Source of the DNA: an uncultured delta proteobacterium
GTDB lineage: Bacteria > Desulfobacterota > WTBG01
Assembly (NCBI GenBank): GCA_963793865.1
Contig: CAWCBP010000014.1
Location: 96,001 to 160,000 of the forward strand
Reading direction: 5' to 3'
Length of the DNA stretch: 64,000 nt
Shown here: positions 1-64,000 of the stretch, in pieces
Numbering within the stretch: the stretch's first letter is position 1
How the letters are laid out: the number at the start of each line of letters is the position of its first letter
Notes under the pieces: model-generated
Databases searched by the model: none
The model's input: only the letters and a program-made list of their open reading frames with translations
Told to the model about the DNA's origin: nothing
Made by a program: the position numbers and the translations under genes

Positions 1-334
1 TGAGGAAGTGGAGCGGGGGCAGGTGCTGGCCAAGCCGGGGAGCATCACGCCGCACACGAAGTTCAAGGCGCAGGTATACATATTGACGAAGGAGGAAGGG
101 GGTCGGCACACGCCGTTTTTCAACGGGTACCGGCCGCAGTTTTATTTTCGGACGACGGACGTGACGGGGAATGCGACGCTGCCGGCGGGGGTGGAGATGG
201 TGATGCCGGGAGACAACGTGGAGATGTCGGTGGAGCTGATCATGCCCATCGCGCTGGAGAAGGAGCTGCGTTTTGCCATCCGCGAGGGCGGCAGGACGGT
301 GGGCGCGGGCGTGGTGTCCGACGTCATCGAATAA
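1..334 (+). CDS. tuf: Elongation factor Tu, 3' part (truncated by window edge)
   Basis: C-terminal EF-Tu sequence ...[24 protein letters not shown]...[13 protein letters not shown]; near-identical to 16268-16601. Confidence 0.98.
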
Positions 335-381
335 GGCGGCGAAACCATATTATATTATTAAGTTAATAGAGACTACGTGCG

Positions 382-531
382 ATGAGAGAAATCATAACGC
401 TTGAATGCGGGCAGTGCAAGAGACGAAACTACACCACGACCAAGAACAAGCGCACAACGACGAAGAAGCTGGAATTCAAGAAATTCTGCCGATTCTGCCA
501 TGCCCACACCCTCCATAAGGAAACAAAGTAA
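382..531 (+). CDS. rpmG: 50S ribosomal protein L33 (Zn-binding CxxC form), 49 aa, absent from ORF track
   Basis: Manual translation [49 protein letters not shown]; usual tuf-rpmG-trnW-secE order. Confidence 0.96.
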
Positions 532-559
532 AGCGGCTCAATAAATTATATTCCTACGT

Positions 560-636
560 AGGCCAGTAGCTCCAACGGCTAGAGCACCGGACTCCAAATC
601 CGGGTGATGGGGGTTCGAATCCCTCCTGGCCTGCCA
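560..636 (+). tRNA. trnW: tRNA-Trp (CCA)
   Basis: Acceptor AGGCCAG/CTGGCCT, anticodon arm CCGGA-CTCCAAA-TCCGG, GGTTCGAATCC T-arm, encoded 3' CCA. Confidence 0.97.
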
Positions 637-683
637 ACGATGTAATGCAACCATGGCCGCGCGGCGGCCGGGGGGTATAGGTA

Positions 684-869
684 ATGTTCCAGAAGATTTT
701 GCAATTCCTGCAGGAAGTGCAGCTCGAGCTGAAAAAAGTCGTCTGGCCGACACGCAAGGACACGATTGCGTCTACTTCGGTGGTGCTCATCATCGTTATC
801 ATCATAGCCTTCTTTCTCGGGCTGATCGACCTCGGCCTCACCAGAATTATCAGGGTTATCCTGGGATAA
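684..869 (+). CDS. secE: Preprotein translocase subunit SecE
   Basis: ELKKVVWPTRK motif followed by one TM helix; upstream of nusG. Confidence 0.96.
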   Translation: MFQKILQFLQEVQLELKKVVWPTRKDTIASTSVVLIIVIIIAFFLGLIDLGLTRIIRVILG

Positions 870-883
870 ATGAAAGGGTAGTT

Positions 884-1414
884 ATGGAAAAGAACTGGTA
901 TGTGATTCATACCTATTCTGGCTATGAAAATAAGGTAAAACAGGCCCTGGAAGAGCGCATTAAGCAGTTCGGCAAGGAGGAATATTTTTCCGAGATCGTG
1001 ATTCCCACCGAGAACGTGGTGGAAATGATCCGGGGCGAGCGGAAGACCACCTCACGGAAGTTTTTCCCCGGCTACGTGCTGATCAACATGTCCATGGACA
1101 ACGAGACCTGGCACATCGTCAAGAACACGCCCAAGGTAACCGGTTTCATCGGCGGCGGCAACAAGCCCATCTCCATTCCCGAGGTGCAGGCCAGGGATAT
1201 ATTAAGCCAGATCAAGGAAGGAAAGCTGAAGCCCAAGCCCAAGGTTTCCTTTGAGAAAGGCGACAGCGTGAGCATCATCGACGGCCCCTTTAACAACTTC
1301 AACGGACTGGTGGAAGAGGTCAAGCCGGAGAAGGGCCGGCTTAAGGTGCTGGTGTCCATTTTCGGGAGATCGACTCCCATTGAACTTGAGTTTCTTCAGG
1401 TGAAGAAGAATTAG
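884..1414 (+). CDS. nusG: Transcription elongation factor NusG
   Basis: WYVIHTYSGYENKVK, FPGYVLI, KOW motif; ATG at 884. Confidence 0.97.
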   Translation: MEKNWYVIHTYSGYENKVKQALEERIKQFGKEEYFSEIVIPTENVVEMIRGERKTTSRKFFPGYVLINMSMDNETWHIVKNTPKVTGFIGGGNKPISIPEVQARDILSQIKEGKLKPKPKVSFEKGDSVSIIDGPFNNFNGLVEEVKPEKGRLKVLVSIFGRSTPIELEFLQVKKN

Positions 1415-1469
1415 CAGGCTGAGGAAAACTGAAAACTACTTTTAAACAACCTGGTGGACGGTAACGCAT

Positions 1470-1892
1470 ATGGCAAAAAAGGTGCTTGCGATTAAAAAGC
1501 TGCAGATTACGGCGGGGAAGGCCAACCCTTCGCCTCCCGTGGGCCCCGCCCTCGGTCAGCACGGGGTAAACATCATGGAGTTCTGCAAGGCATTTAACGC
1601 GCAGACACAGAGCAAGGGCGACATCATTCTTCCGGTGGTGATTACCATTTATTCCGACCGCTCCTTCTCGTTCATCGTGAAGACGCCGCCGGCCGCGGTA
1701 CTGATCAAAAGGGCCGCCGGCATTATCAAGGGTTCCGCTGAACCGAACCGGGACAAGGTGGGCAAGGTCACTCCCGACCAGATAAAAGAGATCGCCCAGA
1801 TGAAAATGCCCGACCTCAATGCCGTGGACCTGGAGGGTGCCATCAGGATCATCGAGGGGACGGCCCGGAGCATGGGCATCGAGGTTGGCTAG
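1470..1892 (+). CDS. rplK: 50S ribosomal protein L11
   Basis: [26 protein letters not shown]. Confidence 0.98.
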
Positions 1893-1974
1893 GGGACGCA
1901 CAAACGCAGTGAGGAAACATGCACGGGGTTTGCAGGACCCGGGGATTAATTTTTAGATAATCGGAGGAACGGCC

Positions 1975-2679
1975 ATGTCCGGTCAAAAAGGTAAAAAGCA
2001 CAAGGCTGCGCACGAGAAGATTGACAGGAGCAGGGTCTATGAACTGGAGGAGGCGCTGAAGGTGATGAAGGACGCCTCATTTGCCAAGTTCGACGAGACC
2101 GTCGACGTGGCAGTACGCCTGGGGGTCAACCCCAAGCATGCCGACCAGATGGTGCGCGGTTCGGTAATGCTTCCCCACGGGACGGGGAAGGAAACCAGGG
2201 TGGTGGTATTTGCCAAGGGAGAAAAGGAGAAGGAAGCCACAAGCGCCGGAGCCGATGTTGTCGGCGCGGAAAGCCTGATCGAGAAGATCACCCAGGGGTG
2301 GCTTGACTTTGACAAGGCCATCGCCACGCCGGATATGATGGGCATGGTTGGCAAGATCGGAAAAATCCTCGGCCCCAGAGGGCTGATGCCCAATCCCAAG
2401 GTGGGAACGGTGACCTTCAACGTTGCCGATGCCGTGGCCGATCTCAAAAAAGGAAAGATTGAATTCAAGGTTGACAAGGCGGGCATTGTCCACGCCAGAA
2501 CCGGCAAAATTTCCTTCGCGGTGGAAAAGCTGAGAGACAATGTGAGCGCCCTGATTGACGCGCTGATCAAGCTGAAGCCTCCGACCAGCAAGGGCGTCTA
2601 TTTGAAAAGCATCGTGCTGTCAACAACCATGGGGCCGGGAATCAAGGTAAACCCGGCGTTTACCCGTCAGATCGGTTAA
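1975..2679 (+). CDS. rplA: 50S ribosomal protein L1
   Basis: [30 protein letters not shown]. Confidence 0.98.
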
Positions 2680-2829
2680 GAGGTCCGTCACTTACCCATT
2701 CCCTCGCTCAACGTCTTGTCCGCATTTCCCGCTCACGGGGAAGGTTATGGGGTTTATAAGCCGCCCTTAAGGCCTGAAAAAGGCACGGTATAAGGGGCAC
2801 AGGTGTTTCTGAAAGGAGGCTGAAGTCCA

Positions 2830-3348
2830 TTGAAACGAGAAGAGAAACAACAAATTGTTACCTCCTTATCGAGCAAGCTCAAGGAAGCGGTGCTGGTTGT
2901 GGTAACAGACTACCGGGGCCTCTCGGTGGAGAAGATTACCCAGCTTCGCAACGAACTGCGCCGGGCCTCGTCGGAGTATCGGGTGGTGAAGAACACCCTG
3001 CTGAAGCGGGCGTCCCAGGGCACGGCCCTGGAGGGGATCCACGGCTACCTTGAAGGCCCGACGGCGATTGTCATCAGCTCGGGCGATCCGGTTGCCCCGG
3101 TCAAGGTGCTGGTGCGCTATCTCAAGGAGTATGAGCAGCTGAGCATCAAGGCGGGATACCTCGAGGGCACGGTTCTGTCCGCGGAAGACACCCGGGGGCT
3201 GAGCACGCTGCCCGGCAGAAAGGAGCTTCTGGCCAGGGTTGTCTCGCTGTGCGCATCACCGCCGGTGAGGCTGCTGAGCACCCTGCAGGCCATTCCCCAG
3301 AAGCTGGTCAGGGTATTGCATGCCATTGAAAAAAGCAAATCAGGCTAA
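2830..3348 (+). CDS. rplJ: 50S ribosomal protein L10 (TTG start)
   Basis: DYRGLSV, VVKNTL motifs; GGAGG SD upstream. Confidence 0.96.
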
Positions 3349-3392
3349 TCACTCAACTAATAACAGTGTTGCGAGCAGGAGGACAAAGGATC

Positions 3393-3785
3393 ATGGAAAA
3401 AATAACCAAAGAAGATGTGATACATTTTATCGAAAACATGACCGTGCTTGAGCTGTCGAGTCTGGTGAAGGAGCTGGAGGAAAAGTTCGGGGTTTCGGCT
3501 GCCGCCATGCCCATGGCCATGGCCATGCCCGGAGGAGCCGCGGGAGAAGCACCTGCCGCCGCCAAGGAGGAGAAGACCGAGTTTGACGTGATTCTCAAGG
3601 CGGCGGGAGACAAGAAGATCCAGGTGATCAAGGTGGTCCGCGCCCTCACCAACCTGGGGCTGAAAGAGGCCAAGGACCTGGTTGACGGCGCTCCCGGCAC
3701 GGTGAAGGAAGGCCTTCCCCTGAAAGAAGCCGAGGATGCCAAGCAAAAGCTGGAAGAGGTCGGGGCAACGGTTGAGATTAAGTAG
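3393..3785 (+). CDS. rplL: 50S ribosomal protein L7/L12
   Basis: [31 protein letters not shown]. Confidence 0.98.
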
Positions 3786-3866
3786 CGGGATGGTTCAACT
3801 GTCTGAAAAGCGGAGAGAGTGCTTTTCACGGCTGTCAGGTTACTCTAATCCATGCCAGGGGTTGCA

Positions 3867-7984
<4,118 letters not shown>

Positions 7985-8004
7985 CGGGAAAAGGGAGACC
8001 CTCC

Positions 8005-12099
<4,095 letters not shown>

Positions 12100-12134
12100 G
12101 CCGCATGGCCCGCAATAAAACCGCAATATAACAG

Positions 12135-12165
12135 TTGACAAGAAAGCATTTATTTGGTACATAAT
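12135..12165 (+). promoter_or_regulatory. Putative sigma70 promoter of the str operon
   Basis: TTGACA (12135-40), 17 bp, TACATA with upstream TG; CATAAT is an alternative -10. Confidence 0.55.
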
Positions 12166-12203
12166 CAACTTTTTGCCTAAACTTTTGCTGCAAAGGAAGC
12201 GTT

Positions 12204-12578
12204 GTGCCGACCACCAACCAGCTATTCAGAAAAGGACGCACCAAAACCAAGTACAAGACCAAGGCCCCTGCGCTCCAGTCGTCTCCCCAGAAGCGCGGCG
12301 TGTGCATGCGGGTGTATACCTCGACCCCGAAGAAGCCCAATTCGGCTTTGAGAAAAGTCGCCCGGGTGCGCCTGACCAACGGGCTGGAGATCACCACCTA
12401 CATACCCGGTGAAGGGCACAATCTTCAGGAGCATTCGGTGGTTCTTGTCCGCGGAGGCAGGATCAAGGATCTGCCCGGAGTCCGCTACCACATCATCAGG
12501 GGGACGCTGGATTCGGTGGGGGTGCAGGACAGGAAAAAAAGCCGTTCCAAGTACGGGACCAAGAGAGCAAAGGCGTGA
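12204..12578 (+). CDS. rpsL: 30S ribosomal protein S12
   Basis: [29 protein letters not shown]. Confidence 0.98.
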
Positions 12579-12701
12579 GTTGCTGAGTCGGTGCGCCGTC
12601 CCCCTGCCGGGGCCGGTGCCGTTGTTCCAGCCGCAAGGGCCTGCAGCAATTTCATTCAACCGGTTCATCACTACCAGCAATCTGCGTAACGAGGTTTGAC
12701 G

Positions 12702-13172
12702 ATGCCCAGAAGAAGGGTCGCCGCGAAGAGACAGATATTATCGGACCCCAAGTACAAGGACAAGCTTGTTGCCAAGTTCATCAACAAGATCATGTGGGAA
12801 GGGAAAAAGAGCAAGGCTGAAGCCATTGTCTACCGGTGCTTTGATTCCATCGAGAAGAAAACCAAGACCGACCCCCTTAAGGTGTTTCGCAGCGCGCTGG
12901 ACAACATAAAGCCGGTCATCGAGACCAAGTCCCGCCGGGTCGGGGGCGCGACCTATCAGGTCCCGGTGGAGGTGCGGCCGGACCGCAAGATGAGCCTGGC
13001 CATGCGCTGGCTCATCTCCTACTCCCGGGATCGCAAGGAGCACTCCATGGAAGAGCGCATCGCGGCGGAGCTGATTGATGCGGCAAATAACCGGGGCGCC
13101 GCGGTAAAGAAGAAGGAAGACACCCACAAGATGGCGGAAGCCAACAAGGCCTTTGCCCATTACCGCTGGTAG
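12702..13172 (+). CDS. rpsG: 30S ribosomal protein S7
   Basis: [28 protein letters not shown]. Confidence 0.98.
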
Positions 13173-13207
13173 AAAACCCCCGGCGGATCGGGAGAGCAGA
13201 TTCATTC

Positions 13208-15370
13208 ATGGTCAGGTACCTTGGCGAGCAGCTGGCGCACAAACAGGATGAAACCCTTAACCAGAGCACGCGTGCGATGCTGGAAGTAGTCACCGCTCCT
13301 CAGTTGAATAAGGTAAGAAACATCGGCATTATAGCTCATATCGATGCGGGAAAGACCACGACCACCGAGCGCGTTCTTTTCTATACCGGCGTGTCGCACC
13401 GCATGGGAGAGGTGCACGACGGAACCGCGGTGATGGACTGGATGGAGCAGGAACAGGAGCGGGGCATCACCATCACCTCCGCCGCCACCACCTGCTTCTG
13501 GAACAATCACCGGATCAACATCATCGACACCCCCGGGCATGTGGATTTTACCGTGGAGGTGGAGCGGTCGCTGCGGGTGCTCGACGGCGCGGTGGTGGTG
13601 TTTTGCGGCGTGGGCGGCGTGCAGCCCCAGTCCGAGGCGGTGTGGAGACAGGCGGACAAGTACGGCGTGCCGCGCATAGCCTTCGTTAACAAGCTTGACC
13701 GGACCGGGGCCGATTTCCTGCGGGTGGTGGAGATGATGAGAAGCCGGCTGCATGCCAATCCCCTGGTGGTGCAGCTTCCCTGGGGGGCGGAAGACCGCTT
13801 CAAGGGCGCCATCGATCTTATTTCCATGGAGGCCGTCCGCTACGATGAAGGAACCCTGGGCATGAACCTCCGGCGGGAGTCGATCCCGGCGGAGATGATG
13901 GAAAGCGCGAAGCTCCACCGGGAAAGGATTCTCGAGGCGGCGGCGGATTATTCAGAGGCGCTGATGCAGAAGTACGTTGCCGAAGAGCCGGTCACGCCGC
14001 AGGAGATCAGGGCGGCGCTCCGCGAGGCGACGCTGAAGCTTAAAATCGTTCCGGTGGTGTGCGGCTCGGCCTTTAAGAACAAGGGCATACAGCAGCTGCT
14101 CGACGGGGTGGTTGACTACCTCCCCTCCCCCCTTGATCTGCCGCCGGTGCGCGGCTTCAACCTCAAGGAAGTGGAGGAAGAGCGGGCGGCGAAGGCGGGC
14201 GAGCCGTTTTCCGCCCTGGCATTTAAAACCATGAACGACCCCTACGTGGGCCAGCTCACCTTTCTCCGGGTTTATTCCGGGAGCATCAGGAAGGGGGATA
14301 CGGTTTTCAATCCCCGGAAGATGAAGCGGGAGCGGGTGCAGCGCATCCTCAAGATGCACGCCAACAGAAGAGAGGAAATAGACGAGATCGCCGCCGGCGA
14401 TATTGCCGCGGCGCTGCTCAAATACACCACCACCGGTGATACCCTCTGTGACGAGGAGAGGCCGATTATGCTTGAGCCGGTGGAGATTCCCCAGTCGGTC
14501 ATTTCGCTGGCCATTGAGCCCAAGTCCCGCGCCGACCAGGAAAAGCTCATCAGCTCGCTTCGGAAGCTGGCGCTTGAGGATCCCTCGCTGGTGATCAACC
14601 TTGACGAGGAAACCGGCCAGACCATCATCTCCGGCATGGGGGAACTGCACCTGGAAATAGTGGTGGACCGGCTGCTGCGGGAGTTTTTAGTCAATGCCTC
14701 GGTGGGCAAGCCGCAGGTGGCCTACAAGGCGGGCATTACCAGAAAGTGCAGGGTGGAAGGCAAATTCATCCGGCAGAGCGGCGGCAGGGGACAGTACGGC
14801 CACGTCTGGCTCGAGCTTGAGCCGCTTACGCGCGGCTCAGGGGTGAGCTTTGTCAATGCCATTACCGGGGGCATCATCCCCCGGGAGTATATTGCCGCCA
14901 TCAAGAAAGGGGTGCTCGAGGCTGCGGAAAACGGCATCTGGAACGGCTACCCGGTCATGGACATGAACATCACCCTTTTTGACGGTTCGTATCACCCGGT
15001 GGATTCCTCGGAGATGGCCTTTACCATCGCAGCATCCATGGCCTTCAAGCGGGGCGTGCTCGAGGAAGGCGGCCCGGTGCTGCTCGAGCCCATCATGTCT
15101 CTCGAGGCAGTGGCCCCGGAAACGTTTCTCGGGGACCTGATCGGAGACATATCCTCCCGGCGCGGCAAGGTTCTCTCCATGGAGGTGCGGCAGGAGACGG
15201 CTGAAATCAAGGCGGAGGTTCCTCTGGCGGAGATGTTCGGATATTCCACCGTGCTGCGGTCCATCACCCAGGGGCGGGGGCTGCATACCCTTTCGTTCCT
15301 CAGGTATCAGGAGGCCCCGGGCTCGATTTCCGCGGCCGTTATCGCGGAGACCTGCAGCGCGCGCAGTTGA
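13208..15370 (+). CDS. fusA: Elongation factor G (true start may be 13277)
   Basis: [37 protein letters not shown]; str operon position. Confidence 0.96.
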
Positions 15371-15401
15371 TCGGTTCACCCTAAAAGAGGAGGCAGGAGC
15401 C

Positions 15402-16601
<1,200 letters not shown>

Positions 16602-16648
16602 GTGCAATGGCGGTCCTGCGGAGGGCCGCGGGTCCATGAGGTAAGGAA

Positions 16649-16957
16649 ATGGCTGAGCAGAAGATTCGGATTCGGTTAAAGGCATATGATCACAAGCTGC
16701 TGGATCAGTCGGCGGTGGAGATCGTGGAAACGGCGAAGCGGACGGGCGCGAAGGTGGTCGGCCCCATTCCCTTACCAACGGTCATCAACAAGTTCTGCGT
16801 GCTGCGCTCGCCGCACGTGGACAAGAAATCCCGGGAGCAGTTTGAAATGAGGACCCACAAGCGGCTGCTGGACATACTCGAGCCCACGCAGCAGACCGTC
16901 GATGCGCTCATGCGCCTGGACCTTTCTGCGGGGGTGGATGTGGAAATCAAGCTGTAG
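16649..16957 (+). CDS. rpsJ: 30S ribosomal protein S10
   Basis: [24 protein letters not shown]. Confidence 0.98.
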
Positions 16958-16997
16958 CACAAACCTTCACTGTCTATCGCGAGGGAGAAGAATCACC

Positions 16998-17651
16998 GTG
17001 TCTCTTGGATTAATTGGTCGAAAATTGGGTATGGGTCATGTGTACACCGCCGACGGCTCCATGGTTCCCATCACTATTGTGGAGGCCGGTCCCTGTCCGG
17101 TGGTTCAAATTAAGAGCAAGGGCAAGGAGGGGTACAATGCCCTCCAGCTCGGTTTTCTTCCCAAGAAGGGGAGCCGGGTGAACAAGCCCCTGCAGGGCCA
17201 CGTCAAGAAAAGCGGCGCGGGCACCATGTATTACCTCAGGGAGTTCCGGATTGATGATGTGGAGTCCTATCAGCTGGGCCAGTCCATCAGCGTGGAGATA
17301 TTCAGCGTTGGGCAGAAGGTCAGGGTCACCGGCGTCAGCAGAGGCATGGGGTTTGCCGGGGGCGTGAAGCGGTGGAAGTTCAGGGGGGGGCCCGGCACCC
17401 ACGGATCCACCTCGCACCGCGCGCCGGGATCGATCGGATCCAGCGCCTATCCCTCGCGCGTGTTCAAGGGGCAGCGGCTTCCCGGCCACATGGGCACCGA
17501 CACCGTGAGCGTTGACGGGCTGGAAATCATTGACCAGCAGCCGGGGCGGAACCTGCTCTTTATCAAGGGGGCTGTTCCGGGATGCACCAACAGCATGCTG
17601 ATCATCAAGCCTTCACAAAAACAACCAACTGGCAAAGCGGTGAAGCCGTGA
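16998..17651 (+). CDS. rplC: 50S ribosomal protein L3 (GTG start)
   Basis: GLIGRKLGM, HRAPGSIG, PGHMG. Confidence 0.96.
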   Translation: MSLGLIGRKLGMGHVYTADGSMVPITIVEAGPCPVVQIKSKGKEGYNALQLGFLPKKGSRVNKPLQGHVKKSGAGTMYYLREFRIDDVESYQLGQSISVEIFSVGQKVRVTGVSRGMGFAGGVKRWKFRGGPGTHGSTSHRAPGSIGSSAYPSRVFKGQRLPGHMGTDTVSVDGLEIIDQQPGRNLLFIKGAVPGCTNSMLIIKPSQKQPTGKAVKP

Positions 17652-18274
17652 GCAACTATTCCGTTGACGTGTACAATACCAGGAAAGAGAAGGTGGCGCA
17701 GGTGGAGCTGGACGGGCGGGTGTTCGGCGCCGAGGTCAAGCCCCATCTCCTCCATGACGTAGTAAGAATGCAGCTTGCCGGGAGAAGGAGCGGCACGGCC
17801 TCGGTAAAAACCCGGGCCATGGTGAGCGGCAGCGGCAAGAAGCCCTGGCGGCAGAAAGGTACGGGCCGGGCGCGGATCGGCTCGCTGCGGTCTCCCGTCT
17901 GGCGGGGCGGCGGCGTTATTTTCGGCCCCTTTCCCAGGGACTATTCCCTGCAGGTGAACAAAAAGGTGAAGAAGGCGGCGCTGCGCTCGGCGCTCTCCAG
18001 CAAGGTGCTGGAGGAAAAGCTGATGGTCATAGACGGCTTCGACCTTCCGGAAATCAAGACCAGGGCCCTGGCGGCCATGCTGCGCCGGCTGGGGATAGAA
18101 AACGCATTTATCATTGATGAGGCCAACAGCAATCTGGAGCTCTCCGCGCGCAACCTGCCCTTTATCAAGGTGCTCAAGCCGGAAGGCCTCAACGTACATG
18201 ACATCCTCAAATACGATACGCTGGTCATCACCCAGGCCTGCCTGGAAAAAATAACGAGGGCACTGTCCGCATGA
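17648..18274 (+). CDS. rplD: 50S ribosomal protein L4 (GTG start)
   Basis: [22 protein letters not shown]. Confidence 0.97.
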
Positions 18275-18561
18275 AAGACACCTATCTCATTTTACGCAAG
18301 CCGCTCATAACCGAGAAAAGCAACCAGATGAAGGAATCGCTTAATCAGATTGCCTTTGAGGTTGATAAGCGGGCAAACAAGATAGAGATTAAAAAAGCGG
18401 TGATGAAGCACTTTAATGTCCACGTGCTCAAGGTGCGGACCTTCATGGTGTTGGGAAAGAAGAAACGGGTGGGAAAATCCCTGGGGAAAAAGTCGGACTG
18501 GAAAAAGGCAGTGGTTACCCTGAAAGAGGGTGAACGCATAGATTTCTTTGAGGGGGTATAA
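18271..18561 (+). CDS. rplW: 50S ribosomal protein L23
   Basis: [15 protein letters not shown]. Confidence 0.97.
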
Positions 18562-18612
18562 GAGGAAGGCCGGCGGCCGCGCGTTCGGCTGACGGACCTT
18601 GACGGGTGTGCT

Positions 18613-19446
18613 ATGGGCAGCAAAATTTACAAACCGACATCACCGGGCAGACGGTTTCAGGTGGGCTCAACCTTCGAGGAGCTGACCCGCTCCAAACCTG
18701 AAAAAAGCCTGCTCCGGCCGCTCTCCAAAACCGGGGGGAGAAATTCCAACGGCCGCATTACCTGCAGGCACCGGGGGGGCGGACACAAGCGGCATTTTAG
18801 GCTCATCGATTTCAGGCGGGACAAATACACCGTTCCGGCCACGGTGGCCGGCATTGAGTATGACCCCAACCGCTCCGCCCGCATCGCCCTTTTGAACTAT
18901 GCGGACGGGGAAAAGCGCTATATTCTGGCGCCGGTTGATCTCAAGGTGGGCGACACGGTCATGTCCGGCGACACGGCCGACATCAAGCCCGGCAACTCGC
19001 TTCCCCTGCGCAACATACCCCTGGGAACGCTGATCCACAACGTTGAGATCAAGCCCAAAAAAGGGGCACAGATGATACGCAGCGCGGGAACCTTCGGGCA
19101 GCTCATGGCCAAGGAAGGAAGCTACGCCCAGATCAAGTTTCCCTCCAACGAAGTGCGCATGGTGCTCATCGACTGCTACGCCACCATCGGCCAGGTGGCC
19201 AACATCGACCATGAAAACCGGTCGCTGGGAAAGGCGGGGAAAACCCGCTGGCTGGGCAGAAGGCCGCACGTGCGGGGGGTGGTGATGAACCCGGTTGACC
19301 ATCCGCTCGGAGGCGGGGAGGGGAAATCATCCGGCGGCCGGCACCCGGTGACGCCCTGGGGCGTGCCCACCCGCGGCTATAAAACCCGCGACAAGAACAA
19401 GCCCAGCAGCAAGTACATTATTAAAAAGGCCGGGAAGAAGCGGTAA
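18613..19446 (+). CDS. rplB: 50S ribosomal protein L2
   Basis: [25 protein letters not shown]. Confidence 0.98.
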
Positions 19447-19483
19447 TCTTAAAGCCTAACCTGCATTTTGCGAAGGGAAAGCA

Positions 19484-19807
19484 ATGCCTCGATCCATAAA
19501 AAAAGGTCCCTACATTGAAGCCAGCCTCTGGAAAAAGGTGGCGGTCGCCAACGAGACCAGGAGCCAGAAGGTGATAAAGACCTGGTCACGCCGGTCAACC
19601 GTTTTGCCGGAAATGATCGGCATCACCTTCGCGGTGCACAATGGAAAAAAATTTATACCCGTGTTTGTAACCGAAGACATGGTCGGCCACAAGCTGGGCG
19701 AGTTTTCGCCGACCAGAACCTTTCACAGCCATTCAGGCGACAGGAAAAAGGCCAAGACGGGTGGAGCGCCTGCCGCCGCACCTGCTGAACCAAAGCAATC
19801 AGGATAA
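19484..19807 (+). CDS. rpsS: 30S ribosomal protein S19
   Basis: [17 protein letters not shown]. Confidence 0.98.
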
Positions 19808-19817
19808 GTGACCGCGT

Positions 19818-20147
19818 ATGGAAACCGTTGCCGTTGGAAAGTACATCCGGATATCCCCCCGCAAGGTGCGGCTGGTGGCGCACCTGATACAGGGCAAGCC
19901 CGTTGCGGAGGCTTTGAACATTCTGACCTTCACCCATAAGCGTGCGGCCCCGCTCATTGCCAAGGTATTGAAATCGGCGGTCGCCAACGCGGGGCAGAAG
20001 AAAGGGGTGGATGTGGACGCGCTGGTGGTCAAGCGCATTCTCATTGACCAGGGGCCGACCATGAAACGCTTTCACGCCAGGGCCATGGGGCGCGGGGCGA
20101 GAATCCTGCACAGGATGAGTCATATTACCGTCGCCGTTGAGGAATAG
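19818..20147 (+). CDS. rplV: 50S ribosomal protein L22
   Basis: ISPRKVRLV, RAMGRG. Confidence 0.97.
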   Translation: METVAVGKYIRISPRKVRLVAHLIQGKPVAEALNILTFTHKRAAPLIAKVLKSAVANAGQKKGVDVDALVVKRILIDQGPTMKRFHARAMGRGARILHRMSHITVAVEE

Positions 20148-20188
20148 CAACTCAGACGCCCCGGGCAGTCGGGGCAGGGAGGTTTTGA

Positions 20189-20812
20189 GTGGGACAGAAG
20201 GTTCATCCAACCGGTTTCCGTTTGGCCCTTTCCAAGGCCTGGGTCTCCAAGTGGTACGCCGAGCATGAATTCGGGAAACTGCTGGGGGAAGACCTGCAGC
20301 TGAGAAAGTATCTCAAAAAGAAGCTCTATCCGGCGGGCATCTCCCGGATCGAGATCGAGCGGGCCACCAACAAGGTGAGGGTCAACATCTTCACCTCCCG
20401 GCCCGGGATGGTTATCGGCAGGAAGGGCGCGGAAATCGACCAGCTCAAGAAGGAATTGCAGACCCTGACCGACAAGGAGGTGCTTATCAATATCCACGAG
20501 GTGAAGCGGCCGGATATTGACGCGCAGCTGGTGGCGGAGACGGTTGCACAGCAGCTGATCAGGCGGGTTGCCTTCAGGCGGGCAATTAAAAAGAGCGTCT
20601 CCACCGCCCTCAAGCTGGGGGCGATCGGCATAAAGATATCCTGCTCCGGCAGGCTGGCCGGCGCTGAAATAGCCCGGCAGGAGTGGTACCGCGAAGGCAG
20701 GGTGCCGCTCCACACCCTTCGCGCCAACATCGATTACGGCTTTGCCGAGGCACTGACCACCTACGGGCTGATCGGCATAAAGGTCTGGATTAATAAAGAG
20801 CCCGGCTCCTAA
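20189..20812 (+). CDS. rpsC: 30S ribosomal protein S3
   Basis: [21 protein letters not shown]. Confidence 0.98.
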
Positions 20813-20838
20813 ACCGCCGGCAGGCTGAGGTTCTTCTC

Positions 20839-21261
20839 ATGTTAGCACCGAAAAAGATAAAGCACAGAAAGCAGCAGCGGGGAAGGATGAAGGGCGTTGC
20901 CGCCAAGGGATGTCACCTCTCCTTCGGCGATTACGGCATCCAGGCGGAGGAGTGCGGCTGGCTCACCTCCAAGCAGATCGAGGCCGCGCGCATTGTGATC
21001 ACCCGCCATATGAAGCGGGTGGGGAAAATCTGGATCAGGATCTTCCCCGACAAGCCCATAACCAGCAAACCGACGGAAACCAGAATGGGAAAGGGCAAGG
21101 GGGACCCCGCGGAGTGGGTGGCGGTGATAAAGCCCGGCAGGGTGCTCTACGAGCTCGAAGGGATTCCTGAAGAGGTGGCCCGGGAGGCCTTCAGGCTGGC
21201 ATCCCACAAGCTTCCCATCCACACGCGATTCCTCGCCAGGAGCCACGCCTATGAAGGTTAG
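20839..21261 (+). CDS. rplP: 50S ribosomal protein L16
   Basis: [17 protein letters not shown]. Confidence 0.98.
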
Positions 21262-21439
21262 CGAGATACGGGAACTCACCCTTGATGAGCTCAGGCAGCG
21301 GGAGCGCGACAGCACCGAGGAGTTGTTCAATCTCAAGTTTCAGCTGGCCACCGGCCAGCTGGAGAACAAGATGCGCATCCGCCACATGAAGAAGGAACTG
21401 GCGCGGATCAAGACCATTATGCGGGAAAAACAGAAGTAG
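21251..21439 (+). CDS. rpmC: 50S ribosomal protein L29
   Basis: [16 protein letters not shown]. Confidence 0.96.
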
Positions 21440-21485
21440 CCGCTGCAGGCACGCCCTGCGCGCTGCGCACCACAGGAAGCGGGAG

Positions 21486-21743
21486 ATGGCTGAGAAACGA
21501 ATGAAAAGGTCCATCGTCGGCACGGTGACAAGCGACAAGATGGACAAGACGGTAGTGGTAGAAAGCATTCGGCTGGTGGAAGTCCCCCTGTATCAGAAGA
21601 AGATCAGGAAGCGGGAAACCCATATGGCCCATGACGGAAAAAACGAGTGCAAGGTGGGCGACAAGGTCCTGATTGAGGAGTCCCGTCCGCTCAGCAGACT
21701 GAAGCGATGGAAGGTGAAAGAGATACTGCAGGAAAAAACATAA
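21486..21743 (+). CDS. rpsQ: 30S ribosomal protein S17
   Basis: [21 protein letters not shown]. Confidence 0.96.
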
Positions 21744-21762
21744 CCCCTTTTTGGCCCCTACT

Positions 21763-22131
21763 ATGATCCAGGAACAGACAGTATTAGAAGCGGCTGACAA
21801 TTCCGGTGCCAGAAAGCTCTTCTGCATTAAAGTCTTGGGCGGAACGGGCAGACGGTACGCCACGGTGGGCGACATCATCGTGGTATCCATACGCGAGGCC
21901 CTCCCCAATGCCAAGGTGAAAAAGGGCGAGGTGATGAAGGCGGTGGTGGTGAGGACAACCAAAGAGGTCAGGCGGCCTGACGGAAGCTATATCCGCTTCG
22001 GGAACAACTCAGCGGTCCTGATCAACCCCCAGAATGAACCCATCGGCACGAGGATTTTCGGCCCGGTGGCGCGGGAGCTGCGGGCGAAAAAATTCATGAA
22101 GATCATTTCTCTCGCTCCCGAAGTGCTCTAG
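21763..22131 (+). CDS. rplN: 50S ribosomal protein L14
   Basis: [25 protein letters not shown]. Confidence 0.98.
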
Positions 22132-22156
22132 CGCTTTTTCCGTAAAGGACTGAAGC

Positions 22157-22483
22157 ATGTCAACGCACACGCGCATCAAAAAAGAAGATCAGGTAAAGGT
22201 TGTTGCCGGCAAGGAGAAGGGCAAGACGGGCAGGGTGCTCAGGGTCATCGCCAAGAAAAACAGCCTGCTGGTTGAAAAGGTAAATCTGGTAAAGCGGCAC
22301 ACCCGCCCGAGCAGCCAGCACCGCCAGGGAGGGATCATCGAGAAGGAGTCCCCCATCCACATTTCAAACGTGATGATCATCTGCACCAAATGCAACACCG
22401 CGGTGAAAGTGGGCAGCAAGACCCTGGAGGACGGGGCGAAGGTCCGCTGCTGCAAAAAGTGCGGAGAGGTCATCGATCTTTAA
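22157..22483 (+). CDS. rplX: 50S ribosomal protein L24
   Basis: KOW GKEKGKTG, GGIIEKESPIHISNV. Confidence 0.97.
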   Translation: MSTHTRIKKEDQVKVVAGKEKGKTGRVLRVIAKKNSLLVEKVNLVKRHTRPSSQHRQGGIIEKESPIHISNVMIICTKCNTAVKVGSKTLEDGAKVRCCKKCGEVIDL

Positions 22484-22507
22484 TCATCGGGAGCGGTTGT
22501 AAGGAAC

Positions 22508-23053
22508 ATGGCTATGTCAAGGCTAAAAGAACGGTACAACAGTGAAATCACGGCCAAACTGATGAAGGAGTTCGGCTACACCAATCCCATGCAGGTTCCA
22601 CGGCTGGAGAAGCTGCTTATTAACATGGGGCTGGGAGAGGCCATTCAGAACATCAAGGTGCTGGACTCGGCCATGGAGGAGATCAAGGCCATTACCGGTC
22701 AGAAACCGGTGGCCACCAAGGCCAGGCGCTCCATCGCCAATTTCAAGCTCCGCAAGGGCATGTCCATCGGCTGCATGGTCACCCTGCGCAAGGAGCGGAT
22801 GTACGAATTTTTTGACCGGCTGGTGAACATCTCCCTTCCCCGGGTGCGGGATTTCAAGGGCGTTTCCGGCAAGTCGTTCGACGGAAGGGGAAACTACTCG
22901 CTGGGCATCAGGGAGCAGATCATCTTTCCTGAAATCGACTATGACAAGATCGACAAGATCAAGGGCCTCAACATAATCATCGTAACCACCGCCAAGACCG
23001 ATGAGGAGGGAAAGGCCCTGCTCAGACTGCTGGGTATGCCTTTCAAGGACTAG
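22508..23053 (+). CDS. rplE: 50S ribosomal protein L5
   Basis: [24 protein letters not shown]. Confidence 0.98.
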
Positions 23054-23247
23054 CAGGCTGTTGAAAAACACCCATCTGCTGCGTTACGCTCATCCTTGGT
23101 CATTGCCTGGCTGAGCTCCTGGCCGAGCTGGCAGGGCAAGGCGGCCAAGCCGGCGTACCGCAACGTACGTCTCATTCTTCAGGATTTCGCGTGCCGTGCA
23201 TCTGGATGTTTTTGAACAGCCTGGGAAAAACTTTTTTCAACAACCTG
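23054..23247. mobile_element. MITE-like non-autonomous element in the rplE-rpsN spacer
   Basis: Left end CAGGCTGTTGAAAAA (23054-68); inverted right ends TTTTTGAACAGCCTG (to 23223) and TTTTTCAACAACCTG (to 23247); homologous copy at 41681. Confidence 0.7.
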
Positions 23248-23297
23248 ATAAAGAACCTAACAGTGGTGTATAGTGCAATGGAGAGTGAGGTACGCGC

Positions 23298-23483
23298 GTG
23301 GCAAAAAAATCGCTGATCTTGAAAACGAAAGGGCCCAAAAAGTTCGCGGTACGGGACTATAACCGGTGTCCTCTCTGCGGAAGGCCCCGGGCCTACTACC
23401 GCAAATTTGACATGTGCAGAATATGTTTCAGAAAACTCGCCCTGCAGGGTGAGATACCCGGCGTGATTAAATCAAGTTGGTAA
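23298..23483 (+). CDS. rpsN: 30S ribosomal protein S14, type Z (Zn-binding)
   Basis: RCPLCGR...MCRICFR, 61 aa. Confidence 0.97.
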
Positions 23484-23509
23484 AAGAGTACCTGTAAGGA
23501 GTTGGAACT

Positions 23510-23908
23510 ATGCTGACTGATCCCCTGGCGGACATGTTGACGAGAATCAGGAACGCGCACAAGGCCAAATTTGATACGGTTGAGATGCCCACCTCCCGCC
23601 TCAAGGCCAGCGTGGCAAAGCTGCTGAAGCAGGAGGGATATATCAAGGATTTTAAAGTGGTGACCAATGAGGCCAACAGGAAAATCCTGCGGATCTCCCT
23701 TCGCTACGATGAGCGCAGCCGTCCTGTCATCGAAGGCCTCAAAAGAGTGAGCAAGCCCAGCCTCAGGATCTATGCGGGAAAAGAGCGCATTCCTTCCGTG
23801 ATGAGCGGACTGGGGCTGGTGATCCTCTCCACCTCAAAAGGGGTGGTGACCGAGCGGGAAGCCCGGGACCTCAACGTGGGGGGGGAAATTCTTTGTTACG
23901 TCTGGTGA
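23510..23908 (+). CDS. rpsH: 30S ribosomal protein S8
   Basis: DPLADMLTRIRNA, STSKGV. Confidence 0.98.
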   Translation: MLTDPLADMLTRIRNAHKAKFDTVEMPTSRLKASVAKLLKQEGYIKDFKVVTNEANRKILRISLRYDERSRPVIEGLKRVSKPSLRIYAGKERIPSVMSGLGLVILSTSKGVVTEREARDLNVGGEILCYVW

Positions 23909-23954
23909 TCAGCAGGCGGTAAGCAGCTTTGTTCTTTTTTGCAAGGAGAAACGT

Positions 23955-24494
23955 ATGTCCCGGATCGGGCGTCTTCCCGTACCCATACCCAGCGGGGTGA
24001 AAATTGAGATAGCCGGCTCAGCGGTGAAAGTAACCGGCCCCAAAGGCTCCCTTTCCCACACCATCGCCCCGGGAATCGGCGTGTCCGCAACCAAGGATAA
24101 GATCGTTCTGTCCATAGAGACCCAGGGCAGAAACGCCAGCGCGCTGGAGGGGCTGACCAGAAGCCTGATCAACAACATGGTCACCGGCGTGAGCAAGGGG
24201 TTTGAGGTGGCACTGGAGCTGGCGGGAGTCGGATATCGCGCGGAGATGAAGGGCTCCTCGCTGCAGCTCGTCCTGGGATATTCCCACCCGGTGGTCTTTG
24301 AAGTGCCCGCGGGCATCAAGGCAACCGTTGAAAAGCAAACCCGGATCGTGCTGGAAGGGATCGACCGGCAGCTGGTGGGGGAAACCGCGGCAATCATCCG
24401 GAAATTTAAGCCCCCCGACCCGTACAAGGCCAAGGGCATCAAGTATGCCGATGAAGTGATCAAGAAGAAGATAGGCAAGAAGGGAATCAAGTAA
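23955..24494 (+). CDS. rplF: 50S ribosomal protein L6
   Basis: [23 protein letters not shown]. Confidence 0.98.
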
Positions 24495-24523
24495 TTGTAC
24501 AAACTGTTATTGTGGAGAACCCC

Positions 24524-24892
24524 ATGTCGTCCCTGGCGGAAAAAAAGATTGCCTGGCAAAGACGCAAGAACCGTGTCCGGAAAAAAGTGAACGGCAATCC
24601 GGCATGTCCCCGGCTCAATGTTTTTCGAAGCAACAAGCACATGTATGCCCAGATCATAGATGACGTGTCCGGCCGGACGCGGGTGGCCGCATCCACCCGG
24701 AGCCCCGAGCTGAAGGGAAAGCTCAAGGGTACCGGCAACCGGGAAGCGGCAAAGCAGGTGGGGCTGCTGGTGGCCCGGCAATGCCTGGCGCAGCAGATCA
24801 CCAGGGTGGTCTTTGACCGCAACGGATTTTTATATCACGGCAGGGTTAAGGCCCTGGCGGATTCGGCGCGCGAGGGAGGACTCAAGTTCTGA
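24524..24892 (+). CDS. rplR: 50S ribosomal protein L18
   Basis: [25 protein letters not shown]. Confidence 0.98.
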
Positions 24893-25070
24893 GAAATATG
24901 AGATGTGGGATGGGATCTGCGATGTGGAATAAATTCAGAATTCAGGAGCCAGAAGTCAGAATCAAACCGGTAGGAGCGGCTTTAGCCGCGAATGTTGCGA
25001 TGTGTGATGTGGGATATGCGATTTGAGAAGTTTTTTATCGCACATCACAGATCTCAGATCACACATCCAG
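24893..25070. repeat. Composite repeat spacer: heptamer-like repeats and a GTAG-type REP palindrome
   Basis: GATGTG(G/T)GAT repeats with inverted ATC(A/G)CACATC copies, CAGAATT/CAGGAGC/CAGAAGT/CAGAAT heptamers, GTAGGAGCGGCTTTAGCCGCGA at 24970-24991. Confidence 0.65.
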
Positions 25071-25111
25071 AGGGTAACCTATAAACAGCTTCAAAAACCG
25101 GAGGTGAGTGC

Positions 25112-25603
25112 TTGGCAGAGGTAAATGTGAATGAACTGAATTTAGAGGATCGGGTGGTCAATATCAACCGGGTGGCGAAGGTGGTCAAGGGCGGCCGGCG
25201 GTTCAGCTTCAGCGCCGTGGTGGTGGCGGGAGACCGCAACGGCTGGGTGGGCTATGGCCTGGGAAAGGCCAACGAGGTCCCTGAAGCCATACGCAAGGGC
25301 GTGGAGCAGGCCAAGAAAAACCTCATTCACGTGTCCGTGGTCAACGGAACCATTCCCCACGAGATCACCGGCCGCTATGGCGCCAGCACCATATTTTTAA
25401 AGCCTGCCGCTGAAGGAACCGGTGTTATCGCCGGCGGAGCCATCAAGATAGTGATCGAATCGGCGGGGATTAAAAACATCCTGACCAAGTGTCTGGGATC
25501 ACACAACCCGCATAATGCCGTCAAGGCAGCCTTCGATGCCTTGCAGCAGCTTAAGAACCCTGACGAATTCAGGAAGAAACACCCCACCGCCAACGAGCAG
25601 TGA
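25112..25603 (+). CDS. rpsE: 30S ribosomal protein S5 (TTG start)
   Basis: [22 protein letters not shown]. Confidence 0.98.
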
Positions 25604-25632
25604 GCAGGGCGCTATTTACAGGGAAACGACAG

Positions 25633-25827
25633 ATGAATGATGCGATCAAAACAGTGGCAATAACCCTGATCAAAAGCGGCATCGGGCGACCCCCGAATCA
25701 TCGGGAAACCCTGAAGCGCCTGGGCCTGACCAGGCTTCATAAGACGGTTCTGCTGAAGGGGACGCCCCAGGTGAGGGGGATGGTCAATCAGGTGTCCCAC
25801 CTGGTGAGCGTGGTTGAGCAGGATTGA
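25633..25827 (+). CDS. rpmD: 50S ribosomal protein L30
   Basis: ITLIKSGIG, LGL, RGMV. Confidence 0.95.
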   Translation: MNDAIKTVAITLIKSGIGRPPNHRETLKRLGLTRLHKTVLLKGTPQVRGMVNQVSHLVSVVEQD

Positions 25828-25874
25828 TCTGACACCATAACGACGGAACTCCATAAGGATCTGCAGCTACGGCC

Positions 25875-26324
25875 ATGAAGATTAATGAATTAAGGCCTCC
25901 CAAGGGGGCTACCAAAAACAGGAAGCGCGTGGGAAGGGGCTCGGGCTCGGGGCACGGCAAGACATCATGCCGGGGCAGCAAGGGGGCCAACGCCAGGGCC
26001 GGCGGAAGCGGGTTGCCGCCCGGCTTTGAGGGCGGCCAGATGCCCCTGGCGCGGAGGCTGCCCAAGCGGGGCTTCACCAACATCTTCAAGCAGCGCTACG
26101 CGGTTGTGAACATACGTGACCTGCAGCGCTTTGAAAAGGGCAGCGTGGTGGACATCAAGGCCCTTCTGGAATCGGGCCTGGTGAAGCAGCTTCAGGCAGG
26201 CGTCAAGCTGCTGGGAGAAGGCGAAATACAGCACCCCCTTACCGTTCAGGTGCACGCGTGCAGCAAAAGCGCGCAGCAGAAGATTGAGGCGGCCGGGGGG
26301 AAAGTGGAGACGGTGCGCATATGA
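25875..26324 (+). CDS. rplO: 50S ribosomal protein L15
   Basis: RVGRGSGSGHGKT, FEGGQMPL. Confidence 0.98.
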   Translation: MKINELRPPKGATKNRKRVGRGSGSGHGKTSCRGSKGANARAGGSGLPPGFEGGQMPLARRLPKRGFTNIFKQRYAVVNIRDLQRFEKGSVVDIKALLESGLVKQLQAGVKLLGEGEIQHPLTVQVHACSKSAQQKIEAAGGKVETVRI

Positions 26325-27646
26325 TCGGCGGCTTCCAGAGCATTCCTAAAATTCCCGAGTTGAGAAAGCGGGTCATTGTCTCCTTCCTGTTGCTGGCGGT
26401 GTACCGCATCGGCGTTCACGTGCCCACCCCGGGCATTGACACCCAGGCGCTGGCCGCTTTTTTTGAGCAGCAGAAAGGGACGCTCTTCGGCCTGGTGGAT
26501 CTGTTTTCGGGAGGCGCCCTCGGGCAAATGTCGGTCTTTTCCCTGGGCATCATGCCCTACATCAGCGCCTCGATTATTTTTCAGCTGCTGACGGTGGTCA
26601 TTCCCTACCTGGAAAAGCTGTCCAAGGAGGGCGAGGCGGGCAGGAAAAAAATCACCCAGTACACCCGCTACGGCACGGTTATCCTGAGCATCATCCAGGG
26701 GTTCGGCATAGCCATATCGCTGGAGCGGATGACCGGCCCGGGCGGAGAAGGGATGGTGCTCAACCCCGGTTTTTCCTTCAGGTTCATGACCATTCTGACG
26801 CTCACCGCGGGGACCGCATTCATCATGTGGCTCGGCGAGCAGATCACCGAGCGCGGACTGGGCAACGGAATTTCGCTGATCATTTTTGCCGGCATTGTGG
26901 CGGGAATCCCCAAGGCCTTCGGCAACACCCTGCGTCTCTATAGCACCGGTGAAATGAGCCCGCTGTTCATTATCTTTGTCTTTGTCATGATGATCGTGGT
27001 GGTGGCGGTGATCGTTTTCACCGAGCAGGGACAGCGGCGCATTCCGGTGCAGTATGCCAAGCGGGTGGTGGGCCGGAAAATGTACGGGGGGCAGAGCACG
27101 CACCTCCCGCTCAAGATCAACATGTCCGGGGTCATACCCCCCATTTTCGCCTCATCAATCCTGATGTTTCCGCTGACCATCGCCCAGTTCCTGCCGCCGC
27201 AGATGCTGGAATCAAACGCCTGGCTGAGGTCCATCCTGAACAGCATGGGTCCGGCAACGATTCTGTACAACCTACTTTACACCGTCTTTATCATCTTTTT
27301 CTGCTATTTTTACACCGCGGTCATCTTCAACCCGGTTGACGTTGCGGACAACATGAAGAAGTACGGCGGCTACATCCCCGGGATCAGGCCGGGCAAGAAA
27401 ACCTCCGATTACATTGACCGGGTGCTGACCAGGATTACCCTGGGGGGCGCCATCTACATAGCCGCGGTGTGCGTGTTGCCTTCACTCCTTATATACAAGT
27501 TCAACATACCCTTTTACTTCGGGGGCACGGCCCTGCTCATCGTGGTGGGCGTGGCCATGGACACCATATCCCAGATGGAATCGCACATGCTGTCCCGCCA
27601 CTATGAAGGGTTTATGAAAAAAGGGCAGCTCAAGGGACGCCGGTAA
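26321..27646 (+). CDS. secY: Preprotein translocase subunit SecY
   Basis: [33 protein letters not shown]. Confidence 0.99.
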
Positions 27647-27695
27647 AAGCGCGCCGGACCGCGGAGGAAAGGCGCTCAGGAACAAGGAGATTGAC

Positions 27696-28340
27696 ATGAG
27701 AATGATTCTGCTGGGCCCGCCCGGGTGCGGTAAGGGAACCCAGGCCAAGATGCTTATTGAAACCTACGGCATTCCCCAGGTATCCACCGGCGATATTTTG
27801 CGGGAGGAGCTCTCCCAGAAAACGCCTCTGGGCCTGGAGGCCAAGACTTACATGGACAAGGGGGCGCTGGTTCCCGACGGGCTGGTGATCAGGATCATCG
27901 AGGGACGTCTTAAAAAGGCGGACTGCAAGGGCGGCTTCATCCTGGACGGATTTCCCCGGACGCTCGCCCAGGCGGAGGCGCTGGAAAAAACCCTGGCGGG
28001 AATGAATCTGCAGATCGAGCACGTGCTCTCCATTGAGGTCGACGACGCGGAGCTTATCCGCCGACTTACCGGCCGGAGGATCTGCCGGCAGTGCGGCGGG
28101 AGCTATCACCTGATGTTTAATCCGCCGCGCCAAGACGGGCGTTGTGACTCATGCGGCGGCGAGCTCTATCAGCGGGATGATGACAAGGAAGAGACCATCA
28201 GGAAGCGGCTCATCGTGTACGGGTCGCAAACCGAGCCCCTGATCAGCTTTTATCAGAAAAAGGGGATTCTGCATGCCATCCCCGGCGTGGGAAGCATTGA
28301 CGACATTAAGGGAAAGATCCTGCGCGCGCTGAGCTCCTAG
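27696..28340 (+). CDS. adk: Adenylate kinase (Zn-lid type)
   Basis: GPPGCGKGT, LDGFPRT, CxxC...CxxC lid. Confidence 0.98.
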   Translation: MRMILLGPPGCGKGTQAKMLIETYGIPQVSTGDILREELSQKTPLGLEAKTYMDKGALVPDGLVIRIIEGRLKKADCKGGFILDGFPRTLAQAEALEKTLAGMNLQIEHVLSIEVDDAELIRRLTGRRICRQCGGSYHLMFNPPRQDGRCDSCGGELYQRDDDKEETIRKRLIVYGSQTEPLISFYQKKGILHAIPGVGSIDDIKGKILRALSS

Positions 28341-28384
28341 ACGGCGGGCGTCCTCCGTTCACGGCATGCGTGCCGCGGTAAGCC

Positions 28385-28609
28385 ATGGCTAAAGAAGATC
28401 CGATTGAAGTTGAAGGCACCATTTTAGAGGCCCTGCCCAACGCCATGTTCAGGGTGGAGCTGGACAACGGGCACAAGGTGCTTGCCCACATATCGGGCAA
28501 GATGCGGATGCACTTCATCAAAATTCTCCCCGGTGACAGGGTGACGCTTCAGTTTTCGCCCTATGACCTCAACCGGGGACGGATCATACACCGCAAAAAG
28601 CAGTTCTAA
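28385..28609 (+). CDS. infA: Translation initiation factor IF-1
   Basis: [20 protein letters not shown]. Confidence 0.98.
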
Positions 28610-28648
28610 CCAGCGCGGACGCGCCATTCTTTTCGACAGGGTGAAACA

Positions 28649-28834
28649 GTGAAGGTACGATCGTCAGTAAAAAAAATATGCAGCAAATGCAAGATTATCA
28701 AACGCCGGGGGGTGGTCAGGGTTATCTGCGAGCGGGCCAAGCACAAGCAGAAACAGGGATGGAGGGCTCAGGAAGTGAAATGTGCGCACATAATAAATTC
28801 GAAGCATGAAATACCAGGGATGTGGACAGGGTGA
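28649..28834 (+). CDS. rpmJ: 50S ribosomal protein L36 with a 24-aa extension beyond the usual end
   Basis: [34 protein letters not shown], followed by TGG where a stop is expected. Confidence 0.92.
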
Positions 28835-28945
28835 ATAATTTCAACGCACATCGCAGATTCACACATTGCATATCATTTGTGTATATTCTGACAAACGTAT
28901 TGTCACAAAAGACAGTGTAAGAATCCGAAAAGAGGAGTTAACCAG

Positions 28946-29329
28946 GTGGCACGCATTGCAGGAGTTGATCTTCCTAAAAACAAGAACATTGAAATCGCGC
29001 TGACCTATATCCACGGCATCGGGCGCTCGAGCTCGCGGAAGATTCTGCGGCAGCTGGAGATTGATCCCCAGCGTATCTCGGACAAGCTCGATGACCAGGA
29101 GGTGGCGCGTATCCGCGAGGTGATCGATAACAGCTACAAGGTTGAGGGCGACCTGAGGCGGGACGTTTCCATCAACATCAAGCGGCTGATCGATCTCGGC
29201 ACCTACCGGGGGCTCCGCCACCGGAAGGCCCTGCCGGTCCGGGGGCAGCGGTCGCACACCAATGCCCGGACGAGAAAGGGGCCCCGGCGCAAGCTGGTCG
29301 GAAAAAAGAGCGCCAAGGCAACAACCTGA
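28946..29329 (+). CDS. rpsM: 30S ribosomal protein S13
   Basis: [25 protein letters not shown]. Confidence 0.98.
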
Positions 29330-29347
29330 CAGTAACCACGGGAGCGC

Positions 29348-29746
29348 ATGATGGCAGAGGGCAAGAAAAAGGTTTTCAAAAAGAAACGCGAGAAAAAGAA
29401 CATCCAGGACGGCATCGCCCACATCCAGTCCACGTTTAACAACACCATCATCACCATAACCGACGTGAACGGCAATGTCATATCCTGGTCGAGCGCCGGC
29501 ATCAAGGGATTCAAGGGATCCCGGAAGAGCACCCCCTACGCGGCGCAGCAGTCGGCCGAGGACGCGGCCCGCAAGGCCATGGTGCACGGCCTCAAGAATA
29601 TCGATGTCTATGTCAAGGGGCCGGGGGCGGGGCGCGAGGCGGCTCTGCGGTCGCTCCAGGCGGTGGGACTCAACATACGAACGATACGTGACGTTACACC
29701 CATTCCCCACAACGGGTGCAGGCAGCCCAAGCGGAGAAGGGTCTAG
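29348..29746 (+). CDS. rpsK: 30S ribosomal protein S11
   Basis: [28 protein letters not shown]. Confidence 0.98.
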
Positions 29747-29759
29747 CGGGGAGGAAGCA

Positions 29760-30392
29760 GTGGCAAGGTACCGAGGTGCAGTGTGCAGATTATGTCGCAG
29801 AGAGGGCATGAAGCTCTTTCTCAAGGGAGACCGGTGCTACACAGACAGGTGTGCCATCGACCGGAGGAATTACGCCCCCGGTCAGCACGGCCGCGCGCGC
29901 AGCAAATTTTCCGACTACGGCAACCAGCTGCGCGAAAAGCAGCGGGTCAAGCGCATCTACGGGGTTCTGGAAAAGCAGTGCCGGCGCTATTTTGAAAAGG
30001 CGTCGCGGCAGCGCGGAGCTACCGGGGAGAACTTTCTCATGCTGCTGGAGCGAAGGCTGGATAACGTGGTCTACCGGCTGGGCTTTGTCACCTCGCGCAA
30101 CGAGGCGAGGCAGCTCATACGCCACCGGCATTTCCGGGTGAACGGCAAAGTGGTGGACATCCCCTCCTACATCCTCAATCCTTCCGATACCATTGAGCCG
30201 AAGGACAAGAGCAAAAGCATGGCCCGCATTGTGGAGTCGCTCGAGGCCGTTGAGCGGCGCGGCGTACCGCGCTGGCTTGAGCTGGACAAGCAGCAGCTTA
30301 AGGGCAGGCTCTCGGAACTTCCCGCCAGAGAAGAGATTACCATCCCCATTCAAGAGCAGCTGATTGTTGAGCTCTTAAGCAGACAGCTGTAA
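29760..30392 (+). CDS. rpsD: 30S ribosomal protein S4 (GTG start)
   Basis: [28 protein letters not shown]. Confidence 0.97.
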
Positions 30393-30424
30393 CGAATATA
30401 ACCTGATAGCAAGAGGCTTGCAAA

Positions 30425-31447
30425 ATGCATAGGAATTGGCAGAGCTTAATAAAGCCCAAACGGCTGGTATCGCAGGAAGAAACGCTGAACGAATTCTACG
30501 GCAAGTTTGTCGCGGAACCGCTCGAGCGCGGGTTCGGGGCCACCATCGGCAACACCCTGCGCAGGATTCTGCTTTCTTCCATCCAGGGGGCTGCCATTAC
30601 CTCGGTGCGCATCAAGGGGGTCTTGCATGAGTTTTCCACCGTCCCCGGCGTCAGGGAGGATGTCACGGACATCATTCTGAATTTGAAAGAGGTGCGGCTC
30701 AAGCTCTTTTCCGAGGCCTCCGAGACCATCAGGATAAAGTCCAGGGAAAGCGGGCCCCTGAAGGCGGGCGATATCATCGCCAGCAACAACGTGGCCATTT
30801 TAAATCCGGATCATCACATTGCCACCCTGACCAAGGACTCCGAGCTGGACATGGAAATGGTGGTCAGGCACGGCAAGGGATACATACCCGCGGAGAGAAA
30901 CAAGGATGATCTGCAGCCGGTGGGTACCATTCCCATTGATGCAATTTTTTCTCCCATCAGGAGGGTAAATTACACGGTGACCCACGCCCGCGTCGGCCAG
31001 GTGACCGATTATGACAGCCTTACCATGGAAGTGTGGACGGACGGGAGCGTCAGGCCGGATGATGCCGTCGCTTACGCGGCGCGCATACTCCAGGACCAGC
31101 TCACCATATTCATCAATTTTGAAGAAGAGCCCATCGTCATGGGGCCGGAGCAGGTTGAGGAGAAGCCCCGCTTTAACGAAAACCTTTACCGGAGCATTGA
31201 GGAGCTGGAGCTTTCGGTGCGCTCCTCCAACTGCCTGAAGAACGCCAGCATCAAGTATATCTGGGAGCTGGTGCAGAAGACGGAAGCGGAAATGCTCAAG
31301 ACCAAGAACTTCGGCAGGAAGTCGCTCAATGAAATAAAGGAAATCCTGACTGATATGGGTCTCTCCCTCGGAATGAAGCTGGAGCAGTTTCCTCCGCTTC
31401 AGGACAAGGAGCGCGAGGAAGAGAAAAAGAAGACCAAAAAGAAATAG
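30425..31447 (+). CDS. rpoA: RNA polymerase alpha subunit
   Basis: [36 protein letters not shown]. Confidence 0.99.
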
Positions 31448-31471
31448 CCATCAGAAAGAGGTCCAACCGCA

Positions 31472-31915
31472 ATGATGCACGCAAAGGCAGGAAGGAAGCT
31501 CAAAAGAACCGAAAGTCACCGCAAGGCACTTTTGAGGAACATGGTCACTTCCCTCCTGGAACATGAAAAAATTGAGACCACTGACGCCAAGGCAAAGGAG
31601 CTGCGCAAGGTTGCCGACCGGATGATCACCTGGGGCAAGCGCGGCGACCTCCACGCGCGGCGCCTGTCACGCAGGGTCATCATGACCGACAAGGTTGTCC
31701 ATAAATTATTTTCTGATCTGGCCCCCCGGTTCAAGGACAGGCAGGGCGGCTATACCAGAATTATAAAGGTAGGGAGAAGAAAGGGGGATAACGCCCCGGT
31801 GTCGATTATTGAGCTTACCGCGGAACGCGAAGTGAAGGCAGCGGTTAAGGGTAAAAAAGCGGCGAAGAAAAAGGGGGCACAGACAAAGCCTCCTGAAAAG
31901 AGCGAAAAGAAATAG
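31472..31915 (+). CDS. rplQ: 50S ribosomal protein L17
   Basis: [23 protein letters not shown]. Confidence 0.98.
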
Positions 31916-31980
31916 ACAGGGCCCTCCCGGCTCGTTTGGGGGCGGGTACCGTTCTTTGTTACCTGTTCGTTTTTCCATGG

Positions 31981-32015
31981 GCAGCGGCGATGCGATACGC
32001 CGCTGCTTTTCTTTT
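31981..32015 (+). terminator. Intrinsic terminator of the alpha operon
   Basis: GCAGCGGCG-ATGCGATA-CGCCGCTGC followed by TTTTCTTTT. Confidence 0.8.
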
Positions 32016-32018
32016 CGG

Positions 32019-32047
32019 TTGACACCACATCCTGCGCATTGTAGTCT
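32019..32047 (+). promoter_or_regulatory. Putative sigma70 promoter for the KH-domain gene
   Basis: TTGACA, 17 bp, TAGTCT. Confidence 0.55.
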
Positions 32048-32166
32048 AAATCTGCCGGGGTCGAGACGTAAGCCACCGTTCCTATGGCTGTGGCACAAAA
32101 AGCCCCTTGCCGCGCAAGGAAACTAATCACTATAATTATTCAGGGGTCCTGAGGGGGAGGTGCGCG

Positions 32167-32412
32167 ATGAAAGAGCTGGTTAAATATCTCGCCAGGGCAC
32201 TTGTCGACAGGCCGGATGAGGTAGAGGTAACGGAGGTGGAAGGCGATAGAACCTCCATCATCAAGCTCCGCGTCGCCAAAGAGGATTTCGGCTTAATTAT
32301 CGGGAAGCACGGGAGGAATGCCGAGGCCATCAGAACCATCCTCAGGGCATCAGCGGCAAAGCTGGGGAAAAAGCCCACCCTGGAGATTGTTGAAGAAGAT
32401 AAACAGTCCTAA
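32167..32412 (+). CDS. khpA: KH-domain RNA-binding protein (KhpA family)
   Basis: [31 protein letters not shown] (GxxG loop). Confidence 0.88.
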
Positions 32413-32449
32413 CCCCTTTTGAATGCCTCTCCTGATTGCGCGGTGAAGA

Positions 32450-32854
32450 TTACTTCTGCTGACCGCGGGAATAGTCCTGCAGCATCTTCTGAACCGTTAT
32501 CCTGGTGTAGTTATCCCGTGCCTTCTGCAATTCCTTCTCCGCCTCTGCTAATTCTTTTTGGGTCGTTTCCAGCAGGGCGTCAATACGGGCATAGTCTTCG
32601 TCCTTAAACCATTCCCTCTTTTCCTTGGCTATCTTCAAAAGCTCCGATTTTCCCTGCAGATTTGAATAACTGGCGGCCATTCCGTACAGTTCCGCTCCCA
32701 GCTGCTCGTAGCTGTCATCCGGCTTGGAGGCAGGCTCGGACGGCACGGCTTCCCCGGTCTTCTCGGCGGGCATGAAAAACTCTTTTATGGTTTTACTGTA
32801 TGAGGCTGCGAATACAATGGCAGCGATGACGATCCAGATGTATAGTCTTTGCAT
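32450..32854 (-). CDS. Hypothetical protein with N-terminal signal/anchor and helical C-terminus
   Basis: 134-aa ORF, hydrophobic N-terminus, AAGGAG SD upstream. Confidence 0.65.
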   Translation of the reverse strand: MQRLYIWIVIAAIVFAASYSKTIKEFFMPAEKTGEAVPSEPASKPDDSYEQLGAELYGMAASYSNLQGKSELLKIAKEKREWFKDEDYARIDALLETTQKELAEAEKELQKARDNYTRITVQKMLQDYSRGQQK

Positions 32855-33015
32855 AGGTCTCCTTGCGTAATGGTATCAGAATTTTTCGTAGCCTAGCATG
32901 AAAAGGCTTTTTTTAACAGTAAAAAGTGCGGACCCGGTGAATAAAAGCACGGTTCTTGCATTTACACTGCGTGAGGCACCCGTTGTGTCCATTAAATGTA
33001 CAGGGAGGAGGGTTC

Positions 33016-33777
33016 ATGCCGGATACTGCAATGCCGGATCCTTACGCAGCCGAGGTCAGGGAATACCGGTCCGGCGAGGTAATTGCCGCGGAAGGTGAAC
33101 CGCAGGAGATTTTCTATGTTATTCTGGAAGGATCGGTTGAGATTTTTCAGCATAACAAAAGCATCAGGGTGCTCAAGACAGGGGATGTCTTCGGGCTTGA
33201 ACGCGTCTTTTTGAAAAAATCGCTGACCACAACCGCGCGGGCGCTGAGTCCCGTGCGCATCGCCGCCTATCAGAAGAGCGCGATCGGCCGTATTGCCCAA
33301 GCCGGGTCACGGGTAATTACCGCCATCATTTCATCGCTCTTAAATCAGCTGGAGCAGACAACACAGGTTGCGGAGGAGTATATACCCCCGGCGTTTCTGT
33401 TGGATTTTAACCAGCGCGTTTACCGGGAGGGAGAGGTCATCATCGAGGAAGGCACTTCAGGCAGCGATATTTTTATGCTTCTGGAAAGTGAGGGGGGATT
33501 GCTGGTGACCCGGAAGGGCATGGAAGTGGGCCGCATCACCCGCACCGGCGAATACTTCGGTGAAATGAGCGGCCTGCTCGGCGAGCCGCGCACGGCAACC
33601 GTGCGATCGCTTGGTGCCAGCACGGTGCAGCGCTTCCCCGGCGAGGACCTGGAAGCCACCCTCACGGCCTGCCCCCGCCTTGCCAAGCAGCTCATAGATA
33701 TCCTCGCCTCCCGGCTGCATGACGCCAACCGGAGAATCGTCGAGCTTTCAGGTAAATCGGGGGTTGGATGCATGTGA
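33016..33777 (+). CDS. Tandem cyclic-nucleotide-binding (cNMP) domain protein
   Basis: Two cNMP folds: FYVILEGSVEI...GDVFG and IEEG...GEYFGEMS...PRTATVR; no HTH. Confidence 0.85.
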   Translation: MPDTAMPDPYAAEVREYRSGEVIAAEGEPQEIFYVILEGSVEIFQHNKSIRVLKTGDVFGLERVFLKKSLTTTARALSPVRIAAYQKSAIGRIAQAGSRVITAIISSLLNQLEQTTQVAEEYIPPAFLLDFNQRVYREGEVIIEEGTSGSDIFMLLESEGGLLVTRKGMEVGRITRTGEYFGEMSGLLGEPRTATVRSLGASTVQRFPGEDLEATLTACPRLAKQLIDILASRLHDANRRIVELSGKSGVGCM

Positions 33778-33780
33778 CAG

Positions 33781-33916
33781 GGGCACACATTGGGCACACT
33801 CGGCATTTTAAGGAGAAGAGGGCACGCGAGGCAGGACTCTAACTCATTGAAAAACAAGTGCATAGGGCGGGAATCGAACCCCCACAGGGCTAAGCCCCGA
33901 GGGATTTTAAGTCCCT
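33781..33916 (-). repeat. att-site direct repeat: 3' half of tRNA-Leu plus arm-like flank
   Basis: Matches 35494-35630: GGGCACAC-n-TTGGGCACAC, TCTAACTCATTGAAAAACAAGTGC, and the tRNA 3' half up to the anticodon arm. Confidence 0.85.
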
Positions 33917-34124
33917 ACTCCTGAGTTTCCTAACCGCCTCAATATTGTTTAACTATTTGAATTATAGCAATTCCCTCTTTGGCAGATTTTCCTCGTAGTA
34001 GCAGTTTTTTGTAAGCTTTGGAAAACTTTTCTCACACAAATTCACACACAGCAAATCTTAAAAATCTAAATCGCATTTATCTTTCTTTGGCAATGCACCC
34101 GATATTCAAGATGCCAGTTTATAT

Positions 34125-34153
34125 TTGACAAACTGTAGCTAATAAGCTACACT
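34125..34153 (+). promoter_or_regulatory. TA promoter with palindromic operator
   Basis: TTGACA (34125-30), 17 bp, TACACT (34148-53); inverted repeat TGTAGCT-AATA-AGCTACA (34134-51) overlaps it. Confidence 0.8.
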
Positions 34154-34165
34154 ATCTTAACAATC

Positions 34166-34525
34166 ATGAGCGGTCAGGAAAGTTCTGTGACGCAAATACG
34201 GATTTATCAAACCAAAGACAAAGAGATCCCCTTTGAGGATTGGCTGGATAATCTCAATGACATTAATGCACAAGCAAGAATACTTCAAAGGATTGACAGA
34301 ATCGCGTTGGGGAATTTCGGTGACTGTGAACCTGTCGGGGATGGGGTTCACGAAGTAAGAATAGACTATGGTCCCGGATACCGGATATATTTTGGCAACG
34401 ATGGAAAGACGCTTGTAATCCTGCTCTGCGGGGGAACAAAAAGACACCAAGAAAAAGACATAAGAAAAGCCAAAGAGTATTGGCAAGACTATAAAGCCAG
34501 AAAAAAACCTCAGCGTTTAGTTTAG
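34166..34525 (+). CDS. RelE/HigB-like addiction module toxin
   Basis: RIALGNFGDCEPVGDGVHEVRIDYGPGYRIYF...LLCGGTKRHQEKDI; toxin-first arrangement. Confidence 0.9.
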   Translation: MSGQESSVTQIRIYQTKDKEIPFEDWLDNLNDINAQARILQRIDRIALGNFGDCEPVGDGVHEVRIDYGPGYRIYFGNDGKTLVILLCGGTKRHQEKDIRKAKEYWQDYKARKKPQRLV

Positions 34526-34554
34526 AATCAATTAAAAGAAAGGGAAATGAGGTA

Positions 34555-34845
34555 ATGACTAGACCAAGCAAAGATTATAAAAGCGAATTACTCAAAAGAC
34601 TTAAAGACCCAAAACTTGCAGAGGCATATGTAAATGCTGCGCTTGAGAATGGGACCCAAGAGGAGCTATTAGTTGCTCTTAAGAATGTGTGTGAGGCTCA
34701 TGGCATGGCGCGCACAGCCAGAAAGGCAAAAATCAATCGCGAAAACATGTACCGGGTGCTCTCTGCAAAAGGAAATCCGCATCTTTCAACATTTACCTCA
34801 ATTCTTGAGAGCACAGGGTTAAAACTGCGCGTGCAAGCCAACTAA
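34555..34845 (+). CDS. Addiction module antidote (HigA-like HTH antitoxin)
   Basis: AYVNAALE...GMARTARKAKINRENMYRVLSAKGNP HTH. Confidence 0.9.
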   Translation: MTRPSKDYKSELLKRLKDPKLAEAYVNAALENGTQEELLVALKNVCEAHGMARTARKAKINRENMYRVLSAKGNPHLSTFTSILESTGLKLRVQAN

Positions 34846-34950
34846 ACTCGTTTCTGCTTCTTCTTTTCAGCTGTTCCAGATTTTCCAGTACATCGGACGG
34901 TAATTTCATCTCACCCACGTAGACTCCATCAGACTGCTTACGAAGTCATT

Positions 34951-35330
34951 TTAGCATTTCCCAATTGGCTCAGATTTATTACAGGACAGTATCCATCTTT
35001 CCTGAAAAGGTTTCGTAAGATTAACAGCGTTCTTTGCGATTGATGATGTTATAAAGGTCTTGGCTTCCCACTTATCAGCTGCGCGGGGCTTGATGCCTCG
35101 GGTGTTTAACTCCTCAGCTATTTTCTGATAGCTCATCCGTTTCTTCCCTTTCGGTTTACGGTATAGGGATTTAATGAGCTTAATAACTTCCTGTTCGCCT
35201 TCTAAGGCTCCATATGGCTTCCTGTCTTCACATTTACCCTTTCTTTCCCTAATAGCTTCTCTAGCCTTACGCAGCTTCCTTACAAGCCTAGATTTCTCAA
35301 GTTCTGAGAAAACACCCTGCATTTGTACCA
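34951..35330 (-). pseudogene. Serine recombinase C-terminal remnant
   Basis: [22 protein letters not shown]...RKPYG...SYQKIAEELNTRGIKPR..KW; catalytic N-terminus absent. Confidence 0.7.
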
Positions 35331-35483
35331 ACGGCAGTAAGGAACATGGTAAGGGCTGGAGTGCCTGAGAAGGTAGCAATGAAAATATCCGGGCATAAAA
35401 CAAGGTCTGTCTTTGACCGCTATAACATAGTCAATGAAACAGACCTTAAAAAGGCTGCGTATGTGCCTCACCAAGTACCATGA
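35331..35483 (+). pseudogene. Tyrosine integrase C-terminal remnant
   Basis: Manual translation [43 protein letters not shown] (box II GH...Y catalytic region); lies next to the tRNA. Confidence 0.85.
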
Positions 35484-35572
35484 TGAAAATCACGGGCACA
35501 CTTTGGGCACACCAAGCATATTCAGGAGGAAAAGAGCGAATGAGTCAGCTTTCTAACTCATTGAAAAACAAG

Positions 35573-35657
35573 TGCCTAGGGCGGGAATCGAACCCGCACA
35601 GGGCTAAGCCCCGAGGGATTTTAAGTCCCTTGCGTCTGCCAGTTCCGCCACCCAGGC
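35573..35657 (-). tRNA. trnL: tRNA-Leu (TAA), CCA not encoded
   Basis: Reverse complement GCCTGGGTGGCGGAACTGGCAGACGCAAGGGACTTAAAATCCCT..long variable arm..GGTTCGATTCCCGCCCTAGGCA. Confidence 0.95.
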
Positions 35658-35845
35658 ACTGTTATAAATCGAGTAGTTATAAGGATAGAAATAAAATGAT
35701 GGTGCAGGCACTTTATAATATTTTTGAGCAACTCTGTCAATTTATTACTGAGCGGTGTCGCCGTGCCTTCACTGTTCTTGGTGTCCTCAGATTTCATTAA
35801 AGCTACAATCTCACTATTGTAATATTCCATCTCAGTCATTGCGTA

Positions 35846-36751
35846 TTACTTTTTGATAAACGTGCCCTTATCATATTCTTCGAATGCAATCCGCAGTTCT
35901 TCCTGGGTATTCATAACTATCGGTCCGTACCATGCGACTGGTTCTTTGATCGGCTTTCCGGTTATGAGCAAAAACCGCACCGGTTCATCCTCGGTTGTGA
36001 TCATAACCTCATCACCCTTATCAAACAGTACGATCGTGCCATTGTCCGCAAAAGGCTCCCGTTTAATATCAAAATAGTTTTCTCCTTCGACCTCATAGGT
36101 AAACGGTTTTTTCTCCTGACAGAAATATCCCGTACCCTCAAAGACATAGGCAAAAACCGTGTGCCCCCGTTTGGTCGGATGAACAAACACCGCTCGACGC
36201 GGGACGGTAATATCAAGATATTCCGGATCAATGACTATGTCACGCACCGGTCCCTGTGTATTACCCACCGTACCACAGATGATTTTGATTTTTACACCAT
36301 TCTCCATTGTCAGCTCGGGAATCTGCTCCCTCTTAACATCGCGATAGCGCGGATCCATCATTTTATGAGCAGCAGGGAGATTTGCCCAGAGCTGGAAGCC
36401 ATACATCGAACCGTGTACATCTCCCTTGGGCATTTCCTGGTGGATAATCCCGCTGCCCGCGGTCATCCACTGCACATCGCCGGATGTGATAATCCCCTCA
36501 TTTCCCATGCTGTCACCATGCACTACATCACCGCGCAACACATAGGTGATCGTTTCTATGCCACGATGCGGATGCCAGGGAAATCCCTTCAAATAATGCC
36601 CGGGGGTGTCGGAACGGAAATCATCCAGCATCAGAAAAGGGTCAAACTGGGGAACTTGGTTATAGCCGAAAGCCCGTTTTAGATGGACGCCAGCCCCCTC
36701 GATGGTCGGCTTGCTCTTCCACACCTTTTTGATCTTGCGGATTGAGTTCAT
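35846..36751 (-). CDS. Pirin family protein
   Basis: DPFLMLDDF, GFPWHPHRGIETITY, QWMTAGSGIIHQE, GPIVMNT. Confidence 0.95.
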   Translation of the reverse strand: MNSIRKIKKVWKSKPTIEGAGVHLKRAFGYNQVPQFDPFLMLDDFRSDTPGHYLKGFPWHPHRGIETITYVLRGDVVHGDSMGNEGIITSGDVQWMTAGSGIIHQEMPKGDVHGSMYGFQLWANLPAAHKMMDPRYRDVKREQIPELTMENGVKIKIICGTVGNTQGPVRDIVIDPEYLDITVPRRAVFVHPTKRGHTVFAYVFEGTGYFCQEKKPFTYEVEGENYFDIKREPFADNGTIVLFDKGDEVMITTEDEPVRFLLITGKPIKEPVAWYGPIVMNTQEELRIAFEEYDKGTFIKK

Positions 36752-36783
36752 ACTCATCTCCTGCATTCTTCCACCCTGCGTTT

Positions 36784-37452
36784 CTATTCTGCGCAGGATT
36801 CACTTTTTGTATGCTGAGGCATTTTGTGGACCATAGTCTTTACATATTCAATGCCGAAACCGTACGCACCGCTGTGCTCCCAGATGAGATCGCAAACCGC
36901 ATCGTAGGTTTTTTTGTTGGCCCAATCACGCTGCCATTCAAGCATCACCTGCTGCCAGGTCATGGGAACGGCTCCAGCCTGAATCATCCGCTGGCAGGCC
37001 CGTTCGTGAACCTCAGGGGAAGTTCCTCCGGAAGCATCGGAAACGAAATATACCTCATACCCATCTTCTAATGCACTTAACACGGGGAAACAGAGGCAGA
37101 CTTCCGTCCACAGGGCACACATGACAAGACGCTTGCGGCCAATGCGCTTGACTTCGGCAAGGAATTTTTTATCCTCCCATGAGTTCATGCTGGAGCGTTC
37201 AATAGGCTTCTGTCCATTGAAGATGTCTAAAATTTGAGGCCACATATAGCCACTGAAGCTCTCGGTTTCTACAGTAGTGAGGATGGTTGGCACATTAAAG
37301 ATCTTGGCAGCCTTTGCCAGAGCTATGACGTTGTTTAAAAGCAGCTGCCGGTCAATTGAGGCCACACCAAAGGCCATCTGAGGCTGATGGTCGATAAAGA
37401 TCATTGTGCAGTCTTCAGGATACAGCAGGCTTTTAATTTTTCTTTTGACCAT
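36784..37452 (-). CDS. Isochorismatase-family hydrolase (YcaC-like)
   Basis: IDHQPQMAFGV, ERSSMNSWED, LWTEVC, DASGG. Confidence 0.9.
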   Translation of the reverse strand: MVKRKIKSLLYPEDCTMIFIDHQPQMAFGVASIDRQLLLNNVIALAKAAKIFNVPTILTTVETESFSGYMWPQILDIFNGQKPIERSSMNSWEDKKFLAEVKRIGRKRLVMCALWTEVCLCFPVLSALEDGYEVYFVSDASGGTSPEVHERACQRMIQAGAVPMTWQQVMLEWQRDWANKKTYDAVCDLIWEHSGAYGFGIEYVKTMVHKMPQHTKSESCAE

Positions 37453-38047
37453 GGCATTCCTCCTTTCTGAAATTCATGCTTATTGGATTTGATTCAAATA
37501 CTAACAAAATTTTGCATTAATTTTTTAAGTCATATTCAGTGCGTGATATTTCAAACACTCTTATTTAAAGCCTACAAAAATAGAAAACAGTTTGTCAATG
37601 GAAACACTATAGTGTTTCGCATGATCAATGTATTACTGTCTGAAAATAATATTCTTACTACAATATATGGTGATGTATCAGGTCAAGCAACTCACATTAC
37701 TTTAAGCTGCATCAGAAGCATTAAGTGCCGTTTCATTGTGAGATTGAGTTAGTAGTGTTAAAAATTTTTGCCACCCGCTATTCTTTCAGTATGGTAGTAA
37801 CATGCAATAATCATCCCCCTCAGCTTATGCATGTTTGCAGATGTATCTTGTCGCTATAACTCAGTATTTTTGGTTTAAAATTCAATGTATTAATCAATAT
37901 TGGCACTTCCAATTGGAGCGTTACTCTCCTGACAAAACCGACTCCAGCAAACTTGTATTTAAAATGATATACATTATATGTAAAAACATGCACTCCACAA
38001 ACGCCTCCGTTACAAATTGTTCTGCATAAAATCACAAATCTCTAACC

Positions 38048-38126
38048 TAAGTTATTGAATTACCGTATATATAAAATTTCCGGCTGATTTTTCAGATTAT
38101 TTGAACACATTGGCAAAGACATTGCG
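38048..38126 (+). promoter_or_regulatory. Putative sigma54 promoter with upstream IHF-like site
   Basis: TTGGCAAAGACATTGCG (GG-N10-GC) at 38110-26; TAAGTTATTGAAT (near WATCAA-N4-TTR on minus strand) at 38048-60. Confidence 0.55.
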
Positions 38127-38166
38127 ATTTACGCGATGACAGCAACCCGAATTTTGGAGAAACAAT

Positions 38167-39210
38167 TTGACCATGGTTCCCTTTAAGACCACATTTCGCC
38201 ATTGTATGATTTATAAGATATTTTGTACCTCACTTGTTCTGTTTCTCGTCTGTGTAACTCAATCCATTTACTCCCCGGAACTTATTTACGGTGCTTCGCT
38301 GGTTTTGCAATGGCAAAGCAATGAGGAAGATGATCTGGCCGGATATAATATTTATTGTGTCAGCTCACAGCCAGATCACGATTTGATTGCAGATCTCGGT
38401 AACGTAACAGAATGTGAGCTAAATGACCTCGCTCTGTATGAACATGTAGCCTATGGTATAGCCTTAACCGCCTACGACCTCAGTGGGAATGAAAGTGATT
38501 TTTCCGATCCACTTTACGTAACACTAGATGACGAAATTGATGATTTTGAGGATAATTGCCCTGATATATATAATCCGAACCAGGAAGACATGTACCCGCC
38601 TGGTGGCAATAATATTGGGGATGTTTGTGAAACCATCTTAACAACCTCTTCTACGACGATACCCACACTCCACCCTGTCAGCACTACAACAATCCCTCCT
38701 GCCAGCACTACAACAACCATTACCGAATGCGAGATAGACAGTGATTGTGCTGATGATGGGCTTTATTGCAACGGTGATGAGTTCTGTGATGAGGGAACTT
38801 GTGTAAGCACTGATAACCCCTGTGATGCAGAACTTATCTGTGATGAAACTACTCATGAGTGCAAACCAGTAGTACCCCCGGTAACACTTCAGCTCACTCC
38901 TGAAATATGGTATCAGTCACGATTGGTACCTCTAATAAAGTTTTTAAGAATAGAGGGGTCAAATAGTCACTTTGATAAGGCTGACACAGAGATCACATTT
39001 ACCCCGGATAATGCAGTAATAATGCTGCCATTAGTAATTGATGAAGCAACCATTACCTGTGGTGGTATTTTGATGCCGAGATTGTGGGCGCCGTTTGATG
39101 CAATTGATGTAAAGGTCACCACCGGGGAAGAAGAGGCAACTGCTACAATGGAGATTCAGCTTTTACCGTTTATGTTTGAACTGGAGAAAAATCTCTTGCA
39201 AGAGGAGTAA
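38167..39210 (+). CDS. Secreted modular protein: FN3-like domain, TSP3-like Ca-binding repeat, Thr-rich linker, Cys-rich module
   Basis: Signal-like N-terminus; W..N.EDDLAGYNIY...TAYDLSGNESDFS; DNCPDIYNPNQED...GDVC; CADDGLYCNGDEFC. Confidence 0.75.
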   Translation: MTMVPFKTTFRHCMIYKIFCTSLVLFLVCVTQSIYSPELIYGASLVLQWQSNEEDDLAGYNIYCVSSQPDHDLIADLGNVTECELNDLALYEHVAYGIALTAYDLSGNESDFSDPLYVTLDDEIDDFEDNCPDIYNPNQEDMYPPGGNNIGDVCETILTTSSTTIPTLHPVSTTTIPPASTTTTITECEIDSDCADDGLYCNGDEFCDEGTCVSTDNPCDAELICDETTHECKPVVPPVTLQLTPEIWYQSRLVPLIKFLRIEGSNSHFDKADTEITFTPDNAVIMLPLVIDEATITCGGILMPRLWAPFDAIDVKVTTGEEEATATMEIQLLPFMFELEKNLLQEE

Positions 39211-39375
39211 TCTACACATCATGCGGGGCTTTATAATATTTTGAATATCCCTGTCAATTCATTATTAAGCGCCACCCGGGGCATATATCAGACCATTTCC
39301 GGCGGTTCACACGCTGAATACAATAAGCTGACAAAGCAATTAAGGCACGCGCAGCTTTAAAGGCCGAACAAAATA

Positions 39376-39427
39376 GTCATTGCGGGGAGCGAAGGCGTAA
39401 GATTGCTTCGCTGACGCTCGCAATGAC
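39376..39427. repeat. REP-like palindrome (GTCATTGCG...GATTGCTTCG...CGCAATGAC family)
   Basis: Terminal GTCATTGCG/CGCAATGAC inverted repeat; related copies at 41795-41925. Confidence 0.75.
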
Positions 39428-39446
39428 ATTCGTAATTCCCGGATCA

Positions 39447-40388
39447 TCATTCCTGAAAGACTTGCTTAAGCGCTTCCACCGTCTGGTTCACCGCGTCACC
39501 GGCGGTGTCCCCGGTTACGGTCCAGTAAGCCATGTGACCCTTGCCCGCATAGCGTATGAGCCGTGTCTCTACCCCCTCATCTTTAAGCCGCTTTGCGTAC
39601 GCTTCCCCGTCGTCTCGCACCACGTCATATTCGCCGGTGAGCATAAGCGCAGGCGGTAGATTGGTCAGGTCAGGGGCAAGCAGCGGCGATGCGTAAGGAT
39701 TGGATCCGTCTTCCTCGCGCTTAAGATACTGTCTGCGAAACCACTTCGCGTGAAACCTCGTCAGCCCGTAGCCCTTTGCAAACATTCGGTAGGAATCGGT
39801 TTCCAGGGTGGCGATGTTGGTCGAGGGATAGGCGAGAATCTGCAGGATAAGAGGAGGGCCTCCGCGCTCCTTTGCCAGCAGGCACACCGCGGCGGCGAGA
39901 TTTCCTCCCGAGCTTTGTCCGCCGATGGCAATCCGCGAACTGTCACCATTGATGCGGTCCGCGTTCTGTGCTGTCCAGAGCGCAGCCGCATAGCAATCTT
40001 CAAGCCCGGCAGGAAATTTGTGCCGGGGGGCCAGGCGGTAGTCCACGGATACGACCAGACATCCGGCATGACGTGCGAAGTGCCGGCACACCGTATCAAC
40101 CTCATCGAGACTGCCGAGGGTCCATCCTCCGCCGTGCAGCCAGATGAGTATGGGTAATGAATGATCTTCACGGGGATAATACATGCGGAGCGGTATTTCA
40201 CCTGACGGACCGGGGATACGAATATTTTCAACCCTTGCAACCGCTCCGGGCGGACCCTGCTGTTTTTCAAATGCATGATTGACTACTATCCTCACAACAG
40301 GAGCAGCGCTGCAACCTGTTGCAACGGTGATAACCGTCAAGAGCCTGATGGTTAGGTATGCGAGCCTTCTCGACCTGTAACTGTTCAT
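39447..40388 (-). CDS. Alpha/beta hydrolase, HSL-family esterase (possible lipoprotein)
   Basis: HGGG oxyanion motif, VDYRLAP, GQSSGG nucleophile motif, D and H triad regions; VATGC lipobox-like. Confidence 0.9.
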   Translation of the reverse strand: MNSYRSRRLAYLTIRLLTVITVATGCSAAPVVRIVVNHAFEKQQGPPGAVARVENIRIPGPSGEIPLRMYYPREDHSLPILIWLHGGGWTLGSLDEVDTVCRHFARHAGCLVVSVDYRLAPRHKFPAGLEDCYAAALWTAQNADRINGDSSRIAIGGQSSGGNLAAAVCLLAKERGGPPLILQILAYPSTNIATLETDSYRMFAKGYGLTRFHAKWFRRQYLKREEDGSNPYASPLLAPDLTNLPPALMLTGEYDVVRDDGEAYAKRLKDEGVETRLIRYAGKGHMAYWTVTGDTAGDAVNQTVEALKQVFQE

Positions 40389-40708
40389 ACTCTGCGCGAA
40401 CCTTTCCCCGCAACAAGATATGCCGCCGTGTCATCTCGATAAGAACCTGTCCATTAAGAACAGAGTGTTCTTGCATTACTACAAATAAAAAGTCAACAAA
40501 ATTGTTGAATTGAACAGTGTGTGTGTTGTCACGTCCTCCTTTATAGTCAAAGGCTGTGTCACGGCAGTCCTGCGCTGATCTGTAAGCTGCTGAGTTACTT
40601 GAAACAGGAGGAGTTTCCCGGCTCTGATTTTTTAAGCATGTAATTTGCAAAGCCATGCAACATGTGTGCTGCGTCCAACCGATAGAGGCAAGAGATAGGG
40701 GATCTATC

Positions 40709-41674
40709 ATGGAGCATGATCAAGGCGATCTTGTAATAATCGGCAGAAGCAAGTCCATAACCGCTCTTTTCCGCTTTATTGCGAACACCAGGATATCGGA
40801 AGCGCCCGTTCTGATTACCGGTGAGACCGGCACGGGTAAAGAACTGGTTGCCCGTGCCATTCACCGCACCGGGGCGAGACACTGCAGGCCTTTTTTCACG
40901 CTGGACTGCTCGGTGCTCAACAAAAATCTGCTTGAATCGGAACTGTTCGGTCATGTGCGGGGGGCTTTCACGGGTGCGGTGGCTGATAAGAAGGGTGTCT
41001 TCGAGATGGCCGCGGGGAGCACCCTCTTTTTGGATGAAATAGGGGAAATGAGTTTGGATACCCAGGTAAAACTGCTCAGGGTGCTGGAGGAGGGCACATT
41101 TCGGCCGGTGGGCAGTGCGGAAGAAAAAAAGGTGAGTGTCCGGATTATCGCTGCTACCAACCGGGATTTGAAACTGATGATTCAAAAAGGCACATTTCGT
41201 GAGGATCTCTACTACCGGATTAATGTGATTGCCGTCCACCTGCCTGTTTTGCGGGAGAGAAGGGATGACATCCCGGCCCTGATAGACCACTTTGTAAAAA
41301 AACTCAATACGAGAAACGGCGTTTCCAGGCAATTTTCTCCCGAAGCCATGAGCCTGCTTGCGGAATATAGTTACCCCGGGAATGTAAGGGAACTGCGGAA
41401 TATAGTCGAGCGGGTCTTTTTGCTTTCTGAACGGGAGATAATGGGGGTTGAGGATTTGCCGCCGGAGGTAAGACGGGTGATAAAACGGCCCGATGCGGGA
41501 TGCGTTTCGGGATGGAACAGCCTGAGTCTGCAGCAGATCATCAAACGTACGGAAAAAAAGATGATATCACGGATGCTGCGGCTTATGAACGGCAACAAGG
41601 TGAAGGCGGCGAGGATGCTGAATATCTCCAGGTCGACGCTGTACGCAAAGATGGAGGAGTACGGGATAGAGTAG
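40709..41674 (+). CDS. Sigma54-dependent enhancer-binding protein without a sensory domain
   Basis: GETGTGKE, ESELFGH, GAFTGA, LFLDEIGE, FREDLYYR, YPGNVREL, C-terminal Fis HTH. Confidence 0.92.
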   Translation: MEHDQGDLVIIGRSKSITALFRFIANTRISEAPVLITGETGTGKELVARAIHRTGARHCRPFFTLDCSVLNKNLLESELFGHVRGAFTGAVADKKGVFEMAAGSTLFLDEIGEMSLDTQVKLLRVLEEGTFRPVGSAEEKKVSVRIIAATNRDLKLMIQKGTFREDLYYRINVIAVHLPVLRERRDDIPALIDHFVKKLNTRNGVSRQFSPEAMSLLAEYSYPGNVRELRNIVERVFLLSEREIMGVEDLPPEVRRVIKRPDAGCVSGWNSLSLQQIIKRTEKKMISRMLRLMNGNKVKAARMLNISRSTLYAKMEEYGIE

Positions 41675-41680
41675 GTCAGG

Positions 41681-41794
41681 CAGGCTGTTGAACAACATCC
41701 ATCTGCTGTGTTGCGCTCATTATTCGTCATTGCCTGGCTACGCTCCCTGGCCGAGCGCGGGCAAGCGGGCAAGCCAGCGAACCGGAATGTACGC
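41681..41794. mobile_element. Partial MITE-like element homologous to 23054-23170
   Basis: CAGGCTGTTGAACAACATCCATCTGCTG...GTCATTGCCTGGCT...CCTGGCCGAGC alignable over ~110 bp. Confidence 0.7.
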
Positions 41795-41925
41795 GAGATT
41801 GCTTCGCTCTCGCTCGCAATGACATCACAAAACATTCGCCTATCTACCAAGTCGTTGCGAGGAGGCTGAAAGCCGACGAAGCAATCTCACTGCTACGAGA
41901 TTGCTTCGCTATCGCCCGCAATGAC
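41795..41925. repeat. REP-like palindrome cluster
   Basis: GAGATTGCTTCG..CGCAATGAC twice, plus an inverted GTCGTTGCGAG...CGAAGCAATCTC unit. Confidence 0.75.
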
Positions 41926-41972
41926 CACGTATAGTGGAAATAATTATTCAATGCACTTCTGGGACATAACCC

Positions 41973-42806
41973 CTAGTTGTCCCGGAATTTTGATCTGTTG
42001 CCATTGAGATAGAGGGTGATGGTGACCTCATTGCCCCTTTCATTGAACGCTACCTTGTCCGTCAGGTATTCCACAATGAAGAGGCCTCGTTTGGCCGGAA
42101 TGTCGAGCTGATTCTGCTTCATCTGCCGGGAATATTCCTTTGCCTCAAAGCCTTCCCCTTCGTCCTGAACGGTCAGGGAAAATTTTTCGGCATCAAACGT
42201 CAGGATAATGGAAACGCTCTTGTGCGCACTTCCCTTGTTGCCGTGGACGAGCGCGTTGGTGAGAATTTCATCAGCGCACACGGAGATATTGTTGAGCATG
42301 TTTTCATCATCAATGCCCCGCCACTGGCATTCCTTGAGAATGTAGAAGGTAACCGAGGGTATGAGGTGAGGGTAGCTGGGAATTACAATCTCTGTGCGAT
42401 TGCGTATGTTTCTCAGGATCTTATCGGTGCCCAGCGCCAGCTCCCGCAGCCGCAATCCCTTGTTGATAATATTCTCCACCTCCCTGATGCTGAAGGGTTT
42501 GGTAATGAAGTTAAATGCCCCCCGGGTAAGGGCAAAGGTTGCATTTTTAACATCGCCGTACGCGGAGATGACGGCGATGGGAATCTTGGGATTCATGCTG
42601 CGGCTTTTAACGATGAACTTCATGCCGTCCATCTGGGGCATCATTAAATCGGTAATAATAAGATCGACCCTTTCAGATTGCAGCAGCTCCAGGGCTTCCA
42701 ATCCATTGCCGGCAGTCAGGGGGGTAAAGCCCAATTGGTCAACTATCGCCGACAAACTGCTGCGGATTGCCTCTTCATCATCGATAATGAGAATGACCTG
42801 TTTCAT
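41973..42806 (-). CDS. Response regulator fused to an RsbW-like HATPase (anti-sigma kinase) domain
   Basis: REC: ILIIDDEE, DLIITDLMMP, FITKPF; C-terminal EILTNALVHGN, QDEGEGF, RGLFIV. Confidence 0.85.
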   Translation of the reverse strand: MKQVILIIDDEEAIRSSLSAIVDQLGFTPLTAGNGLEALELLQSERVDLIITDLMMPQMDGMKFIVKSRSMNPKIPIAVISAYGDVKNATFALTRGAFNFITKPFSIREVENIINKGLRLRELALGTDKILRNIRNRTEIVIPSYPHLIPSVTFYILKECQWRGIDDENMLNNISVCADEILTNALVHGNKGSAHKSVSIILTFDAEKFSLTVQDEGEGFEAKEYSRQMKQNQLDIPAKRGLFIVEYLTDKVAFNERGNEVTITLYLNGNRSKFRDN

Positions 42807-42838
42807 ACCTTGTTTACCCTCGCGGATGAATAGGTAAT

Positions 42839-43117
42839 CTAGGGTTTGTTGACCCTTTCCTTGAGTTCTTTCCCCACCTTGAAAAAGGGCCTTCTCTTCG
42901 CGTTTACAGAAATGATTTCACCTGATTTCGGGTTTCTTCCCTTTCTTCCGGCGTAGTGCCGCACTTTAAAACTTCCGAACCCGCGGATTTCTATGCTCTC
43001 GTCTTTTGCCAAAGCTTCCGTCATTGAGCTGAAAATGGTATTCAGAGCCAATTCCGCGACTTCATGAGTTACGCCGACTTTTTCTGACAGATACTTGATA
43101 AGCTCAGACCTGATCAT
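42839..43117 (-). CDS. ihfB: Integration host factor beta / HU family protein
   Basis: IEIRGFGSF, GRNPKSGE, PFFKVGKELKERVN. Confidence 0.8.
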   Translation of the reverse strand: MIRSELIKYLSEKVGVTHEVAELALNTIFSSMTEALAKDESIEIRGFGSFKVRHYAGRKGRNPKSGEIISVNAKRRPFFKVGKELKERVNKP

Positions 43118-43391
43118 TGCACGCCCCTTTCTCTCTACGGCAGGATGGAAAACAAGGCCATCAATCTTGCCTCAGCGCTGCGAAAAAGCATGGCCTGAGG
43201 ATACACCACCGTACTGTTCATCCGGGAAAAGAGATGCTTCCCGAATCCAGCATAACTGCCTGAAGTCATTATTCTTATTCATTATATGTTTCACATGGAA
43301 GTGTCAACACAATTTACAAAAATACTGAGCAGAGACAGATTAAGGGGAGCAGCGGTGGCTCTGCATGGCGGCAAAAAGCTTCATTTAACTA

Positions 43392-43420
43392 TTGAGACTG
43401 AGTCTCATTTATGCTATAGT
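43392..43420 (+). promoter_or_regulatory. feoB promoter overlapped by a Fur-like palindrome
   Basis: TTGAGA (43392-97), 17 bp, TG-C-TATAGT; TGAGAC-TGA-GTCTCA palindrome at 43393-43407. Confidence 0.7.
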
Positions 43421-43522
43421 GATAGATGTGGGAGACGGTTAGGCCGATTATGTATCCCTGGTGTAATGGGGAAAAAGTTCTTCATGGTGGATCTGTAATT
43501 GATGGACAGGCAGGCACGCGCA

Positions 43523-45460
43523 ATGAGTCATACCGCACTTCATAAGGATAAAATAGTTATTGTCGGCAATTCCAACGTGGGGAAAAGCTCATTGTTTAAC
43601 CATCTTGCCAGAGAGTATTCCATCGTTGCCAACTATCCCTACACCACCATAGAAATAGCCCGGGGAACTCTTGCGATAGGGGGCAGACAGTTTGAGCTTA
43701 TCGATACCCCGGGTATTTATTCCCTGGAAATACAGTCGGCAGATGAGATTGTGACGAGGGATATACTGATTAAAGAGCACCCCGAGTGCGTCATTCAATG
43801 CATCGACGCGGCCAATTTAAAAACGTCGCTCCTGCTCACCTCCCAGCTGCTGGAGCTGGCCGCACCGCTGATCATTTGTCTTAATAATGTAGATGGTGCC
43901 GGAAAGAAGGGCATAGAAATTGACAGCAGCGAGCTGAGCCGCTGCCTGGGTGTGCCGGTCATTGAAACTGTTGCCAGCGAAGGCAAGGGACTGCCGGATT
44001 TGCGAAGAGCCATTCTTGACACCAGGCACCCTTCCAATGGATTTAAGCATACGGAATTCATACAAGCCCGTCTGGAAAAGATAGCCCGCCACTTTCCTGA
44101 CCACAACCGGCCCCCGTTTGCGCTGGTGCTGCTTCTGCTGCTGGGAGATGCATTGATCGAAGAATGGGTGCATAAGTATTATGGAGACGCAATTTGCCGG
44201 AATGCAACAAACGAGGCCCGCGACATAAGGGCGAGTGTTACAACCCCGCTCGGGAGGATTGTGTTTAACCGGCGCAATGAATGGGCAGACGGCATTGTGC
44301 GCCTGGTTTCAGGGACAACTGCCCTGACCGCCAGTCGATTATTGGAACGTTTCGGAGCGTTAGCCCGCCACCCCGTTTACGGATGGTTAATTTTATCCGG
44401 GATTGTGTATGTAACCTACCTTCTGGTCGGGAAGCTGGGGGCGATCGTGCTGGTTCCCGCTATCAACGAGCACTTTTTTAATCCCCTTACTTCATTCATT
44501 GGCAGCCTCGTTCCCTTTGCCTTCTGGCGTGATTTTCTGGTGGGAGATTATGGAATTCTGACGCTGGGCTTCGCGAATGCCGTCGGCACGGTAATCCCCC
44601 TTCTTGCCCTGTTTTTTTTCGTGCTCAACACCCTGGAGGATATTGGTTATCTGCCCAATTTATGCATTCTCAGCAACCGTTTTTTTCAGCAGATTGGATT
44701 GAGCGGGAAATCGGTGCTGCCTATTATTTTAGGGTTCGGCTGCAAGACCGCGGCAACGCTCACCACACGGATACTGGACTCAAAAAAGGAGCGTTACATT
44801 GCCATATTTCTTATTGCCTTTGCCATCCCCTGTTCAGCCCAGCTCGGCATCAACATTGCCGTGCTGGCATTTTTCCCCATCAGTGCCTTTATTTTTGTTT
44901 TCGGGGTGCTTGCCGTGGTTGAGATTATTGCCGGGGTCATTTTAAACAAGGGCATACAGGAAGAGACCCGCACCGATTTCATATTGGAAATACCGGTTAT
45001 CCGCGTACCCACGGTTAAGCATCTGCTGCTTAAAACATACCATCGTCTTAAATGGTTTGCCGTTGAAACGGTACCCCTGTTTGTTCTGGGGGCCTTGGTC
45101 CTCTTTGTGATGGAGCGGTTGCTCATTCTGGATCTTCTGAAAGCGTTCCTGTCACCGGTTGTTGTCTCATTCCTGGGGCTGCCCCTCAAGTGCGTAGAGG
45201 TCTTTTTGCTCTGCATCGCGCGAAGAGAGGCAGGCGCGGTCATCCTGCTGCAACTGCTTAAAGCAGGGCAGATCGACTATGTGCAGGCATGCGTGGGCAC
45301 TATAACCATCTCGCTTTTCATGCCCTGCTTTGCCAACGTTATGGCAATGATAAAAGAGCTTGGATGGAAGGCAGCGCTCCTGATGGTGCTGGTGATTACC
45401 GGCTCCTCCATTCTTATAGGCGGATTGATAAATCACCTGATGCGCATTTTCCTGCGATGA
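43523..45460 (+). CDS. feoB: Ferrous iron transporter FeoB
   Basis: GNSNVGKS, NYPYTT, DTPGIYSL GTPase; gate motifs LEDIGYL, GFGC, IPCSAQ, PCFA. Confidence 0.93.
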   Translation: MSHTALHKDKIVIVGNSNVGKSSLFNHLAREYSIVANYPYTTIEIARGTLAIGGRQFELIDTPGIYSLEIQSADEIVTRDILIKEHPECVIQCIDAANLKTSLLLTSQLLELAAPLIICLNNVDGAGKKGIEIDSSELSRCLGVPVIETVASEGKGLPDLRRAILDTRHPSNGFKHTEFIQARLEKIARHFPDHNRPPFALVLLLLLGDALIEEWVHKYYGDAICRNATNEARDIRASVTTPLGRIVFNRRNEWADGIVRLVSGTTALTASRLLERFGALARHPVYGWLILSGIVYVTYLLVGKLGAIVLVPAINEHFFNPLTSFIGSLVPFAFWRDFLVGDYGILTLGFANAVGTVIPLLALFFFVLNTLEDIGYLPNLCILSNRFFQQIGLSGKSVLPIILGFGCKTAATLTTRILDSKKERYIAIFLIAFAIPCSAQLGINIAVLAFFPISAFIFVFGVLAVVEIIAGVILNKGIQEETRTDFILEIPVIRVPTVKHLLLKTYHRLKWFAVETVPLFVLGALVLFVMERLLILDLLKAFLSPVVVSFLGLPLKCVEVFLLCIARREAGAVILLQLLKAGQIDYVQACVGTITISLFMPCFANVMAMIKELGWKAALLMVLVITGSSILIGGLINHLMRIFLR

Positions 45461-45484
45461 ACATCCTTTGTCTCCGGTACCGCC

Positions 45485-45937
45485 ATGAAGGTGAAAACAG
45501 ATAAGCTTGAAAAGCTGCTGCGCGGCTATTGCAAGCAAAAGAGCTTAAAATACACCCCCGGGAGAAAAACCATCCTTGAAGCGGTTTGCTCCATGAACAG
45601 TCATTTTGAGGCGGATGATTTGTATCTCAAGCTGCGCGAAACAGGCGGCCGCAGGATATCACGGGCAACGGTTTACCGGACGCTCCCCCTGCTGGAAGAA
45701 AGCGGACTGATCAGGAGGGTAATTTTTATTGACAAACACACCCACTATGAACAGGTGTATGATCACCTGCACCACGAACATCTTATCTGCCTTAAATGCG
45801 GCAGGATAATAGAATTTTACAAGCGGGCCCTGGAAGATTCGCTTGAAGATATTGCCCGGGAGCACAGGTTCAAATCTGTTGCCCACAAGCTGGAGGTTAC
45901 CGGTTACTGCGATACCTGCAGCAGGGATGAACGTTAA
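45485..45937 (+). CDS. fur: Fur family transcriptional regulator
   Basis: ISRATVYRTL, HHEHLICLKCG, GYCDTC. Confidence 0.9.
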   Translation: MKVKTDKLEKLLRGYCKQKSLKYTPGRKTILEAVCSMNSHFEADDLYLKLRETGGRRISRATVYRTLPLLEESGLIRRVIFIDKHTHYEQVYDHLHHEHLICLKCGRIIEFYKRALEDSLEDIAREHRFKSVAHKLEVTGYCDTCSRDER

Positions 45938-45955
45938 CCCAAGGAGCGGCGCGCC

Positions 45956-46675
45956 ATGGAAAAAAAGGAGAGAGACGAACACCTGGAAACCATATGGCAC
46001 CTTATTGAGAACAATGAATCAGACGTAAACAGTTTCAGGAGTCACAGCAGCGAGACCTTTGATGAGGGGATTCTGGAGCATCTGCGGGCGGACGGGTATA
46101 TAACCCTGCGGGGGGATGAAATTTCGCTGACGGAAAAGGGCAAAGGTGAAGCGCAACAGATCATACGCAGGCACCGGCTGGCCGAAAGGTTATTGACCGA
46201 CGTGCTGGGCATGGCTCTGGGCGACATTGAGCCGGGGGCCTGTGAATTTGAGCATGTTCTCGCGCCGGAGCTGGTTGACAGCATTTGCACCCTGCTCGGA
46301 CACCCCCGCGAATGTCCCCACGGGGGGCCAATTCCGGAAGGCGAATGCTGCAGGCAGGCCGTCAAAACGGTGGCAAGCGTTGTCCGCCCGCTGACCGACG
46401 TGCACATTGGCGAAGAGGTCAAAGTCGTTTATGTCAACACCAGATCAAACAGCAGGATGCACAAGCTGACGCACTTCGGGATTATGCCCGGGGCACGGGT
46501 ATCCGTTCACCAGCGCTATCCGTCATTTGTGATTGTGTGCGGCAGCAACCAGATTGCGCTTGAGGAGGAAATTGCCCGGGAGATTTATGTATGGCAAAAG
46601 GAACGAGTCACTCCTCATGCGGAAGTTCTTCATGAGGATCGCAAACGCTGGCGATTCAGGAAGGGCAAAGGGTAG
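45956..46675 (+). CDS. DtxR/MntR-family metal-dependent regulator with C-terminal FeoA domain
   Basis: IRRHRLAERLLTDVLG, ACEFEH, CPHGGPIP; FeoA-like KLTHFGIMPGARV. Confidence 0.88.
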   Translation: MEKKERDEHLETIWHLIENNESDVNSFRSHSSETFDEGILEHLRADGYITLRGDEISLTEKGKGEAQQIIRRHRLAERLLTDVLGMALGDIEPGACEFEHVLAPELVDSICTLLGHPRECPHGGPIPEGECCRQAVKTVASVVRPLTDVHIGEEVKVVYVNTRSNSRMHKLTHFGIMPGARVSVHQRYPSFVIVCGSNQIALEEEIAREIYVWQKERVTPHAEVLHEDRKRWRFRKGKG

Positions 46676-46720
46676 CCCGCGCGGTGTGAGCAGCTTCGGC
46701 CCGAAGCTGTTTGCCTAGAA

Positions 46721-47170
46721 TCAGGTGGGAATGGCGCTGGAATTAACAATTAAAGTTTTGTAGGTGAGCTGATCAAGCTCCATTCGATTCTTAAGTAATG
46801 TTCCCCTGGCGGTTACATAACCGCCTTCATTTTTTGCCCACCGGGCGAGGTAAACCGCATCGGCGGGAACATATTTTAGAAAACTGTCCTCATAGGCGCG
46901 CAGTTGTTTGCCTTCTTTTTCCAGGATCAGGTACCAGGAGGTTGAATCCCGCTCTTCAAAATGGGAAACAAGCGCGCTGATTTCTATTGTCCTCCCTTCA
47001 AAGGCCTCATAGTTATCCAGGACCTGTGCAAGATCTGCGGCAATAACGATATGGTTGTTTTGATACTGTGCCGGATTCCGGAGATAGGTTTCAGAATCAA
47101 TCCGGATTGCGTGCGCGCAGCCCGCAATTAAAAATGTAAAAATTAATAGTACGGTACACTGTCTTTGCAT
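46721..47170 (-). CDS. Hypothetical lipoprotein
   Basis: AAGGAG SD, signal peptide with LIAGC lipobox. Confidence 0.7.
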   Translation of the reverse strand: MQRQCTVLLIFTFLIAGCAHAIRIDSETYLRNPAQYQNNHIVIAADLAQVLDNYEAFEGRTIEISALVSHFEERDSTSWYLILEKEGKQLRAYEDSFLKYVPADAVYLARWAKNEGGYVTARGTLLKNRMELDQLTYKTLIVNSSAIPT

Positions 47171-47363
47171 GGTGTTACACTCCTTTTTGGTAAATAAGAA
47201 CATATTTCAGTCCGGGAATCAAATCCCGATGGATTTTTTTAGGGCGCGCATAGGGGAGGGTACGGATTTAATTGCCTCATGACAGCAAGCAGGGCTTAAT
47301 TCATTAATATTTAAAGTTTTTATTGCAAAATGCCGAGCAAGTAATAAATTGGTAAAAAAATTG

Positions 47364-47392
47364 TTGACATCATAAATAAATTATCTTATCAT
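47364..47392 (+). promoter_or_regulatory. Putative sigma70 promoter
   Basis: TTGACA (47364-69), 17 bp, TATCAT (47387-92). Confidence 0.65.
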
Positions 47393-47542
47393 TATCTGTT
47401 AAAAAGTTGGCATTTGGTTGTACGTATACCGGTTTGCCTGCTGAACGAGGAGTACAATGCAAACCGGTTTTTTTGTATGTCAGGTAAGGTTGCCTGCGCA
47501 CGGTATAATGTTTAACCAGGATTCAAGAAAGGAGCATGTAGC

Positions 47543-47830
47543 ATGATTTGCCAAACAGTAAAAGCCGGAACCGATTGTTTCTTTATGACCAAGAAAGGAT
47601 GCAATTTTAATGGCGGCACCTGCTATGCCATCGTCACCAATTGCGAGGGCTGCGGCCGGGTAAAGGAATATCCGGCGGGAAAGTACTGTGCATCGTATCC
47701 CCAGCCTGAGATGAAGTGGAAATCCGGCAAGTGCAATTTAGCGACCCACATTGAACTTGTAGCTGCGAAGGAAGAGAAAAAAGTCAACGCCTTGAAGGCG
47801 TCAAAGAGAAAAGCAACGGGCAGAATGTAA
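47543..47830 (+). CDS. PxxKW-family cysteine-rich protein
   Basis: C..VK.G.DC.FM...GC...CEGC...YC..YPQPEMKW...CNLATH...KVNALKASKR. Confidence 0.85.
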   Translation: MICQTVKAGTDCFFMTKKGCNFNGGTCYAIVTNCEGCGRVKEYPAGKYCASYPQPEMKWKSGKCNLATHIELVAAKEEKKVNALKASKRKATGRM

Positions 47831-47906
47831 GCATGGCTTGACGGATGTTTTATTGCATCTGCAGCCATAACGCTTTAAAACCCGTTGTATTGAAACTGAT
47901 TGGGAA

Positions 47907-47947
47907 AAGGGGAATAGCGTCCTGATACAAGGATCGCCATTCCCCTT
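47907..47947. terminator. Hairpin downstream of the PxxKW gene
   Basis: AAGGGGAAT...ATTCCCCTT stem with inner GCG/CGC and TCC/GGA pairing. Confidence 0.5.
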
Positions 47948-48128
47948 ATGCTTCATTGTAACTTCCGCTTTACAACGTGCATAGAAATTGTTAACCTGCT
48001 TGAGTCGAAGCCGGAACGGTCTTCCTCAGATTTCAATCCTTCCCGCCCCGGTTTAAAATCACACGTCTTTTTTAAGCGCGGTGGATTTCCCGTATCGGAC
48101 ATCCTGGTTTGTTCAGCGGTCATACAAC

Positions 48129-49592
48129 ATGGGTTGCATACAATATTACAGCACCAATAATAAGTCGGAGCTTGTTTCCTTTGAGGCGGCGTTGATGCGG
48201 GGTCTGGGCTCGAACTATGGTCTGTATATGATCGGGCGCGCGGACATTCCGAAGCTGGAAGCCTCGTCAATAAAGGCCATGCGCGATTTCAGCTATGCCC
48301 GGATTGCGTTTGCCGTTCTCAATCCATTTCTGAAGGATGAAATTGATCCGCGGGACCTGGAACAGATACTTGATGATGCCTATGACGACAGGGTTATCCC
48401 GACAACCATCCAGCATGTTTCAGGCGAAACATCCATCATGTGGCTGTCCAAGGGGCCAACCTACTCGTTTAAGGATTACGCGGCCCGCTTTTTTGCCAGG
48501 ATACTTAATTATTTTCTTAAGCGGTCAGGGTGCCGGAGAGTGGTTGCGGTAGCCACCAGCGGCGATACCGGCGGCGCGGTTGCTGATGCCCTCCACCGGC
48601 AGGAGAGTGTGGATAATCTGGTGTTCTTCCCCCGGGGCTCCATTACCGAGCGGCAGCGAAGGCAGATGACCACCCTTCAGGACAACATCTATGCCTTCGA
48701 AGTGAACGGGGATTTTGATGTATGCCAGGCGCTGGCGAAACAACTGCTCGGGGACAAGGCATTTGCTTTTGAGGTATTCAGCGATGCCGACCGGTTTACG
48801 TCGGCCAATTCAATCAGCCTGGGCAGGCTGCTGCCCCAGGCCGTCTATCCCTTTTTTGCCTATTCGCGCGCGGTGAGCTTCGGTGATCCGCTGATTGCCA
48901 GTGTGCCCTCGGGAAATTTCGGGGACATGATGGGGACGGTCATTGCCAGGGAAATGGGGCTCCCCGTGGGGAAAATAGTATGCGGCGTCAATGAAAACAG
49001 GGAGTTTCCCCGCTTTCTGGAAACGGGAGAATATGTGGTGAGGCCGTCGGTAAAATCCCCCTCCTCAGCTATGATCGTTTCCAATCCAAGCAATTTTGCC
49101 AGGCTGCTTGATCTGTACGGCGGCCATGTGTATGACAGGCGCGATGCGAGGGGGAAGATTGTTCAGGAAGGGGTGATAGACATTCAGCCTGACCTGAGCG
49201 CCATGCGGAGCGATCTTTACTCAATGAGCGTGAGCAATCCCGATCACTATCAGGCAATGAAAGAGGTGTACGACCGCTTCGGCATCATCATGGAGCCGCA
49301 CGGCGCCGTGGGCTGGAGGGCACTGGATAGGTTTCTGGAAGGGAAGCATGACCGGCCCGCGGTCGTGTATGAGACCGCCGACCCGGGCAAATTCCCTGAT
49401 GACATACAGAAAGCGATCGGCATCGTGCCGGCCACTCCCGAAAATATTGTGAGACAGTCCGCGCTGAAGGAACGAATGTATCGCATTGAGGAACCGCCTG
49501 CCTTCAATAAAGACGGTTCCATGACATTGAGTGACGCGCAATATGAAAGGGCAAAGGAGATGGTGCGGGACATTTTTTCATCGGCGGCATAA
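48129..49592 (+). CDS. thrC: Threonine synthase
   Basis: GPTYSFKDY PLP-lysine motif, ATSGDTG, SANSIS, VPSGNFG, EPHGAV. Confidence 0.9.
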   Translation: MGCIQYYSTNNKSELVSFEAALMRGLGSNYGLYMIGRADIPKLEASSIKAMRDFSYARIAFAVLNPFLKDEIDPRDLEQILDDAYDDRVIPTTIQHVSGETSIMWLSKGPTYSFKDYAARFFARILNYFLKRSGCRRVVAVATSGDTGGAVADALHRQESVDNLVFFPRGSITERQRRQMTTLQDNIYAFEVNGDFDVCQALAKQLLGDKAFAFEVFSDADRFTSANSISLGRLLPQAVYPFFAYSRAVSFGDPLIASVPSGNFGDMMGTVIAREMGLPVGKIVCGVNENREFPRFLETGEYVVRPSVKSPSSAMIVSNPSNFARLLDLYGGHVYDRRDARGKIVQEGVIDIQPDLSAMRSDLYSMSVSNPDHYQAMKEVYDRFGIIMEPHGAVGWRALDRFLEGKHDRPAVVYETADPGKFPDDIQKAIGIVPATPENIVRQSALKERMYRIEEPPAFNKDGSMTLSDAQYERAKEMVRDIFSSAA

Positions 49593-49675
49593 AACGGGTG
49601 CTTGTGAAGCGGCACCGGTCTTAAAACAGTGAGGCACATAACCATTCCTTATTATCAGAGCGAAGGAGTAACTGC

Positions 49676-50284
49676 ATGAGCGAACCAAAAAGCAAGAACA
49701 TAACCTGGCATCATGGATTGGTGGACCGGAAGGAGCGTGAGAAGGTAAACAGGAACAAGGGGGTGATACTGTGGTATACGGGTCTTTCCGGCTCGGGGAA
49801 ATCCACCATTGCCAACGCCGTGGAAAAAAGGGTTTTTGACGCGGGGTATCACACCTATGTTCTGGACGGCGATAACATCCGTTTCGGCTTAAACAGTAAT
49901 GTGGGTTTTTCACCGGAAGACCGGACCGAGAATATCAGGCGCATCGGCGAGGTGGCCAAGCTCTTTGTCGACGCAGGGATAATGGTCTCCACCGCATTCA
50001 TCTCCCCCTATAAAAAGGACCGCGACCGGGTGAGAAGCATCGTGGAAGACGGTGACATGGTTGAGATTTATGTAAAGTGCGCCATTGAGATCTGCGAGCA
50101 GCGGGACGCCAAGGGGCTCTACCAAAAGGCGCGTGCCGGGCAGATAGCGGAGTTCACGGGAATTTCAGCACCCTACGAAGAGCCGGACAATCCGGAAATA
50201 ATCATAGATTCGGGAAAGCTTTCTGTGAATGAGTGCTGCGATGCGGTAATCGAGTATCTCAAGAAAAATAAGTATATCCTGTAA
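49676..50284 (+). CDS. cysC: Adenylyl-sulfate kinase
   Basis: TGLSGSGKST, LDGDNIR, ENIRRIGEVAKLF, FTGISAPYE. Confidence 0.96.
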   Translation: MSEPKSKNITWHHGLVDRKEREKVNRNKGVILWYTGLSGSGKSTIANAVEKRVFDAGYHTYVLDGDNIRFGLNSNVGFSPEDRTENIRRIGEVAKLFVDAGIMVSTAFISPYKKDRDRVRSIVEDGDMVEIYVKCAIEICEQRDAKGLYQKARAGQIAEFTGISAPYEEPDNPEIIIDSGKLSVNECCDAVIEYLKKNKYIL

Positions 50285-50499
50285 TTCAGCTTGAATGTAG
50301 GAGTGCCGCGTTTTTGCCTGATCCAATGCCGGGGGGAATGTTCCTCTCGGACAAGTGCGAGGAGTACCGGCAGCGGGCGTTCCCACATGCAACAAAGCAC
50401 CTCATGGCCTGCGCCCTGGCTTGATCATAACCTGGAGAATACAGAAGAAGAGAAGTACTGCATTACTGCCAACCACTATATTTTGTAGTATCTTCCTCC

Positions 50500-50528
50500 T
50501 TGACACCCAATATCCATTCTCCTATACT
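50500..50528 (+). promoter_or_regulatory. Putative sigma70 promoter of top6BA
   Basis: TTGACA (50500-05), 17 bp, TATACT (50523-28). Confidence 0.65.
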
Positions 50529-50648
50529 GAAGGCAATGACGCACCGCATTGTTTTTACTGCACAGGTGGTGCGTTCATGAAGCATGATCTTTTCACGAGT
50601 GGGTGACGAAGGTTCGCGCCTTAACCAATAACGGAAAGAAGGTAGGTA

Positions 50649-52262
50649 ATGAGACAATCGAGCGCGGCGGAAGTGGAAGAACAGGAAACGGGCCGCGCGC
50701 TGAACAAGAAGAGGCTTGAAACCGCTGAGAGCATGGCGGCCCGCCAGCGGGACATCTCGGTGTCGGAATTTTTCGCCAAGAACCGCCACCTGCTGGGTTT
50801 TGATAATCCGCGCAAAGCGCTTCTCACGGCCATTAAAGAGGCGGTGGATAATTCACTGGATGCCTGCGAGGAAGCGGGCATATTGCCCGATATCCTTGTC
50901 AGCATCGAAGACCTCGGAAATGACCGTTTCCGCATCGCGGTGGAGGACAACGGCCCGGGTATTGTCAAGCGCCAGATTCCCAACATTTTCGGGAAGCTGC
51001 TCTATGGTTCGAAATTCCACTGCCTGAAGATGAGCCGGGGGCAGCAGGGGATCGGGATCAGCGCGGCCGGCATGTACGGGATGCTTACCACCGGCAAGCC
51101 GGTTGAAATCATCAGCCGCACCGATCCGTCAAAGCCCGCGCACCATTTTCTTCTGCAGATTGACACCAAGAAGAACAAGCCTGAAATCATCAGCGATAAA
51201 GAGGTGGAGTGGGAGCTTACGCACGGCACGCGCGTGGCCATCGAGCTGGAAGGCAAGCACACGCGGGGCAGGCAGTCGGTAGACGAGTATGTGCGCCAGA
51301 CCGTCATCGCCAATCCCCACCTCCGGGTTCGGTACCAGGAACCCTCGGGCGAGCTGATTACTTATGAGCGGTCCAGCGATCAGCGTCCCGGACACACCAG
51401 CGAGATTAAACCCCATCCCCATGGCGTTGAGATGGGCGTGCTCCAGACCATGCTTAAGGATACCAGGGCGCGCAACCTGGGAGGTTTTTTGCAGATGGAA
51501 TTTTCCAGGGTTTCGCAGCGGGTGGCGGAGGAAATTTGCGCCAATGCCGCTATTGCACCCTCGCTTTCACCCTCGCGCATGGGGCATCAGGAAGTGGAGA
51601 AACTGATGCAGGGGATTGCCAAAACCAAAATCATGAATCCGCCCACCAACTGTGTAGCCCCCATCGGCGAAGAGCAGTTGCAAAAGGGCCTGGAGTCGAC
51701 CATCCCGGCTGCTTTTTACACCTGTACCACCAGACCTCCGGCGGTGTACCGGGGAAATCCCTTCATCATTGAGGCGGCCCTTGCCTACGGCGGTGACGGC
51801 CAGGAAGCCGACGAGCCGGCCCGGGTGCTCAGGTTTGCCAACCGGGTGCCGTTGCTGTACCAGCAGGGCGGGTGCTGCGCCTACCAGTCGGTGCTGCAGA
51901 CAAACTGGCGACAGTATGGCTTGAACCAGCCTCGCGGTGCGCTTCCCGTGGGACCCCTCACTATTATCGTGCACATGGCCTCGGTCTGGGTCCCTTTCAC
52001 CAGCGAATCCAAGGAAGCCATTGCCGGATACCCGGAGATTGAGGAGCAGATTGTGCTCGCCCTGCAGGAATGCGGCCGCAGGTTAAAGCTGTTCCTTTCC
52101 AAGCGCAGGCGGGAAGCTGAAGCGCAGCGCAAGCTTGACTATCTTGAGATGTATCTTCCCCATATCGGAATCGGCCTGCGCGAACTGCTCAATTTGCCGG
52201 AGAAGGAAGAGAAGCAGCTGACGGATACGCTCAAGGAGCTGCTGGAGCGGCACCGGGGCTGA
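50649..52262 (+). CDS. top6B: DNA topoisomerase VI subunit B
   Basis: [71 protein letters not shown]. Confidence 0.95.
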
Positions 52263-52314
52263 ACTGCCCGGGCAATATACTTATTCAGAGGAAAGCAATC
52301 AGGCAATTCCGGGG

Positions 52315-53532
52315 ATGTACATGAATAAAAAGAGAGTAAGTCAGGGCAAGGAAAAACAAAAACCCGTGGCAGCCGCTAAAGCCATTAAGAGATCATCACC
52401 GCTTGACCTTTCACGTTCACCCGCCATGAAGGGGCTCATAGCGCAGGCACAGGATATACACAAGGATATCAAAAGCGGCCGCCGCCCGTCGCTGCGGGTG
52501 CCCATCCGCAGCCTGTCCAACGTTTCCTTTTCCAAGGATAAGGGCTTCTTCGCCATCGGCAAGAGGGTGAGCAAGCGGACCCTCTCCTACCAGACCATCA
52601 AGCCCTTTGCCCAGACCGTGCGGATGATGGCCTTTGCCAAGCACCTGATCGACACCAGCGACTTTGCTTCCAAACGTGAAGTCTACTACACCTCCAAGGG
52701 ATCAGCCAAGCGTGGCTCGGAAGCGGGTACGGCAGGATGGGGGCCGGCATCGTTTAAAGAGCAGCCGGAATCTGACACCATCATGGATGACATGGAGGCG
52801 ATGATTGGAGTAAACCGGGAGCAGCTCGGCTTTATTCCCGCCGAGCAGAACGGTTCGGTTGCAGGCGAGCTGATTGTTATCGATATCGACCCCGCCACGG
52901 GTAAAAAGATCGAAATTGACTGCACCGCCTTCGGCAGAGGGAGCTATTCCATTCCTTCGCGTGTGGAAGGCCTGGAGTTTCGCACCAAAGCCAAATTTAT
53001 ACTTGCGGTTGAGACCGCGGCGCTTTTCGAGCGCTTAAACGGTCACGCCTACTGGCGGGACGCAAAATGTATCATCGTGGCCATGGGCGGTGTTCCCACC
53101 CGGGCAAACCGGCGGTTTGTCCGGCTGCTGTCCGATTCCTGCAGGCTGCCGGTCTATGTTTTCACCGATGGTGACCCCTATGGTTACGGCAATATTTACC
53201 GCACCATGAAGGTGGGCTCCGGCAATGCGGCTCACATCAATGAGTTCTTCTGCGTGCCCCGGGCAAAGCTGATCGGTGTCACGCCCCAGGACATCGTGGA
53301 TTACAACCTGCCTACCCATCCCCTGGAAGACAAGGATAAGAAGCGCGCCCAGGATGCGATCAAAAATGATCCCTTCTTCAAGAACAACAAACAGTGGGTG
53401 CAGGCATTGCAGGAAATGGTCAAGATGGGCGTGCGCGTCGAGCAGCAGGCATTTGCCGCGCGCGGGCTCAATTACGTCATGGAGACCTACCTTCCCGAGA
53501 AGCTGGGCAATCCCTCCAAGATGCTTCCATAG
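52315..53532 (+). CDS. top6A: DNA topoisomerase VI subunit A (Spo11-like)
   Basis: SKREVYY catalytic Tyr, Q.ESD..MDD.E, TOPRIM AVE...FTDGDPYG, EQQAF. Confidence 0.95.
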   Translation: MYMNKKRVSQGKEKQKPVAAAKAIKRSSPLDLSRSPAMKGLIAQAQDIHKDIKSGRRPSLRVPIRSLSNVSFSKDKGFFAIGKRVSKRTLSYQTIKPFAQTVRMMAFAKHLIDTSDFASKREVYYTSKGSAKRGSEAGTAGWGPASFKEQPESDTIMDDMEAMIGVNREQLGFIPAEQNGSVAGELIVIDIDPATGKKIEIDCTAFGRGSYSIPSRVEGLEFRTKAKFILAVETAALFERLNGHAYWRDAKCIIVAMGGVPTRANRRFVRLLSDSCRLPVYVFTDGDPYGYGNIYRTMKVGSGNAAHINEFFCVPRAKLIGVTPQDIVDYNLPTHPLEDKDKKRAQDAIKNDPFFKNNKQWVQALQEMVKMGVRVEQQAFAARGLNYVMETYLPEKLGNPSKMLP

Positions 53533-53616
53533 GCCTTACTCGAATTCGAGACATGATATTAGAAAAAATTCTGCAGCACTGCAACCCTGGTAGGGACTTA
53601 GGCTAACATTTTTATC

Positions 53617-53644
53617 TTGACATCAACTCAGTTTTTGGTAAATT
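53617..53644 (+). promoter_or_regulatory. Putative sigma70 promoter upstream of the RNA-repeat array
   Basis: TTGACA (53617-22), 16 bp, TG-G-TAAATT. Confidence 0.5.
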
Positions 53645-53704
53645 AAATCTACACTTCAAAGATGAGTTTACTTTGAAGTGCCTATAATTGAATATAATGC
53701 TAAT

Positions 53705-53790
53705 GGGTCTAGAAACTTTCGTTTCTAGAGGTTAAAGCTGTCGATAGTCGGGCCGCTATCTGAAAATTCAGAGGGCGTCCCTTTTCTTTT
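53705..53790 (+). ncRNA. Riboswitch-like structured RNA with terminator, copy 1 of 3
   Basis: GGG, hairpin TCTAGAAAC/GTTTCTAGA, GGTTAAA, GATAG-TCGGGCCG-CTATC, then terminator GGGCCGCTATCTGA/TCAGAGGGCGTCCC + TTTTCTTTT. Confidence 0.75.
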
Positions 53791-53877
53791 GTCCGGAGAG
53801 CGAGAATAAAGGAGGAAATTACGAGTTAATCGCAAATTGTAATAATACATTTTATTAATAATTGAATAGAGTTTCAC

Positions 53878-53964
53878 GGGTCTAGAAGCAATTGTTTCTA
53901 GAGGTTAAATGCTGTTGATAGCCGGGCCGCTATCTGAAAATTCAGAGGGCGTCCCTTTTCTTTT
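53878..53964 (+). ncRNA. Riboswitch-like structured RNA with terminator, copy 2 of 3
   Basis: Same architecture; first stem TCTAGAAGC/GTTTCTAGA keeps pairing through a G-U wobble; different loop (AATT). Confidence 0.75.
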
Positions 53965-54041
53965 GTCCGGACGGGCACAGTGCAGGAGGAAGTAACGGGT
54001 TAATCATAAATTGCGTTGATAAAATTGAAGAGAGTTTCAAC

Positions 54042-54130
54042 GGGTCCAGAAACGGTTGTTTCTGGAGGTTAAATTCTGTTGATAGCCGGGCCGCTATCTG
54101 AAAATTCAGAGGGCGTCCCTTTTCTTTTTT
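54042..54130 (+). ncRNA. Riboswitch-like structured RNA with terminator, copy 3 of 3
   Basis: Same architecture; compensatory T-A to C-G change (TCCAGAAAC/GTTTCTGGA); loop GGTT. Confidence 0.75.
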
Positions 54131-54202
54131 CAGGAGTCAGATTCTGGGGACTTTATTAAGGTGTGTACCTCATGCATCAATTAATTATGAGGAGGAACAA
54201 GG

Positions 54203-54376
54203 ATGAAATCTTTTAAAGAAGTGATCTTAGGTCTTGTAATAGGTGGTGGTTTTATTTTGATCCTCGCTGGTATCGAAGCCTTCAATCTGGGGAACAAGTG
54301 GTATCCTGCATATTTCATAACTGGTGCTATCATTGCGGTGGGATTCCTTAAACTCTCAACAAAAGTTATCAAATAG
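54203..54376 (+). CDS. Small 2-TM membrane protein, 57 aa (absent from ORF track)
   Basis: GAGGAGG SD; MKSFKEVILGLVIGGGFILILAGIEAFNLGNKWYPAYFITGAIIAVGFLKLSTKVIK; paralog of next gene. Confidence 0.85.
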   Translation: MKSFKEVILGLVIGGGFILILAGIEAFNLGNKWYPAYFITGAIIAVGFLKLSTKVIK

Positions 54377-54425
54377 TAACAAGTAGCGAACATCAAACAT
54401 TCATTATTTGAAAGGAGAAACAAAG

Positions 54426-54620
54426 ATGAAGATTTTAAAAGATTGGATGTTAGGTATTTGCATTGGTGGTGGCATTGTATTGATTTTATTGGGTCTGCAA
54501 GCTGTAACCAGGGGAAATAAGTGGTGGCCTGCATATTTTATAGCCGGTGCTATCATTGCCGCAGGATTCATTAAAGTCGCGATCAATGATTATTTAAAGG
54601 AGAAAATAGGAGCACGATAG
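54426..54620 (+). CDS. Small 2-TM membrane protein, 64 aa
   Basis: AAGGAG SD; MKILKDWMLGICIGGGIVLILLGLQAVTRGNKWWPAYFIAGAIIAAGFIKVAINDYLKEKIGAR. Confidence 0.85.
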   Translation: MKILKDWMLGICIGGGIVLILLGLQAVTRGNKWWPAYFIAGAIIAAGFIKVAINDYLKEKIGAR

Positions 54621-54782
54621 ATTTTATCGTTGTTTGCCTATTTGCGGTTCTGTGTGGTATAATATCTCTTCAGCTCTTTACTGAAAGGGCTGTGGGGAGG
54701 CTTTGCCGTCTTGTCAGGAAGGTGACTTATGTGTGCGAGGAAACGGGGGTGCGTGCAGCACTACAATCGTCAGCCGGGAAGA

Positions 54783-55487
54783 ATGATTTTATATTTAATG
54801 ATGGCAGTCATTCTCGTGGTTATTTTTCAGAGCCCGGCAGGCGCCGGGGAAGGGGAGGTATATGACCCCGCGGTGATCGAGGCCTTCTACAGCAAAATCA
54901 TTCGCAATCCTATAGAGATTGATGGCGATCCATACAGGGTTCTGCAGGATGAAGACCTGATTGAGTACCCGGAAGAAGCAGTCTGCGCCATTCAATATGA
55001 AGATGACCGCATTCACTATGAAATTGCTACCTTCGATGACGAGGCCGCCGCTCAAGACAGCGGCTATATAGTGACGCACAAGGGGCATTGCGGTACCTGT
55101 TCCACCCTGCAGGATCTTGCCACCTATCTCTACCACCGGGATCTGACCACGCCGGTGAGGAGGTGCTCCGCGCTGGTGTGGTTCCCCGCCTGGAGCATGC
55201 ATTGCCTGGAGGAGCTGGGGTTCAGTTCGGAATGTGCGGAAACCTGGTATTACAACGCGAAGAATACGGCGCGCGAGTGCCTGTGGCCCTGCCTGGAATC
55301 CTGGATGCATAAAGAGCCCTTTAACAAGCCTGATGGCAGCCTGAACGACTGCCTTGCCTGCGATGAAGAGTGTTCAGGCCCGATTTTCAAGTATGTTGCC
55401 GGCCGCACGCGGCGGAACTCGGGCATCCGCTCTGAAATCGACAGGCCGGAGGACGAGGTGTATCCCATTGTGCATGATTATTATTGA
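54783..55487 (+). CDS. Secreted cysteine-rich hypothetical protein
   Basis: Signal peptide; THKGHCGTCSTLQDLATY...CAETWYYN...CLACDEECSGPIFKYVAGRTRRNSG. Confidence 0.8.
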   Translation: MILYLMMAVILVVIFQSPAGAGEGEVYDPAVIEAFYSKIIRNPIEIDGDPYRVLQDEDLIEYPEEAVCAIQYEDDRIHYEIATFDDEAAAQDSGYIVTHKGHCGTCSTLQDLATYLYHRDLTTPVRRCSALVWFPAWSMHCLEELGFSSECAETWYYNAKNTARECLWPCLESWMHKEPFNKPDGSLNDCLACDEECSGPIFKYVAGRTRRNSGIRSEIDRPEDEVYPIVHDYY

Positions 55488-55580
55488 TACTCCGCATTGG
55501 TAAGAGGAAAGTACTACCGTAAGGGCTGTGCTCTTTGCAAGCGCGGCCCTTGTTTTATTCTCGCAGGCTGACTTCCCGGG

Positions 55581-55760
55581 TGTTATCCCCGCGGAAGCGG
55601 GGATCCAGGTCAAATCCAAATGCAGGGGCGACCGGCCGGTCGCCCCTACGCATCAGACACTATTTTCGTGTTAAATACCCATGCCCCCTGGGGGTACCAC
55701 GAAAATTGAAAATGCAATTCTATAGACGGGTCATTCTGCAGCATGACCGCAGAATCCAGG
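55581..55760. repeat. Cluster of REP-like palindromes
   Basis: GTTATCCCCGCGGAAGCGGGGATCCAG, GCAGGGGCGACCGGCCGGTCGCCCCTAC, GTCATTCTGC...GCAGAATCCAG. Confidence 0.7.
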
Positions 55761-55888
55761 ATTGTATTTTTGCTATTGACACTAAGCTTTGCTTCATTTT
55801 ATAGTACCGCGCCACACAGCACGTGCTTATACTATATCGATCTATTGAGAAGGAAAAGTTACCTGAGCGGGATAAGGAAGGAGAAAAA

Positions 55889-57709
55889 ATGGATGCGCCT
55901 ACTCAAAACCATGAACTGAAGAAATGGGTCGAGGAGATGGCACGCATGTGCAGGCCGGACACGGTCTACTGGTGCGACGGCTCGGAGGAGGAGGCGGAGC
56001 GGCTGAAGCGGGAGGCCATCTCGACCGGCGAGTTGATTGAGCTGAACCAGGTGCTCATGCCCGGGTGCGTGCTCCACCGCACGGCCTTGAACGACGTTGC
56101 CCGTACCGAAGATCTGACCTTCATCTGCACGGATCGGAAAGAGGACGCAACTCCCGTCAACAACTGGAAGAGCCGGGAGGAAGGCTACGCCGAGGCCCGG
56201 GAGTATTTCAAGAACTCCATGCAAGGACGGACCATGTACGTCGTCCCTTTCAGCATGGGGCCCGTGGGTTCGCCCTTTGCCAAATACGGGGTTGAGCTCA
56301 CCGACTCCATTTACGTGGTCCTCAACATGCGGATCATGACCCGCATGGGGAAGAGGGTACTGGACGCCATCGGCGGGAGCGGTGAATTCACCCGCTGCCT
56401 TCATGGGAAGGCACAGCTTGATTTAAGCCGGCGCCGCATCATGCACTTTCCCGAGGACAACGCCATCTGGAGCGTCAACTCCGGATACGGCGGCAATGTG
56501 CTGCTGGGCAAGAAGTGCCTGGCGCTGCGCATTGCCAGCTGGCTTGCCCGCAAGGAGGGCTGGCTGGCCGAGCACATGCTCATCCTGGGGATCGAGGAGC
56601 CGGGAGGACACACCGAGTATATTGCCGCGGCCTTCCCCTCGGCCTGCGGCAAGACCAACCTGGCCATGCTGGTTCCGCCTGAGGGACTGCGCAGCAAGGG
56701 CTACCGCATCTGGACCGTGGGCGACGACATCGCCTGGCTGCGGATCGGCAAGGACGGAAGGCTCTGGGCGGTGAATCCGGAGTCCGGCTGTTTCGGCGTG
56801 GCCCCCGGAACCAACAGCAAGTCCAACCCTAACATGATGGCGGCCATCAGGAAGAACACCATCTTTACCAACGTCGTGCTCCGCGATGATGAAACGGTTT
56901 GGTGGGAGGGTCACGATGACCCGGCGCCGGTCGAGGCGTTGGACTGGACAGGGAAGCGCTGGTCCCCGGACCTGAAGGACGACAAGGGCAACCCCGTTCC
57001 CGGGGCCAACAGCAACTCCCGCTTCACTGTGCCCATTGACCAGGTTCCCACCCGCTCCAACCGCCTTGACATGCTGGAGGGCGTGCCCATTTCCGCGTTT
57101 ATCTTCGGCGGACGGCGTTCCCGTCTCGCTCCGCTTATCTTCCAGGCCTACAACTGGAACCATGGGGTCTTTGTTGCGGCCTCCATGGCCTCCGAGCGAA
57201 CGGCGGCCCAGTATGGAAAGCAGGGAGAGATCCGCTACGACCCCATGGCCATGCTTCCCTTTGCCGGCTATAACATGGGTGACTACTTGCGCCACTGGCT
57301 CGACATGGGAATGCGCATCCCCAATCCCCCGCTCATCTTCCTTGTCAACTGGTTTCGCCAGGATGATCAGGGAAGATATTTGTGGCCCGGCTTCGGCGAA
57401 AACCTCCGCGTCCTCGAATGGGTCCTCCAGCGCCGGCGCGAGGAGGTGGCCGCGGTGCAGACCCCCATCGGTTATCTCCCCAACGAGGGCGCGCTTGACA
57501 TGACCGGACTCGACATCCCGCGGGAGCAGATGGATCAGCTCTTTGCCGTAGACCAGCGGGGATGGCTCAAGGAATGCGACGACGTCAAGGCCTTCTTCAA
57601 CTCCCTGGGCGATCGCATGCCCCAGCGTCTTCATGATGAGCTGGAGCAGCTCCGCTACCGCCTCCGCCGCTGCTGCGGGCCTCAGGGACGGTTCCACATG
57701 GTCTGGTGA
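55889..57709 (+). CDS. pckG: Phosphoenolpyruvate carboxykinase (GTP)
   Basis: SGYGGNVLLGKKCLALRIAS, WLAEHM, FPSACGKTNLAM, GDDIAW, NWFR, WPGFGEN. Confidence 0.97.
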   Translation: MDAPTQNHELKKWVEEMARMCRPDTVYWCDGSEEEAERLKREAISTGELIELNQVLMPGCVLHRTALNDVARTEDLTFICTDRKEDATPVNNWKSREEGYAEAREYFKNSMQGRTMYVVPFSMGPVGSPFAKYGVELTDSIYVVLNMRIMTRMGKRVLDAIGGSGEFTRCLHGKAQLDLSRRRIMHFPEDNAIWSVNSGYGGNVLLGKKCLALRIASWLARKEGWLAEHMLILGIEEPGGHTEYIAAAFPSACGKTNLAMLVPPEGLRSKGYRIWTVGDDIAWLRIGKDGRLWAVNPESGCFGVAPGTNSKSNPNMMAAIRKNTIFTNVVLRDDETVWWEGHDDPAPVEALDWTGKRWSPDLKDDKGNPVPGANSNSRFTVPIDQVPTRSNRLDMLEGVPISAFIFGGRRSRLAPLIFQAYNWNHGVFVAASMASERTAAQYGKQGEIRYDPMAMLPFAGYNMGDYLRHWLDMGMRIPNPPLIFLVNWFRQDDQGRYLWPGFGENLRVLEWVLQRRREEVAAVQTPIGYLPNEGALDMTGLDIPREQMDQLFAVDQRGWLKECDDVKAFFNSLGDRMPQRLHDELEQLRYRLRRCCGPQGRFHMVW

Positions 57710-57823
57710 TATGTTTTTGATACTATGGTGGGCGCGGTGGGACTCGGTTTGGAAGAGGGCTGAATGACCCTGCTTCATGAGCCATGCAATAAGGAATAAA
57801 GACTGCAAACGGAAAGGAACATA

Positions 57824-58558
57824 ATGATCGCCCGCACGGTTGATACTCTTCTGCGCGACAAAAAAGACGTTCCGGCGGCATTTAATATAATTGCGCGTCG
57901 ATATGACCTTGCAACATGTCTGAGCCAGGGATACCAGCAGGATTTGCAGACCAGCGTCGACCGGATGAAGCTGAAGGGGAATGAACTCGTTGCCGACCTC
58001 TGTTGCGGAACAGGAAAGTCAACCATTGCCTGCCTCAATAATCTTCCCGATGGTACCGTCATCGGGATTGATAATTCAGAGGGCATGCTGCGGGTCGCAC
58101 GGGAAAAACTGTCTGCACAGGTTGAAAACGCAAAAGTGCGTTTCGTTCAGAATGATGTCATGAATCTCACCCCGGATGACGTCCGTTATGACGCAATTTT
58201 CATGGCCTACGGAATCAGGAATATGCCGGACGCGGCAAGGTGCATTAGAAATCTCCACCGCCTGCTCAAGCCCGGCGGAACAATCTGTTTTCATGAATAC
58301 GCCATCAATAAATCCTTCTTCTCACGGCTTTACTGGAGATGCATAGGCTATGGGTTCATACTCCCCTTCGCGGGATTACTAACCGGTTCAACGGCAATCT
58401 TTCGGTACCTTATTACGAGTGTTGAACATTTTCTTTCCCCGGAGGGGTTCACCGCCCTCTTACGGCAGGAGGGCTTTGAAGACGTAACTCATGCTCCGCT
58501 CGTGAGCTGGCGAAAACCGATTATCCACACCTTCCTGGCACACAAACCTTTATCATGA
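57824..58558 (+). CDS. Class I SAM-dependent methyltransferase (UbiE/CrtT-like)
   Basis: DLCCGTG, GIDNSEGML, AYGIRN, LLKPGG..FHEY. Confidence 0.85.
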   Translation: MIARTVDTLLRDKKDVPAAFNIIARRYDLATCLSQGYQQDLQTSVDRMKLKGNELVADLCCGTGKSTIACLNNLPDGTVIGIDNSEGMLRVAREKLSAQVENAKVRFVQNDVMNLTPDDVRYDAIFMAYGIRNMPDAARCIRNLHRLLKPGGTICFHEYAINKSFFSRLYWRCIGYGFILPFAGLLTGSTAIFRYLITSVEHFLSPEGFTALLRQEGFEDVTHAPLVSWRKPIIHTFLAHKPLS

Positions 58559-60075
58559 CCATGGGCCTCACATCCCTCATCGCACACGCTATCGAGAAGA
58601 AGCTCGGAGGCTACAAAATCCGGCTCAATACCATCGACACCGGACTTCCCGAAAAACTGTCGAAGGAAAAGAGTGTCGGCATTATCGGCGGGGGACTGGC
58701 GGGAGTTTCCGCGGCGCTTTTTCTTGCCGAGAGGGGGTTCGCGGTAAAGATTTTTGAAAAGGAAGCATATCTGGGCGGGAAGGTCGGTTCCTGGCCCGTC
58801 ACCTTTGATGACGGATTTTCAGCTCAGGTTGAGCATGGCTTTCACGCATTCTTCAGGCAATACCACAATCTCCGCAACCTGTTGAAAAAAATCGATGCCT
58901 ATAAAAACCTCATTCCGGTGGATGACTACGTTATTTTTACCCTGAAACACGGCAATTTTGCTTTCAAGGACATCAGCAGCATTCCGATCCTGAACATTCT
59001 GAGCATGGCCGGGACGGGCATTTATTCCTACACCGACGCCGTAACCAATCCCGGCTATAGGAAAATGATTTCGCTGCTGCGCTACAACCGGGAGAAAACA
59101 TTTGCCCAATTTGACGCGGTTTCCTTTCAGGATTTTGCCGAACGGGTTAAATTGACGCCGCAGATGAAGCTGATGTTCACCACATTCGCGCGGGCGTTTT
59201 TCGCCGAACCCCGGTACATGTCCATGGCGGAGATGATCAAAAGCTTTCACGCCTATTTTCTCAGCAATGACCTCGGGCTCTTATATGATGTGCTTGACGA
59301 CGATTTTGACGAAACGCTCTGGAACCCGGTCCGGCAATACGCGCAGAAATACCGGATCGGGATTTCGCTCGGCACTCCGGTCAGTTCGTTCAGCAAAGAG
59401 GGGAACAGCTTTGTGATCAACGGTGAAAGGTTTGACTACGCGATCATCGCCGCGGACGTGAAGGGAACAAAGGGCATCATGGGCCGTTCCGATTACTTTA
59501 AACATAAGCACCCGGACTTCTTCAATCGCCTGACCGCCCTGAAACAATCCCAGCGGTATTCGGTATTGCGCGTCTGGATTGACAAAGATATCAGACCGGA
59601 TGTGCCGTTTTTTGTTTTCACCGATGCGCTGCAAATACTTGATTCGGTGACCGTTTACCACCGGATGGAGAAGGCCAGCCGGGCATGGGTTCAGAAAAAC
59701 GGCGGAGGAATTTTTGAATTTCATTCATATGCGCTGCCGGACGATTTCCCTGAAAAGGACGTTCGCAACCAGTTTCTCAAGGAATGTGAGGCGTATTTCC
59801 CCGAAATGAAAGGCTGCACCGTTCACTATGAACATCTGCAGATTAGGGATGACTTCACCGCCTTCCATACGAATCTTTATAAACAGCGGCCGGAGGTAAA
59901 AACCGAGGTTGACAATCTTTTTCTGGCCGGAGACTGGGTTAAGCTTGATAATCCCGCGATGCTGATGGAGGCCGCGGTGACCTCGGCGCTGTGTGCCGCG
60001 AATTTGATTTTCAAAGAGGAAGGATTACGGGAAGAACCTGTTTATTCAGTGCCTTTGAAGGGTCTGTTTGCGTAA
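58555..60075 (+). CDS. FAD-dependent carotenoid oxidoreductase, CrtU (isorenieratene synthase)-like
   Basis: GGGLAG..AA..LAERG...LGGKVGSWP...HGFHAFFRQYHNLR; FFAEP..MS.AE...FHAYFL...GLLYDV; LAGDWV....AMLMEAAVTS. Confidence 0.8.
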   Translation: MTMGLTSLIAHAIEKKLGGYKIRLNTIDTGLPEKLSKEKSVGIIGGGLAGVSAALFLAERGFAVKIFEKEAYLGGKVGSWPVTFDDGFSAQVEHGFHAFFRQYHNLRNLLKKIDAYKNLIPVDDYVIFTLKHGNFAFKDISSIPILNILSMAGTGIYSYTDAVTNPGYRKMISLLRYNREKTFAQFDAVSFQDFAERVKLTPQMKLMFTTFARAFFAEPRYMSMAEMIKSFHAYFLSNDLGLLYDVLDDDFDETLWNPVRQYAQKYRIGISLGTPVSSFSKEGNSFVINGERFDYAIIAADVKGTKGIMGRSDYFKHKHPDFFNRLTALKQSQRYSVLRVWIDKDIRPDVPFFVFTDALQILDSVTVYHRMEKASRAWVQKNGGGIFEFHSYALPDDFPEKDVRNQFLKECEAYFPEMKGCTVHYEHLQIRDDFTAFHTNLYKQRPEVKTEVDNLFLAGDWVKLDNPAMLMEAAVTSALCAANLIFKEEGLREEPVYSVPLKGLFA

Positions 60076-60170
60076 TTCGTCTCAACCGGCGTTGAAGAGC
60101 TTACTTCTTGACCGGCGCGTCGCTCGCTTCGTGAGCGGTGATTGCCGGGGGTATCGGTCAGGGGAAACAT

Positions 60171-61118
60171 ATGGAAAAACTGCTGCTCATGGGAAAACGG
60201 CTTCCCCCGCTTGACACCCCCGCCCTGTCCGCGGATCCGGATTGGAAACAGTGCGATCCGGCCTTTATCCGCAGGGCCCTCGACAGGGCTTTGGAGCGGC
60301 CGTCAGGAGGGTGGTACGCCGTAGACGCAACGGGATCACTCACCGATAAACCCAGATTGATTCAAATCAACGGAGAGGAGCTGGTTGCCTACCGCGTTGA
60401 TGGCGCCTCCATAGTGGCGCGCCATGCCTGCCCGCATCTCGGAGGCCCCCTTTCCCTGGGGAAAATCAGCAACGGGAAGCTGGTGTGCCCCTGGCATGGA
60501 TTGAGATTGCCGAGCCCGAACCACGAGCATTGGCAGCCGTTAAAGACCCATGAAGATGGCGTGCTCACCTGGGTCCGGATGGGACCGGACGAGAGCGCGA
60601 CCCCCGCGCCGATTCTGCCGGTTCGGCCGAAGTTCTTTATCGACTCGGTCATTCGCAGGGACGCGAATTGCGAGGCGAGCGGCATTCTGGCCAACCGCCT
60701 GGATCCCTGGCACGGCGCACATTACCATCCGCATACCTTTGCCAGGCTGAAGGTGACCGAAGCAACCCTTGATCTGCTGAGGGTCCGCGTCGCCTTCCGC
60801 GTGTGGGGCCGGTTCTGCATCGAGGTGGACGCGACGTTTCACTCTCCCGAACCGCGGACCATTGTCATGACCATCGTGGACGGTGAAGGCGCCGGCTCCG
60901 TGGTCGAGACCCACTCCACGCCGGCGGCACCCGGCAGGAGCATTGTCATTGAAGCTACCCTGGCAACTTCAGATCGCCCGGGGTTCCGTTACGCCCTGAA
61001 AGCCGCCCGCTTCATCCGACCCCTCATGGCGCGAGCCGCCCACAAGTTATGGATCGAGGATGTAGCCTATGCTGAGCGCGCTTATGCGCTCCAGCAGGGC
61101 AGAATTATTACTTCGTGA
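60171..61118 (+). CDS. Rieske 2Fe-2S protein (CrtV/DUF5914-like)
   Basis: ACPHLG...CPWHG Rieske ligands; ANRLDPWHGAHYHPHTF; GEGAGSVVETHSTP; LWIEDVAYAERAY. Confidence 0.8.
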   Translation: MEKLLLMGKRLPPLDTPALSADPDWKQCDPAFIRRALDRALERPSGGWYAVDATGSLTDKPRLIQINGEELVAYRVDGASIVARHACPHLGGPLSLGKISNGKLVCPWHGLRLPSPNHEHWQPLKTHEDGVLTWVRMGPDESATPAPILPVRPKFFIDSVIRRDANCEASGILANRLDPWHGAHYHPHTFARLKVTEATLDLLRVRVAFRVWGRFCIEVDATFHSPEPRTIVMTIVDGEGAGSVVETHSTPAAPGRSIVIEATLATSDRPGFRYALKAARFIRPLMARAAHKLWIEDVAYAERAYALQQGRIITS

Positions 61119-61497
61119 TGTTCATCCGCCGACTTCTTATTTCATCCAGGGCTATTTTTGCGTCTGCTACGCCATTGGTTCCCTTTCCAAACACCTCGCA
61201 CATAACCGTGTATACCCTTTCAAGCTCCTTGCAAACATACTCATCGCAATAGGCGCAATTCTCCAGCTTCTTTTCAATGCAGCATCTTCTGATTTCGCAC
61301 ATGCTGCAATAGCCGAGATGTTCACCATCTGATAAACAGCCGTCACAGTTTATCTTTTCCGGCCCTATTTCCATACCGAAAAAATCGGACTGTTCCTCAG
61401 CATACTTTTTTCTGAGCGCATCATCATTTTGCTTCTTGCAAATGAATGGCACACACTTTGAGCAGTCTACCCCGCAATATCCAATCATCTTCTCCAT
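61108..61497 (-). CDS. Cys-rich DUF3795-like protein
   Basis: GYCGVDCSKC, CDGC, CEIRRCC, NCAYCDEYVC. Confidence 0.8.
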   Translation of the reverse strand: MEKMIGYCGVDCSKCVPFICKKQNDDALRKKYAEEQSDFFGMEIGPEKINCDGCLSDGEHLGYCSMCEIRRCCIEKKLENCAYCDEYVCKELERVYTVMCEVFGKGTNGVADAKIALDEIRSRRMNITK

Positions 61498-61578
61498 GGC
61501 ACTCTCCGGTTCCGGTTAAAGAAAGCTAAACCTCTCTTTGCATTACATATTGAAATAACGGTATAAAAATGAATTGTA

Positions 61579-62373
61579 TCAGTTTTGTAAGGCAGTCCTT
61601 CTTTCCGCGCGGATAATGATGAACGCCAGAAGCACGACAGCCACAGCCATGCTGATGGTGAGGAAAGGGTCAACCGCGGCCATAGGATCGGGATACGCCC
61701 GCCACCGGCCGATGGTTTCAACGCAGCTCCATATGATCACCACCGTGGGAATGGTGTAGCGCAAGGCATAACCCATCTCCTTCGCCTTTAAGAGCCGGTA
61801 TATGAGATAGCTTCCGACAAAGAAGCAGAAGGTGAAAAGACATTTTGTAAAAATTCCCCGCTCCCCGAAGATGGTCGCGTCGTAGGCATAATAGAGGGCC
61901 ACATGGCCGAACCACATGGTAAAGAATACCTTGACCGCGGTGCGCGGGCACCATCGGTCGACCGGGATATCATTCCGCGAATGCTTCTCCAGATGCAAAA
62001 GCCTCCTTATCTGCAGGAAAAAAGTACACCTGACATTTTCATTGAAGGATAAGTAAAGAACCAGCGGCACAATGAGAATAAGCGTCAACTCTACCGCTTT
62101 CGTATCATTCATGCCGGCTGTTTTTACAAAGAGCCGAAAGCCCATTTCAAAGAGGCTTGCCCACAGCAGAACTCCTGCAATCAGCCCGCAGAATGTCTCC
62201 CACGCTTCTGACGACAGGTATTTTGTCACATACATTATGGCAATGGCTATAGCCAGGGCGATGAGGATAACTGCCATTTGGCCGGATGCCAGGAACTTTA
62301 TGGCGGCGGCAGTGAGAATATGTCCGACGGGGATGATAAACAGAAATGTCAAAAACGCCAGTATCCCTTTCAT
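61579..62373 (-). CDS. Multi-pass membrane protein, hypothetical
   Basis: 264 aa with about 7-8 hydrophobic segments; GAGGAGG SD. Confidence 0.75.
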   Translation of the reverse strand: MKGILAFLTFLFIIPVGHILTAAAIKFLASGQMAVILIALAIAIAIMYVTKYLSSEAWETFCGLIAGVLLWASLFEMGFRLFVKTAGMNDTKAVELTLILIVPLVLYLSFNENVRCTFFLQIRRLLHLEKHSRNDIPVDRWCPRTAVKVFFTMWFGHVALYYAYDATIFGERGIFTKCLFTFCFFVGSYLIYRLLKAKEMGYALRYTIPTVVIIWSCVETIGRWRAYPDPMAAVDPFLTISMAVAVVLLAFIIIRAERRTALQN

Positions 62374-62469
62374 ATCTCCTCCTCAAGTAATTTACCGCAG
62401 TTTACTGCTTGCACGACTATCTCAAAGACTTCATAGCAGACAACGCCACCTCGAAAAATTAATAAATTC

Positions 62470-62512
62470 TTAACACAAAATTAATATTAAGTTAATTCCC
62501 ATTTTGTACACT
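62470..62512 (+). promoter_or_regulatory. Putative OmpR/PhoB-type direct-repeat operator
   Basis: TTAACA (62470), TTAATA (62481), TTAATT (62492) at 11-bp period, then TACACT at 62507. Confidence 0.5.
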
Positions 62513-62644
62513 TGAAAGAAATAGCTTCCGCTTAGACCATGCTTTCAGTGGCATAATATTTTCCTTGACAAGGGGTTGCTTCTTGATAACTGTAGAATAT
62601 AAGTTGAGAATCTATGAGATTTTCCTGTTAGTCAGGGCAATCTG

Positions 62645-63325
62645 ATGAATGAGCTGATCGCAATCATAGACGATGAACCCGATATCCTGGAACTGGTATC
62701 GCTGCACCTGACCAGGGCGGGTTTTTCCGTCAGGGAATTTGCTGATGCAGACAGCTTCAATGCTTTTATCCAAACCAGCACACCTGATCTCATTGTGCTT
62801 GATTTGATGCTCCCGGATACCGACGGATTGGAGCTCTGCAAATCGCTGAAGCGGAAGGATGCGCTTGCCGCCATACCCATCATCATGCTCACGGCCAAGG
62901 GGGAAGAAACTGACAAAATACTCGGTCTGGAGCTGGGAGCTGATGATTATATTACCAAACCGTTTTCCCCCAAAGAACTGGTGGCGCGGGTAAAAGCAGT
63001 CCTTCGCAGGCCTGCCCGGCAAGAAGCCGGGAAGACAATTGAAATAGCAGGAAGGGTCGTCATAGATCTGGAAAAATACCAGGTAACCGTAAAAGGGAAG
63101 AAGGTTGATCTTACCACAACCGAATTCAAGGTCTTACAGCTCCTTGCGTCAAGAAAGGGATATGTCTTCAGCCGGGATAACATCCTCGATTATCTCTGGG
63201 GTGATGAAAAAGCGGTCGTCGACAGAACTATTGACGTGCACATCCGGCACCTCAGGGAAAAGCTGGGAAGCGCGGCCTCCCTCATCAAAAATATACGCGG
63301 CATAGGCTACAAGCTGGAAGAATGA
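62645..63325 (+). CDS. OmpR/PhoB-family response regulator
   Basis: IIDDEP, LDLMLP, GLELGADDYITKPFSP, wHTH RTIDVHIRHLREKLG. Confidence 0.95.
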   Translation: MNELIAIIDDEPDILELVSLHLTRAGFSVREFADADSFNAFIQTSTPDLIVLDLMLPDTDGLELCKSLKRKDALAAIPIIMLTAKGEETDKILGLELGADDYITKPFSPKELVARVKAVLRRPARQEAGKTIEIAGRVVIDLEKYQVTVKGKKVDLTTTEFKVLQLLASRKGYVFSRDNILDYLWGDEKAVVDRTIDVHIRHLREKLGSAASLIKNIRGIGYKLEE

Positions 63326-64000
63326 TAAAATCACTGTTCGGCAAACTATTCGCTGCTTACCTGTGCATCATTCTATTGTTTTCGCTGTTTATTCTCTTTG
63401 TCTCATTTAACGCCTTCCGCAATTACTCCCTCGCCGTTCATACCGATGACCTGCAAAATCTTGCCACCGTATTACTCCCCCAGGTAGCCCCGCTCTTTTT
63501 GGAAAACAAAGACAGGGAGTTGGATGTTCTGATCAAAGGTCTTGGACCGGGCATTAATACGCGTCTTACCATTGTTAATAGTGAAGGCGTGGTTGTGTCT
63601 GACTCTGAAAAAGATCCGCTGCTGATGGAAAACCACCGCTTCAGACCTGAAATACTCCAGGTGCTGGAGGGTGAGCGCGGCACATCTCTTCGTTTCAGTT
63701 CGACGGTGAATGAGGAGATGCTCTATGTCGCCGTGCCTATCCTGCATCAGGGGGTAATAAAAGGTGTCCTGCGGGTAAGTTTGTTTTTGGCGGACTTCAA
63801 CCGGCATTTCTCCCGGGTGAGAACCGGCATTGTCTACAGTGCCATCGGCCTGTCCCTTCTGGCGCTGCTTGCAGCCTTTTTAATCAGCAGGAGCCTGTCG
63901 CGGCCCATCAGGGACCTGCGAGTCGCTTCAAGCAGGCTGGCATCGGGGGATTTTACGTCACGGGTTATTATACGGGACAAAGGTGAGATACAGGATCTCG
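63322..64000 (+). CDS. PhoR-like sensor histidine kinase, 5' part (truncated by window edge)
   Basis: ATG overlaps the regulator's stop; TM1, periplasmic ENHRFRPEI motif, TM2, start of HAMP (SRPIRDL...GDF). Confidence 0.85.
   Translation, partial: MIKSLFGKLFAAYLCIILLFSLFILFVSFNAFRNYSLAVHTDDLQNLATVLLPQVAPLFLENKDRELDVLIKGLGPGINTRLTIVNSEGVVVSDSEKDPLLMENHRFRPEILQVLEGERGTSLRFSSTVNEEMLYVAVPILHQGVIKGVLRVSLFLADFNRHFSRVRTGIVYSAIGLSLLALLAAFLISRSLSRPIRDLRVASSRLASGDFTSRVIIRDKGEIQDL

What the first reader, a model, noticed from the sequence alone, without database searches (positions are those of the whole stretch)
53705..54130. Triple tandem riboswitch-like RNA array, each unit with its own overlapping terminator
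Seen: three ~86-89 nt units start at 53705, 53878 and 54042 (spacing 173 and 164 nt). Each reads GGG, a 9-bp hairpin, GGTTAAA, a linker, GATAG-YCGGGCCG-CTATC, TGAAAATTCAGAGGGCGTCCC and a U-tract. Hairpin 1 has variable loops (TTTC/AATT/GGTT), a compensatory T-A to C-G change in copy 3 and a G-U wobble in copy 2. Copy 1 also has a U-G at the second stem. The wobbles only work on the + strand, which points to selection on RNA structure. GGGCCGCTATCTGA pairs with TCAGAGGGCGTCCC ahead of TTTTCTTTT, forming an intrinsic terminator whose 5' arm is the conserved loop and 3' strand of hairpin 2, so the two folds are mutually exclusive. Inference: three complete ON-type transcriptional switches in series would give a very sharp, low-leak response. 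From memory and unverified, the GGGU..AGG..GUCGGGCCGC pattern resembles the nhaA-I (Li+/monovalent cation) riboswitch motif. This may be a variant or a new class, and three complete switches in tandem would be unusual either way.
Basis: partly seen in the sequence, partly recalled or inferred. Interest (0 to 1): 0.92.

Follow-up and report, generated by a model that had tools for sequence, protein, structure and literature searches.

The report
Triple sodium/lithium-type riboswitch array
Three copies of a known alkali-ion-sensing RNA switch, each with its own stop signal, sit in a row ahead of two tiny membrane-protein genes; it is a clear and rare example of a kind already described, not a new class.

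Summary
Units at 53705, 53878 and 54042 (+) each pass the gathering score of Rfam nhaA-I (RF03057: 48, 42.6 and 44.7 bits against 37). Each is followed by a terminator hairpin built from the conserved P2 loop and the P2 3' strand, then a U-tract.

This is the terminator-bearing nhaA-I variant that White et al. 2022 (PMC9646797) described in Deltaproteobacteria ahead of unknown genes. They named it Na+-II. That paper also reports one triple arrangement with terminators.

The array lies behind a single promoter whose -35 box is conserved in four species. It precedes two paralogous 57/64-aa two-helix membrane proteins of an orphan family.

Triplets occur in 4 of the 17 genomes of the class that carry the motif, and doublets or triplets in 12 of 17.

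Two points are new but modest. Unit 1 carries U, and units 2 and 3 carry C, at the position that sets Na+ selectivity in the tested D. propionicus switch. A sister species has C in all three units, although a 2022 review lists Na+-II as never seen in tandem.

Verdict: new member of a known kind. This scan has noted the same kind on other DNA.

The parts
53617..53644 (+). Promoter-like site: -35 TTGACA (53617-53622), 16-nt spacer, -10 TAAATT (53639-53644). The implied transcription start is near 53651.
   Evidence: It scores 10 of 12 in the consensus scan. The TCTTGACA box is invariant upstream of the first unit in all four species of the genus. No promoter-like site on the + strand lies in either spacer.
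53652..53680 (+). Leader hairpin, a perfect 10-bp stem (53652-53661 with 53671-53680), between the promoter and unit 1.
   Evidence: Fold of the whole leader. The closest relative has a hairpin at the same place with a different sequence (read by eye). Its function is unknown.
53705..53761 (+). Unit 1 aptamer (nhaA-I type). P1 runs 53709-53729 and P2 53742-53761. The key nucleotide 53748 is U, giving a U-G closing pair as in Li+-I and the C54U mutant.
   Evidence: Rfam RF03057 48.0 bits, E = 2e-6. Own model 70.5 bits. The position was mapped from the WT and M4 templates in the paper's supplement.
53750..53790 (+). Unit 1 intrinsic terminator: hairpin 53750-53781 and U-tract 53782-53790. It overlaps the P2 loop and the P2 3' strand.
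   Evidence: -16.0 kcal/mol. The terminator scan finds its upper part.
53791..53877 (+). Spacer 1. It is homologous to spacer 2 and holds an AGGAGGAA box and an AATTGAATAGAG box just before the next unit.
   Evidence: Alignment. No aptamer-like match. No promoter-like site.
53878..53935 (+). Unit 2 aptamer. The key nucleotide 53922 is C, giving a C-G closing pair as in the Na+-selective D. propionicus RNA.
   Evidence: Rfam 42.6 bits. Own model 71.6 bits..
53924..53964 (+). Unit 2 terminator: hairpin 53924-53955 and U-tract 53956-53964.
53965..54041 (+). Spacer 2.
54042..54099 (+). Unit 3 aptamer. The key nucleotide 54086 is C. Its P1 stem has the same sequence as that of the tested D. propionicus construct.
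   Evidence: Rfam 44.7 bits. Own model 72.4 bits. Compared by eye with the supplement text.
54088..54130 (+). Unit 3 terminator: hairpin 54088-54119 and U-tract 54120-54130.
54203..54376 (+). First regulated gene: a 57-aa membrane protein with two hydrophobic segments, preceded by a GAGGAGG ribosome-binding site.
   Evidence: No Pfam or NCBIfam family above cut-off. Only 4 close relatives and 8 cluster representatives.
54426..54620 (+). Second regulated gene: a 64-aa paralogue, 54% identical to the first.
   Evidence: Both paralogues follow the array in all four species of the genus.

Best explanation
One transcript starts near 53651 and must pass three complete ON-type riboswitches of the nhaA-I family before it reaches two tiny membrane-protein genes.

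In each unit, the ion-bound aptamer holds the CGGGCC loop and the GCUAUC strand in P2, so the terminator cannot form and RNA polymerase reads on. Without ligand, those bases pair with UCAGAGGGCGUCCC and transcription ends at the U-tract.

The three gates multiply. This gives very low basal expression, a higher threshold and a moderately steeper response.

The ligand is most likely Na+ (about 55-60%). Units 2 and 3 carry the C that makes the tested D. propionicus switch Na+-selective. Unit 1 carries the U that, in that RNA, broadened the response to Li+, Na+ and NH4+. A series of gates passes only what all of them accept.

Shown here: family membership, the aptamer/terminator overlap, the conservation of the array and operon in relatives, and the promoter motif.

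Inferred: the single transcript, the ligand and the dose-response.
For: Family. The three units score above the Rfam gathering score. In 108 distinct relatives, 8 of 8 P1 pairs show changes on both sides and 94.5% of cells are paired, against 38-48% when the partners are slid.

Expression platform. A terminator that uses the P2 loop and 3' strand, followed by a run of 4 or more U, was found by script in 37 of 39 class hits. The other two were read by eye: one was mis-parsed by the script, and one has a weak UUUGUAUU tail. The distal stem covaries between genera (CUGAAAAUUCAG, CUGCCGAUCAGGCAG, CUUGAAGAAAG). The same architecture was shown to activate transcription with Na+ in D. propionicus (PMC9646797 section 8; templates).

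Single promoter. The conserved TTGACA lies only upstream of unit 1.

Maintenance. Triplets occur in three species of the genus and a doublet in the fourth. Position is kept across species: unit 3 here is 94% identical to unit 3 of the sister species, and the first units of the other two species are 89% identical to each other. An independent triplet occurs in another genus (G011).

Operon. The two paralogues follow the array in 4 of 4 species of the genus.

Model of gates in series.
Against: There is no direct RNA evidence. The only runs that hold this DNA are metagenome contigs, which cannot show starts or ends.

The ligand is inferred from one tested relative. 34 of the 39 terminator-type units in this class carry U, not C, so the C is not a general mark of the terminator type. 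The published boundary between Li+-I and Na+-II is loose.

A-T-rich spacers could hide weak promoters that a consensus scan misses. A conserved AATTGAATAGAG-like box precedes every unit and is unexplained.

The regulated proteins have no known function, so the physiology gives no independent pointer to Na+.
Confidence: 0.78

Rival explanations
1. The architecture is the same, but the physiological ligand is Li+ or another monovalent cation such as NH4+ or K+, not Na+.
For: The Rfam family is the Li+-I class. Unit 1 and 34 of 39 units in the class have the U typical of Li+-responsive RNAs. The C54U mutant of the tested RNA answered to Li+, Na+ and NH4+.
Against: Terminator-type variants ahead of unknown genes in Deltaproteobacteria were the set found to be Na+-responsive. 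Units 2 and 3 carry the Na+-selective C. No nhaA-type Li+ exporter is regulated here.
Confidence: 0.2
2. The extra copies are neutral products of recent tandem duplication of a ~170-nt module. The locus behaves like a single switch with redundant terminators, and copy number is not under selection.
For: The spacers are duplicated along with the units. The terminators of the three units are identical. Copy number varies within the genus (2 or 3). Units tend to resemble each other within a genome.
Against: Position-specific identity across species shows that the array predates speciation: 94% for unit 3 between two species and 89% for unit 1 between two others, against 62-82% for other pairs that involve this window's units. 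All three aptamers keep full consensus and compensatory P1 changes. Independent doublets or triplets occur in 12 of 17 motif-bearing genomes of the class.
Confidence: 0.1
3. Each unit is transcribed from its own promoter and released at its terminator as a separate small RNA.
For: An A-T-rich box (AATTGAATAGAG-like) lies 8-12 nt upstream of every unit. Each unit ends in a good terminator.
Against: The same box precedes the first units too, where it lies about 35-45 nt downstream of the conserved promoter, so it is probably transcribed. No promoter-like site is found in either spacer. The family is a validated cis-acting riboswitch.
Confidence: 0.04

Closest known systems
Na+-II riboswitch (terminator-type variant of nhaA-I; the D. 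propionicus 'hypo' representative; White et al. 2022, PMC9646797; sections 8 and 9 and supplement file 1 read)
   Same: The aptamer consensus is the same, and the P1 stem of unit 3 has the same sequence. The terminator is likewise built from the P2 loop and 3' strand. The host is of deltaproteobacterial type and the downstream genes are of unknown function. Units 2 and 3 have the C at the C54 position.
   Different: There are three copies in series instead of one. Unit 1 has U at the key position. The linker between AGGUU and P2 is 4-5 nt longer. A 2022 review lists Na+-II among the classes never found in tandem (PMC9481103, Table 3 passage).
Li+-I riboswitch / nhaA-I motif (Rfam RF03057; Weinberg et al. 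2017, PMC5737381, passages; White et al. 2022)
   Same: Sequence and structure family. ON logic. U-G closing pair in unit 1.
   Different: Typical members are thought to control ribosome access ahead of nhaA antiporter genes. Here the platform is a terminator and the genes are tiny orphan membrane proteins.
The one triple Li+-I arrangement with terminators ahead of nhaD in environmental DNA (White et al. 2022, concluding remarks), counted as '6 doublets and 1 triplet' in Sherlock et al. 2022 (PMC9481103, passage)
   Same: Three complete aptamer-plus-terminator units in one leader.
   Different: The regulated gene differs (nhaD there, 2-TM orphan proteins here). Here the triplet is conserved across species and mixes U- and C-type aptamers. 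I could not see the published sequence, so identity with it cannot be excluded, though the different gene makes that unlikely.
Other pseudo-cooperative triplets, such as the triple c-di-GMP-I riboswitch of Bacillus thuringiensis (Zhou et al. 2016, cited in PMC9481103; seen only in that passage and reference list)
   Same: The series arrangement of complete switches for a more digital output.
   Different: A different aptamer class and ligand.

Membership tests
nhaA-I motif RNA / Li+-I riboswitch (Rfam RF03057) | Covariance-model score at or above the curated gathering score (37 bits) | tested here: met
   48.0, 42.6 and 44.7 bits, with full model coverage 1-55. The same three are the only hits in the whole genome.
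nhaA-I motif RNA / Li+-I riboswitch (Rfam RF03057) | Two hairpins with conserved GGGU, AGGUU and a CGGGCCGC loop, supported by covariation | tested here: met
   Alignments. In 108 distinct relatives, 8 of 8 P1 pairs show changes on both sides. P2 variation was restricted by the exact-match pattern used to collect part of the set.
nhaA-I motif RNA / Li+-I riboswitch (Rfam RF03057) | Usual context: ahead of nhaA-type antiporter genes, with control of the ribosome-binding site | tested here: not met
   The downstream genes are 57- and 64-aa orphan membrane proteins. The platform is a terminator. This places the units in the variant group, not the typical one.
nhaA-I motif RNA / Li+-I riboswitch (Rfam RF03057) | Selective binding of Li+ | not testable with these tools
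   Needs in-line probing or transcription assays.
Na+-II riboswitch (White et al. 2022) | nhaA-I-like aptamer joined to an intrinsic terminator as the expression platform | tested here: met
   Same layout as the published template.
Na+-II riboswitch (White et al. 2022) | C instead of U immediately 5' of the CGGGCC loop (C54 of the D. propionicus construct) | tested here: inconclusive
   Met in units 2 (53922) and 3 (54086). Not met in unit 1 (53748 is U). The position was fixed by comparing the WT and M4 templates.
Na+-II riboswitch (White et al. 2022) | Found in Deltaproteobacteria ahead of genes of unknown function | tested here: met
   The genes have no family. A locus with a near-identical triplet, and many other loci with the motif, carry record titles such as 'uncultured delta proteobacterium' or Thermodesulfobacteriota.
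Na+-II riboswitch (White et al. 2022) | Na+-selective binding and Na+-dependent read-through | not testable with these tools
   Experimental only.
Pseudo-cooperative tandem riboswitch (several complete switches for one ligand) | Two or more complete aptamer-plus-platform units on one strand in one leader | tested here: met
   Three units within 426 nt, all on the + strand and all complete.
Pseudo-cooperative tandem riboswitch (several complete switches for one ligand) | All units lie in one transcript | tested here: inconclusive
   Only one promoter-like site, upstream of unit 1, conserved in 4 species. No usable RNA data.
Pseudo-cooperative tandem riboswitch (several complete switches for one ligand) | Steeper dose-response than a single unit | not testable with these tools
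   Only a model was run: the span narrows from 81-fold to about 32-fold, the leak is cubed and the EC50 rises about 3.9-fold.

The most novel reading that the evidence does not exclude
The array is heterotypic and works as a specificity filter. A broad alkali-cation/NH4+ gate (unit 1, U type) is followed by two Na+-selective gates (C type). The orphan two-helix membrane proteins it controls would then be a new kind of sodium-stress effector, and would give a function to the 'hypothetical' genes that dominate the Na+-II regulon. The locus would also be the first documented tandem Na+-II system.
Probability: 0.15. Interest if true: 0.55.

Novelty: new member of a known kind. Interest (0 to 1): 0.32.

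Why it matters
The locus adds a clean, conserved example of a triple alkali-ion riboswitch. In one uncultured lineage of deltaproteobacterial type, doublets and triplets are the rule (12 of 17 motif-bearing genomes). The literature counted 6 doublets and 1 triplet for Li+-I and none for Na+-II.

The natural U/C difference at the one position known to shift ion selectivity, between units of one array and between sister species, is a ready-made test of that selectivity rule.

The array also points to a tiny orphan family of two-helix membrane proteins as candidates for a role in the response to sodium.

None of this changes the known picture of how these switches work.

Tried and rejected
Ghost aptamers in the spacers. 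The spacers are about as long as the units and begin GUCCGGA...AGGAGG, so I asked whether they are decayed units. My model, run with filters off, gives at best -0.5 bits (E = 5.5) there. Rejected.

Internal promoters. None was found by the consensus scan.

RNA evidence.
- Of 24 runs listed, none holds half of the stretch's words, and 3 are RNA or possibly RNA with shares of 0.05-0.08.
- All four runs laid are contigs.
- One 258-nt contig of a run only guessed to be RNA covers 54068-54325, from unit 3 across its U-tract into the first gene. It cannot be told from DNA, so it is no evidence of read-through.
- The one certain metatranscriptome covers only 55170-55451.

Function of the small proteins.
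- Pfam and NCBIfam give only sub-threshold hits.
- The protein atlas gives nothing at 0.9 or above.
- A word-based search finds 4 proteins.
- A profile search of 1.84 billion representatives finds 8.
- No structure prediction was run.

Na+-I riboswitch (RF03071) in the same genome: none found in a 98.6% complete assembly.

Census by DNA pattern. It is therefore a sample. Two of the 80 loci (L113, L114) were left out because of the 100-source limit.

Literature since 2022 on tandem Na+-II. Searches found nothing beyond the three Breaker-laboratory papers cited.

Full report
**Observation**

The window holds three near-identical modules on the + strand, starting at 53705, 53878 and 54042. Each module has five parts:
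- GGGU;
- a 9-bp P1 hairpin;
- AGGUUAAA and a short linker;
- a P2 hairpin, GAUAG(U/C)-CGGGCC-GCUAUC;
- UGAAAAUUCAGAGGGCGUCCC and a U-tract.

When a unit is folded with its tail, the minimum-energy structure is P1 plus a terminator hairpin (-16.0 kcal/mol). The 5' arm of that hairpin is the GGGCC of the P2 loop plus the P2 3' strand. When the aptamer is folded alone, P2 forms in units 2 and 3. The two folds therefore exclude each other.

The alignment also shows that the ~85-nt spacers are homologous to each other. The repeated module is thus about 165-175 nt, not only the ~88-nt unit.

**Identity**

Rfam cmscan places all three units in nhaA-I (RF03057) over the full model. The scores are 48.0, 42.6 and 44.7 bits against a gathering score of 37. 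These are the only hits in the 3.85-Mb genome. The genome has no match to the Na+-I family RF03071.

A model built from 39 hits in the same class scores the units at 70-72 bits on the + strand. The - strand gives only hairpin fragments of 9.3 bits or less.

That model found 127 matches in 100 loci, of which 108 are distinct sequences. Among these, 8 of 8 P1 pairs change on both sides, and 94.5% of cells are paired against 38-48% when partners are slid. P2 hardly varies in this set, but part of the set was collected with an exact P2 pattern.

**What the literature says**

I read sections 8 and 9 and the supplement text of White et al. 2022 (PMC9646797).
- nhaA-I RNAs are Li+-I riboswitches that mostly appear to control ribosome binding ahead of nhaA.
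- Rare variants carry an intrinsic terminator, occur only in Deltaproteobacteria and precede genes of unknown function.
- The tested variant, from D. propionicus, activates transcription with Na+ (KD about 1.4 mM). These variants were named Na+-II.
- Changing its C54 to the U usual in nhaA-I broadened the response to Li+, Na+ and NH4+.

The WT and M4 templates in the supplement differ only at the base just 5' of the CGGGCC loop. That base is U at 53748 in unit 1, C at 53922 in unit 2 and C at 54086 in unit 3.

The review by Sherlock et al. 2022 (PMC9481103, passages only) counts 6 doublets and 1 triplet for Li+-I. It lists Na+-II among the classes not found in tandem.

Weinberg et al. 2017 (PMC5737381, passages) had already noted nhaA-I RNAs near one another.

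**Context**

Upstream lie topoisomerase VI subunits B and A (50649-53532). The cassette from about 53540 to 54700 has 35-44% G+C, against 52-64% on either side.

The promoter-like site consists of TTGACA at 53617-53622 and TAAATT at 53639-53644. The TCTTGACA box is invariant upstream of the first unit in all four species of the genus. No + strand promoter-like site lies in the spacers.

A perfect 10-bp hairpin at 53652-53680 sits in the leader.

Downstream are two paralogous genes, at 54203-54376 (57 aa) and 54426-54620 (64 aa, 54% identical). Each has two hydrophobic segments.
- They match no Pfam or NCBIfam family above cut-off.
- A word-based search finds 4 proteins.
- A profile search of 1.84 billion representatives finds 8.

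Both paralogues follow the array in all four species of the genus.

**Relatives**

Within the genus, two other species have triplets and one has a doublet.

Position is kept across species. Unit 3 here is 94% identical to unit 3 of the sister species. The first units of the other two species are 89% identical to each other. Other pairs that involve this window's units lie between 62% and 82%. The array is therefore older than these species splits.

In the class, 42 genomes were searched including this one, and 17 have hits.
- 11 of the 17 have successive hits within 250 nt.
- A twelfth (G031) gains a third unit 176 nt from another with my own model.
- Triplets occur in 4 of the 17, in two genera.

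In an even sample of the phylum (151 genomes including this one), 14 have hits and 2 have doublets. The only triplet is this one.

Of the 39 class hits, 37 have a terminator that uses the P2 3' strand plus a run of 4 or more U by script. Of the other two, one was mis-parsed and one has a weak U-tract (read by eye).

At the key position, 34 of the 39 carry U. The 5 with C are units 2 and 3 here and all three units of the sister species. In the wider set the closing pair is U-G in 91 and C-G in 17 of 108 distinct sequences. C-type units stand in arrays only in these two species.

Other arrays and single copies in the class precede tiny one-helix membrane proteins, MscS-type channels and a CitMHS-like transporter fragment. 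This fits the osmotic and cation theme of the literature.

**Mechanism**

The best reading is one leader with three ON gates in series. Read-through to the genes is the product of three ion-dependent anti-termination events.

I ran a simple model of independent gates. Three units compare with one as follows:
- the 10-90% span narrows from 81-fold to about 32-fold (apparent Hill coefficient about 1.26);
- the EC50 rises about 3.9-fold;
- a 10% leak per unit becomes 0.1% overall.

The main gains are tightness and threshold rather than extreme sharpness.

Na+ is the most likely ligand, because of the terminator-type context and the C in units 2 and 3. With a U-type unit first, a series still passes only what all gates accept.

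The single transcript, the ligand and the dose-response are inferred. The RNA data to hand cannot test them.

**Rivals**
- The ligand is Li+ or another cation.
- The extra copies are neutral duplicates.
- Each unit is an independently transcribed small RNA.

The last is the weakest. The A-T-rich box before each unit also precedes the first units, where it lies downstream of the conserved promoter.

**Verdict**

The element belongs to a described class, and its triple, terminator-bearing form has been reported once.

What is added:
- conservation of the triplet;
- its frequency in this lineage;
- the mixed U/C composition, and an all-C triplet in a sister species;
- the link to an orphan membrane-protein family.

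Earlier notes of this scan describe the same kind on other genomes, including a doublet ahead of a 54-residue membrane protein.

Noticed in passing
window 53680-53704, 53855-53877, 54020-54041; also before units in L004, L005, L006: An A-T-rich box (AATTGAATAGAG-like) lies 8-12 nt upstream of the GGGU of every unit in the genus. This includes the first units, where it lies downstream of the conserved promoter. Its role is unknown. It could be part of the RNA unit, a pause site or simply a carried-over flank.
   Followed up: partly
window 53810-53835 and 53985-54010: Both spacers hold AGGAGGAA followed by (A/T)TAACG(A/G)GTTAATC, which resembles the ribosome-binding site and start region of the first gene but has no start codon. 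In related species the same place holds 2- to 8-codon mini-ORFs. This may be a remnant of duplications that included the gene's 5' end.
   Followed up: partly
window 53540-54700: The whole cassette (promoter, three switches and two small genes) has 35-44% G+C, set between flanks of 52-64%. It may have been acquired as a unit.
   Followed up: no
window 54164-54389: A DNA contig of one metagenome run joins 54164 to 54389 and so skips 224 nt. Some related populations therefore carry only one of the two small paralogous genes.
   Followed up: no
window 50649-53532: Genes for topoisomerase VI subunits B and A (Pfam Topo-VIb_trans; TOP6A-Spo11 Toprim) lie in what appears to be a bacterium of deltaproteobacterial type.
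   Followed up: no
window 54729-55487: A 252-aa cysteine-rich protein with an N-terminal hydrophobic segment has no Pfam or NCBIfam match. A promoter-like site at 54634-54663 precedes it. A metatranscriptome contig covers 55170-55451.
   Followed up: no
L022:814-1290(-), L016:1611-2105(+), L025:2784-3065(+): In three other genera the riboswitch arrays precede a shared unnamed protein type. It has an N-terminal membrane helix and then a domain with a G-x-E-I/F-x-R-I-P motif. Its matches to bacterial PH domains are weak and below cut-off.
   Followed up: partly
L025 (G031:C21), units at 613, 789 and 1501: One relative has three units, two of them 176 nt apart and the third 712 nt further on, with near-identical flanks. 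This suggests a duplicated riboswitch-plus-gene module rather than a pure leader array.
   Followed up: no

Follow-up and report, generated by a model that had tools for sequence, protein, structure and literature searches.

The window analyzed here is a stretch of 64,000 nucleotides from an uncultured delta proteobacterium (contig CAWCBP010000014.1, positions 96,001 to 160,000), and all features described below lie on its plus strand unless stated otherwise. Two small genes, A (54203..54376) and B (54426..54620), are found in tandem downstream from an array of three RNA elements and are flanked by the genes for topoisomerase VI and PEPCK in what appears to be a stable chromosomal position shared by the orthologues. 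The topoisomerase VI genes are located directly upstream (50649-53532), where subunit A was assigned by Pfam and the preceding 537-aa ORF presumably encodes subunit B. Gene A starts with ATG and encodes a 57-aa protein with the C-terminus ...KLSTKVIK, and its Shine-Dalgarno (SD) sequence AGGAGG (54190-54195) is placed 7 nt 5' of the start codon. Gene B encodes 64 residues from an ATG codon with KVAINDY in the C-terminal part, and it is preceded by the SD sequence AAGGAG (54412-54417) at a distance of 8 nt. The two proteins define the A-type and B-type referred to below. An initial annotation of the window had proposed both ORFs with strong SD sequences, a paralogous relationship with a conserved GNKWxPAY loop, and a position as the first genes after three switches, and all of this was borne out: A and B share 31 of 52 residues (60% identity, BLASTP E 3e-22), the GNKW(Y/W)PAY loop is common to both, and they are the first SD-bearing ORFs 3' of the three matches to the nhaA-I RNA.

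Comparison of the orthologues in the four genomes of the genus (Nei-Gojobori, six pairs for each gene) gave dN/dS values of 0.10-0.33 for A and 0.18-0.34 for B. Since the two frames are thus under purifying selection, A and B are taken to be true genes rather than ORFs that arose by chance, and the same values led us to reject a non-coding or leader-peptide nature for them. A 117-aa ORF on the minus strand (54181-54534) overlaps both of the selected plus-strand frames and was rejected, being without independent support.

All three RNA elements match the Rfam family nhaA-I (RF03057) in a scan of the whole window, with matches spanning model positions 1-55 and scores above the gathering score of 37 bits. 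Aptamer 1 (53705..53761) scores 48 bits, aptamer 2 (53878..53935) 42.6 bits and aptamer 3 (54042..54099) 44.7 bits, and together they are the only RF03057 copies in the 3.85-Mb genome, which is 98.6% complete. Each aptamer runs into a terminator. Terminator 1 (53750..53790) consists of a hairpin at 53750-53781 followed by UUUUCUUUU, appears in both the RNAfold MFE and centroid structures, and was also picked up in a pattern scan as a terminator-like site at 53770-53784 with a T-run. Terminator 2 (53924..53964; hairpin 53924-53955, fold z-score -3.1) and terminator 3 (54088..54130; hairpin 54088-54119, fold z-score -4.4) overlap aptamers 2 and 3 in the same way. In each unit the last 12 nt of the aptamer, forming its 3' arm, are at the same time part of the 5' half of the hairpin, and a U-run follows, so that aptamer and intrinsic terminator are mutually exclusive. 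The three units are direct repeats with spacings of 173 and 164 nt and with 120-135 identical bases among 168-172 aligned positions.

Approximately 60 nt upstream of aptamer 1 there is a promoter-like site (53617..53644) with TTGACA and TAAATT separated by 16 nt and a TG before the -10 box, promoter-like sites being here consensus matches only, with four found in the region against 3.3 expected in shuffled sequences. From the U-run of terminator 3 there are 72 nt to the ATG of gene A. The initial annotation had held that a separate promoter between 54130 and 54203 would speak against its linking of the array with the genes; none was seen in this interval with the consensus scan, whose matches are no commoner than in shuffled sequences. 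A 258-nt contig covers 54068-54325 with two differences and bridges terminator 3 into gene A, and it derives from a library labelled as metagenomic RNA-Seq that possibly contains DNA, so we gave it no weight in either direction.

The proposal of the initial annotation that the array and its genes could be an undescribed ion-sensing module did not hold for the RNA, which is a published motif. White et al. 2022 (Sci Rep) gave the name Na+-II to a terminator-bearing deltaproteobacterial variant of nhaA-I, and the Desulfobulbus propionicus representative, which precedes a gene annotated as hypothetical, was activated in vitro by Na+ but not by Li+ (PMC9646797). Tandem arrays are also in print: paired nhaA-I RNAs were noted by Weinberg et al. 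2017 (PMC5737381), and one triple array, located 5' of nhaD, was reported together with other tandem arrays in PMC9646797. According to the latter paper Na+-II is found upstream of genes of unknown function in Deltaproteobacteria, tabulated there as “[Hypothetical] various unknown, 171”. The RNA of the window shares with Na+-II the aptamer consensus, a terminator competing with the 3' arm of the aptamer, a delta-type host, and downstream genes belonging to no matched family, and it differs from the published triple array in that two small membrane proteins rather than nhaD follow (PMC9646797). By its sequence the array is accordingly a known RNA class in a known tandem arrangement; what is new here is the orphan two-helix family behind it. 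A pattern search for further arrays returned no record named Desulfobulbus propionicus.

One base deserves separate mention. Position 54 is C in the Na+ sensor and U in most nhaA-I RNAs, and a mutant with C changed to U responded to Li+, Na+ and NH4+ (PMC9646797). Judging from the construct in the supplement aligned to the consensus, position 54 would correspond to the base at the U.G closing pair of P2. At this place the window has the Rfam consensus U in aptamer 1 (53752) and C instead of U in aptamers 2 and 3 (53926 and 54090), and in the arrays of the three congeneric genomes we find C,C,C (G003), U,U,U (G002) and U,U (G001). This suggests either that the base is not decisive for selectivity in this scaffold or that the arrays mix specificities. 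Taken together with the response of the C-to-U mutant to three cations, the U/C pattern leads us to regard Na+ as the most likely common ligand of the arrays, and aptamer 1 may accept Li+ as well. On present evidence, then, the window RNA would fit the description of Na+-II in every tested feature except the U in aptamer 1.

The initial annotation had suggested checking whether homologues of A and B carry the same RNA upstream. By Rfam scans at least one nhaA-I aptamer directly precedes the family genes at 11 of the 13 loci with visible upstream DNA, the 11 being close kin and not independent samples: the window's own genome (G000), G001, G002, G003, the first copy in the more distant genome G029, and the metagenome contigs L102, L103, L104, L107, L109 and L110. 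Contigs L105, L106 and L108 begin 21 to 104 nt before their first family ORF and were left out of the count. The two aptamer-free exceptions are a third paralogue elsewhere in the window's genome (L006, see below) and a frameshifted second copy in G029 (L127). The number of aptamers varies: two in G001, three in G002, three in G003 (the third just below the cut-off at 36 bits), two at the first copy in G029 (one of them at 36.1 bits), two each in L102, L103 and L107, and one each in L104, L109 and L110.

The gene content behind the arrays varies as well. In L102 (1130-1240) and L104 (326-430) gene A has been cleanly deleted and gene B directly follows the last terminator; the B protein of L102, 97% identical to that of the window, is preceded by two aptamers, and that of L104 by one. 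It follows from these natural variants that a fixed heteromer of A and B is not required. In L106 (22-255) a single chimera-like gene is present, in which a sequence resembling the A-type N-terminus is joined to a B-type C-terminus. The operon is longer in G001-G003 and a number of contigs, where it continues into one or two genes for single-helix proteins of 34-55 aa with charged tails, and the first of these in the congeners encodes 52-53 residues and has a start codon overlapping the stop codon of B. Alignment with G001-G003 places a probable remnant of this third gene in the window at 54614..54865, where ACG replaces the ATG, 6 nt have been deleted and the downstream part has diverged, with the frame still open over about 83 codons. 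Further downstream, a 252-aa Cys-rich protein with a signal-like N-terminus is encoded at 54729..55487. Its gene has a promoter-like site of its own (54634-54663), is followed by a terminator-like hairpin (55519-55553), and is syntenic in L102, L103, L105 and L107, and it may be a further read-through output of the array. The protein has homologues in 739 clusters from several phyla, all named hypothetical and with no Pfam domain.

The initial annotation recognized no family for A and B, and the same result was obtained here: neither protein matches a Pfam or NCBIfam model at its cut-off, and the family gave no match at E<=0.05 against PHROGs and PADLOC. Among 1.84 billion cluster representatives, a full HMMER profile search returned only eight proteins at E<=0.001, all of 56-73 aa and none of them a longer or fused form, and a word-indexed search of 5.8 billion clusters returned nine family matches. 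A profile search of 61 related genomes found the pair in all three other genomes of the genus (G001, G002 and G003) and one distant homologue in G029, which belongs to another family of the same class, making five genomes including that of the window. In a phylum-wide sample of 401 genomes, clear family matches were present only in G000, G001 and G029; 11 further weak matches with E-values from 2.7e-4 to 9e-3, mostly inside long frames, were treated as noise. In a tree of 29 family members the A-types and B-types are split on one branch (support 83/96, recovered in 94% of bootstrap trees), so that the duplication predates the lineages sampled.

Searches for more distant relatives gave little. 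The best hit in PDB by sequence had an E-value of 0.15, Foldseek against PDB gave no match at E<=0.001 (matches to c-rings had E-values of about 4-6), and the best ESM Atlas score, 0.87, was to unnamed clusters. Several identities were considered and rejected: DUF6903 (ESM Atlas score 0.86) was not backed by hmmscan, SLATT_1 scored 15.6 bits against a cut-off of 41, and CyanoTRADDas_TM 13.8 bits against a cut-off of 24.3. The ATP synthase c-subunit (PF00137) is absent from the Pfam matches at E<=1, and neither helix of A or B contains a conserved D or E. In the published literature on nhaA-I and Na+-II riboswitches and on sodium-linked small membrane proteins, the A/B family is absent among the matches listed, and no micro-proteins are described there, among the same matches, as the output of this riboswitch. 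The searches support placing the two-helix membrane proteins A and B outside the described families.

The two transmembrane helices and the conserved loop between them, as the initial annotation had it, agree with an AlphaFold2 model of B based on an alignment of 15 sequences. It is a helical hairpin with helices at residues 2-28 and 34-62 (mean pLDDT 84.4, pTM 0.56). Lysine and arginine are concentrated at the termini, with five residues against one in the loop for A and six against two for B, and among 10 A-type and 12 B-type sequences the termini carry at least four such residues in 18 of 22 and three in the remaining four. This bias leads us to predict that A and B both have their N- and C-termini inside and the aromatic loop outside, and that the two proteins are parallel in the membrane with the same orientation. 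They do not show the opposite K/R bias of a dual-topology pair, which speaks against a paired channel or transporter of the Fluc/CrcB or SMR type. Helix 1 contains the motif G-x-x-x-G-G-G and helix 2 the motif G-A-I-I-A-x-G, and helix faces made of small residues in this way are a usual mark of closely packed helices. Across the 22 aligned sequences neither helix has a conserved charged residue; the glutamate in helix 1 of A (E25) is present in three of the 10 A-type sequences.

The third paralogue in the window's genome (G000:C8:500879-501049; L006 1501-1674) also has 57 residues, is more divergent with the loop sequence RNMTYPEY, and is not associated with a riboswitch. It is located 60 nt 3' of a Na_H_Exchanger gene (PF00999; 386-aa frame) paired with a Usp gene on the same strand, and no promoter or terminator match was found in the 60-nt gap. 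The enolase gene that follows is split into two ORFs (L006 1745-2383 and 2449-3027), which looks like the result of a frameshift. In G001-G003, which are 94, 87 and 73% complete, respectively, no copy of the third paralogue was found. In total the window's genome has three PF00999 antiporter genes and no match to NhaA (PF06965). A fourth nhaA-I aptamer with a terminator is present in G002 on the minus strand (L129, G002:C21:25000-27400), 5' of a gene for an MscS-like channel and, next in line, a GT20 trehalose-phosphate synthase gene, which ties this type of riboswitch to osmotic stress in the genus.

Small membrane proteins behind the same RNA are found beyond the genus. Matches to nhaA-I are present in 17 of 42 genomes of the same class, often in tandem, and rough ORF calling places a hydrophobic ORF of at most 80 aa no more than 700 nt downstream from 11 of 16 such arrays. 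With heuristic gene calls, the same measure gave 9 of 50 arrays when a wider pattern was searched and 5 of 63 in the control direction, and two more cases (L017 and L024) were found among arrays outside the survey pattern. No micro-protein behind the class arrays reaches a Pfam cut-off. Other outputs of the same RNA type are NhaA-like, NhaD-like and Kef-like transporters, substrate-binding proteins and small HTH proteins. In one bacterial class, then, the genes behind this RNA are mostly those of tiny membrane proteins, one of which forms a conserved two-helix family.

How would such a locus work? The RNA family and its terminators are shown directly, and so are the coding status of A and B, the modelled hairpin and the association of RNA and genes; the regulatory half of the model draws good support from the homology of the RNA to a riboswitch that has been tested. 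The probable start of transcription is close to 53650, and RNA polymerase would then have to pass three successive nhaA-I-type units, each of which would terminate transcription at low Na+, until a bound alkali cation stabilizes P2 and blocks formation of the terminator. Since the three read-through probabilities would multiply, the operon is expected to be tightly shut while cytoplasmic Na+ is low and to respond with a steep threshold. A and B, placed behind three Na+/Li+-sensing switches, are thus likely to be produced only as salt accumulates in the cell. The output would be two inner-membrane hairpins of 57 and 64 residues with cytoplasmic termini and the G-N-K-W-W/Y-P-A-Y loop facing outward, possibly abundant small subunits that pack through their glycine-rich helix faces into homo- or mixed oligomers.

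Ligand, induction, topology and cellular role are inferred from these elements, and for the last of these we lean, if only slightly, towards a salt-gated operon in which A and B, as membrane hairpins made in response to Na+, modulate a transporter or the permeability or potential of the membrane and do not transport ions themselves. A transporter modulator, possibly for cation stress, was also among the suggestions of the initial annotation and is plausible. They could temper Na+ stress by modulating a larger cation/proton antiporter, or alternatively lower cation entry or the membrane potential, as the unrelated Pmp3/RCI2 proteins do. Stoichiometric modulation appears to be the best fit because the hairpins are small and without ion-coordinating residues, the copy number is variable, and a stray paralogue lies beside an antiporter. 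A bolder version is that Na+ defence in these sulfate-reducer-like bacteria, which would be run by riboswitches, relies mainly on hairpins of this kind together with single-helix micro-proteins, with A and B as a new class, Pmp3-like but unrelated, that lowers Na+ entry or resets the membrane potential under control of a near-digital triple switch; this we regard as speculative and rather unlikely.

Other explanations for the pair were weighed against the modulator model. About as doubtful as the bolder version is a role of A and B as accessory subunits dedicated to a single CPA-type (PF00999) cation/proton antiporter, which is what the third paralogue directly after the PF00999 and Usp genes on the same strand would suggest. 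However, neither in G000-G003 nor in the metagenome contigs does a transporter gene adjoin the riboswitch-linked pair, the search of the three congeners (94, 87 and 73% complete) did not recover the third paralogue, and in other genera this place after the RNA is taken by unrelated micro-proteins. That the two proteins form a small cation channel or exporter by themselves, close to the hetero-oligomeric channel or transporter envisaged in the initial annotation, is improbable, although tandem paralogues gated by an alkali-cation riboswitch, with glycine-rich helices that could line a narrow pore, would be in line with it, and riboswitch-gated small ion channels exist, as fluoride riboswitches with Fluc/CrcB illustrate. 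The helices lack any conserved charged or strongly polar residue, E25 being a minority feature of the A-types, A is dispensable in L102 and L104, the two paralogues have the same predicted orientation unlike dual-topology pairs, and no channel or transporter family was matched, all of which count against a pore formed by the pair.

Even less probable is a membrane-damaging function, in which A and B, like a type I toxin or a holin, would depolarize the cell and halt growth under severe salt stress. Short hydrophobic proteins that are tightly repressed by three serial terminators could be of this kind, and the single-helix ORFs of the congeners, with their K/E-rich tails, resemble type I toxins in outline, but no antisense RNA or antitoxin is evident at the locus, no PHROGs or PADLOC family was matched, and stable chromosomal orthologues between topoisomerase VI and PEPCK genes with dN/dS values of 0.10-0.34 fit a housekeeping stress function better. 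The lowest probability is given to the view that A and B are expressed constitutively or from a promoter of their own and that the array controls other genes or none at all. The promoter scan has low sensitivity and may have missed a weak internal promoter, but the U-run of terminator 3 is just 72 nt away from the ATG of A, with no promoter-like match in this interval, and array and genes stay together at nearly all informative loci even as the number of aptamers varies from one to three and the number of genes varies too.

Returning to the modulator model, two groups of small membrane proteins invite comparison. KdpF, MgtS, MgtR and AcrZ are tiny single-helix inner-membrane modulators that are induced by ion stress and bind a partner transporter, mostly being encoded in or near its operon. 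A and B resemble them in being tiny inner-membrane proteins with a presumed induction by ion stress, but they have two helices and no partner gene adjoins the riboswitch-linked pair; no homology of A or B to any small transporter subunit was found. The Pmp3/RCI2 proteins are thought to affect membrane potential and cation homeostasis without being transporters (PMC7835403, PMC3278423). With the Pmp3/RCI2/YqaE family (PF01679) A and B have in common a length of around 55 residues, two helices, several paralogues and, presumably, salt induction (PMC7835403, PMC3278423). The two-helix hydrophobic form of 50-60 residues is apparent from the AlphaFold2 model and the segment table and is a likeness of form only. 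There is no sequence relationship, as PF01679 gave no match at E<=1 for A or B or in a six-frame search across the genome; furthermore, induction by a riboswitch is proposed here, and the GNKWxPAY loop is specific to the A/B family.

A riboswitch in front of a micro-protein gene is a rare direct clue to the function of the protein, because the ligand names the stress. The genes under control of Na+-II appear in the published account as various proteins of unknown function (PMC9646797), and the locus described here sharpens that point, making it a testable question how very small membrane proteins help cells to cope with sodium. The compact RNA controller could in addition be used as a steep Na+-responsive genetic switch.

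Two further groups of genes behind nhaA-I RNAs were observed in the course of the survey. A protein family of 129-196 aa is encoded behind nhaA-I arrays in several genera (L023, L036, L040, L080, L011 2651-3046 and L127 132-1434); all members share a domain of the form ...CGVTE..F.F.KG..G.EIGRI..., the longer copies (L023, L036, L040 and L127) have an N-terminal helix in addition, and the one member submitted to Pfam (L023) gave no match. Single nhaA-I aptamers with terminators were found 5' of genes for winged-helix proteins of 89-108 aa in L059, L063, L069, L072, L073, L081, L084 and L095, the hosts being Syntrophaceae-like MAGs and others labelled only as Thermodesulfobacteriota, Deltaproteobacteria or Proteobacteria. 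The protein of L072 matches HTH_24 (E 1.5e-6) and MarR_2, and these would be cases of a cation riboswitch controlling a transcription factor.
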